From: a virus
IMG/VR virus record: IMGVR_UViG_3300034069_000356
Location: 1 to 44,405 of that record
Length of the DNA: 44,405 nucleotides
Direction: 5' to 3' (one strand)
Below are positions 1 to 44,405 of the stretch, piece by piece. The position numbers and the translations under genes are program-made. Positions within the stretch are counted from its first letter, which is position 1, and each line of letters starts with the position of its first letter. The notes under the pieces were generated by a model. The model saw only the letters and a list, made by a program, of their open reading frames with translations, had not been told where the DNA came from and ran no database searches.

Positions 1-141
1 ACTGCGTAGCCTAGCGTCGGCCTGCCCTCTCCTAATTCCTTCCACGTCTCCACCACATCAGCCACCAGCTTATTGTCTTGCATGACGATCGACAGGGCAC
101 CTTCGTCATACTCACCAGCGCGGATCTTGACGTTAGACAGG
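1..141. repeat. Terminal direct repeat copy 1 (identical to 44265..44405); circular-assembly overlap or terminal redundancy
   Basis: Bases 1-141 (actgcgtagcctagcg...cgttagacagg) recur exactly at 44265-44405; the unique unit is 44264 bp. Confidence 0.95.
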
Positions 142-692
142 TCGGGCGAGTGGGGAGCGTATGCCACCAGAGGTAGGGTGCGGCCGATTTCGACAAGCTG
201 AGCAGCGGTGATAGGCTTAATCAGGCAATCGAAATAGTTGCCGAGTCCGCGTGTCCAAGGTGTTGCTGATAGCCCGATGAAAGGAACCTGAGGATATAGC
301 CCTAGGATCTCAATATGCGTCTTATGAAACCCATGCGCCTCGTCAATGATCGCTAGGTCAAACTTCGGCAGGGCACGGCGGGCAAGCGTCTGGATCGATG
401 CCACCTGTATCGGCTTGGAATAGTCCGTTAGGTGGTGGTTGGCCTGGATAACGCCTACATCCCTCAAACCATCCTCCCAAAACGCCTCTACCGTCTGGTC
501 GATCAGGCTGATGGCGTCTGCAATGAACAGGCAACGCTTACCCTTTGCTCTGGCCATGTGGAAAATGTCAGCTGCTACTTTGGTCTTTCCGGCGCCGGTT
601 TGCAGCTGAAGGATAGGGCGTTTCTTGCCGGCCTTGAGAGCCGCACGCAAGAGAACAACCGATTGCTCCTGATGAGGGAATGGCTTTCTCAT
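1..692 (-). CDS. SF2 DEAD/DEAH-box helicase, N-terminal part; the gene runs off the left edge and continues at 44264 after circularisation (491 aa in total)
   Basis: Absent from the ORF track because there is no stop in the window. My translation from ATG 692: MRKPFPHQEQSVVLLRAALKAGKKRPILQLQTGAGKTKVAADIF... Walker A TGAGKT, motif II IIDEAH, motif III LSATP. ATGA overlap with the stop of the preceding gene at 689. The frame is continuous with 43481..44405. Confidence 0.9.
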   Translation of the reverse strand, partial: MRKPFPHQEQSVVLLRAALKAGKKRPILQLQTGAGKTKVAADIFHMARAKGKRCLFIADAISLIDQTVEAFWEDGLRDVGVIQANHHLTDYSKPIQVASIQTLARRALPKFDLAIIDEAHGFHKTHIEILGLYPQVPFIGLSATPWTRGLGNYFDCLIKPITAAQLVEIGRTLPLVAYAPHSPDLSNVKIRAGEYDEGALSIVMQDNKLVADVVETWKELGEGRPTLGYA

Positions 693-1060
693 TTGGCTAG
701 CAGGCTGTCGTCAGCCGTGTCCTCGGGAGTGCGCCGATAAACGTGCGGCGTTTGCATCGCCAAGATGGCATCAGCAAGCTCGTAGGATTGCTGCTCAACA
801 CGATACGGCACGCATTCAAGGATGCGACGCTCCCATTCCTCTTTCGTCCAAGCGGAATTAGGCGGCCCGCGATGGCCCATACCGGAAACTGTGCCGAGAC
901 CGTGAAGTGCTACAACACGCGCAATCCTGTCTCTATCAGCGCTCCCCCCCTCCATCCGCGCAATCACGCTAGCGATAAGCCCTAGCCCTGCGTCTGTACG
1001 GCCAGCCTTGATGTGATCGTAGCCATGTTGGAGTTGGGCTATCATGTGTTCGTTAGACAT
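689..1060 (-). CDS. hypothetical protein
   Basis: ORF 689..1126 trimmed to the internal ATG at 1060 (MSNEHMIAQLQ...), which is preceded by AAGGAAA. The stop overlaps the helicase ATG (ATGA). Confidence 0.7.
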   Translation of the reverse strand: MSNEHMIAQLQHGYDHIKAGRTDAGLGLIASVIARMEGGSADRDRIARVVALHGLGTVSGMGHRGPPNSAWTKEEWERRILECVPYRVEQQSYELADAILAMQTPHVYRRTPEDTADDSLLAK

Positions 1061-1214
1061 ACGGAATTTCCTTCTTAGCTGAGGCTTCGTCCATGAGCCT
1101 GACAATCTCAGTAACCCGGACAGCACACGAGCATGGGGACAGGCGACAGCCCTTCATGCAGCATTCCAGTAGCAAGAACAGGCGGACACTTTTCACTGTA
1201 TCGCTCTCGTCCAT
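1053..1214 (-). CDS. small Cys-rich hypothetical protein (53 aa)
   Basis: Below the track cutoff. ATG 1214 is preceded by AAGGAG with an 8-nt spacer. Translation: MDESDTVKSVRLFLLLECCMKGCRLSPCSCAVRVTEIVRLMDEASAKKEIPYV. The stop overlaps the next ATG by 8 nt. Confidence 0.5.
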   Translation of the reverse strand: MDESDTVKSVRLFLLLECCMKGCRLSPCSCAVRVTEIVRLMDEASAKKEIPYV

Positions 1215-1272
1215 GTCAGTTGCTCCTTGTGTGGGTGTTGATGCTTGGCGTGATGTCGCTTCTCATCAGCGG

Positions 1273-1668
1273 TCACGCCTGCTTTCGGGCGAACGGAATG
1301 ACCTTGGCACCATCCTGCCGAGCCCCTTCCTTCTTGTCTTCTACTACTCCGTAAGGAGAGTAAGGTATCGTGGGTAAATTTTTCCCTTCCTGATGGAAAT
1401 TTTTACCCAGCGAGATTTGGATATGATCGGACGTTCTGAGGTTCCCATAAGACCGCTTTAGGCGGCGGATAAAACCCTTCTCCTCTAGCCCCTGCAAAGC
1501 CGTCCGAACCGTTTTTCGTGTCACCTCGGCTTTAGAAGCTATGGTATCTTGAGCATAGAATGACCACCCATCCGCGTCGGATCTGTCTGCAAGAATCATT
1601 AGGACCACGCGCTCAACAGGTGATAAGCCTTTTGCGGAGTACGCCCAGCGTAACTGCTTGAAGCTCAT
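1273..1668 (-). CDS. winged-helix/HTH DNA-binding protein, possible replication initiator or helicase-loader partner
   Basis: N-terminal pattern LSPVERVVLMILADRSDADGWSFYAQDTIASKAEVTRKTVRTALQGLEEKGFI is typical of phage wHTH replication proteins. ATGA overlap with the upstream gene. Lies upstream of the helicase. Confidence 0.6.
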   Translation of the reverse strand: MSFKQLRWAYSAKGLSPVERVVLMILADRSDADGWSFYAQDTIASKAEVTRKTVRTALQGLEEKGFIRRLKRSYGNLRTSDHIQISLGKNFHQEGKNLPTIPYSPYGVVEDKKEGARQDGAKVIPFARKQA

Positions 1669-1865
1669 TCGTCATTCCAGCAGGAGCAGGAAGGATCAGA
1701 GGCTCCGCAACCTTGGCAAAACCCTTGAATGACACGAAGCCTAGCTTGATCATTTGGAAGCGCTCTAAGCTGCGTTCGCAATTCGATTATCATAAAGGCG
1801 AGCCACACCTCATCGAGGGCGTTGCAACCATCAGATAGATTGGGTATTACAGCATCAGTCGTCAC
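1665..1865 (-). CDS. hypothetical protein
   Basis: GTG start at 1865 after GGAG. The stop overlaps the next ATG. Cys-rich C-terminus (CQGCGASDPSCSC). Confidence 0.6.
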   Translation of the reverse strand: MTTDAVIPNLSDGCNALDEVWLAFMIIELRTQLRALPNDQARLRVIQGFCQGCGASDPSCSCWNDE

Positions 1866-1977
1866 AGCGTATCTCCGTCCGCTAGGCGATTAGGGATTGG
1901 CGTCCCGTAACCACCCGATGAACCCCCGCTGTCGAGCTTGCTCCGGCGGGGGCTAAGGTTGAAACCTACGCCTCTTC

Positions 1978-2163
1978 CTAATCACTGACAAGCTTAAAAA
2001 ATTCCACGTCCCACTCCGTCTCGCCGAAGGGCCAAGGCTCCCAACGTCTCTGTCCTGTCAGCACAGGTGGAGAAATAACCCCGTTTCGATATTTGCAGAT
2101 CACCAGCACGTCAGGCCGGCGAGGCTTGCGGAGAGGGTTGGGGCGCCAGACATCATCAGCCAT
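1978..2163 (-). CDS. hypothetical protein
   Basis: ORF 1978..2187 trimmed to ATG 2163 (MADDVWRPNP...), which shares one base with the upstream TGA (TGATG). Confidence 0.55.
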   Translation of the reverse strand: MADDVWRPNPLRKPRRPDVLVICKYRNGVISPPVLTGQRRWEPWPFGETEWDVEFFKLVSD

Positions 2164-2777
2164 CAGAAAAAGAACGCTCTTCCGCAAACCTTACAATCTC
2201 GATGTTGGCATCCAGTTCGCGGCTGAAAGCGGGTGGAGTCCGACCACCCATGCATATGCTGACACACGAATGCCTGCCACACCGACCAATTTTTGGTCAG
2301 CAGGAAATCGAAAAACGAAGGCTTCCATTCATCATCTGACATGGGTATAATCCTTGTGCTGTTCCGATGGTTGTTCCAGCGCTCAAAGCACGTCCGGCCG
2401 GCTTGCTGAGAGAAAGTAGCCAAACCCTCGATAGAGGGAGAAAACTGGTCACAGCACTCAAGACCTAGTTCGCTAGGCATCGTAGCTGCCGAGTATGGAT
2501 TGGGCTTCTCCGGTCGCTCGGCAGCTACAATATCTTTGGCCTTGCTCTCTAAATGCACTATTGGTATAATACCCGTGCTGGTGCCGGTAGCTGTCAAGCA
2601 CGCCGACGTTGCAACCCCAGCATCCTGCGCTGCTTCGGCATCAGGCTTAAATGCAAGGTATGGATTGGGCTTTCCCGGTCGCCTTGGTTGTAGCTCCTGC
2701 TTGGTGATGGCCAACGATCTTTCGTCGGTTGCGTGATCCAAGTGGGAGCTACAAAACCTCCACGCAGACCAACCCAT
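2163..2777 (-). CDS. repeat-containing ORF with an uncertain start; possibly only a 59-aa CDS at 2163..2342 plus a non-coding repeat region
   Basis: A 204-aa ORF overlaps the rusA end by 29 nt and has no RBS at 2777. The internal ATG 2342 (MSDDEWKPSFF...) has AAGGA 8 nt upstream. The upstream part contains duplicated RP(G/E)KPNPY and ST(G/R)IIP(I/M) segments. Confidence 0.4.
   Translation of the reverse strand: MGWSAWRFCSSHLDHATDERSLAITKQELQPRRPGKPNPYLAFKPDAEAAQDAGVATSACLTATGTSTGIIPIVHLESKAKDIVAAERPEKPNPYSAATMPSELGLECCDQFSPSIEGLATFSQQAGRTCFERWNNHRNSTRIIPMSDDEWKPSFFDFLLTKNWSVWQAFVCQHMHGWSDSTRFQPRTGCQHRDCKVCGRAFFF
2343..2683. repeat. Two pairs of dispersed direct repeats: R1 of 26 nt (2493-2518, 2658-2683) and R2 of 19 nt (2343-2361, 2562-2580)
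   Basis: R1: gtatggattgggcttctccggtcgct versus gtatggattgggctttcccggtcgcc (23/26). R2: gggtataatccttgtgctg versus tggtataatacccgtgctg (15/19). Sequence between the repeats is unrelated. Confidence 0.8.
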
Positions 2778-3087
2778 CTTTCATAACCTCGCCCAGCTCA
2801 TAGGTTGGCCGGAACATGCTGTCATCAACGCCCCACGCTTTTGCGATGCCGTCAGCTGCCGCCTTGCAGGAAGCTACCAAATTATCAATATCGACTGCAT
2901 TGGCGGTCTTAGGGTGGAACGTCCACCGCATCGGGATCAAGCCAGGCTCAGGCCGGATTAGGCTTTGTTTGGTAAGCCAGTAGGCTACCTCCTTAGCTTT
3001 CTTCTTTGCCTTGTGAAGCGTCATGTAATGCACACGGGCGTTCGGAGACAGCGCTTTGTCAGGCCACGGAAGGATGATCGCGCTCAC
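2749..3087 (-). CDS. rusA: RusA-family Holliday junction resolvase
   Basis: LPWPDKALSPNAR near the N-terminus and DIDNLVASCKAAADGIAKAWGVDD match the RusA catalytic Asp motif pattern. I prefer GTG 3087 (GTGA overlap with the ninB stop); the longest ORF starts at 3102. Confidence 0.85.
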   Translation of the reverse strand: MSAIILPWPDKALSPNARVHYMTLHKAKKKAKEVAYWLTKQSLIRPEPGLIPMRWTFHPKTANAVDIDNLVASCKAAADGIAKAWGVDDSMFRPTYELGEVMKDGLVCVEVL

Positions 3088-3461
3088 GGCTCCACACTCC
3101 ACCTGATCCCCGCCTCAGCGCCCCATGCCAGCGTCCAATCAATCAAATCCCGCATTTGAGACTTGGTCAGGCGTGACGAGCGGAAGCCGGCAGGGAATGG
3201 CTGACCGTCCAATCCTTGGAGGAATTGCACCTCATACCCGCAAGCAGCCATAACGAGACATTTCCATTGCTCGGGGGTGTGACGACGGCCACCGGGCTTC
3301 TGCCGGCTGATGTCGGACAGAAGGCTCCAGAACAGCGCATTCTGATCTGCGTTGCGGGTTTCCTCCTTGATCGTGACAATCGCGTTTGGCGGCGCCTTGC
3401 TGACCAGATTTTGGGCTAGTGCGCGCTGGGCATCACTTCTAAGAATTACCGTCTGGGCCAT
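3084..3461 (-). CDS. ninB: NinB/Orf-family recombination mediator
   Basis: IVTIKEETRNADQNALFWSLLSDISRQ, WKCLVMAA and SSRLTKSQMRDLIDWTLAWGAEAGIRWS run parallel to lambda NinB as I recall it (VVTIQERNRSLDQNRKLWACLGDVSRQ, WKCVFTAA, ...GVKWS). ATG 3461 follows GGAG. Confidence 0.85.
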   Translation of the reverse strand: MAQTVILRSDAQRALAQNLVSKAPPNAIVTIKEETRNADQNALFWSLLSDISRQKPGGRRHTPEQWKCLVMAACGYEVQFLQGLDGQPFPAGFRSSRLTKSQMRDLIDWTLAWGAEAGIRWSVEP

Positions 3462-3741
3462 TACCCTCACTCCATAGCCTGTCGGCCTCGGCCAGCAAAT
3501 CAACGCCGTGTAATTTGGTGAAGCCCGCGTGACCCAATGCCTCTACGCTTTCCCGTGGGCCATGCTGGATCATGTGATGCCTAGGACAGAGCGGGACAAC
3601 GCGGCGATGTGATCGGGAAATGCGCTGATAGCCGTCGCTGGTGACGTGATGAAGCGTGGATGGGCTGCCACAGATTAGACAGCCCATCTCAGCAACCCGG
3701 TCCATATGCCTGCGCTCGGCTACGGGTTTGTATTTAGCCAT
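3439..3741 (-). CDS. Ref-like/DUF968 HNH-type recombination enhancement nuclease
   Basis: Pattern H..V.E.GC.IC.....LHH...........R..VPLC.RHH...H is typical of P1 Ref/DUF968. Located inside the recombination module. Confidence 0.65.
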   Translation of the reverse strand: MAKYKPVAERRHMDRVAEMGCLICGSPSTLHHVTSDGYQRISRSHRRVVPLCPRHHMIQHGPRESVEALGHAGFTKLHGVDLLAEADRLWSEGNGPDGNS

Positions 3742-4115
3742 CAGAATGGCGCGTCGAAATCTTCGCCAATGTCAGCGAAATTGCCCCGGCTTTCCTGCTT
3801 CGGTGCTGGGCGTTCTTGGCGCTCTGCCTTGCCGCCCATCAGGTCAACCTCGTTAGCGCGGATTTCAAGCTGCATCTTGCCGTCCCATTCGCGCAATTCT
3901 AACTCGCCTGACACGGCCACCTTGCCGCCCTTGAGGAGATACGGCTGCAATGAAACGCCGCGCTTGCCCCAAATCTGGACGCGGAACCAATTGGTCTGCT
4001 TCTTGTCGCCAAAGCCCTGCGACGATGCGAGCGAGAATGAGCACACCTCGCTGTTGCCGGCGTTGCGGAGTTCGGCATCCTTGCCGATACTGCCGGTTAC
4101 GGTGATGGTCTGCAT
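3741..4115 (-). CDS. ssb: single-stranded DNA-binding protein
   Basis: OB-fold pattern (ITVTGSIGKDAELR..., WFRVQIWGKRG..., GGKVAVSGELELREW) and an acidic C-terminal tip, EDFDAPF. Confidence 0.9.
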   Translation of the reverse strand: MQTITVTGSIGKDAELRNAGNSEVCSFSLASSQGFGDKKQTNWFRVQIWGKRGVSLQPYLLKGGKVAVSGELELREWDGKMQLEIRANEVDLMGGKAERQERPAPKQESRGNFADIGEDFDAPF

Positions 4116-4810
4116 TAGTAGGCTTCCTTCTTGGTCTCGACCTTGACGCCATCAATTGGGCCGGTCTTGAAATGGGTGCGGACATATTCCGCGATAAAAT
4201 CGGTCATAGCCGGCTTGTCGTTCTTCGCGATCCAGTAGAGCGCGGCCTTGAAATCCTTGATCTCATAGACCTGTACCGTTCGCATCCCCTTAACGGTGTC
4301 TTTGCTGGCGCGAGCGGCTTGCTTCTTTGCTTCCTCTGCCTGGGCCAAAAGATCGTCAGCCGCACGCTGCTCCGCGATGCTTGCCGAACGCGCTTGCTCA
4401 GCCGCCTCTCTGGCCTTTTGTGCAGTCTCATCGGCAATCCGCTGCGCTTCTAGCCGTGCTCTCTCCTTCTCGGCTGCAAGCTGCTCCTTGTAGGGCGCCT
4501 GAGCGGATACCAGACACTTAACTTGACGATCTAGATCATCCTGTGTCGGCTTCCACCGTGCTACCTCGGCTTTCCACACCTCATGCAGTGGTTTGGTGTA
4601 CTCATCGCGAGCTACGTCAACCGCCTTGCGAGCCGCCTTTAGCTCCTTGAGCAGTTTATCCGTGTCCTTGAGCTGGCCTGCGTCTTTGACCGTCTCACCG
4701 TCAAGCCAGTGCTCCACTTCGGCCAGAATATCCGCGTAGGGCTCTAGCGCAAGGTCGATCGGGTCAGGCGGATTGTTGTCGCCAATCGTGGCGCGCGGGT
4801 TCGTTGCCAT
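4115..4810 (-). CDS. coiled-coil hypothetical protein of the recombination module
   Basis: N-terminal GDNNPP motif, then a long Ala/Glu/Lys/Arg-rich coiled segment. AAGGAG RBS. Lies between erf and ssb. Confidence 0.75.
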   Translation of the reverse strand: MATNPRATIGDNNPPDPIDLALEPYADILAEVEHWLDGETVKDAGQLKDTDKLLKELKAARKAVDVARDEYTKPLHEVWKAEVARWKPTQDDLDRQVKCLVSAQAPYKEQLAAEKERARLEAQRIADETAQKAREAAEQARSASIAEQRAADDLLAQAEEAKKQAARASKDTVKGMRTVQVYEIKDFKAALYWIAKNDKPAMTDFIAEYVRTHFKTGPIDGVKVETKKEAY

Positions 4811-4821
4811 ATCTGCGCTCC

Positions 4822-5487
4822 TTAGTAGGGAATTTCGTCAGCCAGAACCGGGTCAGCCTGGGGCTTCGGCTTGGCTTTCTTACGAAGGATCTTGACGGCA
4901 TCGTCCAGATTGACGGCCGGGATTTCCTCAAGCGTCTTGAGCTTGATATGCGCGAGGAACTTAGCCTTGTCCGCGCCGACTTCCTCAATCAGCGCCTCAA
5001 GCGATGCGACCTGATATTTGTCGATCGTCTGCACGACCACCTCGTGCGTGGTCGAATCGGCGTCGTTATCCCCTTCAGTGGGGATGCAAAAAGCCTGCAT
5101 TGCAGCATATTTGAAAGCCGCCGACATAGCCTTATTGGTGCTTTTGTCAGAACTGTCCATCGCCTCGCCAAACGTCACGACGGTATGCTTTGAGCCGTCC
5201 TCGGCGGACACCAGATCAAACTCAGCCTTTACCGTGGTGTAAAACATCACACCGCCATTGCGGGTTGGCCGTTCCTCGCTGGTGCGATCCAGAACGCGCG
5301 GGAGCATCATCAACTTGTTAGCTGACATGACAGATGACAGAGCGTTGTAAATGTCATCAATGCCGCGAAATTTGAACTTAGGTCCGCCGCCATCGCCAGA
5401 CTGACGATCCTTGCCGATACCTTCCTTTGACATGTGCGCCATGACAGCGGCTATCGCTGCATAGACCTTGGGAGCTTCGGCTGCCAT
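4822..5487 (-). CDS. erf: ERF-family single-strand annealing protein
   Basis: FKFRGIDDIYNAL..., GEAMDSSDKSTNKAMSAAFKYAAMQAFCIPTEGDNDAD matches the ERF family core (compare P22 Erf YKYRSCEDI..., KGMDAAQVTGATSSYARKYCLNGLFGIDD). Confidence 0.85.
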   Translation of the reverse strand: MAAEAPKVYAAIAAVMAHMSKEGIGKDRQSGDGGGPKFKFRGIDDIYNALSSVMSANKLMMLPRVLDRTSEERPTRNGGVMFYTTVKAEFDLVSAEDGSKHTVVTFGEAMDSSDKSTNKAMSAAFKYAAMQAFCIPTEGDNDADSTTHEVVVQTIDKYQVASLEALIEEVGADKAKFLAHIKLKTLEEIPAVNLDDAVKILRKKAKPKPQADPVLADEIPY

Positions 5488-5508
5488 AATATCTCCGTTG
5501 CGTGTGAG

Positions 5509-5540
5509 CTAGGCCAGTTGATTGGAAGCGGCTGGCCTAG
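5509..5540. promoter_or_regulatory. Perfect 9-bp inverted repeat (CTAGGCCAG-N14-CTGGCCTAG) in the erf 5' leader
   Basis: Read directly from the sequence. It lies 22 nt upstream of the erf ATG and is followed by TTT on the + strand only. Confidence 0.4.
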
Positions 5541-5664
5541 TTTCGGGATTGGATCTGGATTACCCTGAGCCGGGTGACGCTTACGACCTCAGATGCACCA
5601 TCCACCATTTTCCGTTCGATGATGCAAGGGCCTTCCATAAGAATTATGCGGCTTTTTGATTTCC

Positions 5665-5934
5665 TCATTTCAAAGCACGATCGATTTTATCAGCCATCCT
5701 CCTTAATTCATCTGCCGTAAAATCCGCCTTTCCCTGATTGCAACGCTTGCAACATGCAACAATATTGGAAATTGTATCTAAACCACCCTTACTCAAGGGT
5801 AGAACATGGTCAGCAGTCGGCCTGTTTGTATTGCCATGCAGGCTTAAAGCCCTGTTGCAATAAAAACATCTATAGCCTTGGTTTTCTGTTATCAAAGCCA
5901 CAAAAGCATCTCTTTGTTTTCTGGTCATTTGCAT
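5665..5934 (-). CDS. HNH endonuclease
   Basis: CFYCNRAL...ADHVLPLSKGG...NIVACCKRCNQGK is a classical HNH zinc-finger core. The segment is visibly AT-richer than its flanks. Confidence 0.9.
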   Translation of the reverse strand: MQMTRKQRDAFVALITENQGYRCFYCNRALSLHGNTNRPTADHVLPLSKGGLDTISNIVACCKRCNQGKADFTADELRRMADKIDRALK

Positions 5935-6047
5935 TATGAGAAAATCCAGCTAACTAATGAAAATACCCCCTGAACAATCAGCGACGCAAAAAAGGTAGAC
6001 AGGCCGGTGATCAGCATGAATTCAACGGGATGGATGTGCTTTAGCAT
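5934..6047 (-). CDS. small hydrophobic peptide (37 aa)
   Basis: Below the track cutoff. Translation: MLKHIHPVEFMLITGLSTFFASLIVQGVFSLVSWIFS. Its ATG overlaps the upstream stop (ATGCTAA) and its TAA overlaps the HNH ATG (TAATG). Confidence 0.5.
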   Translation of the reverse strand: MLKHIHPVEFMLITGLSTFFASLIVQGVFSLVSWIFS

Positions 6048-6598
6048 GCCGACACCTGTAAGAATGCGTTGGCTGTCCACCCTTTCTTTTGAGCAAAATT
6101 CATCATCTGATTATCCGACATAGGTTTCCCGTGGACCATCCATCCTTCACGATCTTTAGATATTACGGACGCGCGATAAACAGGCCCCAGCTTCTGAAGG
6201 AACCGTTGTGCCTGTCCTGCGACAGAAGGATCTATGGTCGGCTCAAAGGACGATTTGAAATCACGGTCAGCAGCATAATTGCCGGGTCGTTTGGATGGTC
6301 GGGGACTAGTGGGCAAGCCAGCCTCGCCTAGCCACCGCTTTACGGACTCATCGCCAGCCTTATAGAACCTAGCGAGGTCATGGATGCTTTTGCCTTTCGC
6401 ATGGCTGATGAAGCCGTCAGGCATAGGACGCACCTTGCGAGGTGGCTTGCCGGGACGGATGAGGCCAAGCTCGGCACGCCAGCGATAGATCGCCCGGTTG
6501 CCTACCTTATACCGCGTGATGAGGTCTTCCATCGTTTCGGCATAGGCATATTGTGCAAAATCGGCCGGGGCTGGACGGAGTTTGGTAAGGGCTTTCAT
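6041..6598 (-). CDS. DNA-binding protein with two HTH-like repeats
   Basis: ORF trimmed to ATG 6598 (GGAG upstream, ATGA overlap). Repeated ITRYKVGNRAIYRWRAELGL and LARFYKAGDESVKRWLGEAGL segments. Confidence 0.65.
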   Translation of the reverse strand: MKALTKLRPAPADFAQYAYAETMEDLITRYKVGNRAIYRWRAELGLIRPGKPPRKVRPMPDGFISHAKGKSIHDLARFYKAGDESVKRWLGEAGLPTSPRPSKRPGNYAADRDFKSSFEPTIDPSVAGQAQRFLQKLGPVYRASVISKDREGWMVHGKPMSDNQMMNFAQKKGWTANAFLQVSAC

Positions 6599-6906
6599 AT
6601 GATTTGCTCCCAACAACGGATTAGGCCATAGATGGCATCGATTGTAACGCCGTAGTCCTTGGCGATCTGAGCGGGTTTCTCAGATTTGCTGCGCTCAATA
6701 ATGGTGGCAATCTCAAGGCTGCTCCAAACCTTACGCGGAGGCCGCTTTTTCTTGTACGGTCGTTTAGCACTGGACCGCTCGCGCCTGATAGCATCTCCAA
6801 GAAACTCCGACTCGTCATTGGTGAGCGGACGAAATCGTGAAATCTCCTCCATGAGCATTACGACGGTATAGCGGGCTGCGCCGTTAGCAGGCGCCTCGCG
6901 GTTCAC
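6595..6906 (-). CDS. HTH DNA-binding protein
   Basis: C-terminal IAKDYGVTIDAIYGLI helix-turn-helix and a basic KRPYKKKRPPRK tract. GTGA overlap at the start. Confidence 0.6.
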   Translation of the reverse strand: MNREAPANGAARYTVVMLMEEISRFRPLTNDESEFLGDAIRRERSSAKRPYKKKRPPRKVWSSLEIATIIERSKSEKPAQIAKDYGVTIDAIYGLIRCWEQII

Positions 6907-7133
6907 AATCGCTCCCGAGAAATGAACCGACCGTTAGGACCGCGTGGCGGGTGGAGATAGTCAGCCAGCTTGGCGCTAAGGGCTTCCGAACGGGTGACCT
7001 GATAGTCGATCTCCCGGTGCAGTTCTTTCATCCGCCATGAGCCGATGAGATAGCCGGCCACGAAAGCCAGAATGAAGCCAACGCCTATCGCGTAGGACGG
7101 CCAGTAGAGGTCGGGGTTAAGAATACTGGTCAT
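6903..7133 (-). CDS. small membrane protein
   Basis: GGAGGAAACCC precedes the ATG. One TM segment: YAIGVGFILAFVAGYLIGSW. Confidence 0.65.
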   Translation of the reverse strand: MTSILNPDLYWPSYAIGVGFILAFVAGYLIGSWRMKELHREIDYQVTRSEALSAKLADYLHPPRGPNGRFISRERL

Positions 7134-7263
7134 GGGTTTCCTCCAATTCCTTCGCCCACTTTGATATGAATGTGCGCCGCCGCCAAGCCTTTAGACGGCT
7201 GATGGCTACCAGAAGGATTGTCACGGCTATCAAGTAGCCACCTAGCCACATAGCGTATTTCAT
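7117..7263 (-). CDS. small membrane protein (48 aa)
   Basis: ORF 7117..7326 trimmed to ATG 7263, which follows GGAGGG. TM segment: MWLGGYLIAVTILLVAI. Confidence 0.55.
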   Translation of the reverse strand: MKYAMWLGGYLIAVTILLVAISRLKAWRRRTFISKWAKELEETHDQYS

Positions 7264-7442
7264 GACTTTCCCTCCAAAACATGCATGATGCCATCGGCTT
7301 GCCTGCGTGCCAGCCATTTCGACCAAGATATGGCTTTTCCATCCTCATCAATGGGGAAACCCCTCCCAACACGTTTGGCAAAATACTCTAGATATGGCGC
7401 AATGCTATCCGCCAATACGCGCTCAACATCTTCGCGATTCAT
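7260..7442 (-). CDS. hypothetical protein (60 aa)
   Basis: ORF 7260..7646 trimmed to ATG 7442, which follows AAGGAG (MNREDVERVLADSI...). Confidence 0.55.
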   Translation of the reverse strand: MNREDVERVLADSIAPYLEYFAKRVGRGFPIDEDGKAISWSKWLARRQADGIMHVLEGKS

Positions 7443-7624
7443 GCATCCAGCTCCTTGGCTGACACGTTCCTTAACCCAGCAAGCATCCTTACAGACGAAT
7501 GGTACATCTTGGGGATGCCCTTCGTACGCCAATACCAGACCGACTGCCGGCTGATGTTGAAATGCGCCCTGATGGCGGGCTCTCCGATGCGTTCGATGAC
7601 GCTTGCGTGGGGGTGCTTGTCCAT
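7439..7624 (-). CDS. Cro/YdaS-like HTH regulator, first gene of the leftward unit
   Basis: AIRAHFNISRQSVWYWRTKGIPKMY is an HTH followed by the typical G-IP motif. The start is ambiguous (7624, 7663 or 7690). I prefer 7624 (61 aa), which leaves a 93-bp divergent control region. Confidence 0.6.
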   Translation of the reverse strand: MDKHPHASVIERIGEPAIRAHFNISRQSVWYWRTKGIPKMYHSSVRMLAGLRNVSAKELDA

Positions 7625-7717
7625 GCCTCTGATATGGCACACACAAATAATTTGGTCAAGCATGTTGACAAGATAATTTAGAGGGCGCATACATGATTCA
7701 TCGAAACGGAGGCCACC
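7625..7717. promoter_or_regulatory. Divergent early control region with back-to-back -35-like boxes inside an imperfect palindrome
   Basis: AAATAATTTGGTCAA (7645-7659), gcatg, TTGACAAGATAATTT (7665-7679): 12 of 15 positions are symmetric. TTGACA-N17-CATACA faces right. TTGACC-N17-CATATC faces left and ends just before ATG 7624. GGAGG RBS for the ATG at 7718. Confidence 0.45.
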
Positions 7718-7999
7718 ATGTCCACCACCCGCGAACGACTAATCCGGCTCTACAGAGAATATCGTGAAGCCAAGGCCGAACGTTCAGTTTGCCCAGAATG
7801 TCGCGGTACTGGCATGGGCACCTACGGCTGCTGCATCGCCTGTGATGGCATTGGTAGCTGGCTTACCGAATGGGATGAAGATGCTTGCCGTGAGGCACAT
7901 GTCCAGCATCGCATCTCGATGAATGTCCGCGCTCGCGAAGATGCCATGGTAGACCGGGCAATCGCATCGCAGCCTCACGCATGGGAGTCCTACAAGTGA
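7718..7999 (+). CDS. DnaJ-type zinc-finger motif protein
   Basis: CPECRGTG...CIACDGIG, that is two CxxCxGxG motifs. GGAGG RBS. First gene of the rightward unit. Confidence 0.7.
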   Translation: MSTTRERLIRLYREYREAKAERSVCPECRGTGMGTYGCCIACDGIGSWLTEWDEDACREAHVQHRISMNVRAREDAMVDRAIASQPHAWESYK

Positions 8000-8256
8000 A
8001 ACTGGAACATCAGCTCGCAGCGTTGTGCGCGGATCACGACCTCGCCTCGCTTTCGCTCAACGCCTACCGCAACGATCTGGGCGAGGTGTTCTTCGGAGCA
8101 TACGCACAGGCCAATCACAACGGCACTCGGATCTGCGCTTCGGATCAGTCGCCACAGGATAATTCGCTGAGCGGTGTTCTCCGAGACGCGATCGTGCATC
8201 TGAACGACATGCGCGGCAAACCCGTGGAAAAGATCGAACTGGAGGCCGCACTGTGA
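7981..8256 (+). CDS. hypothetical protein
   Basis: ORF in the track. An alternative GTG start at 7996 has GGGAG 8 nt upstream and a GTGA overlap. Confidence 0.6.
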   Translation: MGVLQVKLEHQLAALCADHDLASLSLNAYRNDLGEVFFGAYAQANHNGTRICASDQSPQDNSLSGVLRDAIVHLNDMRGKPVEKIELEAAL

Positions 8257-8435
8257 TCCACAATCGCGACTATTGGACACATCCCAACCAGGCCGGCTCG
8301 CGCACTGCTGCCGACTATGGACACGCTCACAGCATTCAACCGCTACCCTTGGCAAGCGAGGGTGTGTCGATGCTGGGTTGGCTCGCAATGGGCCTTGTGC
8401 TGGCTGTCATTACTTTTGCTATGGTGTCGCTATGA
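8253..8435 (+). CDS. small protein with a C-terminal TM segment
   Basis: GTGA overlap at the start. TM segment: MLGWLAMGLVLAVITFAMVSL. Confidence 0.55.
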   Translation: MIHNRDYWTHPNQAGSRTAADYGHAHSIQPLPLASEGVSMLGWLAMGLVLAVITFAMVSL

Positions 8436-8749
8436 GCAATCTCCTGACCCGTCTGCTGTCGTCAATCCCTGATCGCAAATCAGGGCCATACGACAACGCT
8501 GACAAGAACCGCATCGCCTTTCTCGAAGGTCGCCAGGTTTCCACCATTGCAAAGCTGATGAAGCTGCGTGATAACGGTGAGCAGGCAAAGAAGCTGCTTT
8601 CAGACGTGATTGACTGGTGCGAGGTTGAGCGCAAGTTCAACGTATCAAGGGGTTATTACTACGCTGGTGATGAGTGGCGTAGGCGTGGCCTCCGAGCCAT
8701 CGATATTCGCAACGATCTGGTTGACGCGCTTGTGGAGTGCAGGCCATGA
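8432..8749 (+). CDS. hypothetical protein
   Basis: ORF 8273..8749 trimmed to ATG 8432 (ATGA overlap): MSNLLTRLLSSIPDRK... Confidence 0.6.
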   Translation: MSNLLTRLLSSIPDRKSGPYDNADKNRIAFLEGRQVSTIAKLMKLRDNGEQAKKLLSDVIDWCEVERKFNVSRGYYYAGDEWRRRGLRAIDIRNDLVDALVECRP

Positions 8750-8925
8750 CAAGAACCGACAATTTTAGCGGCTCACTTGCTATCATAATCGTGCTTCTCT
8801 GGACTGGAGACATGGCTGCTCAAGCAATCATCAGTCATCCGAATTGGGTAGGCGTTATTTATGCTTTAGCAGATCTATACGGAGGGTTTCTCATTGGATC
8901 TTCTGTGTGGAGAGATAGGCTATGA
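8746..8925 (+). CDS. small membrane protein
   Basis: ATGA overlap at 8746. Two hydrophobic segments. AT-richer than the flanks. Confidence 0.55.
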   Translation: MTRTDNFSGSLAIIIVLLWTGDMAAQAIISHPNWVGVIYALADLYGGFLIGSSVWRDRL

Positions 8926-9008
8926 AAGCTATCATCAACGCCGTGCTTAGAGGTTTCGGCTGGCGGCTGGGTTCCGACCTCGCCCGCGCCCTTGAGAGGA
9001 TAATCTGA
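8922..9008 (+). CDS. micro-ORF (28 aa)
   Basis: Translation: MKAIINAVLRGFGWRLGSDLARALERII. ATGA overlap at the start and TGATG overlap at the stop fill the gap exactly. Confidence 0.4.
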   Translation: MKAIINAVLRGFGWRLGSDLARALERII

Positions 9009-9451
9009 TGTCGGATCTCTTATCGCTCGCGGATCGGGTAGCTGGGCTATCTGAGGCTGATCGTGAGGTGGATGCCTTGATCGCGTGCTACATCGGGAAG
9101 CCGCTCGGGAATGTAGATCACTGGCTGCACGGCGCTGACATCACTTACCGGCCAACCGCCCATGGCTTTTACGTTGCTGTCATTCCTGAGGAAGGCAACC
9201 CGGATGGTCGAACGTCTGAAGCGTTCAAGTCGCCAGCCTACACCGCCTCGCTCGACGCCGCCTTATCGCTGGTGCCGGAAGGGTATTCGTTCCTCGTCGG
9301 ATCTGGTGACCAGCTTGGGCCGCCGTGGGCTTGGGTTGGCACCGACCCGGAACACGTAAAGGGCGAATCCGCAGCCACCCCCGCACTCGCCCTTTGCGCT
9401 GCTTCCCTCCGCGCTCGTTCCGCCTCCGTCTCGGGTGGGTCGGAAGGATGA
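9008..9451 (+). CDS. hypothetical protein (possibly phage ABA-sandwich-like)
   Basis: REVDALIACYIG... and PAYTASLDAALSLVPEGY resemble that family's pattern. This is a weak call. Confidence 0.65.
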   Translation: MSDLLSLADRVAGLSEADREVDALIACYIGKPLGNVDHWLHGADITYRPTAHGFYVAVIPEEGNPDGRTSEAFKSPAYTASLDAALSLVPEGYSFLVGSGDQLGPPWAWVGTDPEHVKGESAATPALALCAASLRARSASVSGGSEG

Positions 9452-10089
9452 TAGCCGCTCTGTATGTCGAGACCGATGGCGCTTACTACGGTCTGCCCGA
9501 TGTCGACCCGTGGGACGAAGCCCGGGACGCCCGCAAGTATCCCGGGCCGCATCCGGTCGTCGCGCATCCACCGTGCCCGCGCTGGGGGAAGATGTGGTTC
9601 GGCCAGCCGCTATGGGTAAAGCGCACCGGACAGCGGAAGAAGCTGGGTGATGACGACGGCTGTTTCGAAGCCGCGCTCAACACGGTTCGAACCTATGGCG
9701 GCGTGATCGAGCATCCTTGGGAGTCCAAGGCGTGGCCGTTCTTTGGCTTGAACATCCCGCCTCGCACGGGCGGATGGGTCAATGCCGATTTCTTGGGCGG
9801 ATGGACGTGCTGCGTCGAGCAGGGCCGGTATGGGCATTACGCCCGAAAGCCGACCATGTTGCTCGCCTACGGCTGCGATCTCCCGTCTCTCGAATGGGGG
9901 CACAGCGAGGCGCAGTTCGATCCCGCCGTTGTCGAGCGCATGGGGCTGCAGCGCGCGAAGAAGCTGGGCGAAGTCGGCGCCCGGGGTGGCGGAACGGACA
10001 GCAGCCCCCGGGTTCACACACCACTGGCTTTTCGAGATTTGCTGATCGGCATGGCCGAGTCCGCGCATGGATGGAGAATGGCAGCATGA
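9448..10089 (+). CDS. C5-cytosine DNA methyltransferase-like protein with a degenerate motif I
   Basis: ORF 9325..10089 trimmed to ATG 9448 (GGAAGG RBS, ATGA overlap). AHPPCPRW resembles motif IV (GPPCQ). VIEHPW resembles motif VI (ENV). RYGHYARKPTMLL resembles motif VIII. TPLAFRDLLIGM resembles motif X. The N-terminus AALYVETDGAYYGL lacks FxGxG. Confidence 0.55.
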   Translation: MIAALYVETDGAYYGLPDVDPWDEARDARKYPGPHPVVAHPPCPRWGKMWFGQPLWVKRTGQRKKLGDDDGCFEAALNTVRTYGGVIEHPWESKAWPFFGLNIPPRTGGWVNADFLGGWTCCVEQGRYGHYARKPTMLLAYGCDLPSLEWGHSEAQFDPAVVERMGLQRAKKLGEVGARGGGTDSSPRVHTPLAFRDLLIGMAESAHGWRMAA

Positions 10090-10505
10090 CCCAATCCCCC
10101 GACCTCAGAAATCTGCTGGTGAAAGCTACCGACGAGGATTTGACCGATGGTGGCCGGTATTTCGACGAGACGTACACGGATCTGACACGCTGCCGGCATG
10201 AGGAAATCGGCGAGTATCAGAACCGGCATGACGGCTTGTTGATTGAGTGGCTTTGGAACCATCGCCACCAGATCGCCGATCAAGGGGAACAGCTCGAAGC
10301 CCTCCAGAAAGAGCGCGACGAAGCGCGGGAGGCTTTGGCGTCGTGCCGTAATTTTCTTCGCACGGCGCCTCTTGAGTCTGGCGTTTGCTGTTGCGGATCG
10401 CCTGTTGATTCTCATGGGATCGGTGACGGTCATAGCCCGGTTGATGAGCTTACTTATCATGCAAACGGTCTGCTTGAACAAGTAGAAGCCGCCCTAAGGA
10501 TATGA
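10086..10505 (+). CDS. hypothetical protein
   Basis: ORF 9717..10505 trimmed to ATG 10086 (ATGA overlap). Coiled segment QLEALQKERDEAREAL. Confidence 0.6.
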   Translation: MTQSPDLRNLLVKATDEDLTDGGRYFDETYTDLTRCRHEEIGEYQNRHDGLLIEWLWNHRHQIADQGEQLEALQKERDEAREALASCRNFLRTAPLESGVCCCGSPVDSHGIGDGHSPVDELTYHANGLLEQVEAALRI

Positions 10506-10509
10506 AGAA

Positions 10510-10704
10510 ATGACTTATCCCAAAATCAAGCCGTGCCCCAAGTGTATCGATGGCGGCGCCCCATCTAGAATTGAATACGAATACGGCTGGAAGCATGTTG
10601 AATGCTTCAACTGCGATCTGCTCGGGCCGGGCGAAGGGCGCTACGTTGACGCCATCCGCTCTTGGAACGCCCGCGCCACCCTAAAGGAGCAGTCCGATGT
10701 CTGA
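10510..10704 (+). CDS. lar: Lar-family restriction alleviation protein
   Basis: KPCPKC......VECFNCDLLGP......AIRSWNAR matches the Lar pattern (CPFCG...C..C...eAi.aWNrR). Confidence 0.75.
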   Translation: MTYPKIKPCPKCIDGGAPSRIEYEYGWKHVECFNCDLLGPGEGRYVDAIRSWNARATLKEQSDV

Positions 10705-10900
10705 GCGAAATCCGTTTGCAGGTCTTGGCTTAGGTGTTGCCGCTGCTGCCCTTCTTGGGATGCACGGGGATTACACACCGCCGGAAACCTACGCCCGCCA
10801 CTTCCGGAAAGCCGATGTCAGAAAAGCGCAGGGCGTTCCAACCAAAAAGCGCGCCAAGGTGAAGGCAGCGCGCAAGGCCGCGAAGAGGAACCGCAAATGA
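10697..10900 (+). CDS. small protein with an N-terminal TM segment and a basic tail
   Basis: AAGGAG RBS. LGLGVAAAALLG followed by KKRAKVKAARKAAKRNRK. Confidence 0.6.
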   Translation: MSERNPFAGLGLGVAAAALLGMHGDYTPPETYARHFRKADVRKAQGVPTKKRAKVKAARKAAKRNRK

Positions 10901-11538
10901 CCCCGATGAGTGAGAATGATACGCCCGTCGTCACGGGGGCGGCGCGAACCGAGTCCGTGCTTCTCCAAGCGGCAAACAATATCTCGGGTATGCTGGACGA
11001 TGGCGTTTCGAAGCACCGGGACAAGCTCATAGACTTGGCTGACGCTTTGCGCGCGGAGGCTGACACCCTCCACATCCTCGCCCGCCAAGCGCCATCGCAG
11101 GCCACGGGGGCGGGGGAAGACACGCCCGATGTGATCGAACTTCCGATCGATGAAAATGCTCGCGAGTGGATCCAGAAGGCGGCTGAGTTTCTGGATGCCG
11201 CTGCCGGCGAGGGCTTGGAAATCGAGGACGGCGGCGACGCGATGGAAATCGTGCTCGGGTTGCACAGTCTGCTATCAGAAGATCCTAACCACTGCTTCCA
11301 CGAAGACGTGGCGCGTTGGTTGAGTGGCAAGATCCGTCCCACCGCCCCCGAAGCACCACAAGCGCCATCGGGTGATTTTGCGAGGGGGGTGGAGGCTGCT
11401 GCGAAGGTGGCGGATGCGCATTCTAGCATGTATGGCTGGGGCGGGGTATTTCGGAACAACAGCTATCTGATAGCCGCCAAAGCAATCGCCCAAGCCATTC
11501 GCGCCCTCGCTGCCACGCCACAAGGGGACGGACAATGA
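10897..11538 (+). CDS. hypothetical protein
   Basis: ATGA overlap. 213 aa with no motif I recognise. Confidence 0.7.
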   Translation: MTPMSENDTPVVTGAARTESVLLQAANNISGMLDDGVSKHRDKLIDLADALRAEADTLHILARQAPSQATGAGEDTPDVIELPIDENAREWIQKAAEFLDAAAGEGLEIEDGGDAMEIVLGLHSLLSEDPNHCFHEDVARWLSGKIRPTAPEAPQAPSGDFARGVEAAAKVADAHSSMYGWGGVFRNNSYLIAAKAIAQAIRALAATPQGDGQ

Positions 11539-11732
11539 GCGACTATCGGCGAAATCTTGCTTGGAGGGCGGGGCATAAGGCCGCGCTGGCTAATAAAACA
11601 CTGGCCGCAAATAACCGACAGGAAGGTACGATCTTTTACGACGATTGGTGCGACGGGCATAACGACGCCCTAAACGCCCTCGCCGTCACGCCAACGCCTT
11701 CCTCGCCACAGGGGGAGGGGGAAGATGCATGA
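11535..11732 (+). CDS. hypothetical protein
   Basis: ATGA overlap. 65 aa. Confidence 0.6.
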   Translation: MSDYRRNLAWRAGHKAALANKTLAANNRQEGTIFYDDWCDGHNDALNALAVTPTPSSPQGEGEDA

Positions 11733-12222
11733 GATACCACTTACCCAAGGCTTATTCGCCTTAGTAGATGATGCTGATTTTGAGCGCGTTTCTCAGCATA
11801 GGTGGCACGCTGTCCGCCATAAGCATACATTTTACGCGTCGGCAATAGCAAACAATAGAAGTATCTATCTACATAGATTCATTTGCGACGATATCGAGAA
11901 GCCGTTTGTGGTTGACCACAAAAACCGAAACGGTCTTGATAATAGACGATGCAATTTACGAAAAGCGACACAATCTCAGAATATGGCTAACTCCCCCAGA
12001 GCCTTTGGCAAATACGGCTATCGTGGCATATCATCCGATAAGGCACGGGGAAGATACAAAGCAATCTGCGGTGATCGGTTATGCGGAACCATCTCAAGGG
12101 GGAAATGGAGGAATACAGTTGAGGAGGCCGCGCATGATTACGACAGCTTAGCTGTTAGCAAATATGGTGAATTTGCTATTCTAAATTTTCCTGACCGAGA
12201 ATCCGGAGGGCTTTCCGCATGA
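11725..12222 (+). CDS. HNH endonuclease with an AP2-like DNA-binding domain
   Basis: LHRFI.....VVDHKNRNGLDNRRCNLR is an HNH_3 core, followed by YRGIS....GRYKA...........EEAAHDYD...YGEFA.LNF (AP2-like). Strong GGGGAGGGGGAAG RBS. AT-rich island. Confidence 0.85.
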   Translation: MHEIPLTQGLFALVDDADFERVSQHRWHAVRHKHTFYASAIANNRSIYLHRFICDDIEKPFVVDHKNRNGLDNRRCNLRKATQSQNMANSPRAFGKYGYRGISSDKARGRYKAICGDRLCGTISRGKWRNTVEEAAHDYDSLAVSKYGEFAILNFPDRESGGLSA

Positions 12223-12701
12223 CCAATACCCCCACCACGCCTTCCGATCCGGACGGGGCTGCGACGCAGCGGGCGAGCGAGCTTGAGCTTGGCTGGATCG
12301 ATATTTGTCGGACCAAGGGCGCAACCGTCATCGTCGATTATTCAGCCGAATGGTCCGAGTTTCTGGACGCAAGCGAGTTGCATTTCGAAGACGTATTCAG
12401 CCGCGACGTGCCGGACCTCACGCCGGGCCTTTACCGCTGGTCTGGCTTCATGCCCGGCTGTTGGGACGAAGGCGATCTTATTTCGCTCAAGGGCGGCACC
12501 TTCACCTGCCGCCTCTCCGATCAAACCACGCTACCGGCCGCCCTCCGCTCGCTCCCGTCTCCCGGTGATGAGATACAGAAGTTGCGTCGGGCGCTTCAAG
12601 ACATCGCCGAAGCCGAGCCGATCCCGAATGACGCCGTTGCTTTTGTATGGTGCAGGAAGGTGGCTCTCGCTGCCCTCTCGGACGGGGAGGTGAAGGCGTG
12701 A
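12219..12701 (+). CDS. hypothetical protein
   Basis: ATGA overlap. 160 aa. Confidence 0.65.
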   Translation: MTNTPTTPSDPDGAATQRASELELGWIDICRTKGATVIVDYSAEWSEFLDASELHFEDVFSRDVPDLTPGLYRWSGFMPGCWDEGDLISLKGGTFTCRLSDQTTLPAALRSLPSPGDEIQKLRRALQDIAEAEPIPNDAVAFVWCRKVALAALSDGEVKA

Positions 12702-12886
12702 GCGAGCGTAGTAGTAGCGCGACCAGAGGCTACATAGCCCTGTTCCTGATCGTTCTGGTATTCGTACTAGGGCTTTCCGCCGGCATCCTGTCGGATACGG
12801 GCTGGCATGAAACGTCTGCGGCGTGCGGTCTACTGGCGCTTCTAAGCCTGGTCATGGTCAGTGGGCTAGCGGAGGACAAGGAATGA
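12698..12886 (+). CDS. small membrane protein
   Basis: GTG 12698 (GTGA overlap). Two TM segments: YIALFLIVLVFVLGLSAGIL and CGLLALLSLVMVSGL. Confidence 0.55.
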   Translation: MSERSSSATRGYIALFLIVLVFVLGLSAGILSDTGWHETSAACGLLALLSLVMVSGLAEDKE

Positions 12887-12972
12887 GCGACATCTGTTTA
12901 GTGGCGATCATCCTTGGCGGTTTCGCGCTGGGCGGCTGGATGTTCTACGTAGAAAAGAGGTGGGGGAAATGA
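12883..12972 (+). CDS. micro-ORF, TM peptide (29 aa)
   Basis: Translation: MSDICLVAIILGGFALGGWMFYVEKRWGK. ATGA overlaps at both ends. Confidence 0.45.
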   Translation: MSDICLVAIILGGFALGGWMFYVEKRWGK

Positions 12973-13289
12973 CCCACGAAGCTGAAAGCATGATCGAACG
13001 GGTCGCGCGGGCCATGGCCAAGGCTGACGGTCTCGACCCCGATTATTGCGTGATGGGTGAAGGTGGCATCAGCACGGCCGGCGTCTCGTTTTCGCGCTGC
13101 TACATGGTTCGCTGGCAGAATTATGCCGCGAAGGCCCGTGCGGCGATTGAGGCTATGCGCGAGCCTACGGAGGCCATGGAACATGCTGGCTTCGAGGCGT
13201 ACCTCGATGCAGAGGCTCCGCATGAAGCTGGCCCAGTCTACCAAGCCATGATCGACGCCGCCCTCGCGACGGAAGGGGGTGGGGAGTGA
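12969..13289 (+). CDS. hypothetical protein, paralog of 41127..41438
   Basis: ORF trimmed to ATG 12969. Shares MIERVARAMA..., AAIEAMREPTEAM..AG and YQAMIDAAL with the - strand ORF at 41127..41438. Confidence 0.65.
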   Translation: MTHEAESMIERVARAMAKADGLDPDYCVMGEGGISTAGVSFSRCYMVRWQNYAAKARAAIEAMREPTEAMEHAGFEAYLDAEAPHEAGPVYQAMIDAALATEGGGE

Positions 13290-13684
13290 GTACGTGGTGG
13301 CTTCCTTTGGCTCCCGGTATGGTTTGGTGCTGCGTTGTACCTTTCTATGCGAGCAGCAGAGCCCGCGCATTTGTCTGCGCCCCGTTTCAAATTAGATCGC
13401 AATCAGCAGCCATCGGAAAGCTGGTGGTTGAACTTCTCGACCAGCCTGGCTGGCAAGATTATCCGCTTAAGCACTCGACGGGTGTCACCGTGGATTACGA
13501 CGGTAATGTAATGCTGCCAAACAGCGTCAAAGCAAATTTGAACACTTATTGGCGCAGCAAGGTACGGCAAGCGCGTAGACGGCATGAGGCCCGCAAAGCC
13601 GACAGCCGGCGCCAAGAGGCAGAATCGCAGCTAGGCGAAAACATCATTCAATTCGCCGAGAAGGTGAGGGCTATAAGACCATGA
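13286..13684 (+). CDS. hypothetical protein, last gene of the rightward unit
   Basis: GTGA overlap at the start. Basic C-terminal half. Confidence 0.55.
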   Translation: MSTWWLPLAPGMVWCCVVPFYASSRARAFVCAPFQIRSQSAAIGKLVVELLDQPGWQDYPLKHSTGVTVDYDGNVMLPNSVKANLNTYWRSKVRQARRRHEARKADSRRQEAESQLGENIIQFAEKVRAIRP

Positions 13685-13696
13685 CGCTTAGCGCGT

Positions 13697-13780
13697 CTAC
13701 CACCTAAGCCAGCAGACCAACCCCACTATCAAGATAGGACCGATAAGGCATAGGAGCAGCCAGAAGGCGTCCTTGGTCAT
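13697..13780 (-). CDS. micro-ORF, TM peptide (27 aa), last ORF of the late unit
   Basis: Translation: MTKDAFWLLLCLIGPILIVGLVCWLRW. ATGA overlap with the stop of 13777..14040. Confidence 0.4.
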   Translation of the reverse strand: MTKDAFWLLLCLIGPILIVGLVCWLRW

Positions 13781-14040
13781 CCCCATAGCGGGGTAGGAGC
13801 TGCACTGTTGTCTAGCTCAGGTTTGTCATAGCGCACGCCTCTAATCCAGACGTGGCTATGATCCCATGATATGGTTTCGCCGTTGTCAGGCTTCACCGCG
13901 TCGGGTTCGGCCCATACCTCTGTTCCGGGGTACGTGACACCAGCAGATGCCCACGGCGCGTCAGTAGTGATGCACAGCCTCCGATGGTTGGATTTCGGAT
14001 GCTGCACAACGTCTGCTGAAACGACGTGGGCTGTCTGCAT
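13777..14040 (-). CDS. hypothetical protein
   Basis: TAATG overlap at the start. 87 aa. Confidence 0.6.
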   Translation of the reverse strand: MQTAHVVSADVVQHPKSNHRRLCITTDAPWASAGVTYPGTEVWAEPDAVKPDNGETISWDHSHVWIRGVRYDKPELDNSAAPTPLWG

Positions 14041-14456
14041 TAGATCCCCAGCTTCTTCGCTACAGCAGCAACATCGGCAACCGCTGTCGCGATTGAGGTG
14101 GAGTTCTTGAGGTTGAACACCTCCTGGGTAAATGTGGTGGCGAGCGAAGTGACGTCTGCCAACTCCTTCGTGACGCCGCCCGAAGCATACCAGGTGACGA
14201 GGCCGGTACCGACATCAGCAGCAGCAGTCACAAGGCGCTGAGTGATCGGCACGCCAGACGCCGTTGCGTCAGCGATAGCCTTCTCAGCCAACGCGACCAA
14301 GGAATCATCCTTGAGCAGCGTTGCGATTGCTGCCTGCGTCTGCGTGAACATGGCACCTTCAGCGCCGGAAATACCGACAGCCTCAAGGGCGGGCTTTACA
14401 GCAGCCCATTCGCTGTCCGAGTAGTGGCGGAAATGACCGAGACCTAGAAACGACAT
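14040..14456 (-). CDS. hypothetical Ala/Thr-rich protein
   Basis: TGATG overlap at the start. 138 aa. Confidence 0.65.
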   Translation of the reverse strand: MSFLGLGHFRHYSDSEWAAVKPALEAVGISGAEGAMFTQTQAAIATLLKDDSLVALAEKAIADATASGVPITQRLVTAAADVGTGLVTWYASGGVTKELADVTSLATTFTQEVFNLKNSTSIATAVADVAAVAKKLGI

Positions 14457-14800
14457 CAGATATTCTCCTGTGTTGGTGCCACGGGCACCGGGTTATCAGC
14501 GGGTTGCTGGATGACGACGGGCTGGACAGGGGGAATGGCTGGCGGGGTAGAAGCTGCTGCCGTCTCCGCATTGGTCTTCAGCGCAGAAGCCATGTCGTTT
14601 TGAGCCTGCGACGTGCGGAACAATGCAAGGGCGGCGGCACCGAATGCCGTACCCAAGATCGTCATTGCACTATCAGAAACCTTGTATGCAGGGTCAGGCA
14701 GCGGCGGGGCAAAATGGCTCATGCCGATTGTCACCAGCGCGAGTAGGAGGATGCCTCCGAGCAGGGCTAGGAATGCCCACAGTTTGTCCCTGTCCGTCAT
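14456..14800 (-). CDS. membrane protein downstream of the lysozyme (possible spanin or lysis accessory)
   Basis: Two TM segments (LWAFLALLGGILLLALVTIGM and AMTILGTAFGAAALALF), then a Pro-rich tail. Occupies the Rz position of P22-type lysis cassettes. Confidence 0.6.
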   Translation of the reverse strand: MTDRDKLWAFLALLGGILLLALVTIGMSHFAPPLPDPAYKVSDSAMTILGTAFGAAALALFRTSQAQNDMASALKTNAETAAASTPPAIPPVQPVVIQQPADNPVPVAPTQENI

Positions 14801-15243
14801 GGCCTAGCTCCATACAAATCCGCTTCGGCAGCACGTCGCCGCGTCAGGCCAGTCATCACCTTGCCAGCAGCCTTGTTCCAATATCTAAATTGCTTTTGCG
14901 CCCCGGCATAATCACCAGCCTTGTGCAGCTTCAGCAGGGTGGACCGGCCGAGTGCGCCTAGGCCAAGATTGAAGGCAAACGATACCAGCGCGTCAAACTG
15001 GCTCTGCGATGTAGGATGGCCATCGATCAGGGAGGTTACGCCTACGCCTGTGCGGGTAAGATCCTTCACAAGAGCCGAAACAGCCTGGTCTTTGGTCCAT
15101 ACAGTGCTAGGATGCACGTCGGGACCGGTGTGGCCAATTCCCACGGTCCAAGGATCGCTGCCCGACGCCGGGTCAGGGTACGCCTTGAGCACGCAGCCTT
15201 CAAAGCTGGTCACAAGCGTCTGACAGGCGAAAGAGGGCGTCAC
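14797..15243 (-). CDS. GH24 phage lysozyme (P22 gp19 / lambda R-like endolysin)
   Basis: FEGCVLKAYPD....WTVGIGHTG, QFDALVSFAFNLG and GLTRRRAAEADL parallel P22 gp19 (EEGERLKAYSD..PTIGVGHTG, QYDALCSLIFNIG, PRRRRERALF). Confidence 0.9.
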   Translation of the reverse strand: MTPSFACQTLVTSFEGCVLKAYPDPASGSDPWTVGIGHTGPDVHPSTVWTKDQAVSALVKDLTRTGVGVTSLIDGHPTSQSQFDALVSFAFNLGLGALGRSTLLKLHKAGDYAGAQKQFRYWNKAAGKVMTGLTRRRAAEADLYGARP

Positions 15244-15608
15244 TTGCTATTCCCAGCGTCCATAAATACCTTGGCAGCAGCCTGTAGGCGGGATTGCACA
15301 CCTGACCACATAGCAGATTTGCCAATCTCTGCCAATGAGGAGGCTATGGCGCCATAGCCAATGCCCCACCAGAAGGCTGGCCCCGGCCCTGAGTGCTGAT
15401 CTACGATAGTGACGAATGACCCAAGCATTCCGAGCATCGTAAACGAAATCTCGGACAGCACCCGGCTATGGGGCTTGATAAGCGGGACACGGACCAAGAG
15501 CGCGGCAGACAGGCCGATCATCACAGGAGCTGCTTCGAAGCCCAGCCCTCCCAAGCTAACGCAGCCGGCGCACAATGCCCCAATAGTGCGCCCCTGTGAC
15601 ACGTTCAC
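15240..15608 (-). CDS. putative holin (multi-TM)
   Basis: Three or four hydrophobic segments. Lies immediately upstream of the lysozyme and is translationally coupled to it (GTGA). Confidence 0.55.
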   Translation of the reverse strand: MNVSQGRTIGALCAGCVSLGGLGFEAAPVMIGLSAALLVRVPLIKPHSRVLSEISFTMLGMLGSFVTIVDQHSGPGPAFWWGIGYGAIASSLAEIGKSAMWSGVQSRLQAAAKVFMDAGNSK

Positions 15609-16177
15609 GTCACCGAATGGCCGAGCGCTCCCTTAGCGTAGCTCATCAGGAAAGCGATAAACAGGATACACACTAGAATGAAAAACGGACGCACAAAACG
15701 ATGCCACTGACTTAACGGATCTAGAGGCAGAATCCCTATCATGCGACTGGATTTCAAAGAGATAACAACATGCGGATAGACGATAACTAGCAAGCTGGTC
15801 CAGCCAATCACGGACGGAAGCGCCATGACATCCATGGTCCGCTTCACGGTCAGGATAGAGGCCATCGTGTCGCCTGTAACCTCCCCGTAGAGGGTCATAT
15901 AAACCACTTCAGGCAGGCAGCGAATAAGGGCGGTAAAGCCAACTGTCATCACCATCAGGCGAAACAAAAATACAGCCGAGGTGGGATGCTCGCGAAACCG
16001 ATCGCGCCAAATGTCACGCGCCATCCAACCGGCAACGCTAGCACCAAACATCGAAATGGCGAGCAGTGACGCTAAAGCCAAGCCATAGCGCCACGGATCA
16101 TTATTAAAGCTCGCCGGGTAGGGTGAAAGGGTCGTGCTAAAACTGGCGACATGCGCGCTGATCTGACTACGGATCAT
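15605..16177 (-). CDS. polytopic inner-membrane protein of unknown function
   Basis: About five TM segments. ATGA overlap. AT-richer than the structural genes. Confidence 0.7.
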   Translation of the reverse strand: MIRSQISAHVASFSTTLSPYPASFNNDPWRYGLALASLLAISMFGASVAGWMARDIWRDRFREHPTSAVFLFRLMVMTVGFTALIRCLPEVVYMTLYGEVTGDTMASILTVKRTMDVMALPSVIGWTSLLVIVYPHVVISLKSSRMIGILPLDPLSQWHRFVRPFFILVCILFIAFLMSYAKGALGHSVT

Positions 16178-16719
16178 TCTCCTGCTCCTCGGAACAGCCC
16201 AGCGCCTGCCATACGTGGATAAACAGAACGATTGCTACCACCAAAAGAATGTAAAGAACGGTTTCCCAATCTCCAACGCTTTCCACGCGACCAACCTCCC
16301 CGTCTCGTCGCGTAGATAGCCTGTCCCCATGCTACAGCGAACAACGTCCAATAGCACGCACGATGGGCCATGATATCATAGCCATAGTGCATATCACGCC
16401 ACCCGTAGGCGCAGTTAATTATCACATCCAAAATGAATGAAAGCGCAATGTAGAGATGCGGACGGCGGGGCAGGCAAATCAGCGAAAGCGCGATGAAAAA
16501 GGAAGCTGATAGAGCATCTATCGTGCCGTCAGATACCCATTGAGGCATGTCCCATTCGGGAATCGATGCAATGAAAACCAAGGAAGCTCTGCCAGCGAGC
16601 CAGACGAGGATAAGCGGCGCTACAAAAACAATTTCAGGTTTACGGTAAGATTTGATGAAGGCCCATGCCAGATAGACCGGAAGGACCATCCACGCATACA
16701 GCCTGAGATATTCATACAT
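16174..16719 (-). CDS. polytopic inner-membrane protein of unknown function
   Basis: About five TM segments (MVLPVYLAWAFI, FVAPLILVWLAG, ...) and an Arg/Gly-rich tail. Confidence 0.7.
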   Translation of the reverse strand: MYEYLRLYAWMVLPVYLAWAFIKSYRKPEIVFVAPLILVWLAGRASLVFIASIPEWDMPQWVSDGTIDALSASFFIALSLICLPRRPHLYIALSFILDVIINCAYGWRDMHYGYDIMAHRACYWTLFAVAWGQAIYATRRGGWSRGKRWRLGNRSLHSFGGSNRSVYPRMAGAGLFRGAGE

Positions 16720-16726
16720 CGCCTAT

Positions 16727-16834
16727 CTACCTCGCTGCTGGCCCAGGTCCATCGCTTCCGACAGATGCTGGCACGGACGTAGGTTCCTGTGGGGTGGCCC
16801 ACAGTAGCATGAGGAGATAGGCGATGATATCCAT
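16727..16834 (-). CDS. micro-ORF (35 aa) with a hydrophobic N-terminus
   Basis: Translation: MDIIAYLLMLLWATPQEPTSVPASVGSDGPGPAAR. TAATG overlap with the upstream micro-ORF. Confidence 0.4.
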   Translation of the reverse strand: MDIIAYLLMLLWATPQEPTSVPASVGSDGPGPAAR

Positions 16835-16968
16835 TACGGCTTGGGCTTCGGTCCTGGGCCGGTAGACCCTACGTCATTGGTATGGGCGCCACCGTTCGCG
16901 AGAAGCAGCGCAAGAAGCTCTGCCTTCTGCTCATCGGTGAGGCTGTCGTAGATTTCCTGTGCGGTCAT
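16834..16968 (-). CDS. micro-ORF (44 aa)
   Basis: Translation: MTAQEIYDSLTDEQKAELLALLLANGGAHTNDVGSTGPGPKPKP. AAAGGA lies 6 nt upstream. Confidence 0.4.
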   Translation of the reverse strand: MTAQEIYDSLTDEQKAELLALLLANGGAHTNDVGSTGPGPKPKP

Positions 16969-16991
16969 ATGGTGTCCTTTCTTATGGATCA

Positions 16992-18992
16992 TCAGAAGTT
17001 GTTCCCCACAGCCTTGTTCGTGCCTGTGCCGCCATCAGAGACCTGAGCAGAGGTAAACCGATTGTAGGAAACGGAGTACCTATCCGACGCTCCGGCTTGG
17101 ATCTCAACCGCAAACTTCTGCGTGCCCGCCCCAACATTGGAATCATCACCGATGCAGTGCGACACCGTGAACTTTGAGCATCCGGCCTTAAACAGCAGGC
17201 CGCTGTAGGTTCCGGCAGAGGCCGTTCCATTGCCACGGATCGACATACCGGTAACAGCAATGTTTGTAGCGGTGTTTTCAAACACCAGGCCATGCCCGCC
17301 AGCATCATATGCCTGCCCGCCAGAGAACTTGAATCCGTCCACGGCATGGAAATATCCAGCCATGCCACCAGGACCGGAAAACCAGCAATTGTTGAAATCA
17401 AATTCAACTGAGTTCTGGCAATCGATCCCACCGATGGAGCTATCAAAATAGACCGACGAAAATTTGTTATATTCCGGCCGCGATCCATTCACGTTGCTTG
17501 TTGCGGTCGTAATCATGGAAAACTGGCCGCCGATCACGTCCCCATCTGTGAAGATGAAAGCCTCTGTGTGTTCCGTGAGACGGATGCCACCGAGAGAGTT
17601 GGGTACGAAAGCGGCTGCGACTGTCGCTGTCGCCCCGCTGGTAGAGCCAGTCAGAGTAGCGCCAACCGTGAAGGCCGTTGACCCGTTGACACGATAGATG
17701 CTGCCATTGATCTGCGCGATAGTTGCAGGAGCGGGGCCAGTCGTGAAATGCTCGCCTACAACGAATGTCCCGGATATGGGGGTTAACGTCAGATACGTGT
17801 AACCAGTGGTGATAAGAAACTGATTTACGTAAACGTCACCCGAGCCGGTGCCCATGAGACCAGAGGCAAAACACTCATACAGGAACACGTTGGACACGTT
17901 GCACGATGCTGATCCGTTGCGGAAAACGATCCCATTCCATGCGATTCCACAGAATATGTCACGGATGGCGCATAGGAACCCACCGCTGACATCGATGAAT
18001 GTCCCCGTGGTCGGGAGAATCGTTGCGCTGCTATACCCGCAGCCTATGCCTTCAATGGTGGCATTCTTGACAGTGCTGATCTGAAAACCGTTGGTAGAGG
18101 TTGTGGACCACAGCATCATGGTCTTAGCCAGACCTGCGCCAATCGTCCTTTGCCCCTTGGTAACGGTGATGAACTGCCCATCATGGAACATGAAACCACC
18201 GGGCCAGCGGACGGTAGAGCCGCCACCAGCCAGAAGGACGCAAGCATCATAGGCTTTCTGAGCCAGCGCACGACCATCCGTGCGAGCTGAGTTATTCCAA
18301 GCGTCTCCGTTGAACCAAAGAACGCTGACATCAATCAGCCCGGCAACCGCGCCAGTCCCCGTAATGTTGAAAATCTGCATTTCAGGCGCATCGATGCCGC
18401 CGCTGAATGTCACGGTTACGCCGGTTGGGATTACGAACCGTGCGCCGGGTTGAAAAAACACCTTATGCGCAATCGTCAGGTTTGACGCTATCAGGTACAA
18501 GCCAGGGGGCACAATAAATGGCACGCTATCGGCGGATACAATAGCGGCCTTGGCATCTGTTACCCCGGTGCGGGGGGCCGCAAGCGTTACCGAGGCTGTT
18601 GGCGACAGAGACATAAGAGGCGTTACAACAGACGCATCAGCCTTAAGCGCCAACGCAGAGGTAACCGACCTTTGCGACGGTGCGACAGTGGTTGAACTGC
18701 CTAGCGCATCGGCAACCGTCCCGGCCGGAAGCTGCGCCACCGACCCAACAAACACATTCAGCTTTTCACCGATAACCCGCCCACCATAGCGATAGGTTAT
18801 GTCGTATGAGCCGCTATCGGTGTTGAAATAATATGTCCCGTCTGAGTTGGTCAGAAACGGGTTGCTCAGGGTAGACGTGTCATCAGCCGTAAGGACTGCT
18901 AGAGTCCCTGTGCCAGACGCTACTACCGAAACCCAAGCGCCTCCGATCGCCGCATTAAACTGGTCAAGCAATGTATCGGAATAGCGCGCCAT
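16992..18992 (-). CDS. tailspike / polysaccharide depolymerase (right-handed beta-helix type)
   Basis: 666 aa. Gly/Thr/Asn-rich repetitive beta-strand pattern typical of pectate-lyase-fold tailspikes. Follows the head-binding-domain protein. Confidence 0.7.
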   Translation of the reverse strand: MARYSDTLLDQFNAAIGGAWVSVVASGTGTLAVLTADDTSTLSNPFLTNSDGTYYFNTDSGSYDITYRYGGRVIGEKLNVFVGSVAQLPAGTVADALGSSTTVAPSQRSVTSALALKADASVVTPLMSLSPTASVTLAAPRTGVTDAKAAIVSADSVPFIVPPGLYLIASNLTIAHKVFFQPGARFVIPTGVTVTFSGGIDAPEMQIFNITGTGAVAGLIDVSVLWFNGDAWNNSARTDGRALAQKAYDACVLLAGGGSTVRWPGGFMFHDGQFITVTKGQRTIGAGLAKTMMLWSTTSTNGFQISTVKNATIEGIGCGYSSATILPTTGTFIDVSGGFLCAIRDIFCGIAWNGIVFRNGSASCNVSNVFLYECFASGLMGTGSGDVYVNQFLITTGYTYLTLTPISGTFVVGEHFTTGPAPATIAQINGSIYRVNGSTAFTVGATLTGSTSGATATVAAAFVPNSLGGIRLTEHTEAFIFTDGDVIGGQFSMITTATSNVNGSRPEYNKFSSVYFDSSIGGIDCQNSVEFDFNNCWFSGPGGMAGYFHAVDGFKFSGGQAYDAGGHGLVFENTATNIAVTGMSIRGNGTASAGTYSGLLFKAGCSKFTVSHCIGDDSNVGAGTQKFAVEIQAGASDRYSVSYNRFTSAQVSDGGTGTNKAVGNNF

Positions 18993-19081
18993 AACCGCCT
19001 AACAAATCAATGCCCCCCGGCGCGGAGGCGTTAGCGGCCGAGACCAATCTATATCAGGCTACACCATAAGGGGCAAGCCCA

Positions 19082-19783
19082 TCAGGGGGTATGGGAGCCT
19101 GTGGCGTCGATGTGGAAACGAAGCACGCCGCCCACGACAAACTCTATCGTCTGTGTAACTGAATTAAGCCGGATATAGAACTGATCCGAGGCGTTCAGCA
19201 GCATGTTTCCGTTGGTATCCAACGTCAGATATGCGGAGCCGGCCGTCCCAAGATTTAGGGCACCATTTGCGATGGCTACCGACCCACTCGATATCCCAAT
19301 CCCTCCCGTCGTGATATTGAGCGCGCCGCCCAATGTCCCACCGGAAGATGGAAGATAGGGCAGAGGCCCAACCGCACTAACAAGCCCGGTTTGGTCAGAT
19401 AGGGTCAAAAGATCCCGGCCAAACGGGGTTGTGGGGTCTCCCGCAGCAATAGCGGTGAGATCGTCGTCCAATGGCTGGTAGGCGATGCCATCGTAAAAAT
19501 ACCGTGGCGCGTAATCCACCAGCGACCCGTCGTTATCACGGATGCGCATGGAATAATCATCTTCGGCGATAAAGATCGCAGCGGGGGAAGCACCGTTAAC
19601 AATTCTGCCGCCGACAGTCCGGATAGGCTGAGCCGCAACGATCGTCAGCGCGGAATCCCAATACACCGTAATCGGGTTAACCTCGGGATCACCGTTTGCG
19701 ACACCGATAAAGATCTGTCCGCCATCGAGCAGCGCACCGCGAGCATCAATAAAAATCGGGATGGGGTTGGTTACCTTTTGCAT
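19082..19783 (-). CDS. tail fibre/spike protein with a P22 gp9-type N-terminal head-binding domain
   Basis: NPIPIFIDARGALLDGGQIFIGVANGDPEVNPITVYWDS...YSMRIRDNDGSLVDY parallels P22 gp9 ([42 protein letters not shown]...HSMAIYDANGSQVDY). Confidence 0.75.
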   Translation of the reverse strand: MQKVTNPIPIFIDARGALLDGGQIFIGVANGDPEVNPITVYWDSALTIVAAQPIRTVGGRIVNGASPAAIFIAEDDYSMRIRDNDGSLVDYAPRYFYDGIAYQPLDDDLTAIAAGDPTTPFGRDLLTLSDQTGLVSAVGPLPYLPSSGGTLGGALNITTGGIGISSGSVAIANGALNLGTAGSAYLTLDTNGNMLLNASDQFYIRLNSVTQTIEFVVGGVLRFHIDATGSHTP

Positions 19784-19819
19784 TACATTGCCCCCATGCT
19801 GTTCCGGTTATCCATCTTC

Positions 19820-22150
19820 CTAACGCTCCAAATTATTCCGCTGGACCCCGTTGCCTTTGCTGTCGCCTTCATTCGCTGCCGCTCTTGCGGGTGACTGCGA
19901 TAGGGCGTCAGTAAGACGCTGCTGTAGGTTCAGCACGTCGTTTGCAATAGCTGGCTCAGCGCGGGCGATGCGTCCTAGGCGGTCAACATAGGATGCAGGG
20001 CTAAGCGAGGTTTGGTTAGAACGCGCAAGCCAGCGGGCGAACCGTGGAGACGCCAGAAGCCTACCGCCAATAAGCTGAGCAGCCGCGCTACCGATCGCCG
20101 CATGAGGCGCGACCGAGCCGAGCCCGAGAATAGCGCCGACGTTACCAAGGATGCCGCCAGCCGTGTTAGAACGGTTCGCATAACCCTGTGCCTGCCGTGT
20201 GCCATTAGCCACCTTTGCCAGATCGTTTAGCGCTGCCCTGCCCTCAGGGCCGAACAAATGCGTCTTTGCCGTCTCTCCGATATCATTCCAGTTGCTTAGG
20301 AATGTCTGCAGAGAGAATGCATTTCCGGTGTCGTTCTGAGCGCCCTTGGTAGCATTACCCAAACGGCTAATCAGCGAAGCACGAACGTCCCCAGCCTCTT
20401 GCGGAGGAAGCGACTTCACGAAACCAACGAAGCGAGCGTTATTCCCGCGCATCGCAGATTGCAAACGCTGCACTACCTGTTCGCCGCTAGCGTCCGCGTT
20501 CTTGCCGATGATGGGGGCAATGGTGTTGTCGATCGTGTCCAGACGGCTGCGCCAGTACCGATCAGCCGTCGCATATGCCCTAGCAGCTTCCGGCCGGCCC
20601 GCATCTTTTAGTCCAGACACCACGTCATCGTTGGCAGCATCCACTACCTGATTGACCCGGCGTTCTACATCAGACCCACGCAAGCCGTTGCTGGTGAACT
20701 CGTCACGGAGCGAGGTACGAAGGTTGCGGATGCCTTGAACGGTAAAATCACCCTTAGACAAGCTATCCCGCAAGCCTTGCAGCGTATTCAGCGCAACGGA
20801 GCCGCCAGGGGTTTCCGAGAGGTTCTGAATATGGCCGTCCAGATTAGCCAGTGCATTGGTAGGCGTGATCCTGACACCGTTGGATGCCGCTTCTGCCTGC
20901 CGATAGAGGTCATTCCCCCTAGCCGACGTGCGAGCGATGAAGGACCGCGCACCGCTAATAGCCTGCCCGCCAGCCGCCTCCGGGTTCAGGGCATTTCCGA
21001 CCGACGAAGCCACACGATCACGGACACCCTGTGCCTGCTCTACAGTTTTACCAGCCGCATTGATGACAGGAGCAGCCGACAAGGGGGCCTGTGCCGCTGC
21101 GCTGGTTAGTCGTCGTGTCGTAGGTCCGCCGACATCAGCCGGCAAAAGGTCTATACCCTGACGCCCCGCTGCCGCCGCAACCGCTTGACCATCCGATAGA
21201 GGAAGCGCGCGAGCAGCAACCCTAGAGGCGTCCAGCTTCGGCGCGAGATATTCCCCGGCCTTTCCGAATGCCACGCCGCCAAGCGCACCTTCCGCAGCGC
21301 CAATTCCCGCGCCAGCGAGTCGTTCGCCGGCAGTCCCATAATTACTGTTGAAGCCATACGCCCCACCATATCCTGCCCCTACCGCTGCCGCGCGCTTGGT
21401 TGCCGCCTGGGCTGCGATAGCCCTAGCCTCAGCCATCGTGGCGCCTTCAACCAACGCAGCCTTGCCAGCTTTGAAAGCGACACCCTCCATGCCAGCCGGG
21501 AGAGCGATGCCGCCTAGCAGTTGTCCAGTGAGCCGAGCCGCATGATGGTGCTCCTCATCCGAGGCCACGCGCTCCCGCTGCAACTCAAGGTTATCGTCGT
21601 AGCCAGACAGCCCGCTATCTGTGCCCGTCAATCCGCCCGTTGCATGATTCAACGCAGCCCAACCCGCAGCAATACGGGGAGCAAGGCCTAGCGTAAGGCT
21701 ATCGGCAGCGCCGCGAGCGGCAGCGTGCAGCGCGTCATCATCTACGTCCCGAGGGGCAGGCGCATCTACAGCGGGAGCGGCGGGATCAGTTTGGGGCTGC
21801 GTGGGAGTACCCTGGAAAGCAACGCTGATCTGCTTCCCCGGATTCTGCGCGGCGTAGGTAATCGCCTCATCAAGCCCGGTGAGCTTGGACGGATCTACGC
21901 CATTCGATCGGGCAAACTCCTCGATCTGAGGGCGGGTTGCGCCACTCTGGATCAGGCTTTGCAGCTTGGGGAGGTAGTCGGGCGCGGCCGGGGGTGTTGG
22001 TGCCGCATCTACAGGAGCAGCCGTATCATCAACCGGAGAAGCTTGAGACTGTTTCAGATAGCCCGCCAGCCGAGCAACGGACGCACTATCCCCTGCCGCA
22101 TCGGCTTGGCGGATGGCATCGTAAATCGCAGCGTTGGGATCAGTGGCCAT
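19820..22150 (-). CDS. large internal virion / DNA-ejection protein
   Basis: 776 aa, Ala/Gly-rich. Last of three genes at the P22 gp7/gp20/gp16 position. Confidence 0.6.
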   Translation of the reverse strand: MATDPNAAIYDAIRQADAAGDSASVARLAGYLKQSQASPVDDTAAPVDAAPTPPAAPDYLPKLQSLIQSGATRPQIEEFARSNGVDPSKLTGLDEAITYAAQNPGKQISVAFQGTPTQPQTDPAAPAVDAPAPRDVDDDALHAAARGAADSLTLGLAPRIAAGWAALNHATGGLTGTDSGLSGYDDNLELQRERVASDEEHHHAARLTGQLLGGIALPAGMEGVAFKAGKAALVEGATMAEARAIAAQAATKRAAAVGAGYGGAYGFNSNYGTAGERLAGAGIGAAEGALGGVAFGKAGEYLAPKLDASRVAARALPLSDGQAVAAAAGRQGIDLLPADVGGPTTRRLTSAAAQAPLSAAPVINAAGKTVEQAQGVRDRVASSVGNALNPEAAGGQAISGARSFIARTSARGNDLYRQAEAASNGVRITPTNALANLDGHIQNLSETPGGSVALNTLQGLRDSLSKGDFTVQGIRNLRTSLRDEFTSNGLRGSDVERRVNQVVDAANDDVVSGLKDAGRPEAARAYATADRYWRSRLDTIDNTIAPIIGKNADASGEQVVQRLQSAMRGNNARFVGFVKSLPPQEAGDVRASLISRLGNATKGAQNDTGNAFSLQTFLSNWNDIGETAKTHLFGPEGRAALNDLAKVANGTRQAQGYANRSNTAGGILGNVGAILGLGSVAPHAAIGSAAAQLIGGRLLASPRFARWLARSNQTSLSPASYVDRLGRIARAEPAIANDVLNLQQRLTDALSQSPARAAANEGDSKGNGVQRNNLER

Positions 22151-23882
22151 ATTTTTTCAAGATCGCTGCAATATCAGAAGGGACGGCGGGGGCTGCGCCA
22201 CCACTACCAGCAACAGCTTGACGAAGCGAGGCCCTGACATCGTGAGGCGCCTTCAGTGCCGCATCAACCTCGTTCTGCATCTGGTTTACGACTGCCTCGT
22301 ATGAGGGCTTGTCGAACGCCGTATTGAGCAGATCAAAGCCATGCTGCTTATCGGCAACCGTGGGCTGGCCGCTAGGGCTGATAGCACGGGCGTAGGTGTT
22401 CACCAGCGCATTGTTGGCTGCGTTGAAAGCCCGGTATTTAGGGTCATTCGTGCCGTTGCGGATAGCCTGCTGCACCTTGGCAAGCGGAAGCCACCCGGCA
22501 CGGTCTAGGATGTTGGATGTCTTTAGCGCGATCGGAGCAAGGCGCTTGAACTCGTTAGCCGACAAATCGACCTGAGCCATGCGGTTGCCGGCCGTGCGTT
22601 CAGCTGCGACGTTGCCTTGGTATTCCGCCATCGTTGCAGCGAGGTCGCCACCCTTGAGGCCTTGAGACTTCGCCTGATTAGCCACTTCCTCACGCAGGGC
22701 GATGATGTTTGCCGAACCCTGCTTACCTCGCCCAAGGTTCTGGAAAACCGTCTTGTCGCCGGCAAGATACTGCTGAGCCATCAGCTGCAAGGTCGGCTTG
22801 GTCAGCAAGCCATTGTCAGCAGTAGGGCCAGCCTGTGCCCCCGTAGCACTAGCCACATAGCCTTGCGTTTCAGCCGGGAGATGAGCGAGCCAATCCGAAC
22901 CGAACTTGGCCTGTGCGGCCTTAACCCGAGCAGGGCCGGCGTTGTACGCAGCAGCCGCTAGAGCCGGGTCATTGTTGAAGTCGGACAGCTGCTTTTGAAA
23001 ATAAGCATGGCCCGCCGCAAGGTTGGCGTTCGGGTCAGTCGCTACCGTCTTGGGATCTAGGCCGGCAAGCTGAGCCGCTTCCGGGAGAGTGCCAGGCATG
23101 AGCTGAGCAGGACCGAATGCGCCTTTGGGGGAAGTGCGGAACGTGCCGTCAGGGTTAGTGCCGCCTTCTTTGGCGACCATCCTACTCCACACCGTCCCGA
23201 CATCGCCAATGGTTGCCGGGACGCCGCTAGATGCTGGACCACCTCCCTTCGATTCGCCAGTGCGCTTGTTATAGATCACGCCCTGCGGAGTATTGGTGAA
23301 CTCGTCTGCGTCAGCCTTCGTGCCAATCCCGAGAACCTTTGCAAACTCGGGAGAAGCCGCTGCTAGGTGGACCTGTGTGAAACCTTGGAGGCGGGTAAGA
23401 GCATCTGGATCTCCCCTCTTTACCGCGTCACGAAGGTCCGTGGCGTCGGTGTCCGTGATACCCTTAGACTGCTCTGCGGAAATGATATTGTCAAGCTGTT
23501 GCCCAGCCAGATCCGCACGCCCGTTCTTCGCAGCCGTGTAAAGCTGACCATACTGCGTCAGACGCGATTCCTTGGCCGGCGCATCCATGATGTCATAGGA
23601 CGATTTCAACGCATTCGCCTGCTCAGGATATTTCGCCACCAGCGAGGCAAGATTTTCCGGCTTCGGGTCTTTGAAATAGGCGTTAACGTCGCTTTGATAC
23701 GCCTGCGCCTGAGCCTGTTGAGCCTGAGCCTGCTGCAATTTGGCGGCGCCAAACTGTAGCTGCTGCTGGTTGGCGGCATCCTGGGTCTGGCGGTCCTGAT
23801 ATTGCTGCATTCCTGCCTGCAAGCCGTTGCTGGCCTGCGGGGACAGTAGCTGCGAAATCAGGCCTGCGGGATCAGTCGCCAC
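22140..23882 (-). CDS. internal virion / ejection protein with a lytic transglycosylase (SLT) domain
   Basis: MVAKEGGTNPDG...SPKGAFGPAQLMPGT...NLAAGHAYF....AAAAYNAGP is an SLT signature with a catalytic Glu. GTG start. Confidence 0.8.
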   Translation of the reverse strand: MATDPAGLISQLLSPQASNGLQAGMQQYQDRQTQDAANQQQLQFGAAKLQQAQAQQAQAQAYQSDVNAYFKDPKPENLASLVAKYPEQANALKSSYDIMDAPAKESRLTQYGQLYTAAKNGRADLAGQQLDNIISAEQSKGITDTDATDLRDAVKRGDPDALTRLQGFTQVHLAAASPEFAKVLGIGTKADADEFTNTPQGVIYNKRTGESKGGGPASSGVPATIGDVGTVWSRMVAKEGGTNPDGTFRTSPKGAFGPAQLMPGTLPEAAQLAGLDPKTVATDPNANLAAGHAYFQKQLSDFNNDPALAAAAYNAGPARVKAAQAKFGSDWLAHLPAETQGYVASATGAQAGPTADNGLLTKPTLQLMAQQYLAGDKTVFQNLGRGKQGSANIIALREEVANQAKSQGLKGGDLAATMAEYQGNVAAERTAGNRMAQVDLSANEFKRLAPIALKTSNILDRAGWLPLAKVQQAIRNGTNDPKYRAFNAANNALVNTYARAISPSGQPTVADKQHGFDLLNTAFDKPSYEAVVNQMQNEVDAALKAPHDVRASLRQAVAGSGGAAPAVPSDIAAILKKYGH

Positions 23883-23885
23883 GAA

Positions 23886-24581
23886 TTACCACCCATACGC
23901 CGCAGAGGGAAATGCACCAGAACCGTTCCATGCCGTCGTGCCGCCATTAAGCACTCCCGATGACCCTATCCCACTAAGGATATTTTGGAATGCCGCATAA
24001 GGCGAAGCGGCAGCCGTGGCATTAGCATTGCCCAGGGCCGATGTCGTGTTTGCCGACGAATTGACATAATTTGCGCTAGCACCACTCAGAGCCCCAAGAG
24101 CGCTTTGACCAGTACCCACAACGGAACCAAGATTGCCTAACTGCTGCTGATAAAGCGAATTGAGCAGGTTCGAACCAAAATTGCTTTCCGATAGCGCCCC
24201 ATTGCCGCCGCGCAAGCCACCCGTAGCCGCAAGCGACTGGTTGAGCGCATCCAGACCGGAATTATACTCGCTAGTGTAAAGCGGACTAGACTGAAGCTGA
24301 GAGATAGCGCCCTGCTGCTGTTGCTCAGCGGTGTACGGGCTTGCCGAGGTGCCGGTGTTACTGTCCCCCAAGCCGAGCATGCGTAGAATCTGCTGGTTTG
24401 CCGCGTTGCCTGCGTTGATGTTCGGGGTTGCGTCGCTCGACAGCGTGTTGAACTGCTGCTGCTCTAGCGCAAGCTGTTGCTGTTGAGCCTTAGCCTCCGC
24501 GCTAGCAGCTGACGAAGTACCCTTGCCGCCAGCGATACCACCGAGCAGAGACCCGCCCGCAGAGATGAGTGCCGACGCCAT
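23886..24581 (-). CDS. internal virion / ejection protein (gp7 position)
   Basis: 231 aa, Gly/Ser/Gln/Asn-rich. Its position matches P22 gp7 (229 aa). Confidence 0.55.
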   Translation of the reverse strand: MASALISAGGSLLGGIAGGKGTSSAASAEAKAQQQQLALEQQQFNTLSSDATPNINAGNAANQQILRMLGLGDSNTGTSASPYTAEQQQQGAISQLQSSPLYTSEYNSGLDALNQSLAATGGLRGGNGALSESNFGSNLLNSLYQQQLGNLGSVVGTGQSALGALSGASANYVNSSANTTSALGNANATAAASPYAAFQNILSGIGSSGVLNGGTTAWNGSGAFPSAAYGW

Positions 24582-25015
24582 CAGTTATAGTCCTCTTTGC
24601 GAATCTCATAGATCACATCGGTTTCGTCCGTCGTCTCGCAACGCTTCGCCCCGATCGCGCTGTTGAAAATGATCGCCTTGAGGTTAGAGCGCGGAGTCGA
24701 GCCCCATACTGTCCTAGCCCCATGATCGAACATGAATTGCACCATCGCCCGCCCCGTCTCGATGGCCTTGCGACCACGGCAGCGGGGGCCGAACAGCGTG
24801 TGAGACTGATAGATCCCCGGCAGATTCATCTCAAACAGCGCAAGAGCATCGTCACCATCAGTCAATGCCACAATCCCCGTCTGTGTGGACGGAGGGGCAA
24901 CTGCCGGCGTCAGGTCAACCGGCAAACCCTGCGTGTGGAAAAACTCCCGAACGCCGTCCTGATTGGCTATCCGGTTAGCTAATTCCGCGTCGTGGGTATG
25001 ATGCACCGAAACCAT
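24581..25015 (-). CDS. hypothetical protein at the gp14 position (possible GNAT-like fold)
   Basis: RCRGRKAIETGRAMVQFMF resembles GNAT motif A (R/Q-x-x-G-x-G/A). First gene after the non-coding island. Confidence 0.6.
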   Translation of the reverse strand: MVSVHHTHDAELANRIANQDGVREFFHTQGLPVDLTPAVAPPSTQTGIVALTDGDDALALFEMNLPGIYQSHTLFGPRCRGRKAIETGRAMVQFMFDHGARTVWGSTPRSNLKAIIFNSAIGAKRCETTDETDVIYEIRKEDYN

Positions 25016-25039
25016 GCGCCGCCATATGATCGATGCTCC

Positions 25040-25560
25040 CGGCGCAGAGCATGTTGGGGCTGCCGTACTGCCACACTAAAGCACCGATGCAATTTAGGCA
25101 ATAGTCCGCTTTCCGCTTACGGGTGGTAACAGACAACCTCAGTACCTCACGGCTTACCCGGATCGCTTCTGCCTTCCTGTTTACCCGCGATGCCCGTCTG
25201 CCTAAGCAAGGTGGGCCAGACCCGGATGGAGCAGTGAGATGCCAGCTAGATAGTCACCACCAATTCGTGTCGCGGATATCCCTCGCCCGCGTCGGGCTAT
25301 GGGGGTGCGGAAATCCGGTAAGCCGGCAAAGACACCCAGGAACATCGAGCCTCATTCAGGATTGCTCAGCCCGTTGTGGCTACTAGGGCTTAACCGGACT
25401 GAACTCGGTTCCACCTCTTGGCCTGTCCGTTCTTTCGGATGGCCCCCGGTCAGATGGGATCAAAAAACCGGACTTGCAGTTTCCGTGGGAATGTTGCATA
25501 TGGTGGCTGCACACCCAAACGGGCGGTTGGAGGGCTCATCTCTGACCGCCCAATTTTTTT
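25040..25560 (+). ncRNA. candidate large structured non-coding RNA (5' end unknown)
   Basis: No credible ORF. Many local helices. Ends in an intrinsic terminator on the + strand. See findings. Confidence 0.3.
25521..25560 (+). terminator. Rho-independent terminator
   Basis: GGGCGGT (25521-25527), a 17-nt loop, ACCGCCC (25545-25551), then AATTTTTTT up to 25560. Confidence 0.75.
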
Positions 25561-25616
25561 AGTTGTTTGGTAACCCCAAGTCAAGCATACAGGGGTTCTC
25601 ATTTGGAGGTGCAATC

Positions 25617-25934
25617 ATGAGCCGATTTTTTGCTTTCGCAGCCCTTGTCGCGATGCCCACGCTGGCAACCGCTCAGATTCAGACCACATGCCAGCGCGTC
25701 TGGAATACCGTGCAATGCCAGACTTACGGCAACGCTCCGCAGCAGATGACACAGCAGCCTGTTTATCAGCAGAACCCGATCATCAATCAGATGCTTTCGC
25801 CCGGAGCGGTGAATGGATTTGCTATCGGGTTGGAGCAGGCCCGCGAACGTCGCATCCAGCAGCAGCTAGAACTTCAACAGCAGCAGATCGATAATTGCCG
25901 GTATGCTGCCGCTCACGGCTTTGCGTGCGATTAA
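25617..25934 (+). CDS. secreted small Gln-rich protein with two Cys pairs (moron-like, opposite strand to the late genes)
   Basis: ORF 25563..25934 trimmed to ATG 25617 (GGAGG 7 nt upstream). Signal peptide MSRFFAFAALVAMPTLATA followed by QIQ. CQRVWNTVQC and CRYAAAHGFAC. Poly-Q segment QQQLELQQQQ. Confidence 0.65.
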   Translation: MSRFFAFAALVAMPTLATAQIQTTCQRVWNTVQCQTYGNAPQQMTQQPVYQQNPIINQMLSPGAVNGFAIGLEQARERRIQQQLELQQQQIDNCRYAAAHGFACD

Positions 25935-26893
25935 TTCGCTTCGTAGCTGCCGGAAATAACCAGTGTTGCTCCGTTAGCGCCAGGATAGCTGTTGTCGTAG
26001 AACTGCAAGCCGCCAACCGTTCCAGCCGCGCTAAGTTGCCCCGATAGCATCTTGCCTGTGAGGGACGAGTCCCTGCCCACTAGCACGGACGACGACTTTG
26101 CCGCGACAGGAATTGTGAACGTGATCGACCCTGCGCCAGTGCCATTTGTCGGTATGCTGATCGAGATCGACACGAACACCGTTTTGCCGACCTGAAGATA
26201 CCGCCCGGTAGCTGTTGCTGTCGTCAATGTGCCGCTAGTGGCTCCGATCGTAGGGGTGAATGCCGTCCAAGCAGCCGCAAGGGAAGAATAAGGCGCCACA
26301 GCAGCCCCTACGAACGCGGTAGTGGCTAATTGGGTTGTGGAGGTGCCGGCAGTCGCTGTTGGGGCTGTAGGCGTACCTGTGAAGCCGGGAGACGCTATCG
26401 GTGCATAGCTGGTGAGATTGGCTTTTACATAAGCTGTCGTAGCGATTGACGTGTCATTGTCCGCAGTGGCTGGCGTGGGGGCCTTCGGATCGCCTGTGAA
26501 GGTTGGAGACGCCAATGGGGCATAGGTGCCTAGCGCAGAAATTACATATGCAGTACTAGCGGCCTTGGTGGAGTTGTCCCCAGCGGTAGGCGTGGGGATT
26601 GTTACCGTGCCCGTAAATGTCGGGTTGCTTGCTGGTGCGGCAGCGTTGGCCGTGGACTGAGCGGCATTCGCTGTGTTCAATGCGTTCTGCGCGTCGGTTT
26701 CGGCCTGTAGCGCGATACCTTGAACCGAATTAGCGGTTACGACTGCTTTGGCAGCAGAGGCCTGTGCAGCCGTAGCGGAATCAACCGCCTGCTGAGCCAA
26801 GCCAGACTGATCCTGTATCGTTTCCAGCGCTCGAATGGTCTTCGGATCGTTGGAAATCTTCTGGATATCTGCCCGAGTGAGGGTCGTGCTCAT
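25931..26893 (-). CDS. tail needle/fibre protein with three fibre repeats
   Basis: Ala/Gln-rich coiled N-terminal part, then SNPTFTGTVTIPTPTAGDNSTKAASTAYV, ASPTFTGDPKAPTPATADNDTSIATTAYV and ASPGFTGTPTAPTATAGTSTTQLATTAFV. Occupies the P22 gp26 position. Confidence 0.75.
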   Translation of the reverse strand: MSTTLTRADIQKISNDPKTIRALETIQDQSGLAQQAVDSATAAQASAAKAVVTANSVQGIALQAETDAQNALNTANAAQSTANAAAPASNPTFTGTVTIPTPTAGDNSTKAASTAYVISALGTYAPLASPTFTGDPKAPTPATADNDTSIATTAYVKANLTSYAPIASPGFTGTPTAPTATAGTSTTQLATTAFVGAAVAPYSSLAAAWTAFTPTIGATSGTLTTATATGRYLQVGKTVFVSISISIPTNGTGAGSITFTIPVAAKSSSVLVGRDSSLTGKMLSGQLSAAGTVGGLQFYDNSYPGANGATLVISGSYEAN

Positions 26894-28290
26894 GCGTTAA
26901 GCGATTCGATGCTGTCATCTGGCACGTTGAGCGCAGCAATCCCGATAAGTGAATTGCTGTCGCCTCTAAAGCGCCATGTGGCGTAATTGCGATATCGCGC
27001 GTGTGGGTTCCATGTCAGCCGGCCCTTGCGGTCACCAGATACAGGCATCCGATTCGCCCGCTCCATCGACCATGTTTGCCCATCTTTCGAGCTGGACCAA
27101 TAGACTACGGCAGGAGAAGCCACACCCCGTCCATAGAGCCCGACAAGCTCGAAATCATGGACGATAAAGCCCTTGGCCTTGTTCCATGTCAGCGTCGTTT
27201 GGAATTGCCAGCCTGTGCTATCGCCGAAATGGTCACCTGTCTGATCCGAAAGAGTACCGAGCGAAGCCGTTTCCGTATCGCCTACCCACCATTTGCCATA
27301 AGCCAGCACCGGATGGCGCAAACGGTAAGCATTCTCCATACCACGGCCAGACTTGGCGATGTACCACACCTTGTCCTGAGCCGCCGTGGAGGCGTTCATC
27401 AGGAAAACAAGCGTCTTGTCAGGGAGGTGGATAAAAAGCCGTTCTTCGTCGTCTGAAACCCGCGATTCCATCTCGATCAGCGACGGATCAGCCACACTTG
27501 CCAGCATCTTATCGATGGCACGGGTCGAAATCTTCTGAGCGGATGCGCCGTCCTGCAGGAACACGCCAGGCTGCTCGTTAAAGCCGCCACCGACGAATGC
27601 GAAAGACTGAGAGTATAGGCATTTCGCCATAGGCCCGACACAACCCTTGGGAATCGTCGCGCCCGTGTTGACGGTGAGCGGGAAATTAGATCCGCCAGTG
27701 TAGGAGTCGACCTCAATGGTGTTATCGCCCAGCACGAACATTTCGTTTCGGGATACGATTAGGCCGGTAACTGCGTCAGGGCTGGATTCGGCAGACCCAT
27801 AGCGAGTAGCCGTCCAGCTGGTCGGATCATCGATATCAGCAGCCAGGATATATGTGCCATCAGTTGAGAAGAACTGACCATTAAGCCATGCAACATCAAG
27901 GCATTTTCCAAGGTCTGTGTCAGTCACCTCGGTAAGGGTTGTGCCGTTCCAGTAATACAGCGATGTCCCGGAGCGGATGCCGATGCGATCGAACCCGCGT
28001 GCCCAACTAACCGGACCAGTGCCGCCAACGTCCCCGAGCGTCGTGGTGATCCCGTTCTTGTCCACGGAAACGAGCTTAGTACCCATGACCCGGAGATGCG
28101 TCGCGCTCCATAGGATTGCACCACGGCATACACCCGGCCCGGTTGACACGGTAACGGAACCAGGAGCTAGGCGAACCTGCCCCTTGGCTATGCCGTTCTG
28201 CCCGCCGATCTGCTCAAGCGAGGTGGGGTATACCTCCTCAAACTCGGCAGTCTCAGTCGTGCCAATACCGGAGATTAGCGGAATCTGCAT
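26890..28290 (-). CDS. tail accessory / packaged-DNA stabilisation protein (P22 gp10-like)
   Basis: 466 aa versus 472 aa for gp10. IPLISGIG, AESSPDAVTG and VLGDNTIEVDSYTGG parallel gp10 (LPMMKGMG, AESQPDGIIG, VCFGSSTIEYFSLTGA). Confidence 0.75.
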   Translation of the reverse strand: MQIPLISGIGTTETAEFEEVYPTSLEQIGGQNGIAKGQVRLAPGSVTVSTGPGVCRGAILWSATHLRVMGTKLVSVDKNGITTTLGDVGGTGPVSWARGFDRIGIRSGTSLYYWNGTTLTEVTDTDLGKCLDVAWLNGQFFSTDGTYILAADIDDPTSWTATRYGSAESSPDAVTGLIVSRNEMFVLGDNTIEVDSYTGGSNFPLTVNTGATIPKGCVGPMAKCLYSQSFAFVGGGFNEQPGVFLQDGASAQKISTRAIDKMLASVADPSLIEMESRVSDDEERLFIHLPDKTLVFLMNASTAAQDKVWYIAKSGRGMENAYRLRHPVLAYGKWWVGDTETASLGTLSDQTGDHFGDSTGWQFQTTLTWNKAKGFIVHDFELVGLYGRGVASPAVVYWSSSKDGQTWSMERANRMPVSGDRKGRLTWNPHARYRNYATWRFRGDSNSLIGIAALNVPDDSIESLNA

Positions 28291-28736
28291 CAGTCAGGCG
28301 TCACGTCGTTACCATAGTACGGATATGGGCCAGACCAATATTTGTTACCCGAACCTCTGGGAGTCGTGCGGCGCAGGCTCATCGTTGGAATGGTCTGGTA
28401 TTTGGTCAGCAGGATAGACATGGCTCGCTGATAGGTACGCGACAGGGCAGCGGCCTTGCCAATCTGGGGGCCGATCAATTCCGCGACGTAAGCGGCAGCG
28501 CCAAGGATGTCCTCGTTATCTAGCCCGCTTTCGTCCTCGGGGTTGCCGTCGCCACTCTGGGGGAAGTTGTAATTCGTGGCGCCAATGATCGCCATCTGAT
28601 CGTTGAGCGCTTGGAGCCCTTTCACATATTCTTCGGGCTCAAGCTCAAACTCAGCCGTCGATTGCCCACAGATCCCGTAGGCGCGTTTGATGATCTCGCG
28701 CTTGAGTAATCCGCCGAAAATCGAGATAACGGTCAT
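28290..28736 (-). CDS. tail accessory / head completion protein (P22 gp4-like)
   Basis: LLKREIIKRAYGICG..., LEPEEYVKGLQALNDQMA and RRTTPRGSGNKYW parallel P22 gp4 (DLVRAALRKLGV..., VEPQSMQDAVDDLEAMMA, PSRMPTGSGNSFA). Confidence 0.7.
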   Translation of the reverse strand: MTVISIFGGLLKREIIKRAYGICGQSTAEFELEPEEYVKGLQALNDQMAIIGATNYNFPQSGDGNPEDESGLDNEDILGAAAYVAELIGPQIGKAAALSRTYQRAMSILLTKYQTIPTMSLRRTTPRGSGNKYWSGPYPYYGNDVTPD

Positions 28737-28737
28737 A

Positions 28738-29520
28738 TCAGAGCACCATAGGGGACAGCCACCAGTACGCGATATGCTGCTGGACGGCCATCACTTCGGG
28801 CACAGTAGCACGATAGATGCCGTGGTCAAAATAGGCACCTGCCATCTTCGTATATCCAAGCGGCCCGCGATACTTGGTAGGCGTGCCACCATCCTTTGAG
28901 ACGTTCAACATGCCAGAGACAGGATCGAAGATACCCGAAATAGTAATGCGGAAGCGAGTGCCACGAACGATATCGGCCGTGTCGGTCCATATGACCTTTG
29001 TGAAGTTGCCGGCCTGACCATCGTTACCGTTTACGCCCCAACGCGCGCGAAGCTGCAACCGCTCTTTCACCATCTCCAAAGCGATCGGAGGCGAACCTGG
29101 CAGCTTGGATGTGTTGATGTCCTGATGGAACTGCGCCAGCAGGAACCAGCTTGCAGTGTTCGGCTTGCCATCCTCTACCGTGATGTCGAGCGAGATTTGG
29201 AACGCTTGGCCCGGAGCCACCAAGGTATCATCTCGCGTCATGAGCGAGCAGCGGTCGCAATCCTTATGTCCCGCCTCGTCAGCGAAGTTGCGGTCTCCCT
29301 GATGCACCTCAAACCGGGTAGCAACGCCGACTGCACCAAGCGCATAAGGCCGAGGCGCGAATGCCGACGCCATCATGAAGGGGGCTTCGTTGATGGTGTA
29401 GAACGCGGGAATGTCCGTGTCTTTGGTCTGCTTGCCAAGCGCGGGCGTCCACTTGTCAGGCGTGACGATGGTTCGTGAGTTGATCAGTGCGGATTGTGCG
29501 GCTGGTATTGTCATGATCAA
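28738..29520 (-). CDS. putative polysaccharide lyase-like (concanavalin-fold) protein
   Basis: RFEVHQGD, LAQFHQD......PPIALEM, GMLNVSKDG and AYFDHGIYRA follow the R.E / Q.H / YFK.G.Y pattern of PL7 and PF14099-type lyases. Confidence 0.5.
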   Translation of the reverse strand: MIMTIPAAQSALINSRTIVTPDKWTPALGKQTKDTDIPAFYTINEAPFMMASAFAPRPYALGAVGVATRFEVHQGDRNFADEAGHKDCDRCSLMTRDDTLVAPGQAFQISLDITVEDGKPNTASWFLLAQFHQDINTSKLPGSPPIALEMVKERLQLRARWGVNGNDGQAGNFTKVIWTDTADIVRGTRFRITISGIFDPVSGMLNVSKDGGTPTKYRGPLGYTKMAGAYFDHGIYRATVPEVMAVQQHIAYWWLSPMVL

Positions 29521-29526
29521 AACCCC

Positions 29527-31572
29527 TTACGAAGCCGGAACGGTGTCGGGCTTGGTCCAATACTTTGAATATGCCAGAGGACGCGGCATGATTAGACACT
29601 TTCCCTGCGCCTGAAGCTGCGCAAGATACATCCAAGTTTGGACGGTTTCCTCCTGAGGTGAGTTGAGCGTGTCTGGATTCGCCTTGGGCGCATTGCCGTG
29701 AACACCCAGGATAATCGAGTTTCCTAGCTGGATAGCCTTATCGATCACGGGCTTATACGTGCCGGCAAATGTGTTGGTGTTGCCGGCCATGCTGTACCAG
29801 GGCAGGTAGTATTGCCGGCCGCCCAGCCCGTATCGGGTCGGCCAACCGCGCCCTGGATCAGCCGAGATGCGAGCCGTGAGGAAGCCTTCTGTCTTGAGCC
29901 GCTGCGCCATCGCATCCCATGGGAACGCGCCCGGAGCCTGCCGGAACATGATGCGGTTCGTGGTGCCCGGATTGGGAACCACGGCGGCCGAGCCGTCTGC
30001 ATTCTGGAGGACGACGTGTGTCGTATCTGTCACCGTTTTGACGTTGACGCCCCGTGCGATGCCGGGACCAAAAGCGAGATCACCGACGACAGGTGTGCGG
30101 GTGAATGCGGCTGACAGCGTGACGTTGGCCCCGCCGTCCGTTGAGAAAGTGACCGTGTTGCTGGTCGACGCGGTGCCCAAATCATACATCGCACCCTGTG
30201 CCACGCCGATATGGTTCTCACCGCCGAAGCCATCCTGGAGCCCGTTATCCTTGATGTACTGCCGGACTGCGTTAAGCCCGATGCCGCCAGAGCCCGGCTT
30301 TGTGGGGTCAAACTTATTGCCGGCGGGACCATTCATCGCGGTCTCGATGTCTGCCGCCGAGGTGAACTGGCTGTCGTCCATCGAGCTGTCACATACCATG
30401 CCCCAGCCTGCTGCCCGGAATTGCTGAACCTGCGCGAGCGTCATGAAGCCGGCATTATTGCCGCGCAGGTAGTTGTTCGGGGTGACATTGAGCGACCCGA
30501 CGAGACCGGCCGCCTTCATGTCCTGAAGGAAGTAGAGGAACTGGCTATAATAGCCATCGTCGCCTTCAGGCATGATGATTGGGATGCCGGCCGCCTGCGT
30601 CAGGATGGGCCCAATGTTGATCTTATGTGCAACGGGCATATTTCCACCCGCACCTTCGGTCAGTCGAAGATCGGTCTGAATACCCGGGGTGATGGTTGCG
30701 CCTGCATTTGTGAACTCACTGACGTGCGCATTGAACCAAGCACCGCCAGGAATGGGATTAACATTCTGTGTGGGGCCGGTGAAACTCGTTGTGCCTTGCC
30801 GAAGGTATGCGGTCTCCGTGCTATAGAGGAATGGGTCCAGCGGATCGTTGTACTTCCACCAAGAAATGACGCCGGGATCAGACGTGTCACTGGCCGGGAT
30901 GAGGTTATTCCGTTGGAATGAGCCGAAGTCGCCCGTGCCCTTGCCGGTATAGCCAATCGTTGACGAGCCAAGAGGGCCGGGTACAGTGGTATCAATCGCA
31001 ATAGAAGCGTTCTGTGCATAGACCGACACAGCATTTGTTAGGTCCGTCATGGCGGCTCGGAGAGAAGCTGTCGGCAAGACGATAGGCGGAATAACTGGCG
31101 TTACCGGCCCGCTGCTTCCCCCACTATAGCCAGGTGTACCAGCGTTGTAGGAAAACGACACCGCCTTGAAATTGAAGGTGCCCGTAACAGACTGCGAACC
31201 ATCACCAGACGTAGCAATCACTGACAGGGTGTAGACAGTACCCGCAACGCCCGCCGTTCCGCCAACCGTCACAGTGTTATTGTTCAACGCAAGCTGGCCC
31301 GGAACCGTGCCAGTTGTTGCATAGGTGGTAACGCCCCTGCCCTGCCCTCGGAACGGATCAGTCAGCGCCGCAACGATCGCACCAGCCGGCGAGGACAGCG
31401 AAAATGAGGTCGCATAGGCCCGGAACGAACTAGATCCTGTGGGGACGTAGTTCGTCGCTAGCTCGACGTAATCGTCAGCCGTGCCCGTCGCACGCAGGAT
31501 GCTTTCATCCGGGCCAGAATAGATCGTGCCAACGTTTTGACCGTTATATGGGCGAAGCAGGCGGACGGGCAT
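29527..31572 (-). CDS. large virion-associated protein, possible fibre with a NodB-like (CE4) deacetylase domain
   Basis: 681 aa. Thr/Gly-rich N-terminal third. Central IIMPEGDDGYYSQFLYFLQDMKAAGL....MTLAQVQQFRAAGWGMVCDS resembles the TFDDG... / GhEigsH motifs of polysaccharide deacetylases, but the His motif is not conserved. Confidence 0.45.
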   Translation of the reverse strand: MPVRLLRPYNGQNVGTIYSGPDESILRATGTADDYVELATNYVPTGSSSFRAYATSFSLSSPAGAIVAALTDPFRGQGRGVTTYATTGTVPGQLALNNNTVTVGGTAGVAGTVYTLSVIATSGDGSQSVTGTFNFKAVSFSYNAGTPGYSGGSSGPVTPVIPPIVLPTASLRAAMTDLTNAVSVYAQNASIAIDTTVPGPLGSSTIGYTGKGTGDFGSFQRNNLIPASDTSDPGVISWWKYNDPLDPFLYSTETAYLRQGTTSFTGPTQNVNPIPGGAWFNAHVSEFTNAGATITPGIQTDLRLTEGAGGNMPVAHKINIGPILTQAAGIPIIMPEGDDGYYSQFLYFLQDMKAAGLVGSLNVTPNNYLRGNNAGFMTLAQVQQFRAAGWGMVCDSSMDDSQFTSAADIETAMNGPAGNKFDPTKPGSGGIGLNAVRQYIKDNGLQDGFGGENHIGVAQGAMYDLGTASTSNTVTFSTDGGANVTLSAAFTRTPVVGDLAFGPGIARGVNVKTVTDTTHVVLQNADGSAAVVPNPGTTNRIMFRQAPGAFPWDAMAQRLKTEGFLTARISADPGRGWPTRYGLGGRQYYLPWYSMAGNTNTFAGTYKPVIDKAIQLGNSIILGVHGNAPKANPDTLNSPQEETVQTWMYLAQLQAQGKCLIMPRPLAYSKYWTKPDTVPAS

Positions 31573-31583
31573 GGGTTAATTCC

Positions 31584-31745
31584 TCAGCAAACAATGTCGG
31601 GAAGGCCCAGCGGCTGCTGAACGATCTGATAAAAGGTGTAAGGAATCTCGTACGACTGCTCATTAGCGAGCACGATAAGGACATACTTCGGATCAGTCGT
31701 GGTCACGCATGAAACGCTGACCACATCGGCGGGATTCCAGTCCAT
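31584..31745 (-). CDS. hypothetical protein (53 aa)
   Basis: ORF 31584..31817 trimmed to ATG 31745, which follows AAGGAG. Confidence 0.55.
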   Translation of the reverse strand: MDWNPADVVSVSCVTTTDPKYVLIVLANEQSYEIPYTFYQIVQQPLGLPDIVC

Positions 31746-31755
31746 ATCAATCTCC

Positions 31756-32307
31756 TTACGAGGCCTTTGCCCATCCAGCAGTCGTAAATTCCAAGTCCTG
31801 CACCGCATTGCCTGCAAGTGCGATGTTGGAGCCTAAAAGCCCTGTAATGGTGGTGGTGAACAGCCCAAGCGTGCTGTTTTGAATGACGCGCTGGCGCAAC
31901 CCGACATATGCGTTAGTGGCCAGCGGCGTAACAGATAGATTGCCTAACAGCGTGCCCGTAAGACGCACCGTGGGCGGAGTTATCAGAGGAGTTAGTGAAA
32001 GGGTACCGGATGTCTGTGCGGACGTAGTGTTGTACGCGTCGCGCTGGAGCGTCCAAGCATAACTACCATTTGTCACGTCTTGACGGCAGCGCACCACTTC
32101 CCGAACGCCACCAACTCCCGGCGATCCGTTATGGAAGAGGTCGGACACATTCGCATACAGGCCGTTGTAAGCAGCCCCAGCCGGGTAACTGCCCATCAAC
32201 TGTGCAAGCGTGACGGGCTGGCCGGAATTAACAAACGAAAGCGCAGCGTTTTGCGCGATCATCTGCAATACCTGATCTAGTGTGCAGCCGTTGGTGACTT
32301 CGCCCAC
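31756..32307 (-). CDS. hypothetical virion-module protein
   Basis: GTG start 2 nt after the upstream TAA. 183 aa. Confidence 0.6.
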   Translation of the reverse strand: MGEVTNGCTLDQVLQMIAQNAALSFVNSGQPVTLAQLMGSYPAGAAYNGLYANVSDLFHNGSPGVGGVREVVRCRQDVTNGSYAWTLQRDAYNTTSAQTSGTLSLTPLITPPTVRLTGTLLGNLSVTPLATNAYVGLRQRVIQNSTLGLFTTTITGLLGSNIALAGNAVQDLEFTTAGWAKAS

Positions 32308-32309
32308 TG

Positions 32310-32771
32310 TTAGAACTCGGTCGCGGTATAAGGAAGCGACGCCGCAGCACCCACTACGCTGATAGCGCGGTTAGTCCGAACGTTGAACGATGCACCAGCC
32401 GCAATCGTGTACGTCCCCGCTGTTCCAATGGCAGCAGTCCCGCCAATCTCATTGATGCCGATGTTGCCCGTGCTGATATTCTGAATGTTGAGCCCGCGCC
32501 GAGCCGTATTGGCTGCTGCAAGCTGCGTAGCCGTGCCCGTGGTGGCGCTGGTCGTGCCAGAGCGATCCGTACCGGCAGGAAGAGCGGCACTCTGGGTATA
32601 GGTTGGGCTGGTGGATGAGCCCGTAGGAGACGCAGCGCCCGTAGAGCCATCAACAAGCTGGATAGCGGGGATTGCCGCCAGCTTGTTGGGGGTTACTCCA
32701 TCGCTAGGATCGGGAACCGAAACCGGCGAACCGGCTTGCGGCATTAGACCGGGAAGATACATGAGTGCCAT
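32310..32771 (-). CDS. hypothetical virion-module protein (Thr/Ala/Gly-rich)
   Basis: AAGGA RBS. 153 aa. Confidence 0.65.
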   Translation of the reverse strand: MALMYLPGLMPQAGSPVSVPDPSDGVTPNKLAAIPAIQLVDGSTGAASPTGSSTSPTYTQSAALPAGTDRSGTTSATTGTATQLAAANTARRGLNIQNISTGNIGINEIGGTAAIGTAGTYTIAAGASFNVRTNRAISVVGAAASLPYTATEF

Positions 32772-32800
32772 TATCGGTCCTTGCTACAAGCCGGCGTTCG

Positions 32801-33304
32801 TCAGAGGTCGGAAATCGAGGTCAGGTCGTTCGTATAGCCAGGGCCACCGCCCGGAAGCTCATTCGACTTGAGCCCAAGGCGCTTCATCATCGCCTTGACG
32901 TACGGCGTGCGGTTCTGGCCATTGCGCTCCAGAGCAAGCAGGCCATAGACCTTCTCGTCAGGGATCGAACCGTCAGTGCCGGCATCCACCGAAACGCGCT
33001 TTTCGAACGCATCCACGCCCAGATCCAGAAGATAAGCCCACTGCTGGATTTCCTCGGAACCGTGATACTGCACCGCAGGAGGCGCGCCAGGCAGATCATC
33101 AAACATGGCGTTGGCGATCTTGGTCTTGTCCACCACAGCCTGCTTAAGGCCTTCCTTCTGCGCTTCCTGCGTCTCCTCCTCGGTCAGGTGCGCCTTGTCA
33201 TCGGCAGCACCATCCTGATCCGTGGGAGCAGTGTTGGCAACAGGCTCGTCATTCGGGCCGTTGTCGGGGTTCGGTGCAGTGACCGGGTTAATTTCGTCAG
33301 CCAT
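32801..33304 (-). CDS. hypothetical protein downstream of the coat gene
   Basis: AGGAG RBS. Acidic, disordered-looking N-terminus. Confidence 0.7.
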   Translation of the reverse strand: MADEINPVTAPNPDNGPNDEPVANTAPTDQDGAADDKAHLTEEETQEAQKEGLKQAVVDKTKIANAMFDDLPGAPPAVQYHGSEEIQQWAYLLDLGVDAFEKRVSVDAGTDGSIPDEKVYGLLALERNGQNRTPYVKAMMKRLGLKSNELPGGGPGYTNDLTSISDL

Positions 33305-33327
33305 TGTGTGTCTCCTAACCCTGAAGG

Positions 33328-34599
33328 TTAAATCTGATTAAACATTGCGGCGCCAGCGAACATCGGCTGAAGCAGCACAGTGCCGAAATCGATGTCCCAC
33401 CGGATCTTGAGGCTGAGATCATTGATGGAGCCCTGCTTGGTGCAGATGATCCGAATGCCCAGCTTCTCCGTGGTGGCCTGCATCACGTCCCAGCCATCTT
33501 CCGGCTCGACCTCGAACGTGCCCGGCAGGATGCCGAGAGCGCCCTTGACCCAGAACGGGTTGACTTCGGCAAGAGCGGTATTCAGCCACGTGATCGCAGC
33601 GCCGTTCGCAGGCGTCGCAGTGACGTTCTGATACTCGCGACCACCGATCGTGTTGCCACCGTTCGAGATGATCGCAGGGGCAACCGTCAGAGTGTTGGTC
33701 GCGGTGTTGACCGAGATGACACGGAAGGTCTGAAGCTGGCCCGTGTCCTGCTTGGACTCCATGTGAACCGAGTTGACACCCGCGATCGTGAAGGCATCAC
33801 CAGCCTTGACGTTGGCAATCGCAGCAGCGGTCACAACCAGCGGCGAATAGCGGTTGTCGCGGTTGTTCTCAGTGCCGTCCGTCTGGACCGTGGTAGCGGC
33901 AGGCTCCCAATACTGGTTGGCGCCGTTAACCGTGGTCGTGCCGCCCGTCGCAGCCGCGAGGCGGATAGCCTGGTCATCCTCGAACGCGGTGAAGCCAGCG
34001 AGGTTATCGCTGATCTTGTTGCGCTCATAAGCCGAGATGGACAGGTCACCCATCGTCTGGCGCTGAGCCACGTTCGACTTGACGCCGATCGCTGAACGAA
34101 CGCCAATGGCGAGGTTGCGGTTCTCGTAGGGCACGCCAACTTCGGTCATCTGAGCAGCCGACAGAGCGAAATCGTCATATCCGGTCGGAGCCACGGTGCG
34201 CTTGGTAAAGATCGAGCCCTCAAGCGCGACACGCTGACGAAGCGCCTTGTTCACGTCCGACGTGAGCTTGGACTTGACCGCCTCACCATACATATCCACC
34301 GCGTTCTTGTTGCGGTATTCCTTGGCGGACAGCTTCTTCGGGCTGGCCTTGTGGAAGCCAACCGAAGCAGGAACCCACATCTGGGTCAGGCCGTCGAAAT
34401 TGCTGGTCTGGTCAAAACCGTCATAGCTGGACCCGATCATCGGCATGGGCAGCCACACCTTGTCACGGGTGTAGACTTGCTCCTGAGCCGAACCAAGGTC
34501 CAGAACGGTCGCTGCGTTAGAAAAAGTTAGCCGGTCCTCAAAGGACTCAAGGATGTCGTCAAACACCGCACGGATCATGTAGGGAAACGAATTTGCCAC
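33328..34599 (-). CDS. major capsid (coat) protein, P22 gp5-like
   Basis: 423 aa versus 430 aa for gp5. GTG start 6 nt after AGGAGG. KVWLPMP versus TIWMPV, and the C-terminal DLSLKIRWDIDFG versus LSGLCRIALWYG. Synteny runs portal, scaffold, coat. Confidence 0.8.
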   Translation of the reverse strand: MANSFPYMIRAVFDDILESFEDRLTFSNAATVLDLGSAQEQVYTRDKVWLPMPMIGSSYDGFDQTSNFDGLTQMWVPASVGFHKASPKKLSAKEYRNKNAVDMYGEAVKSKLTSDVNKALRQRVALEGSIFTKRTVAPTGYDDFALSAAQMTEVGVPYENRNLAIGVRSAIGVKSNVAQRQTMGDLSISAYERNKISDNLAGFTAFEDDQAIRLAAATGGTTTVNGANQYWEPAATTVQTDGTENNRDNRYSPLVVTAAAIANVKAGDAFTIAGVNSVHMESKQDTGQLQTFRVISVNTATNTLTVAPAIISNGGNTIGGREYQNVTATPANGAAITWLNTALAEVNPFWVKGALGILPGTFEVEPEDGWDVMQATTEKLGIRIICTKQGSINDLSLKIRWDIDFGTVLLQPMFAGAAMFNQI

Positions 34600-34719
34600 C
34601 TAGGCCTCCTGATTGCGAGAACGAGTCAGAGCTTGATTGCTCGATGACACCCTCTCGCCATTCGCAGGAGGCGGACCTGATTGGTGCGGCATCACTTTAC
34701 GCGACACCGCACCTTTTAG

Positions 34720-35199
34720 TCAAGCGGCATCACTATCCGACTTGGGAGGGCGGCCAGGCCCACGCTTAGGCTCAGACTTAGCCGCTTCCAGCTCAGCCCG
34801 GAGACGTGCAATCTCGTCATCCTTGGCAGTCGTGACCTTGGCAAGCCCATCAGACAAGCCATGAGCGGCGCGTGGCGTGATGTCCCATCCTTCGCCGGTC
34901 AGCTCCTCGGCTTCCGTTGCAGTGTGAGCAATGCGGGTATCACAGAGCAATGGTTCTTTCGGCGAACCGTAGTTATTCACCGTGATAAACGTCTCACCGC
35001 ACTTTGCAGCGTCATCCGTCTGCTGGACGCGCTCCTCCACTTCGGTCTTGCGATACATCATGCGAGGGTATTCGGTCATGGGGGCAGGATCGTATGTCAC
35101 CTTTCCCTCATCCGAGACCCGGCGCATACCGCCTGCATTGGCCTGGCCTTCGAAGGTCATGACAGTTTCGCTAGGTGGGCGGACAGTGGTGGTGTTCAT
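34720..35199 (-). CDS. hypothetical protein between scaffold and coat, with a C-terminal AT-hook-like tail
   Basis: ATGA overlap. C-terminus KRGPGRPPKS. Confidence 0.65.
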   Translation of the reverse strand: MNTTTVRPPSETVMTFEGQANAGGMRRVSDEGKVTYDPAPMTEYPRMMYRKTEVEERVQQTDDAAKCGETFITVNNYGSPKEPLLCDTRIAHTATEAEELTGEGWDITPRAAHGLSDGLAKVTTAKDDEIARLRAELEAAKSEPKRGPGRPPKSDSDAA

Positions 35200-36038
35200 G
35201 CTGCCTTACCTTTCATCTTCTTCTTGAACGCGATGACCGCATCCCGCTTGCCGGTCTTTTCCGCTTCCTTCTCCAACCGGGCTAGCTCCTTGTCGTTATC
35301 CTTGCGGGCAAGAGGCGCAGACCCGCGCTGGATCGTCGGCGCTTCCGGAGCAGGCGGCTTCTTCTTCACGGGATTGATCCTCGCTTCCATCTTCATGAGC
35401 ATCTTGAGCTTGAGCAACGGATTCGGCTCGTCGACGATCTTAGCCAGAGCAGCCGGGTTCGCACCCAACGCACCCACCAGCTTCGCGCTATCGTCAGCAA
35501 TCACCAGTGCAGCACCGGCCAACTCAGGCCCAAGCGCATCCACTACCGCCTGCTGACGCGCTTCGAAGTCAGGGATCTTCAGGACAGCCGCACGGGATTC
35601 ATGACGGGCCTTGAGCCGTTCGAACTCGCGGGACTGCGCTTCCGTCTGGCTATGCTTTTCCGCTTCCTGTTTTTCAGCCTGCTTCTTGCGGTCATGCCAT
35701 GCTGTTAGCTGAGCCTCGAACTTGTCGGGATCACTATCGCAATCCTCCCATAAGTCAGGCTTCTTCCCCACCTCGACAGGCTTAGGCGCCGTACCTTTCT
35801 TGAGCGTGGCGTTTTCACCTTGGACAGATCGAAGCTGATCCCGGAGGCGCTTGACTAGCTCGGTTTCGTTTCCATCGTCCTCGCCCTCAATAACGAGTTC
35901 AAGAACATCGTCCTCTTGCTCGGGCGACTCCTCTTGTTCTTCCGGCTCTTGCTCATCTTCGGGCGGTAGTTCGTCCGTAAGCAAAAGCTCATTGTCCTTG
36001 TCATCCTCATGTTCGTTGTCGAACGCCATATCACTCAC
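35196..36038 (-). CDS. scaffolding protein
   Basis: Highly acidic N-terminus, then a long charged helical region. Lies between portal and coat. Alternative ATG at 36029. Confidence 0.6.
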   Translation of the reverse strand: MSDMAFDNEHEDDKDNELLLTDELPPEDEQEPEEQEESPEQEDDVLELVIEGEDDGNETELVKRLRDQLRSVQGENATLKKGTAPKPVEVGKKPDLWEDCDSDPDKFEAQLTAWHDRKKQAEKQEAEKHSQTEAQSREFERLKARHESRAAVLKIPDFEARQQAVVDALGPELAGAALVIADDSAKLVGALGANPAALAKIVDEPNPLLKLKMLMKMEARINPVKKKPPAPEAPTIQRGSAPLARKDNDKELARLEKEAEKTGKRDAVIAFKKKMKGKAA

Positions 36039-36255
36039 CCTTCAGATAGGCTTCGATAATCTTTGCACAGGCCACGACCTGACCCGCGTCTGCTTGCCCT
36101 GCCCAAAACATGGCGTGCGACATAGCTTCGCGCCTCATATCCAGATCGTGCTGAGCGGACTTGCCTGAAACCCCTCCCTCTCGCCCAAACAAAGCCGCAG
36201 CTTGATCCATCTTCTGCTGATACGTGGACGATGTGCTGTTAGATTTCGCTTCCAT
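36031..36255 (-). CDS. hypothetical protein
   Basis: AGGAGGAAGT precedes the ATG. 74 aa. Confidence 0.65.
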   Translation of the reverse strand: MEAKSNSTSSTYQQKMDQAAALFGREGGVSGKSAQHDLDMRREAMSHAMFWAGQADAGQVVACAKIIEAYLKGE

Positions 36256-36296
36256 ACTTCCTCCTACTCACCACTTAACCGGGGTGGACGGTTGAG

Positions 36297-38549
36297 TTAC
36301 TGATTACCGCCTTGTGGCTGGCTTTCAGCATGGGCTTGCTGACGTTCGGCAAGGTCCTGCGAACGTCGCTGCATTTCCTGATCGTGTTGCTGCTGGGCTA
36401 GGTCTGCACCCGTCTTAATGCGCTGATGCCCCATCTGCTGCTGCAAGTGAGCAGCCTGTGCGCTCTTGAGCTGGGCGCCGGCAACCTTGTCCAGCACATC
36501 AGCGGGTGACGGTGGGGTAGACAGCCCGGTCGGGACAGCAGGAGCCTTGGACAATTCCTCAGCCTGTGCCGTCTTGAGCTGAGCACTAGCCTGCTTGTCA
36601 GCCGCACTAGCCTGGTTAAGCGCAGCCTTGGACGCACTTTCCTGCATGGCGGTCTGCAATGCGATCTGCTGAGGATCTGGCGTCTGTTGCTTCTGCTGTG
36701 CCGCTGCCTGCATGGCCTGCTGCTCCTCGGGCGTCGGCTTCTTGATGCCTACCGATAGAGCCTTCTGGCGGAAATACTCGCGGGTATCAGCATCCAGATT
36801 GTCCAGGTTGTCCATCGCATCATACAGGATTGCCAACCCATCGGACGGGGACTGTGCCGCAATGAAGGCCTGCGACAGCTCCATGTCCATCCGAAACACT
36901 TTCTGGCGCTTGGTGGCATTGCTTTCCTGTACCGATGCCTCGACGTGGTAGGTGCCGCGTGTCAGGTCATTGCGGATCTTGTACACCCCAGACACCGGGT
37001 CCATCGTCGGTTCGCTGATCTTGGCCTTGCCCATCTGGCCATCAAGATTGCGGGTGTCGATCTCCCGTCCGGCCTCGTAATATAGCTCACGCGCTTTGCC
37101 ACGATAGATCACACCCGTTCGTGCAAGACCCTGTGCGAAGTTGTCCAGATAGATAACCGACCGGCTATCTATGCGGTTCTGATTAAGCTCGATCGCCTCA
37201 GCCGAGGTGTTGGCCGGGACTTGGTTCTGCTCGTCATCGTCCGACAGCATCTGCACGTTGAATTGCAGGATTGCGGCCAGCGTAGGCGGAACCTGGGGCG
37301 CCTCAATCTTGCCAATCGGACCAGCGGAGACAACTTCACCCTCTTGATTGCGAAGAGGCTTGAGACGACGGAACGGGTAACGCTTAATATTCCCCTCAGC
37401 CCACTCCTGCATCAAAGGACCATCAAGCTGCTCGTCCGCGACAATCGGCACCTCAAATGGCGCCATACTGTCGATTTCCATCAGCCGCGAGACAGACGAG
37501 TTTAGCCCCCGCTGAGCATCCTTCTTCTTGCGGACATACCCACGCGCACGAAGCTGGTTATCTACCCATGAGATACGACCATACACCACTACGATCGGGA
37601 TGCAGTCACCAGCAATATACCCGCAATCCTTGAGGATGCGCGAACCGTTCATGATGTACTTGCGAACCCGGCGACGCTTCCATTGCCGTGTGCTGCGCTT
37701 CCACCCCTGCGCCTTCAAGTCAGCCGCAACGCCATCCTCAATCTCAGACTTGAAGAACCGCTGCTCCTCGCCAGACTGCTCCTGCGTGAAGATCAACACC
37801 GTATCGCTGACGTCTTCCACCCGGTAGTGCTCGGCAATCTGCACAATTTCAGGCTGATACCAATCCCATGCCCATTTCCAGTTCGGCACCGGGAATGGCT
37901 CTGCGTTCTCCTCACCCCACGTCGAATCAAACTCACGACGCAGCATGTTGGAGATGACGAACGCGGACTTGGCATCAGACCCATCAGGCATGACACCACC
38001 GTAGAAATACACGCACTGGTCAGCGTCGGGGATGATGATGCCAGGCAAGATCCGCTGATTGTCGTTATCCGGATCATATGGGTCTGCGTAGTCCTCGGAC
38101 ACACGCCAAGCACCCATGCCACCAGTGACCATCTCAAGGAACGCATTGTCATAAGCCAGCATCGCATTGCTGACATGGGCGTCCGCACGAAACGCATCGT
38201 TCAACGTGTCGGCCGTGTCCTGATCTGCACTCTCAGCCGGCAGAAAGGATACATCAAGCCGGTTCTCCCGGTAATCCTCGATAATCTTCTCACAGGGCTT
38301 GGTAATCTTGTCGATCTCGGGACGAGGCAGCAGATCGTCCGTATCGCTATCGAATCCCGTTTCCCACATCGCCCCGGTGATGTTGATAAAGCGCCGGTCC
38401 TGTAGCATCTCCGAACGCATCTCACGCTGGGGCAATGCTACTGCGTCGAACTCCTCCATCGCGGTCTCATGGATCTCGCGTAGGTGATCGCTGTCATCGT
38501 CAGCGTCCGTGTCTTTGACTTCGGATTCGGGTAGCGGCTTATCCGACAA
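36297..38549 (-). CDS. portal protein, P22 gp1-like
   Basis: AWRVSEDYADPYDPDNDNQRI, IVQIAEHYRVED, KRRRVRKYIMNGSRILKD...IPIVVVYG and VGIKKPTPEEQQAMQAAAQQKQ parallel P22 gp1. Gln-rich C-terminal barrel. I prefer TTG 38549 (GGAGG 6 nt upstream); the longest ORF starts at 38570. Confidence 0.9.
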   Translation of the reverse strand: MSDKPLPESEVKDTDADDDSDHLREIHETAMEEFDAVALPQREMRSEMLQDRRFINITGAMWETGFDSDTDDLLPRPEIDKITKPCEKIIEDYRENRLDVSFLPAESADQDTADTLNDAFRADAHVSNAMLAYDNAFLEMVTGGMGAWRVSEDYADPYDPDNDNQRILPGIIIPDADQCVYFYGGVMPDGSDAKSAFVISNMLRREFDSTWGEENAEPFPVPNWKWAWDWYQPEIVQIAEHYRVEDVSDTVLIFTQEQSGEEQRFFKSEIEDGVAADLKAQGWKRSTRQWKRRRVRKYIMNGSRILKDCGYIAGDCIPIVVVYGRISWVDNQLRARGYVRKKKDAQRGLNSSVSRLMEIDSMAPFEVPIVADEQLDGPLMQEWAEGNIKRYPFRRLKPLRNQEGEVVSAGPIGKIEAPQVPPTLAAILQFNVQMLSDDDEQNQVPANTSAEAIELNQNRIDSRSVIYLDNFAQGLARTGVIYRGKARELYYEAGREIDTRNLDGQMGKAKISEPTMDPVSGVYKIRNDLTRGTYHVEASVQESNATKRQKVFRMDMELSQAFIAAQSPSDGLAILYDAMDNLDNLDADTREYFRQKALSVGIKKPTPEEQQAMQAAAQQKQQTPDPQQIALQTAMQESASKAALNQASAADKQASAQLKTAQAEELSKAPAVPTGLSTPPSPADVLDKVAGAQLKSAQAAHLQQQMGHQRIKTGADLAQQQHDQEMQRRSQDLAERQQAHAESQPQGGNQ

Positions 38550-38706
38550 TCGCTGCCTCCAACTCGGCAATCAGTTGCTTAGCCTGCTCAATGGTAAAGT
38601 GATGACCATATTCATCATCATGAAGCTCAACCCATTCGCCAGATCGGAGAACCAGGAAGTTGCCATTCGTGTCGGCATCGCCGAACACCATATCTCGCGT
38701 AACCAT
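38539..38706 (-). CDS. hypothetical protein (55 aa)
   Basis: ORF 38539..38808 trimmed to ATG 38706 (TGATG overlap). Confidence 0.5.
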   Translation of the reverse strand: MVTRDMVFGDADTNGNFLVLRSGEWVELHDDEYGHHFTIEQAKQLIAELEAAIVG

Positions 38707-38894
38707 CAGACTCGCCTTTCCGGCAGGGGCCGCCACGCCACTAGCTCTTCCATTGCGGCACGCGCCATCAGATTGTGTGCCATTGCCTGACGACGTTTCG
38801 CAATCCACATCTTAAGCCTGTGAGCTGCCGCATCGGAAGGCTTAGCATCCGCTAGAAACGCATACGCATAGGGCACATTATCAAAAGCTGTCAT
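38706..38894 (-). CDS. hypothetical protein
   Basis: ATGA overlap with the terL stop. Confidence 0.55.
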   Translation of the reverse strand: MTAFDNVPYAYAFLADAKPSDAAAHRLKMWIAKRRQAMAHNLMARAAMEELVAWRPLPERRV

Positions 38895-40132
38895 GCGCGC
38901 TTCCTAGTGAACGGAGTAACCATCGACGGGATGCTCATACTAACGGTTTTTGACTTGTTTGCCAATGCCCGACGCGCCCCCTCAACGGCATAGCGCAGGC
39001 TGTCGATCAGATGGTTATTCTTATCCTCCAATACCGACGTGACCTGACCGGTTAGGCTATCGACCTTGAAGCTGTAAAGGGTCAGCTCGTCAATCAGATG
39101 CTCACACCTAGGATGCACAACGATGTCATAGCTTTTCAGGAACTCCACGCCTTCCTCAAGCGATCGAGCGCCCTTCAATGCCGGCTGGATATGCGGGAAC
39201 CCATGCTTGCGGAGATGGCTGATCGTCTCGGGCCGAGCGCTGTCCGCCGTCATCCATGATTTCTCAGCCTCAGGGATGGACATGAACAGGTTGGGCAAAT
39301 TAACGATCTCGACGCCCAGCCCATACGCCTCATAATCCACAAATAGCGTGCGACCGGTGATGTAGCACCGCACAGCACAGCTCGGGTCTTTGCTGAAGCC
39401 GAAGTCAGCACCCAAGCGAAACTCAGCGCCTATGGCAGTCTCAAATGATTCCACACGCCAGTTCTTGAACACCCGCGCTTCGCTGTTCTGACGGTACTGA
39501 CCACACCAGATATGATTGTACTTATCGATGTCCCGGCTGCGGTCATACTCCATCTGCTCCTGAAGCTCAGACGGAAACCACGGATTGCGATCGTAGTTGA
39601 CGTTATCGACAATCGACCGAGGCGGCGGGCCATCCTCGCCACGAAACATCACATCAATCGGGTCGGTCGGTAGATCCGGGTTCCATGACCAGATGAGCCT
39701 AGACCCAGCAGCACGGATAGTAGGGACCAGCGTGTTGATGCTGTCCTGGCTGACGCTCTGCGCTTCCTCGATCCAGCAATCAGTGACGCCCTCGATCGAT
39801 TTTACGTTGGCTGCGTTACCTTTCAAGCCGGTGAAGATGAACAGCGAACCGTTCGGCCCGCGTATCTCGCTCTCCGTGCTGGTGAACACAGATGACAGGC
39901 CAAGCCGCTCTATCTCATCGTCAAGCAGGCGCTTCACAGAGTCCTTAATGGATTTCTGGACCTCACGAGCACACAAGACGCGATGATGCTCCTGCGCTGC
40001 CTGGATGACCAATGCCGTAGCGATGGAACGGGACTTAGCCCCACCCCGGCCACCCCACAGGGCGATATGACGCGCGTCCTTGTTCCATAGCACCTCGGCC
40101 CAATCTGGAATCTGGACGACCTTATCAGCCAT
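38891..40132 (-). CDS. terL: terminase large subunit
   Basis: Walker A GGRGGAKS and Walker B-like TDCWIEEA, followed by a C-terminal nuclease-type region. Overlaps terS by 8 nt. Confidence 0.9.
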   Translation of the reverse strand: MADKVVQIPDWAEVLWNKDARHIALWGGRGGAKSRSIATALVIQAAQEHHRVLCAREVQKSIKDSVKRLLDDEIERLGLSSVFTSTESEIRGPNGSLFIFTGLKGNAANVKSIEGVTDCWIEEAQSVSQDSINTLVPTIRAAGSRLIWSWNPDLPTDPIDVMFRGEDGPPPRSIVDNVNYDRNPWFPSELQEQMEYDRSRDIDKYNHIWCGQYRQNSEARVFKNWRVESFETAIGAEFRLGADFGFSKDPSCAVRCYITGRTLFVDYEAYGLGVEIVNLPNLFMSIPEAEKSWMTADSARPETISHLRKHGFPHIQPALKGARSLEEGVEFLKSYDIVVHPRCEHLIDELTLYSFKVDSLTGQVTSVLEDKNNHLIDSLRYAVEGARRALANKSKTVSMSIPSMVTPFTRKRA

Positions 40133-40502
40133 CGCTGCCGGGCTTGGTCTTGACGTGCTGAACGATCAGGCCAGTGGGTAGCGGATTCTCTGGATCAGAG
40201 CCTACTAGCGTTTTCTCACGCCATTCATCAGGTGCGCGATTCTTCAGCCCAAAGATGACAGCCGTTGCATTACCCTCGCCTGTCAAGGCCACAGACCGCA
40301 GCCTTTGCTCCCATGCGTAAACCGATCCAGCCTGAGCTGCCTTTACGGCGTCCGAAAACTCAGGGTGATTGTCTGCCCATTCGTAGATGGTTGAGCGTGA
40401 TACCCCTATGCTGCCAGCAAACGCGGCAAGGGAGTACCCGTCTTTCAGAAACTCAACGACCTGGGTGCAGTAGGCCGGATCATATGTGCTGGGCCGCGCC
40501 AT
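40125..40502 (-). CDS. terS: terminase small subunit (Sf6 gp1-like)
   Basis: ARPSTYDPAYCTQVVEFLKDGYSLAAFAGSIGVSRSTIYEWADNHPEFSDAV...FGLKNRAPDEW parallels Sf6 gp1 (GRPSDYMPEVADDICSLL...STVFRWLAKHEDFRDKY...ARMNPRKYGDK). Confidence 0.8.
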   Translation of the reverse strand: MARPSTYDPAYCTQVVEFLKDGYSLAAFAGSIGVSRSTIYEWADNHPEFSDAVKAAQAGSVYAWEQRLRSVALTGEGNATAVIFGLKNRAPDEWREKTLVGSDPENPLPTGLIVQHVKTKPGSDG

Positions 40503-40543
40503 AGCTATCTAATACACCACAAGCATGCTTGCTTCAAGCTTGC

Positions 40544-40744
40544 TCATTCGGACAGCAGCTTGACAGCTTCTTTAGGATAAAAGTTACGAACCTTCCCTGG
40601 CCCCCATACGATGTCGTAATGCTCACTGAGCGGAGAAGCCGACTCCCACACAATGTTCCCTGGCTTGTCCCAAAACGGATTACGCCTTGCCTTCTCATCC
40701 ATCCGCTTGAACCGGCGTGCGTTGCGTAGTGCTAGGATTGTCAT
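40544..40744 (-). CDS. hypothetical protein
   Basis: ATGA overlap. 66 aa. Confidence 0.6.
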   Translation of the reverse strand: MTILALRNARRFKRMDEKARRNPFWDKPGNIVWESASPLSEHYDIVWGPGKVRNFYPKEAVKLLSE

Positions 40745-41130
40745 AGCTCATCCTTAGCTTTTAGAATTGCCTCTGCTAGCTCGACAGCAGCCTTATCCAT
40801 AAGCTTGTTTTTAACGCCTCTATTGTAAGCCGCACGCGCCGATTTCATTTTGGATTGCTGCCTAGCGCTGAGAGCGATATTTTGCCCATTAAACCAGCCA
40901 TTATATTCATCTAAGACTGTGCTATTCGTAACAATCAATCCTGTGACTTCGTGCTTGTAATGCACGGGATACCCGCCCACGTTTTTCCATTCTTCCGGCT
41001 GTTCACACCAAAGCTGGCATACAAGCTCAGCGCCTTGAGCCGCTTGTGATTTCTCTTCTGGCTCATCAATATCGCCTCCGATAAGGCGATCAACCAACGA
41101 ACCCAGCTTTTCGAAAATGCCGCTGCTCAC
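40741..41130 (-). CDS. hypothetical protein
   Basis: ORF 40741..41160 trimmed to GTG 41130 (GTGA overlap). AT-richer segment. Confidence 0.55.
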   Translation of the reverse strand: MSSGIFEKLGSLVDRLIGGDIDEPEEKSQAAQGAELVCQLWCEQPEEWKNVGGYPVHYKHEVTGLIVTNSTVLDEYNGWFNGQNIALSARQQSKMKSARAAYNRGVKNKLMDKAAVELAEAILKAKDEL

Positions 41131-41438
41131 TTTAGTGCCTCGTCTATCATGGCTTGCCAAGCTGGGACCGGATCAAACTCATCAAGTCCCTCGCCCGGCT
41201 CAGGAGACCAGCACAAGCAATCCCACTGCGCGGCCTCTCCTGCCTTCACGACAGCCTCGGTTGGCTCATACATTGCCTTGACCGCAGCACGCATATCAGC
41301 CCTCCGCATATTCCGCGCCGTTTCGGAAAGGTTATCCCAATCGTCAAGCTCTGGTCGATATGGGTAGCCGCTTTCTACCTTGTGCCGATTTGCGTTTTCG
41401 GTTGCAGCACGGGCCATGCGTTCCACCATCTCACTCAT
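41127..41438 (-). CDS. hypothetical protein, paralog of 12969..13289
   Basis: MVERMARAA..., AAVKAMYEPTEAVVKAG and WQAMIDEAL are shared with the + strand ORF. Confidence 0.65.
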   Translation of the reverse strand: MSEMVERMARAATENANRHKVESGYPYRPELDDWDNLSETARNMRRADMRAAVKAMYEPTEAVVKAGEAAQWDCLCWSPEPGEGLDEFDPVPAWQAMIDEALK

Positions 41439-41629
41439 TGTCTACGCTCCAAATCTTTATCGCTTTTGATAGCGGCGTAAATGGCATCTAGAATGGATAA
41501 TGCCTCATCTCCTAAATCAGCCGTAACCTTAATGTAGGTTACTGCGCCAAGTTGCTCGTTACGCCATTCGCCAAGATGGCGTACCAGCATCATCATGCGG
41601 TCCGCTAAAGGTTTCGGAATCTCAATCAC
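41435..41629 (-). CDS. hypothetical protein
   Basis: GTGA overlap. Its N- and C-termini resemble those of the upstream neighbour. Confidence 0.6.
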   Translation of the reverse strand: MIEIPKPLADRMMMLVRHLGEWRNEQLGAVTYIKVTADLGDEALSILDAIYAAIKSDKDLERRQ

Positions 41630-41934
41630 TGTCCTCGCTCCAGCTCTCTGCCGAGTTTAATGCCTTTCAGCACCAGATCGACGGCCATGACGTTAGGTCG
41701 GTTGTCGCGGATAACTTCGATAGAGAACCCACCGTCTGCCGCTACCAAGGCCTCGGCCTCCATAAGATCTGGATCAATCGGCTTAGGAAGCTCCTCAACG
41801 ATTGATCGCGCAAGCATTACAGCCGTTTGGCTATCAAAATCATCCAGCTTCCCAGCGCCCGTATCGTTGTTCTCGATCCATTGGACCAGCTTCACCATGC
41901 GCTCCACCAGCTCGTCGGGAATGTCACTCATCAT
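41626..41934 (-). CDS. hypothetical protein
   Basis: 102 aa: IPDELVERMVKLVQWIE...ELERGQ. Confidence 0.6.
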   Translation of the reverse strand: MMSDIPDELVERMVKLVQWIENNDTGAGKLDDFDSQTAVMLARSIVEELPKPIDPDLMEAEALVAADGGFSIEVIRDNRPNVMAVDLVLKGIKLGRELERGQ

Positions 41935-42073
41935 CCGTCCTCTCAGCCTTAGCCTTGATAGCTTTGCGTATCTCTGACTCGGTCCATTCTCTCCCCGGCG
42001 GGGTCCAGATGGCGTAGTCCTTACCTTGGTGGTGGCAGTGGGTTATGTAGAGGGATTTCTGAGTGAGTTTCAT
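41924..42073 (-). CDS. micro-ORF (49 aa)
   Basis: Translation: MKLTQKSLYITHCHHQGKDYAIWTPPGREWTESEIRKAIKAKAERTDDE. ATGA overlap at the start. Confidence 0.4.
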   Translation of the reverse strand: MKLTQKSLYITHCHHQGKDYAIWTPPGREWTESEIRKAIKAKAERTDDE

Positions 42074-42420
42074 GCATCACCTTTAGCTTTGGCGATGGCT
42101 TTCGCAGCTTCGTGAGCTGCGACCTGCTCTTCACGCATAGACGGGATATGGCTGGTTCCCCGAAGGGCGCGCATTAGGCAGGCCACGCTAAGCCTTTCTA
42201 ATGCAGCAAGAAGATCCGGCGCCGCTGCGATCAGGCGAGCGTTTGCCGAAAGCTCCTCTTCGGTTGTGCGGTCTTTGTGTGTGCGACCATGGTAGGAGTA
42301 CCCGCCCTGCACAAGAGCCGAGAAGCGATTAACGCCCTCGGTCTCATCTAGTGCATAAACCATGCACGACATGTTGCCTTCGGTGAGTTTCCAGTCTCCC
42401 GGCGTATGCGTAGCCATCAT
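42070..42420 (-). CDS. hypothetical phage protein (TPGxW ... NARLIAAAPDLL family)
   Basis: HTPGDWKL near the N-terminus and NARLIAAAPDLLAALE form a widespread phage motif of unknown function. Confidence 0.7.
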   Translation of the reverse strand: MMATHTPGDWKLTEGNMSCMVYALDETEGVNRFSALVQGGYSYHGRTHKDRTTEEELSANARLIAAAPDLLAALERLSVACLMRALRGTSHIPSMREEQVAAHEAAKAIAKAKGDA

Positions 42421-42597
42421 TTATTCTCCTGAGAGGAAGGTTTCCAATTTCCGCATAAGAAGGGCAGCAGGAGCGGTAGGCGCCGAAACTTCTTCCCAGC
42501 GGTAAATGGTTTTTTCGTGGACGCCAAAACGTTTAGCGCACTCGCGTTTGCTCCACCCTAGGTTGAGCCTTGCGATTTTGAATTGCTCGCTTGTCAT
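42421..42597 (-). CDS. XRE/Cro-type HTH protein (58 aa)
   Basis: Below the track cutoff. Translation: MTSEQFKIARLNLGWSKRECAKRFGVHEKTIYRWEEVSAPTAPAALLMRKLETFLSGE. Its TAA abuts the next ATG. Confidence 0.6.
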   Translation of the reverse strand: MTSEQFKIARLNLGWSKRECAKRFGVHEKTIYRWEEVSAPTAPAALLMRKLETFLSGE

Positions 42598-42639
42598 AAT
42601 CTACTAGTGGTGCATTTTGCCCGACTTGTCAAGCGTGAC

Positions 42640-42942
42640 CTAAGGCAAATCCACCGCCTTGATAAACCCCGCAATAGTGCAGAGCTTATGGATCGCATCC
42701 CATAAGGAGGCTATCTGATCCGGCCTGACCCTGCTGTTGAGCGCGTATGGCTGGCACAGGGCTATGATGCTAACGAATAGCTGGTCCTCTTGCCATTGGC
42801 ATGTCTCACGCTGCCTTTGAGCCCAATCCCTGGCCCATGCGATCTGGCATCGGTGCTGTAGCTCCTCGCCGCCGTCTGTGAGGCGAGGGATAGTGGCTTG
42901 TACTACGGAGATGTAGGACCGCCAGCCGGGTTGCTTAGCCAT
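42640..42942 (-). CDS. hypothetical protein (100 aa)
   Basis: ORF trimmed to ATG 42942 (TAATG overlap with the methyltransferase stop). Confidence 0.6.
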   Translation of the reverse strand: MAKQPGWRSYISVVQATIPRLTDGGEELQHRCQIAWARDWAQRQRETCQWQEDQLFVSIIALCQPYALNSRVRPDQIASLWDAIHKLCTIAGFIKAVDLP

Positions 42943-43484
42943 TATACCCAACCAAGGGTAGGAGGCCCGCTATGCCCGCGCTCAAATACATACCAAGCAT
43001 AAGGCACCATTCCTCCAGTGGTGGCTAGCTTTCCTTTTTGCATACCCAAACGAGAAGAGAATACCCAGACTCTAGCTAATGGGTACTGCTCAAATAGCTT
43101 TTTTCGCTCTTTCCCCTCTAGCCACGTCAGTCGGCAAAGTACGGCTACCTTGCGAGCGCCAAGGTCACAAGCCTTTCTAACAAATTCTTCAGCCAATTTG
43201 AAAGGCGGGTTTGTAACAATATCCTCTGCTAGCAGCCTATACTCCATGAGAAAGTCAATACGCGGCGTACCAAACCCTCTATCTACAAGATCGGTGCTTA
43301 CAACGTCGTAGCCAGCATCCTCTAGCACGGTGCTCATATGGCCTTCACCGCAAGCGGGCTCCCAAATCGTCGTAAATTTTTCCACGCTAAGCAGGGCTTC
43401 TGTCCCCAGCGGGGGCGTAGGATAGAAATGGTCCTTTTCGGCATCAGATCGAGAGGACATGGACATTTCAAATGCTGTCGTCAT
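42942..43484 (-). CDS. N6-adenine DNA methyltransferase (compact, NPPF type)
   Basis: ORF trimmed to ATG 43484 (ATGA overlap with the helicase stop). FYPTPP, motif I EPACGEG, motif IV TNPPF. AT-richer than the flanks. Confidence 0.8.
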   Translation of the reverse strand: MTTAFEMSMSSRSDAEKDHFYPTPPLGTEALLSVEKFTTIWEPACGEGHMSTVLEDAGYDVVSTDLVDRGFGTPRIDFLMEYRLLAEDIVTNPPFKLAEEFVRKACDLGARKVAVLCRLTWLEGKERKKLFEQYPLARVWVFSSRLGMQKGKLATTGGMVPYAWYVFERGHSGPPTLGWV

Positions 43485-44405
43485 CCTGCTTTCCTGTTCT
43501 GATATTTTGCCATTCCTCGGGCAAAGCGTATATTCTTCGCCTTCACCCAATTAGCCACCTCACCACCAACCTTGGCCGGGAGGACGTTCCGCATATCGTT
43601 AGGCCATGCTCCAAACTTGTCCTTGTAGGAGTGTGCTAGCCAGCCATCCGTCTTGTTGTGGGCGAGCTGATAACCTCGCAGCTGGGCATACCACTCCTGC
43701 CGCTCAAATAGCGTTGGCTCGGCTTTCTTCGGACCTGACTTGCCTCCGTCGATCCTCGCAAGCTGGCCGGCGCCCTCCGTCAGATCAGTTTCCCGCTTGG
43801 ACTCGTAGCCGCATACGCAGACCTTGGCTGTCTTGACGGCTTTGCACTTAGGGCACTTGCTCGCCATTTTAGCCGCCTCAGCCTCAGCCTTGATCTTGTC
43901 CCCCGGCTTAGCCATACACAGTTCCGCCCGATCAATGTCCACCGGCATCCCGAGGCGCAGGCAATTCCCAGCATGATCCAGCCAGAGCCCATGCTGCTCG
44001 CCTGTCGTGGTTCGGATCACGCGCCCACACTTCTGGACATGGCGCTTGTGCGATTTCGTCGGCTGACAATCAATCCCGCACGAGATTTTCCAGTCGGTGC
44101 CTTTGACCAGCGTGCCGACAGACCAGACCACCTTGAGAATGCCAGCCTCTAGCTTGGCCTGTAGGCCCCTGCGCTCTAGCACGTCCGTCTTAGCGTCGAT
44201 GTAACCCGCTGGTATGCCAGCCTTGTTAAACCGCTCCATCATGTGCTGAGCGTGAGCACAATCCACTGCGTAGCCTAGCGTCGGCCTGCCCTCTCCTAAT
44301 TCCTTCCACGTCTCCACCACATCAGCCACCAGCTTATTGTCTTGCATGACGATCGACAGGGCACCTTCGTCATACTCACCAGCGCGGATCTTGACGTTAG
44401 ACAGG
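43481..44405 (-). CDS. SF2 helicase, C-terminal part (same gene as 1..692; the 5' end lies beyond the right edge and in the duplicated 141 bp)
   Basis: The reading frame is open to the window end. Helicase C-terminal domain, then a Zn-ribbon CPKCKAVKTAKVCVCG. Codon phase matches 1..692 across the 141-bp overlap. Confidence 0.9.
   Translation of the reverse strand, partial: LSNVKIRAGEYDEGALSIVMQDNKLVADVVETWKELGEGRPTLGYAVDCAHAQHMMERFNKAGIPAGYIDAKTDVLERRGLQAKLEAGILKVVWSVGTLVKGTDWKISCGIDCQPTKSHKRHVQKCGRVIRTTTGEQHGLWLDHAGNCLRLGMPVDIDRAELCMAKPGDKIKAEAEAAKMASKCPKCKAVKTAKVCVCGYESKRETDLTEGAGQLARIDGGKSGPKKAEPTLFERQEWYAQLRGYQLAHNKTDGWLAHSYKDKFGAWPNDMRNVLPAKVGGEVANWVKAKNIRFARGMAKYQNRKAG
44265..44405. 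repeat. Terminal direct repeat copy 2
   Basis: Identical to bases 1-141. Confidence 0.95.

Follow-up and report, generated by a model that had tools for sequence, protein, structure and literature searches.

The window analysed here, 44,405 nucleotides in length, is the approximately 44-kb genome of a P22-like podovirus assembled from a metagenome (Logan SRR23972082); judged by gp10, its closest cultured relative is Sphingopyxis phage VSN-002 (45% amino-acid identity). Within the structural module (17-40 kb), the largest gap between genes is a stretch of 601 bases with no credible ORF, the next largest being 154 and 120 nt. In the early region, a gap of 553 nt contains an 89-aa ORF (5665-5934, minus strand) in which an HNH-like Cys/His pattern can be recognised by eye. 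The early region also has a 165-aa ORF (11725-12222, plus strand) that matches Pfam HNH_3. A Pfam scan of ten ORFs from the early and late regions revealed no integrase.

The 601-base gap separates two divergent genes (Table 1). To its left is the minus-strand gene of a 144-aa protein, followed in the ejection block by gp7-like, SLT/gp20-like, and gp16-like genes, as identified by Pfam and PHROG. The 144-aa protein has 17 homologs, all 17 of which are encoded on metagenomic phage or prophage contigs, and none contains a Pfam domain. To the right of the gap, the plus-strand gene of a 105-aa protein is convergent with a tail-fibre-like gene, which it overlaps by 4 nt.

Table 1. Features in and around the 601-base gap, and the second copy of the leader module (positions in the window)
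Feature	Position	Strand	Remarks
Second copy of promoter and pseudoknot leader	19005-19090	-	R1 33.2 bits, E 3.5e-9
Gene of 144-aa protein, gp14 position	24581-25015	-	Heads the ejection-protein block
Spacer, pseudoknot to ATG	25016-25034	-	Small hairpin usual among module copies, often with GNRA loop
H-type pseudoknot in 5' leader, ~45 nt	25035-25066	-	Covariation on alignment A3; covariance model R1
Sigma70-type promoter (predicted) of ejection-gene block	25073-25101	-	Hexamers and spacing conserved in 19 aligned sequences
Orphan non-coding core	25102-25520	.	No coding, structure, or promoter signal; no homolog
Intrinsic terminator (predicted)	25521-25560	+	Stem 25521-25551, then AA, T7
56-nt spacer	25561-25616	+	Shine-Dalgarno GGAGG at 25605-25609
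ORFan gene (moron), 105-aa protein	25617-25934	+	Codon log-odds +0.18, coding-type GC phase
320-aa tail-fibre-like protein	25931-26893	-	PHROG tail-fibre matches

A preliminary description of this DNA had noted that the gap interrupts a P22-type gene order, and this is indeed the case. The relatives have gp10, a needle gene of about 160 codons, the 144-aa gene, and gp7 in succession, with only 70-105 nt between the needle and 144-aa genes, and the island is missing. Scans of GTDB and IMG/VR with the family alignment added 18 further loci, including prophages in Sphingomonas lycopersici and S. melonis. In the window, the needle is replaced by the 320-aa protein, which has only its first ~26-40 residues in common with needles. 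At 80 loci collected with the fibre protein, the fibre gene is tightly trailed by genes on the same strand.

Since the relatives lack the island, the fibre shares only its N-terminus with needles, and the moron gene is an ORFan, the segment from ~25102 to 26775 can be read as a swapped-in fibre/moron module. On balance, we regard the gap as a composite left by a module swap rather than as a single RNA gene, a reading that we hold to be somewhat the better bet. The 320-aa protein itself is a chimera of a needle-type N-terminus (~26-40 aa) and a fibre-like body with PTFTG-type repeats, and it marks the right-hand recombination boundary. A leftover of the replaced needle gene was looked for inside the island and rejected, as the C-terminal needle motif (..GG.VAWRQ.) is missing from every frame.

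Two of the related loci have accessory sequences of their own. In one (L012, 3976-5000), a poorly coding stretch of ~0.6-1 kb lies upstream of the leader module described below; on its opposite strand, ORF 4072-4467 includes what may be a small exported peptide rich in Gly and His, and a further ORF of 185 aa is membrane-like. The architecture, with a divergent accessory gene on the opposite strand, is analogous to that of the window, while the sequences are dissimilar. In another (L013, 5423-6118), a 231-aa ORF with a faint GIY-YIG match is located between the 140-aa homolog and gp7, and may be a homing-endonuclease insertion within that operon.

The left edge of the gap is conserved. When the sequences upstream of the 144-aa gene were aligned across relatives, a module appeared on the minus strand with a constant order: a -35 element TTGCC, a 17-nt spacer, a -10 element TAnnnT, ~6 nt, the sequence (U/A)CGGC, a short linker that is often CAUAG, and a 4-bp stem around UGCGCCGG. 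In the window, the predicted promoter consists of TTGCCT at 25101-25096, a 17-nt spacer, and TAGTGT at 25078-25073. Among the 19 aligned sequences, the TTGC of the -35 element and the TA..T of the -10 element are kept at fixed spacing. It is also the only promoter-like site in a relaxed scan of 24950-25700, in which the phage's own minus-strand promoters match the consensus well. Because the -10 element ends only 6-7 nt ahead of the first pseudoknot strand, the pseudoknot is probably at the 5' end of the transcript, which would begin at or beside it.

The pseudoknot is built from two helices. In helix 1, ACGGC (25066-25062) pairs with the loop bases GCCGG (25043-25039), while in helix 2, GCTC (25050-25047) pairs with GAGC (25038-25035). 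In this phage, helix 2 is lengthened to ATGCTC/GAGCAT, the very helix that the preliminary description had listed at 25033/25047; it is thus the stem of the leader pseudoknot, read on the wrong strand. The loop is UGCGCCGG. Of 18 module copies examined, 17 have the start codon 15-25 nt beyond the pseudoknot, and a weak Shine-Dalgarno sequence is often present in between.

Support for this structure comes from compensatory changes. In alignment A3 (19 sequences), 94.7% of cells are paired, and seven of nine pairs show compensatory changes; the covariation score is 0.519 compared with 0.179 for shuffles, and none of 500 shuffles scored as high. Both helices contribute: helix 1 is 93.6% paired with three of its five pairs changed on both sides, and helix 2 is 96.1% paired with all four changed on both sides. 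The stem occurs as GCUC/GAGC, GUCC/GGAC, GCCC/GGGC, and GCGC/GCGC, with pairing in 63 of 64 cells when the register is fixed. The partner of the 5' (U/A)CGGC is formed by loop bases 4-8, and this pairing covaries too, occurring as CGAG/CUCG (L011, L019), CGGU/ACCG (L004, L030), and CGGA/UCCG (L021, L024); one single pseudoknot position shows the pair types CG, AU, GC, and UA. The register of the pseudoknot was initially picked by eye, but it is anchored independently by the conserved loop and supported by controls in which the partner was slid by 1-3 columns, where pairing fell to 37-48%. Since the pairing between the 5' (U/A)CGGC and the loop covaries as well as the stem does, the element is assigned to the H-type pseudoknots. 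It has no match in Rfam.

A covariance model (R1) built from the leader alignment matches 21 places in 26 related loci and has no match in 480 kb of unrelated loci. The copy described above scores 42.9 bits (25027-25115). A second copy fills the 89-nt gap directly 5' of a 666-aa gene at the tailspike position (16992-18992), and reads TTGCCC, 17 nt, TATAGA, UCGGC, and GCCUC-CGCGCCGG-GGGGC. With two copies, the number of internal late transcription units of this kind in the phage would be at least two. Two copies were likewise found in a Sphingomonas lycopersici prophage (L015, 2904-2988 and 4135-4220): one precedes the 140-aa homolog, and the other follows a 234-aa gene and precedes a 668-aa gene. 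A third match in the window (15131-15217, minus strand, 16.3 bits, E ~1e-3) was set aside as probably false, as it lies inside coding sequence and does not keep the pseudoknot pairing.

Sequence comparison lends good support to the prediction that the leader is an RNA element acting in cis within internal late transcription units. The left ~90 nt of the gap, which the preliminary description had counted as part of the island, belong instead to this conserved minus-strand promoter and leader. The expectation of an undescribed structured RNA in the gap has thus been borne out in part: there is one, but it is a predicted cis-acting pseudoknot leader of ~45 nt on the minus strand at the left edge and not a plus-strand RNA of 0.55 kb.

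The rest of the gap is a different matter. It was described earlier as free of genes, and the coding tests agree. Two 87-aa plus-strand ORFs are present (25123-25386 and 25299-25562), as had been listed, but their codon-usage log-odds are -0.27 and -0.14 per codon, on a scale where true frames average +0.26 (5th percentile +0.15) and wrong frames average -0.34. GC3 periodicity and positional GC bias are absent from the gap, and its ORFs have no match in Pfam or PHROG.

The core was compared with a wide range of sequence collections. Blastn against phage and plasmid databases gave no match, and nhmmer and blastn against 109 related loci (29 collected with the 144-aa protein and 80 with the fibre protein) found island similarity in none. 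Exact-word scans of IMG/VR and JGI metagenomes with island segments yielded only four chance 19-mer matches with no extension. At the protein level, the concatenated six-frame translation had nothing at E <= 10 among 5.8 billion proteins, and tblastn of the six frames against all loci collected returned nothing. When the frame nearest the terminator was compared in full by HMMER with 1.84 billion representatives, only spurious matches appeared, to a 21-residue motif that recurs within one large repetitive protein (9 of 21 identities). A template repeat of a diversity-generating retroelement (DGR), a CRISPR array, a MITE or IS remnant, iterons, and self-duplication were considered and rejected, since repeats of these kinds are absent from 24900-25700, and the island shares none with other parts of the window.

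Structure signals are equally scarce. All the short helices listed earlier are at their sites: besides the pair that belongs to the leader, these are GCCCG-cgt-CGGGC at 25285-25297, GGGTG/CACCC at 25303/25333 enclosing CCGG-taag-CCGG, and a GGCC hairpin at 25420-25445. However, short helices are at chance level, and the label "helix-rich" does not hold, for the stretch folds no better than dinucleotide shuffles (minimum free energy z-score for the whole region -1.32 on the plus strand and -1.41 on the minus strand). Of the 120-nt sliding windows, most of those reaching a z of about -2.5 include the terminator, and in the left half of the stretch folding is worse than in shuffles. The repeated motifs noted earlier (AACCGGACT and CCCGGAT, each twice) are real, but no more numerous than expected by chance: by our arithmetic, 600 nt should contain ~0.7 repeated 9-mers and ~11 repeated 7-mers.

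Searches for known RNAs support the earlier impression that no described family is present. Rfam 15 at gathering thresholds had no matches over the whole window (tmRNA, RNase P, 6S, SRP, riboswitches, ROOL, GOLLD, HEARO, ribozymes, and introns among the families covered), and ARAGORN found no tRNA or tmRNA genes there. In permissive mode, the sole Rfam match in 24900-25700 was Acido-1 on the terminator hairpin, which at 15.7 bits (E 2.4) stays far below the threshold of 50. A search of the literature brought up nothing relevant.

Two further features of the core can be recorded. The plus strand of 25100-25300 is C-rich and G-poor (GC skew ~-0.1), folds worse than shuffles, and has a composition like that of a Rho-utilisation site. 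Just upstream of the terminator, 25461-25471 (CAAAAAACCGG) is 91% complementary to moron codons 2-5 (CCGATTTTTTG, 25622-25632). This 11-nt complementarity could allow pairing if both segments were on one read-through transcript, and maybe it is due to chance.

The sole recognisable functional element of 25102-25560 is the predicted plus-strand intrinsic terminator, which the preliminary description had correctly identified. It is by far the best terminator-like site of the whole 44-kb window, with a 13-bp stem (GGGCGGTTGGAGG/CTCTGACCGCCC, including eight G-C pairs), a 5-nt loop, and AA followed by T7. Folding energy favours the plus strand (-23.8 compared with -17.9 kcal/mol), because three G-U pairs turn into mismatches on the minus strand, and the U7 tract is found on the plus strand only.

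The terminator is followed at a distance of 56 nt by the ATG of the 105-aa gene. The product is Gln-rich with four cysteines and a signal peptide, and has no homolog among 5.8 billion proteins and no match in Pfam or PHROG; its codon usage and GC phase are those of a coding sequence. Like other morons, the gene sits between conserved genes and has no counterpart in close relatives. A promoter and a downstream terminator of its own were not found: there is no plus-strand promoter-like site, and the terminator lies upstream of the gene with none downstream. The best promoter candidate in the spacer (TTGTTT, 17 nt, CATACA) is weak and passes no scan.

How, then, might the locus work? At its left end (25016-25101), an internal sigma70-type promoter would start a minus-strand transcript at or next to the pseudoknot, with the start codon of the 144-aa gene 15-25 nt further on. 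The pseudoknot would sequester the 5' end of the mRNA and sit against the ribosome-binding region. Its most likely role would be the control of mRNA stability, translation initiation, or both, possibly by means of a phage protein.

For the remainder (25102-25560), the proposed history is that untranslated DNA came in together with the fibre body and the ORFan moron when these took the place of the needle gene's C-terminal part, and that it now serves as the upstream untranslated or regulatory region of the moron. The terminator would stop or attenuate plus-strand transcription ahead of the moron, and might thus be an insulator or an attenuator; alternatively, it may be the surviving end of an upstream unit that has since been lost. 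Its place 56 nt ahead of the ATG would suit a riboswitch or attenuator leader, for which Rfam offered no aptamer. A search for an antiterminator found no convincing alternative pairing, which weakens the attenuator version. An untranslated upstream region of the moron is the most likely nature of the core, its function being suggested by position. Among the points against it are that functionless DNA of 0.4 kb is seldom retained by phages, and that a strong terminator with seven U residues also fits a small Hfq-type sRNA.

It is tempting to consider such an sRNA more closely. A phage-specific, trans-acting RNA of ~50-300 nt could start on the plus strand at a promoter that escaped recognition within 25102-25500 and end at the terminator, with the moron expressed from a weak promoter of its own in the 56-nt spacer. 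The genome's strongest terminator is specific to the plus strand and has a U7 tail; that it stands before the moron and not directly after it implies a plus-strand unit distinct from that gene, the region is non-coding, and the spacer offers just enough room for a promoter and a short UTR. However, the core has no plus-strand sigma70-like promoter even under relaxed criteria, though the phage's minus-strand promoters fit the consensus. By eye, an ECF-type GGAAC..CGTT is there but with 28-nt spacing, and a sigma54 match is absent. No homolog was found in any collection searched, hence there is no sign of conservation, and the sequence upstream of the terminator gives no structure signal. Some of this weighs less than it seems to: no promoter was found for the moron either, so the scans may miss relevant promoters, and with the core known from a single sequence, missing covariation is absence of data and not evidence of absence. 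We consider such an sRNA unlikely. The broader claim that 25102-25560 encodes some phage-specific plus-strand regulatory RNA, either an sRNA acting in trans or a long leader with a sensing function that controls expression of the ORFan secreted protein, is slightly less doubtful but still improbable. If true, the phage would have a plus-strand regulatory RNA with no relative in any current database.

A decayed or truncated plus-strand protein gene from the donor, with the terminator as its relic and the DNA now functionless, is as improbable as the sRNA. A frame is open from 25105 to 25386, starting right beside the swap junction, and a second one from 25257 to the T-run; the stretch is located at a recombination junction, and the core is an orphan like the adjoining ORFan gene. 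But both frames have non-coding codon log-odds, whereas the moron acquired with them scores as coding, and GC3 periodicity is absent. No credible homolog of any of the six frames exists among 5.8 billion proteins, the HMMER scan having given only the spurious repeat match, and at 58% GC, chance alone should produce open frames of ~90 codons.

The least likely reading is that of the preliminary description, one large structured plus-strand RNA of ~0.55 kb with its own terminator; for all that the stretch is ORF-free, ends in a plus-strand terminator, and matches no known family, this is very hard to reconcile with a whole-region z of -1.3, a left half that folds worse than shuffles, a left ~90 nt that belong to the minus-strand promoter and leader, the lack of a promoter, and related phages that lack the stretch altogether, with no homolog elsewhere. 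A large non-coding RNA would have been notable, and the evidence does not support that claim.

Some parts of the locus resemble known systems. The classical phage moron consists of a promoter, a gene, and a terminator, lambda bor and lom being examples. As in these cases, the accessory gene of the window is missing in close relatives, lies between conserved late genes, and is predicted to encode a small exported protein; as with bor, it is on the strand opposite to the late operon. In contrast to bor and lom, the terminator is upstream of the gene, the promoter is not recognisable, and there is ~0.46 kb of extra non-coding DNA. Furthermore, the gene convergently overlaps the fibre gene with no downstream terminator.

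For the leader, the closest parallels are the T4 gene 32 mRNA leader and the E. coli rpsO (S15) operator, which are cis-acting leader pseudoknots that act as translational operators. Similar to these, the present element is a small H-type pseudoknot in a 5' leader, no more than ~20 nt from the start codon, with its structure kept by compensatory changes. The differences are that it has no sequence or Rfam relationship with either, that it appears to be at the 5' end of the transcript and always coupled to a promoter, and that copies of it stand ahead of several different late genes, namely the 144-aa gene, the one at the tailspike position, and, in the S. lycopersici prophage, the 668-aa gene. 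As far as sequence can tell, it is a new motif of a familiar class, the cis-regulatory leader pseudoknots.

The put RNA of phage HK022 is a promoter-proximal, cis-acting antitermination RNA of ~65-70 nt that forms two stem-loops and occurs in two copies per genome. The leader shares with it the position immediately downstream of a phage promoter, a presumed action in cis, and the number of two copies per genome. However, it is a pseudoknot and not a pair of stem-loops, and in a terminator scan the ejection block had no downstream terminators to override. With regard to the core, DicF, IsrK, and StxS are prophage-encoded, Hfq-dependent sRNAs. Like them, the core is non-coding, located in a phage accessory region, and equipped with a strong terminator with a long U tail; unlike them, it has no promoter, conservation, or identifiable seed.

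The locus illustrates clearly how, in the exchange of a needle for a fibre, an otherwise compact structural operon can acquire untranslated DNA along with an ORFan gene on the other strand. The leader, on the other hand, is a compact motif with strong covariation and no Rfam match that is found ahead of genes for ejection proteins and of tailspike-type genes in a group of P22-like phages and prophages, of which the two prophages from named species are both in Sphingomonas. Phages of the P22-like type are usually pictured with one long late operon, and the leader points to internal, separately controlled late transcription units. Being small and easily mutated, it would lend itself to testing how the dose or timing of the ejection proteins is set.
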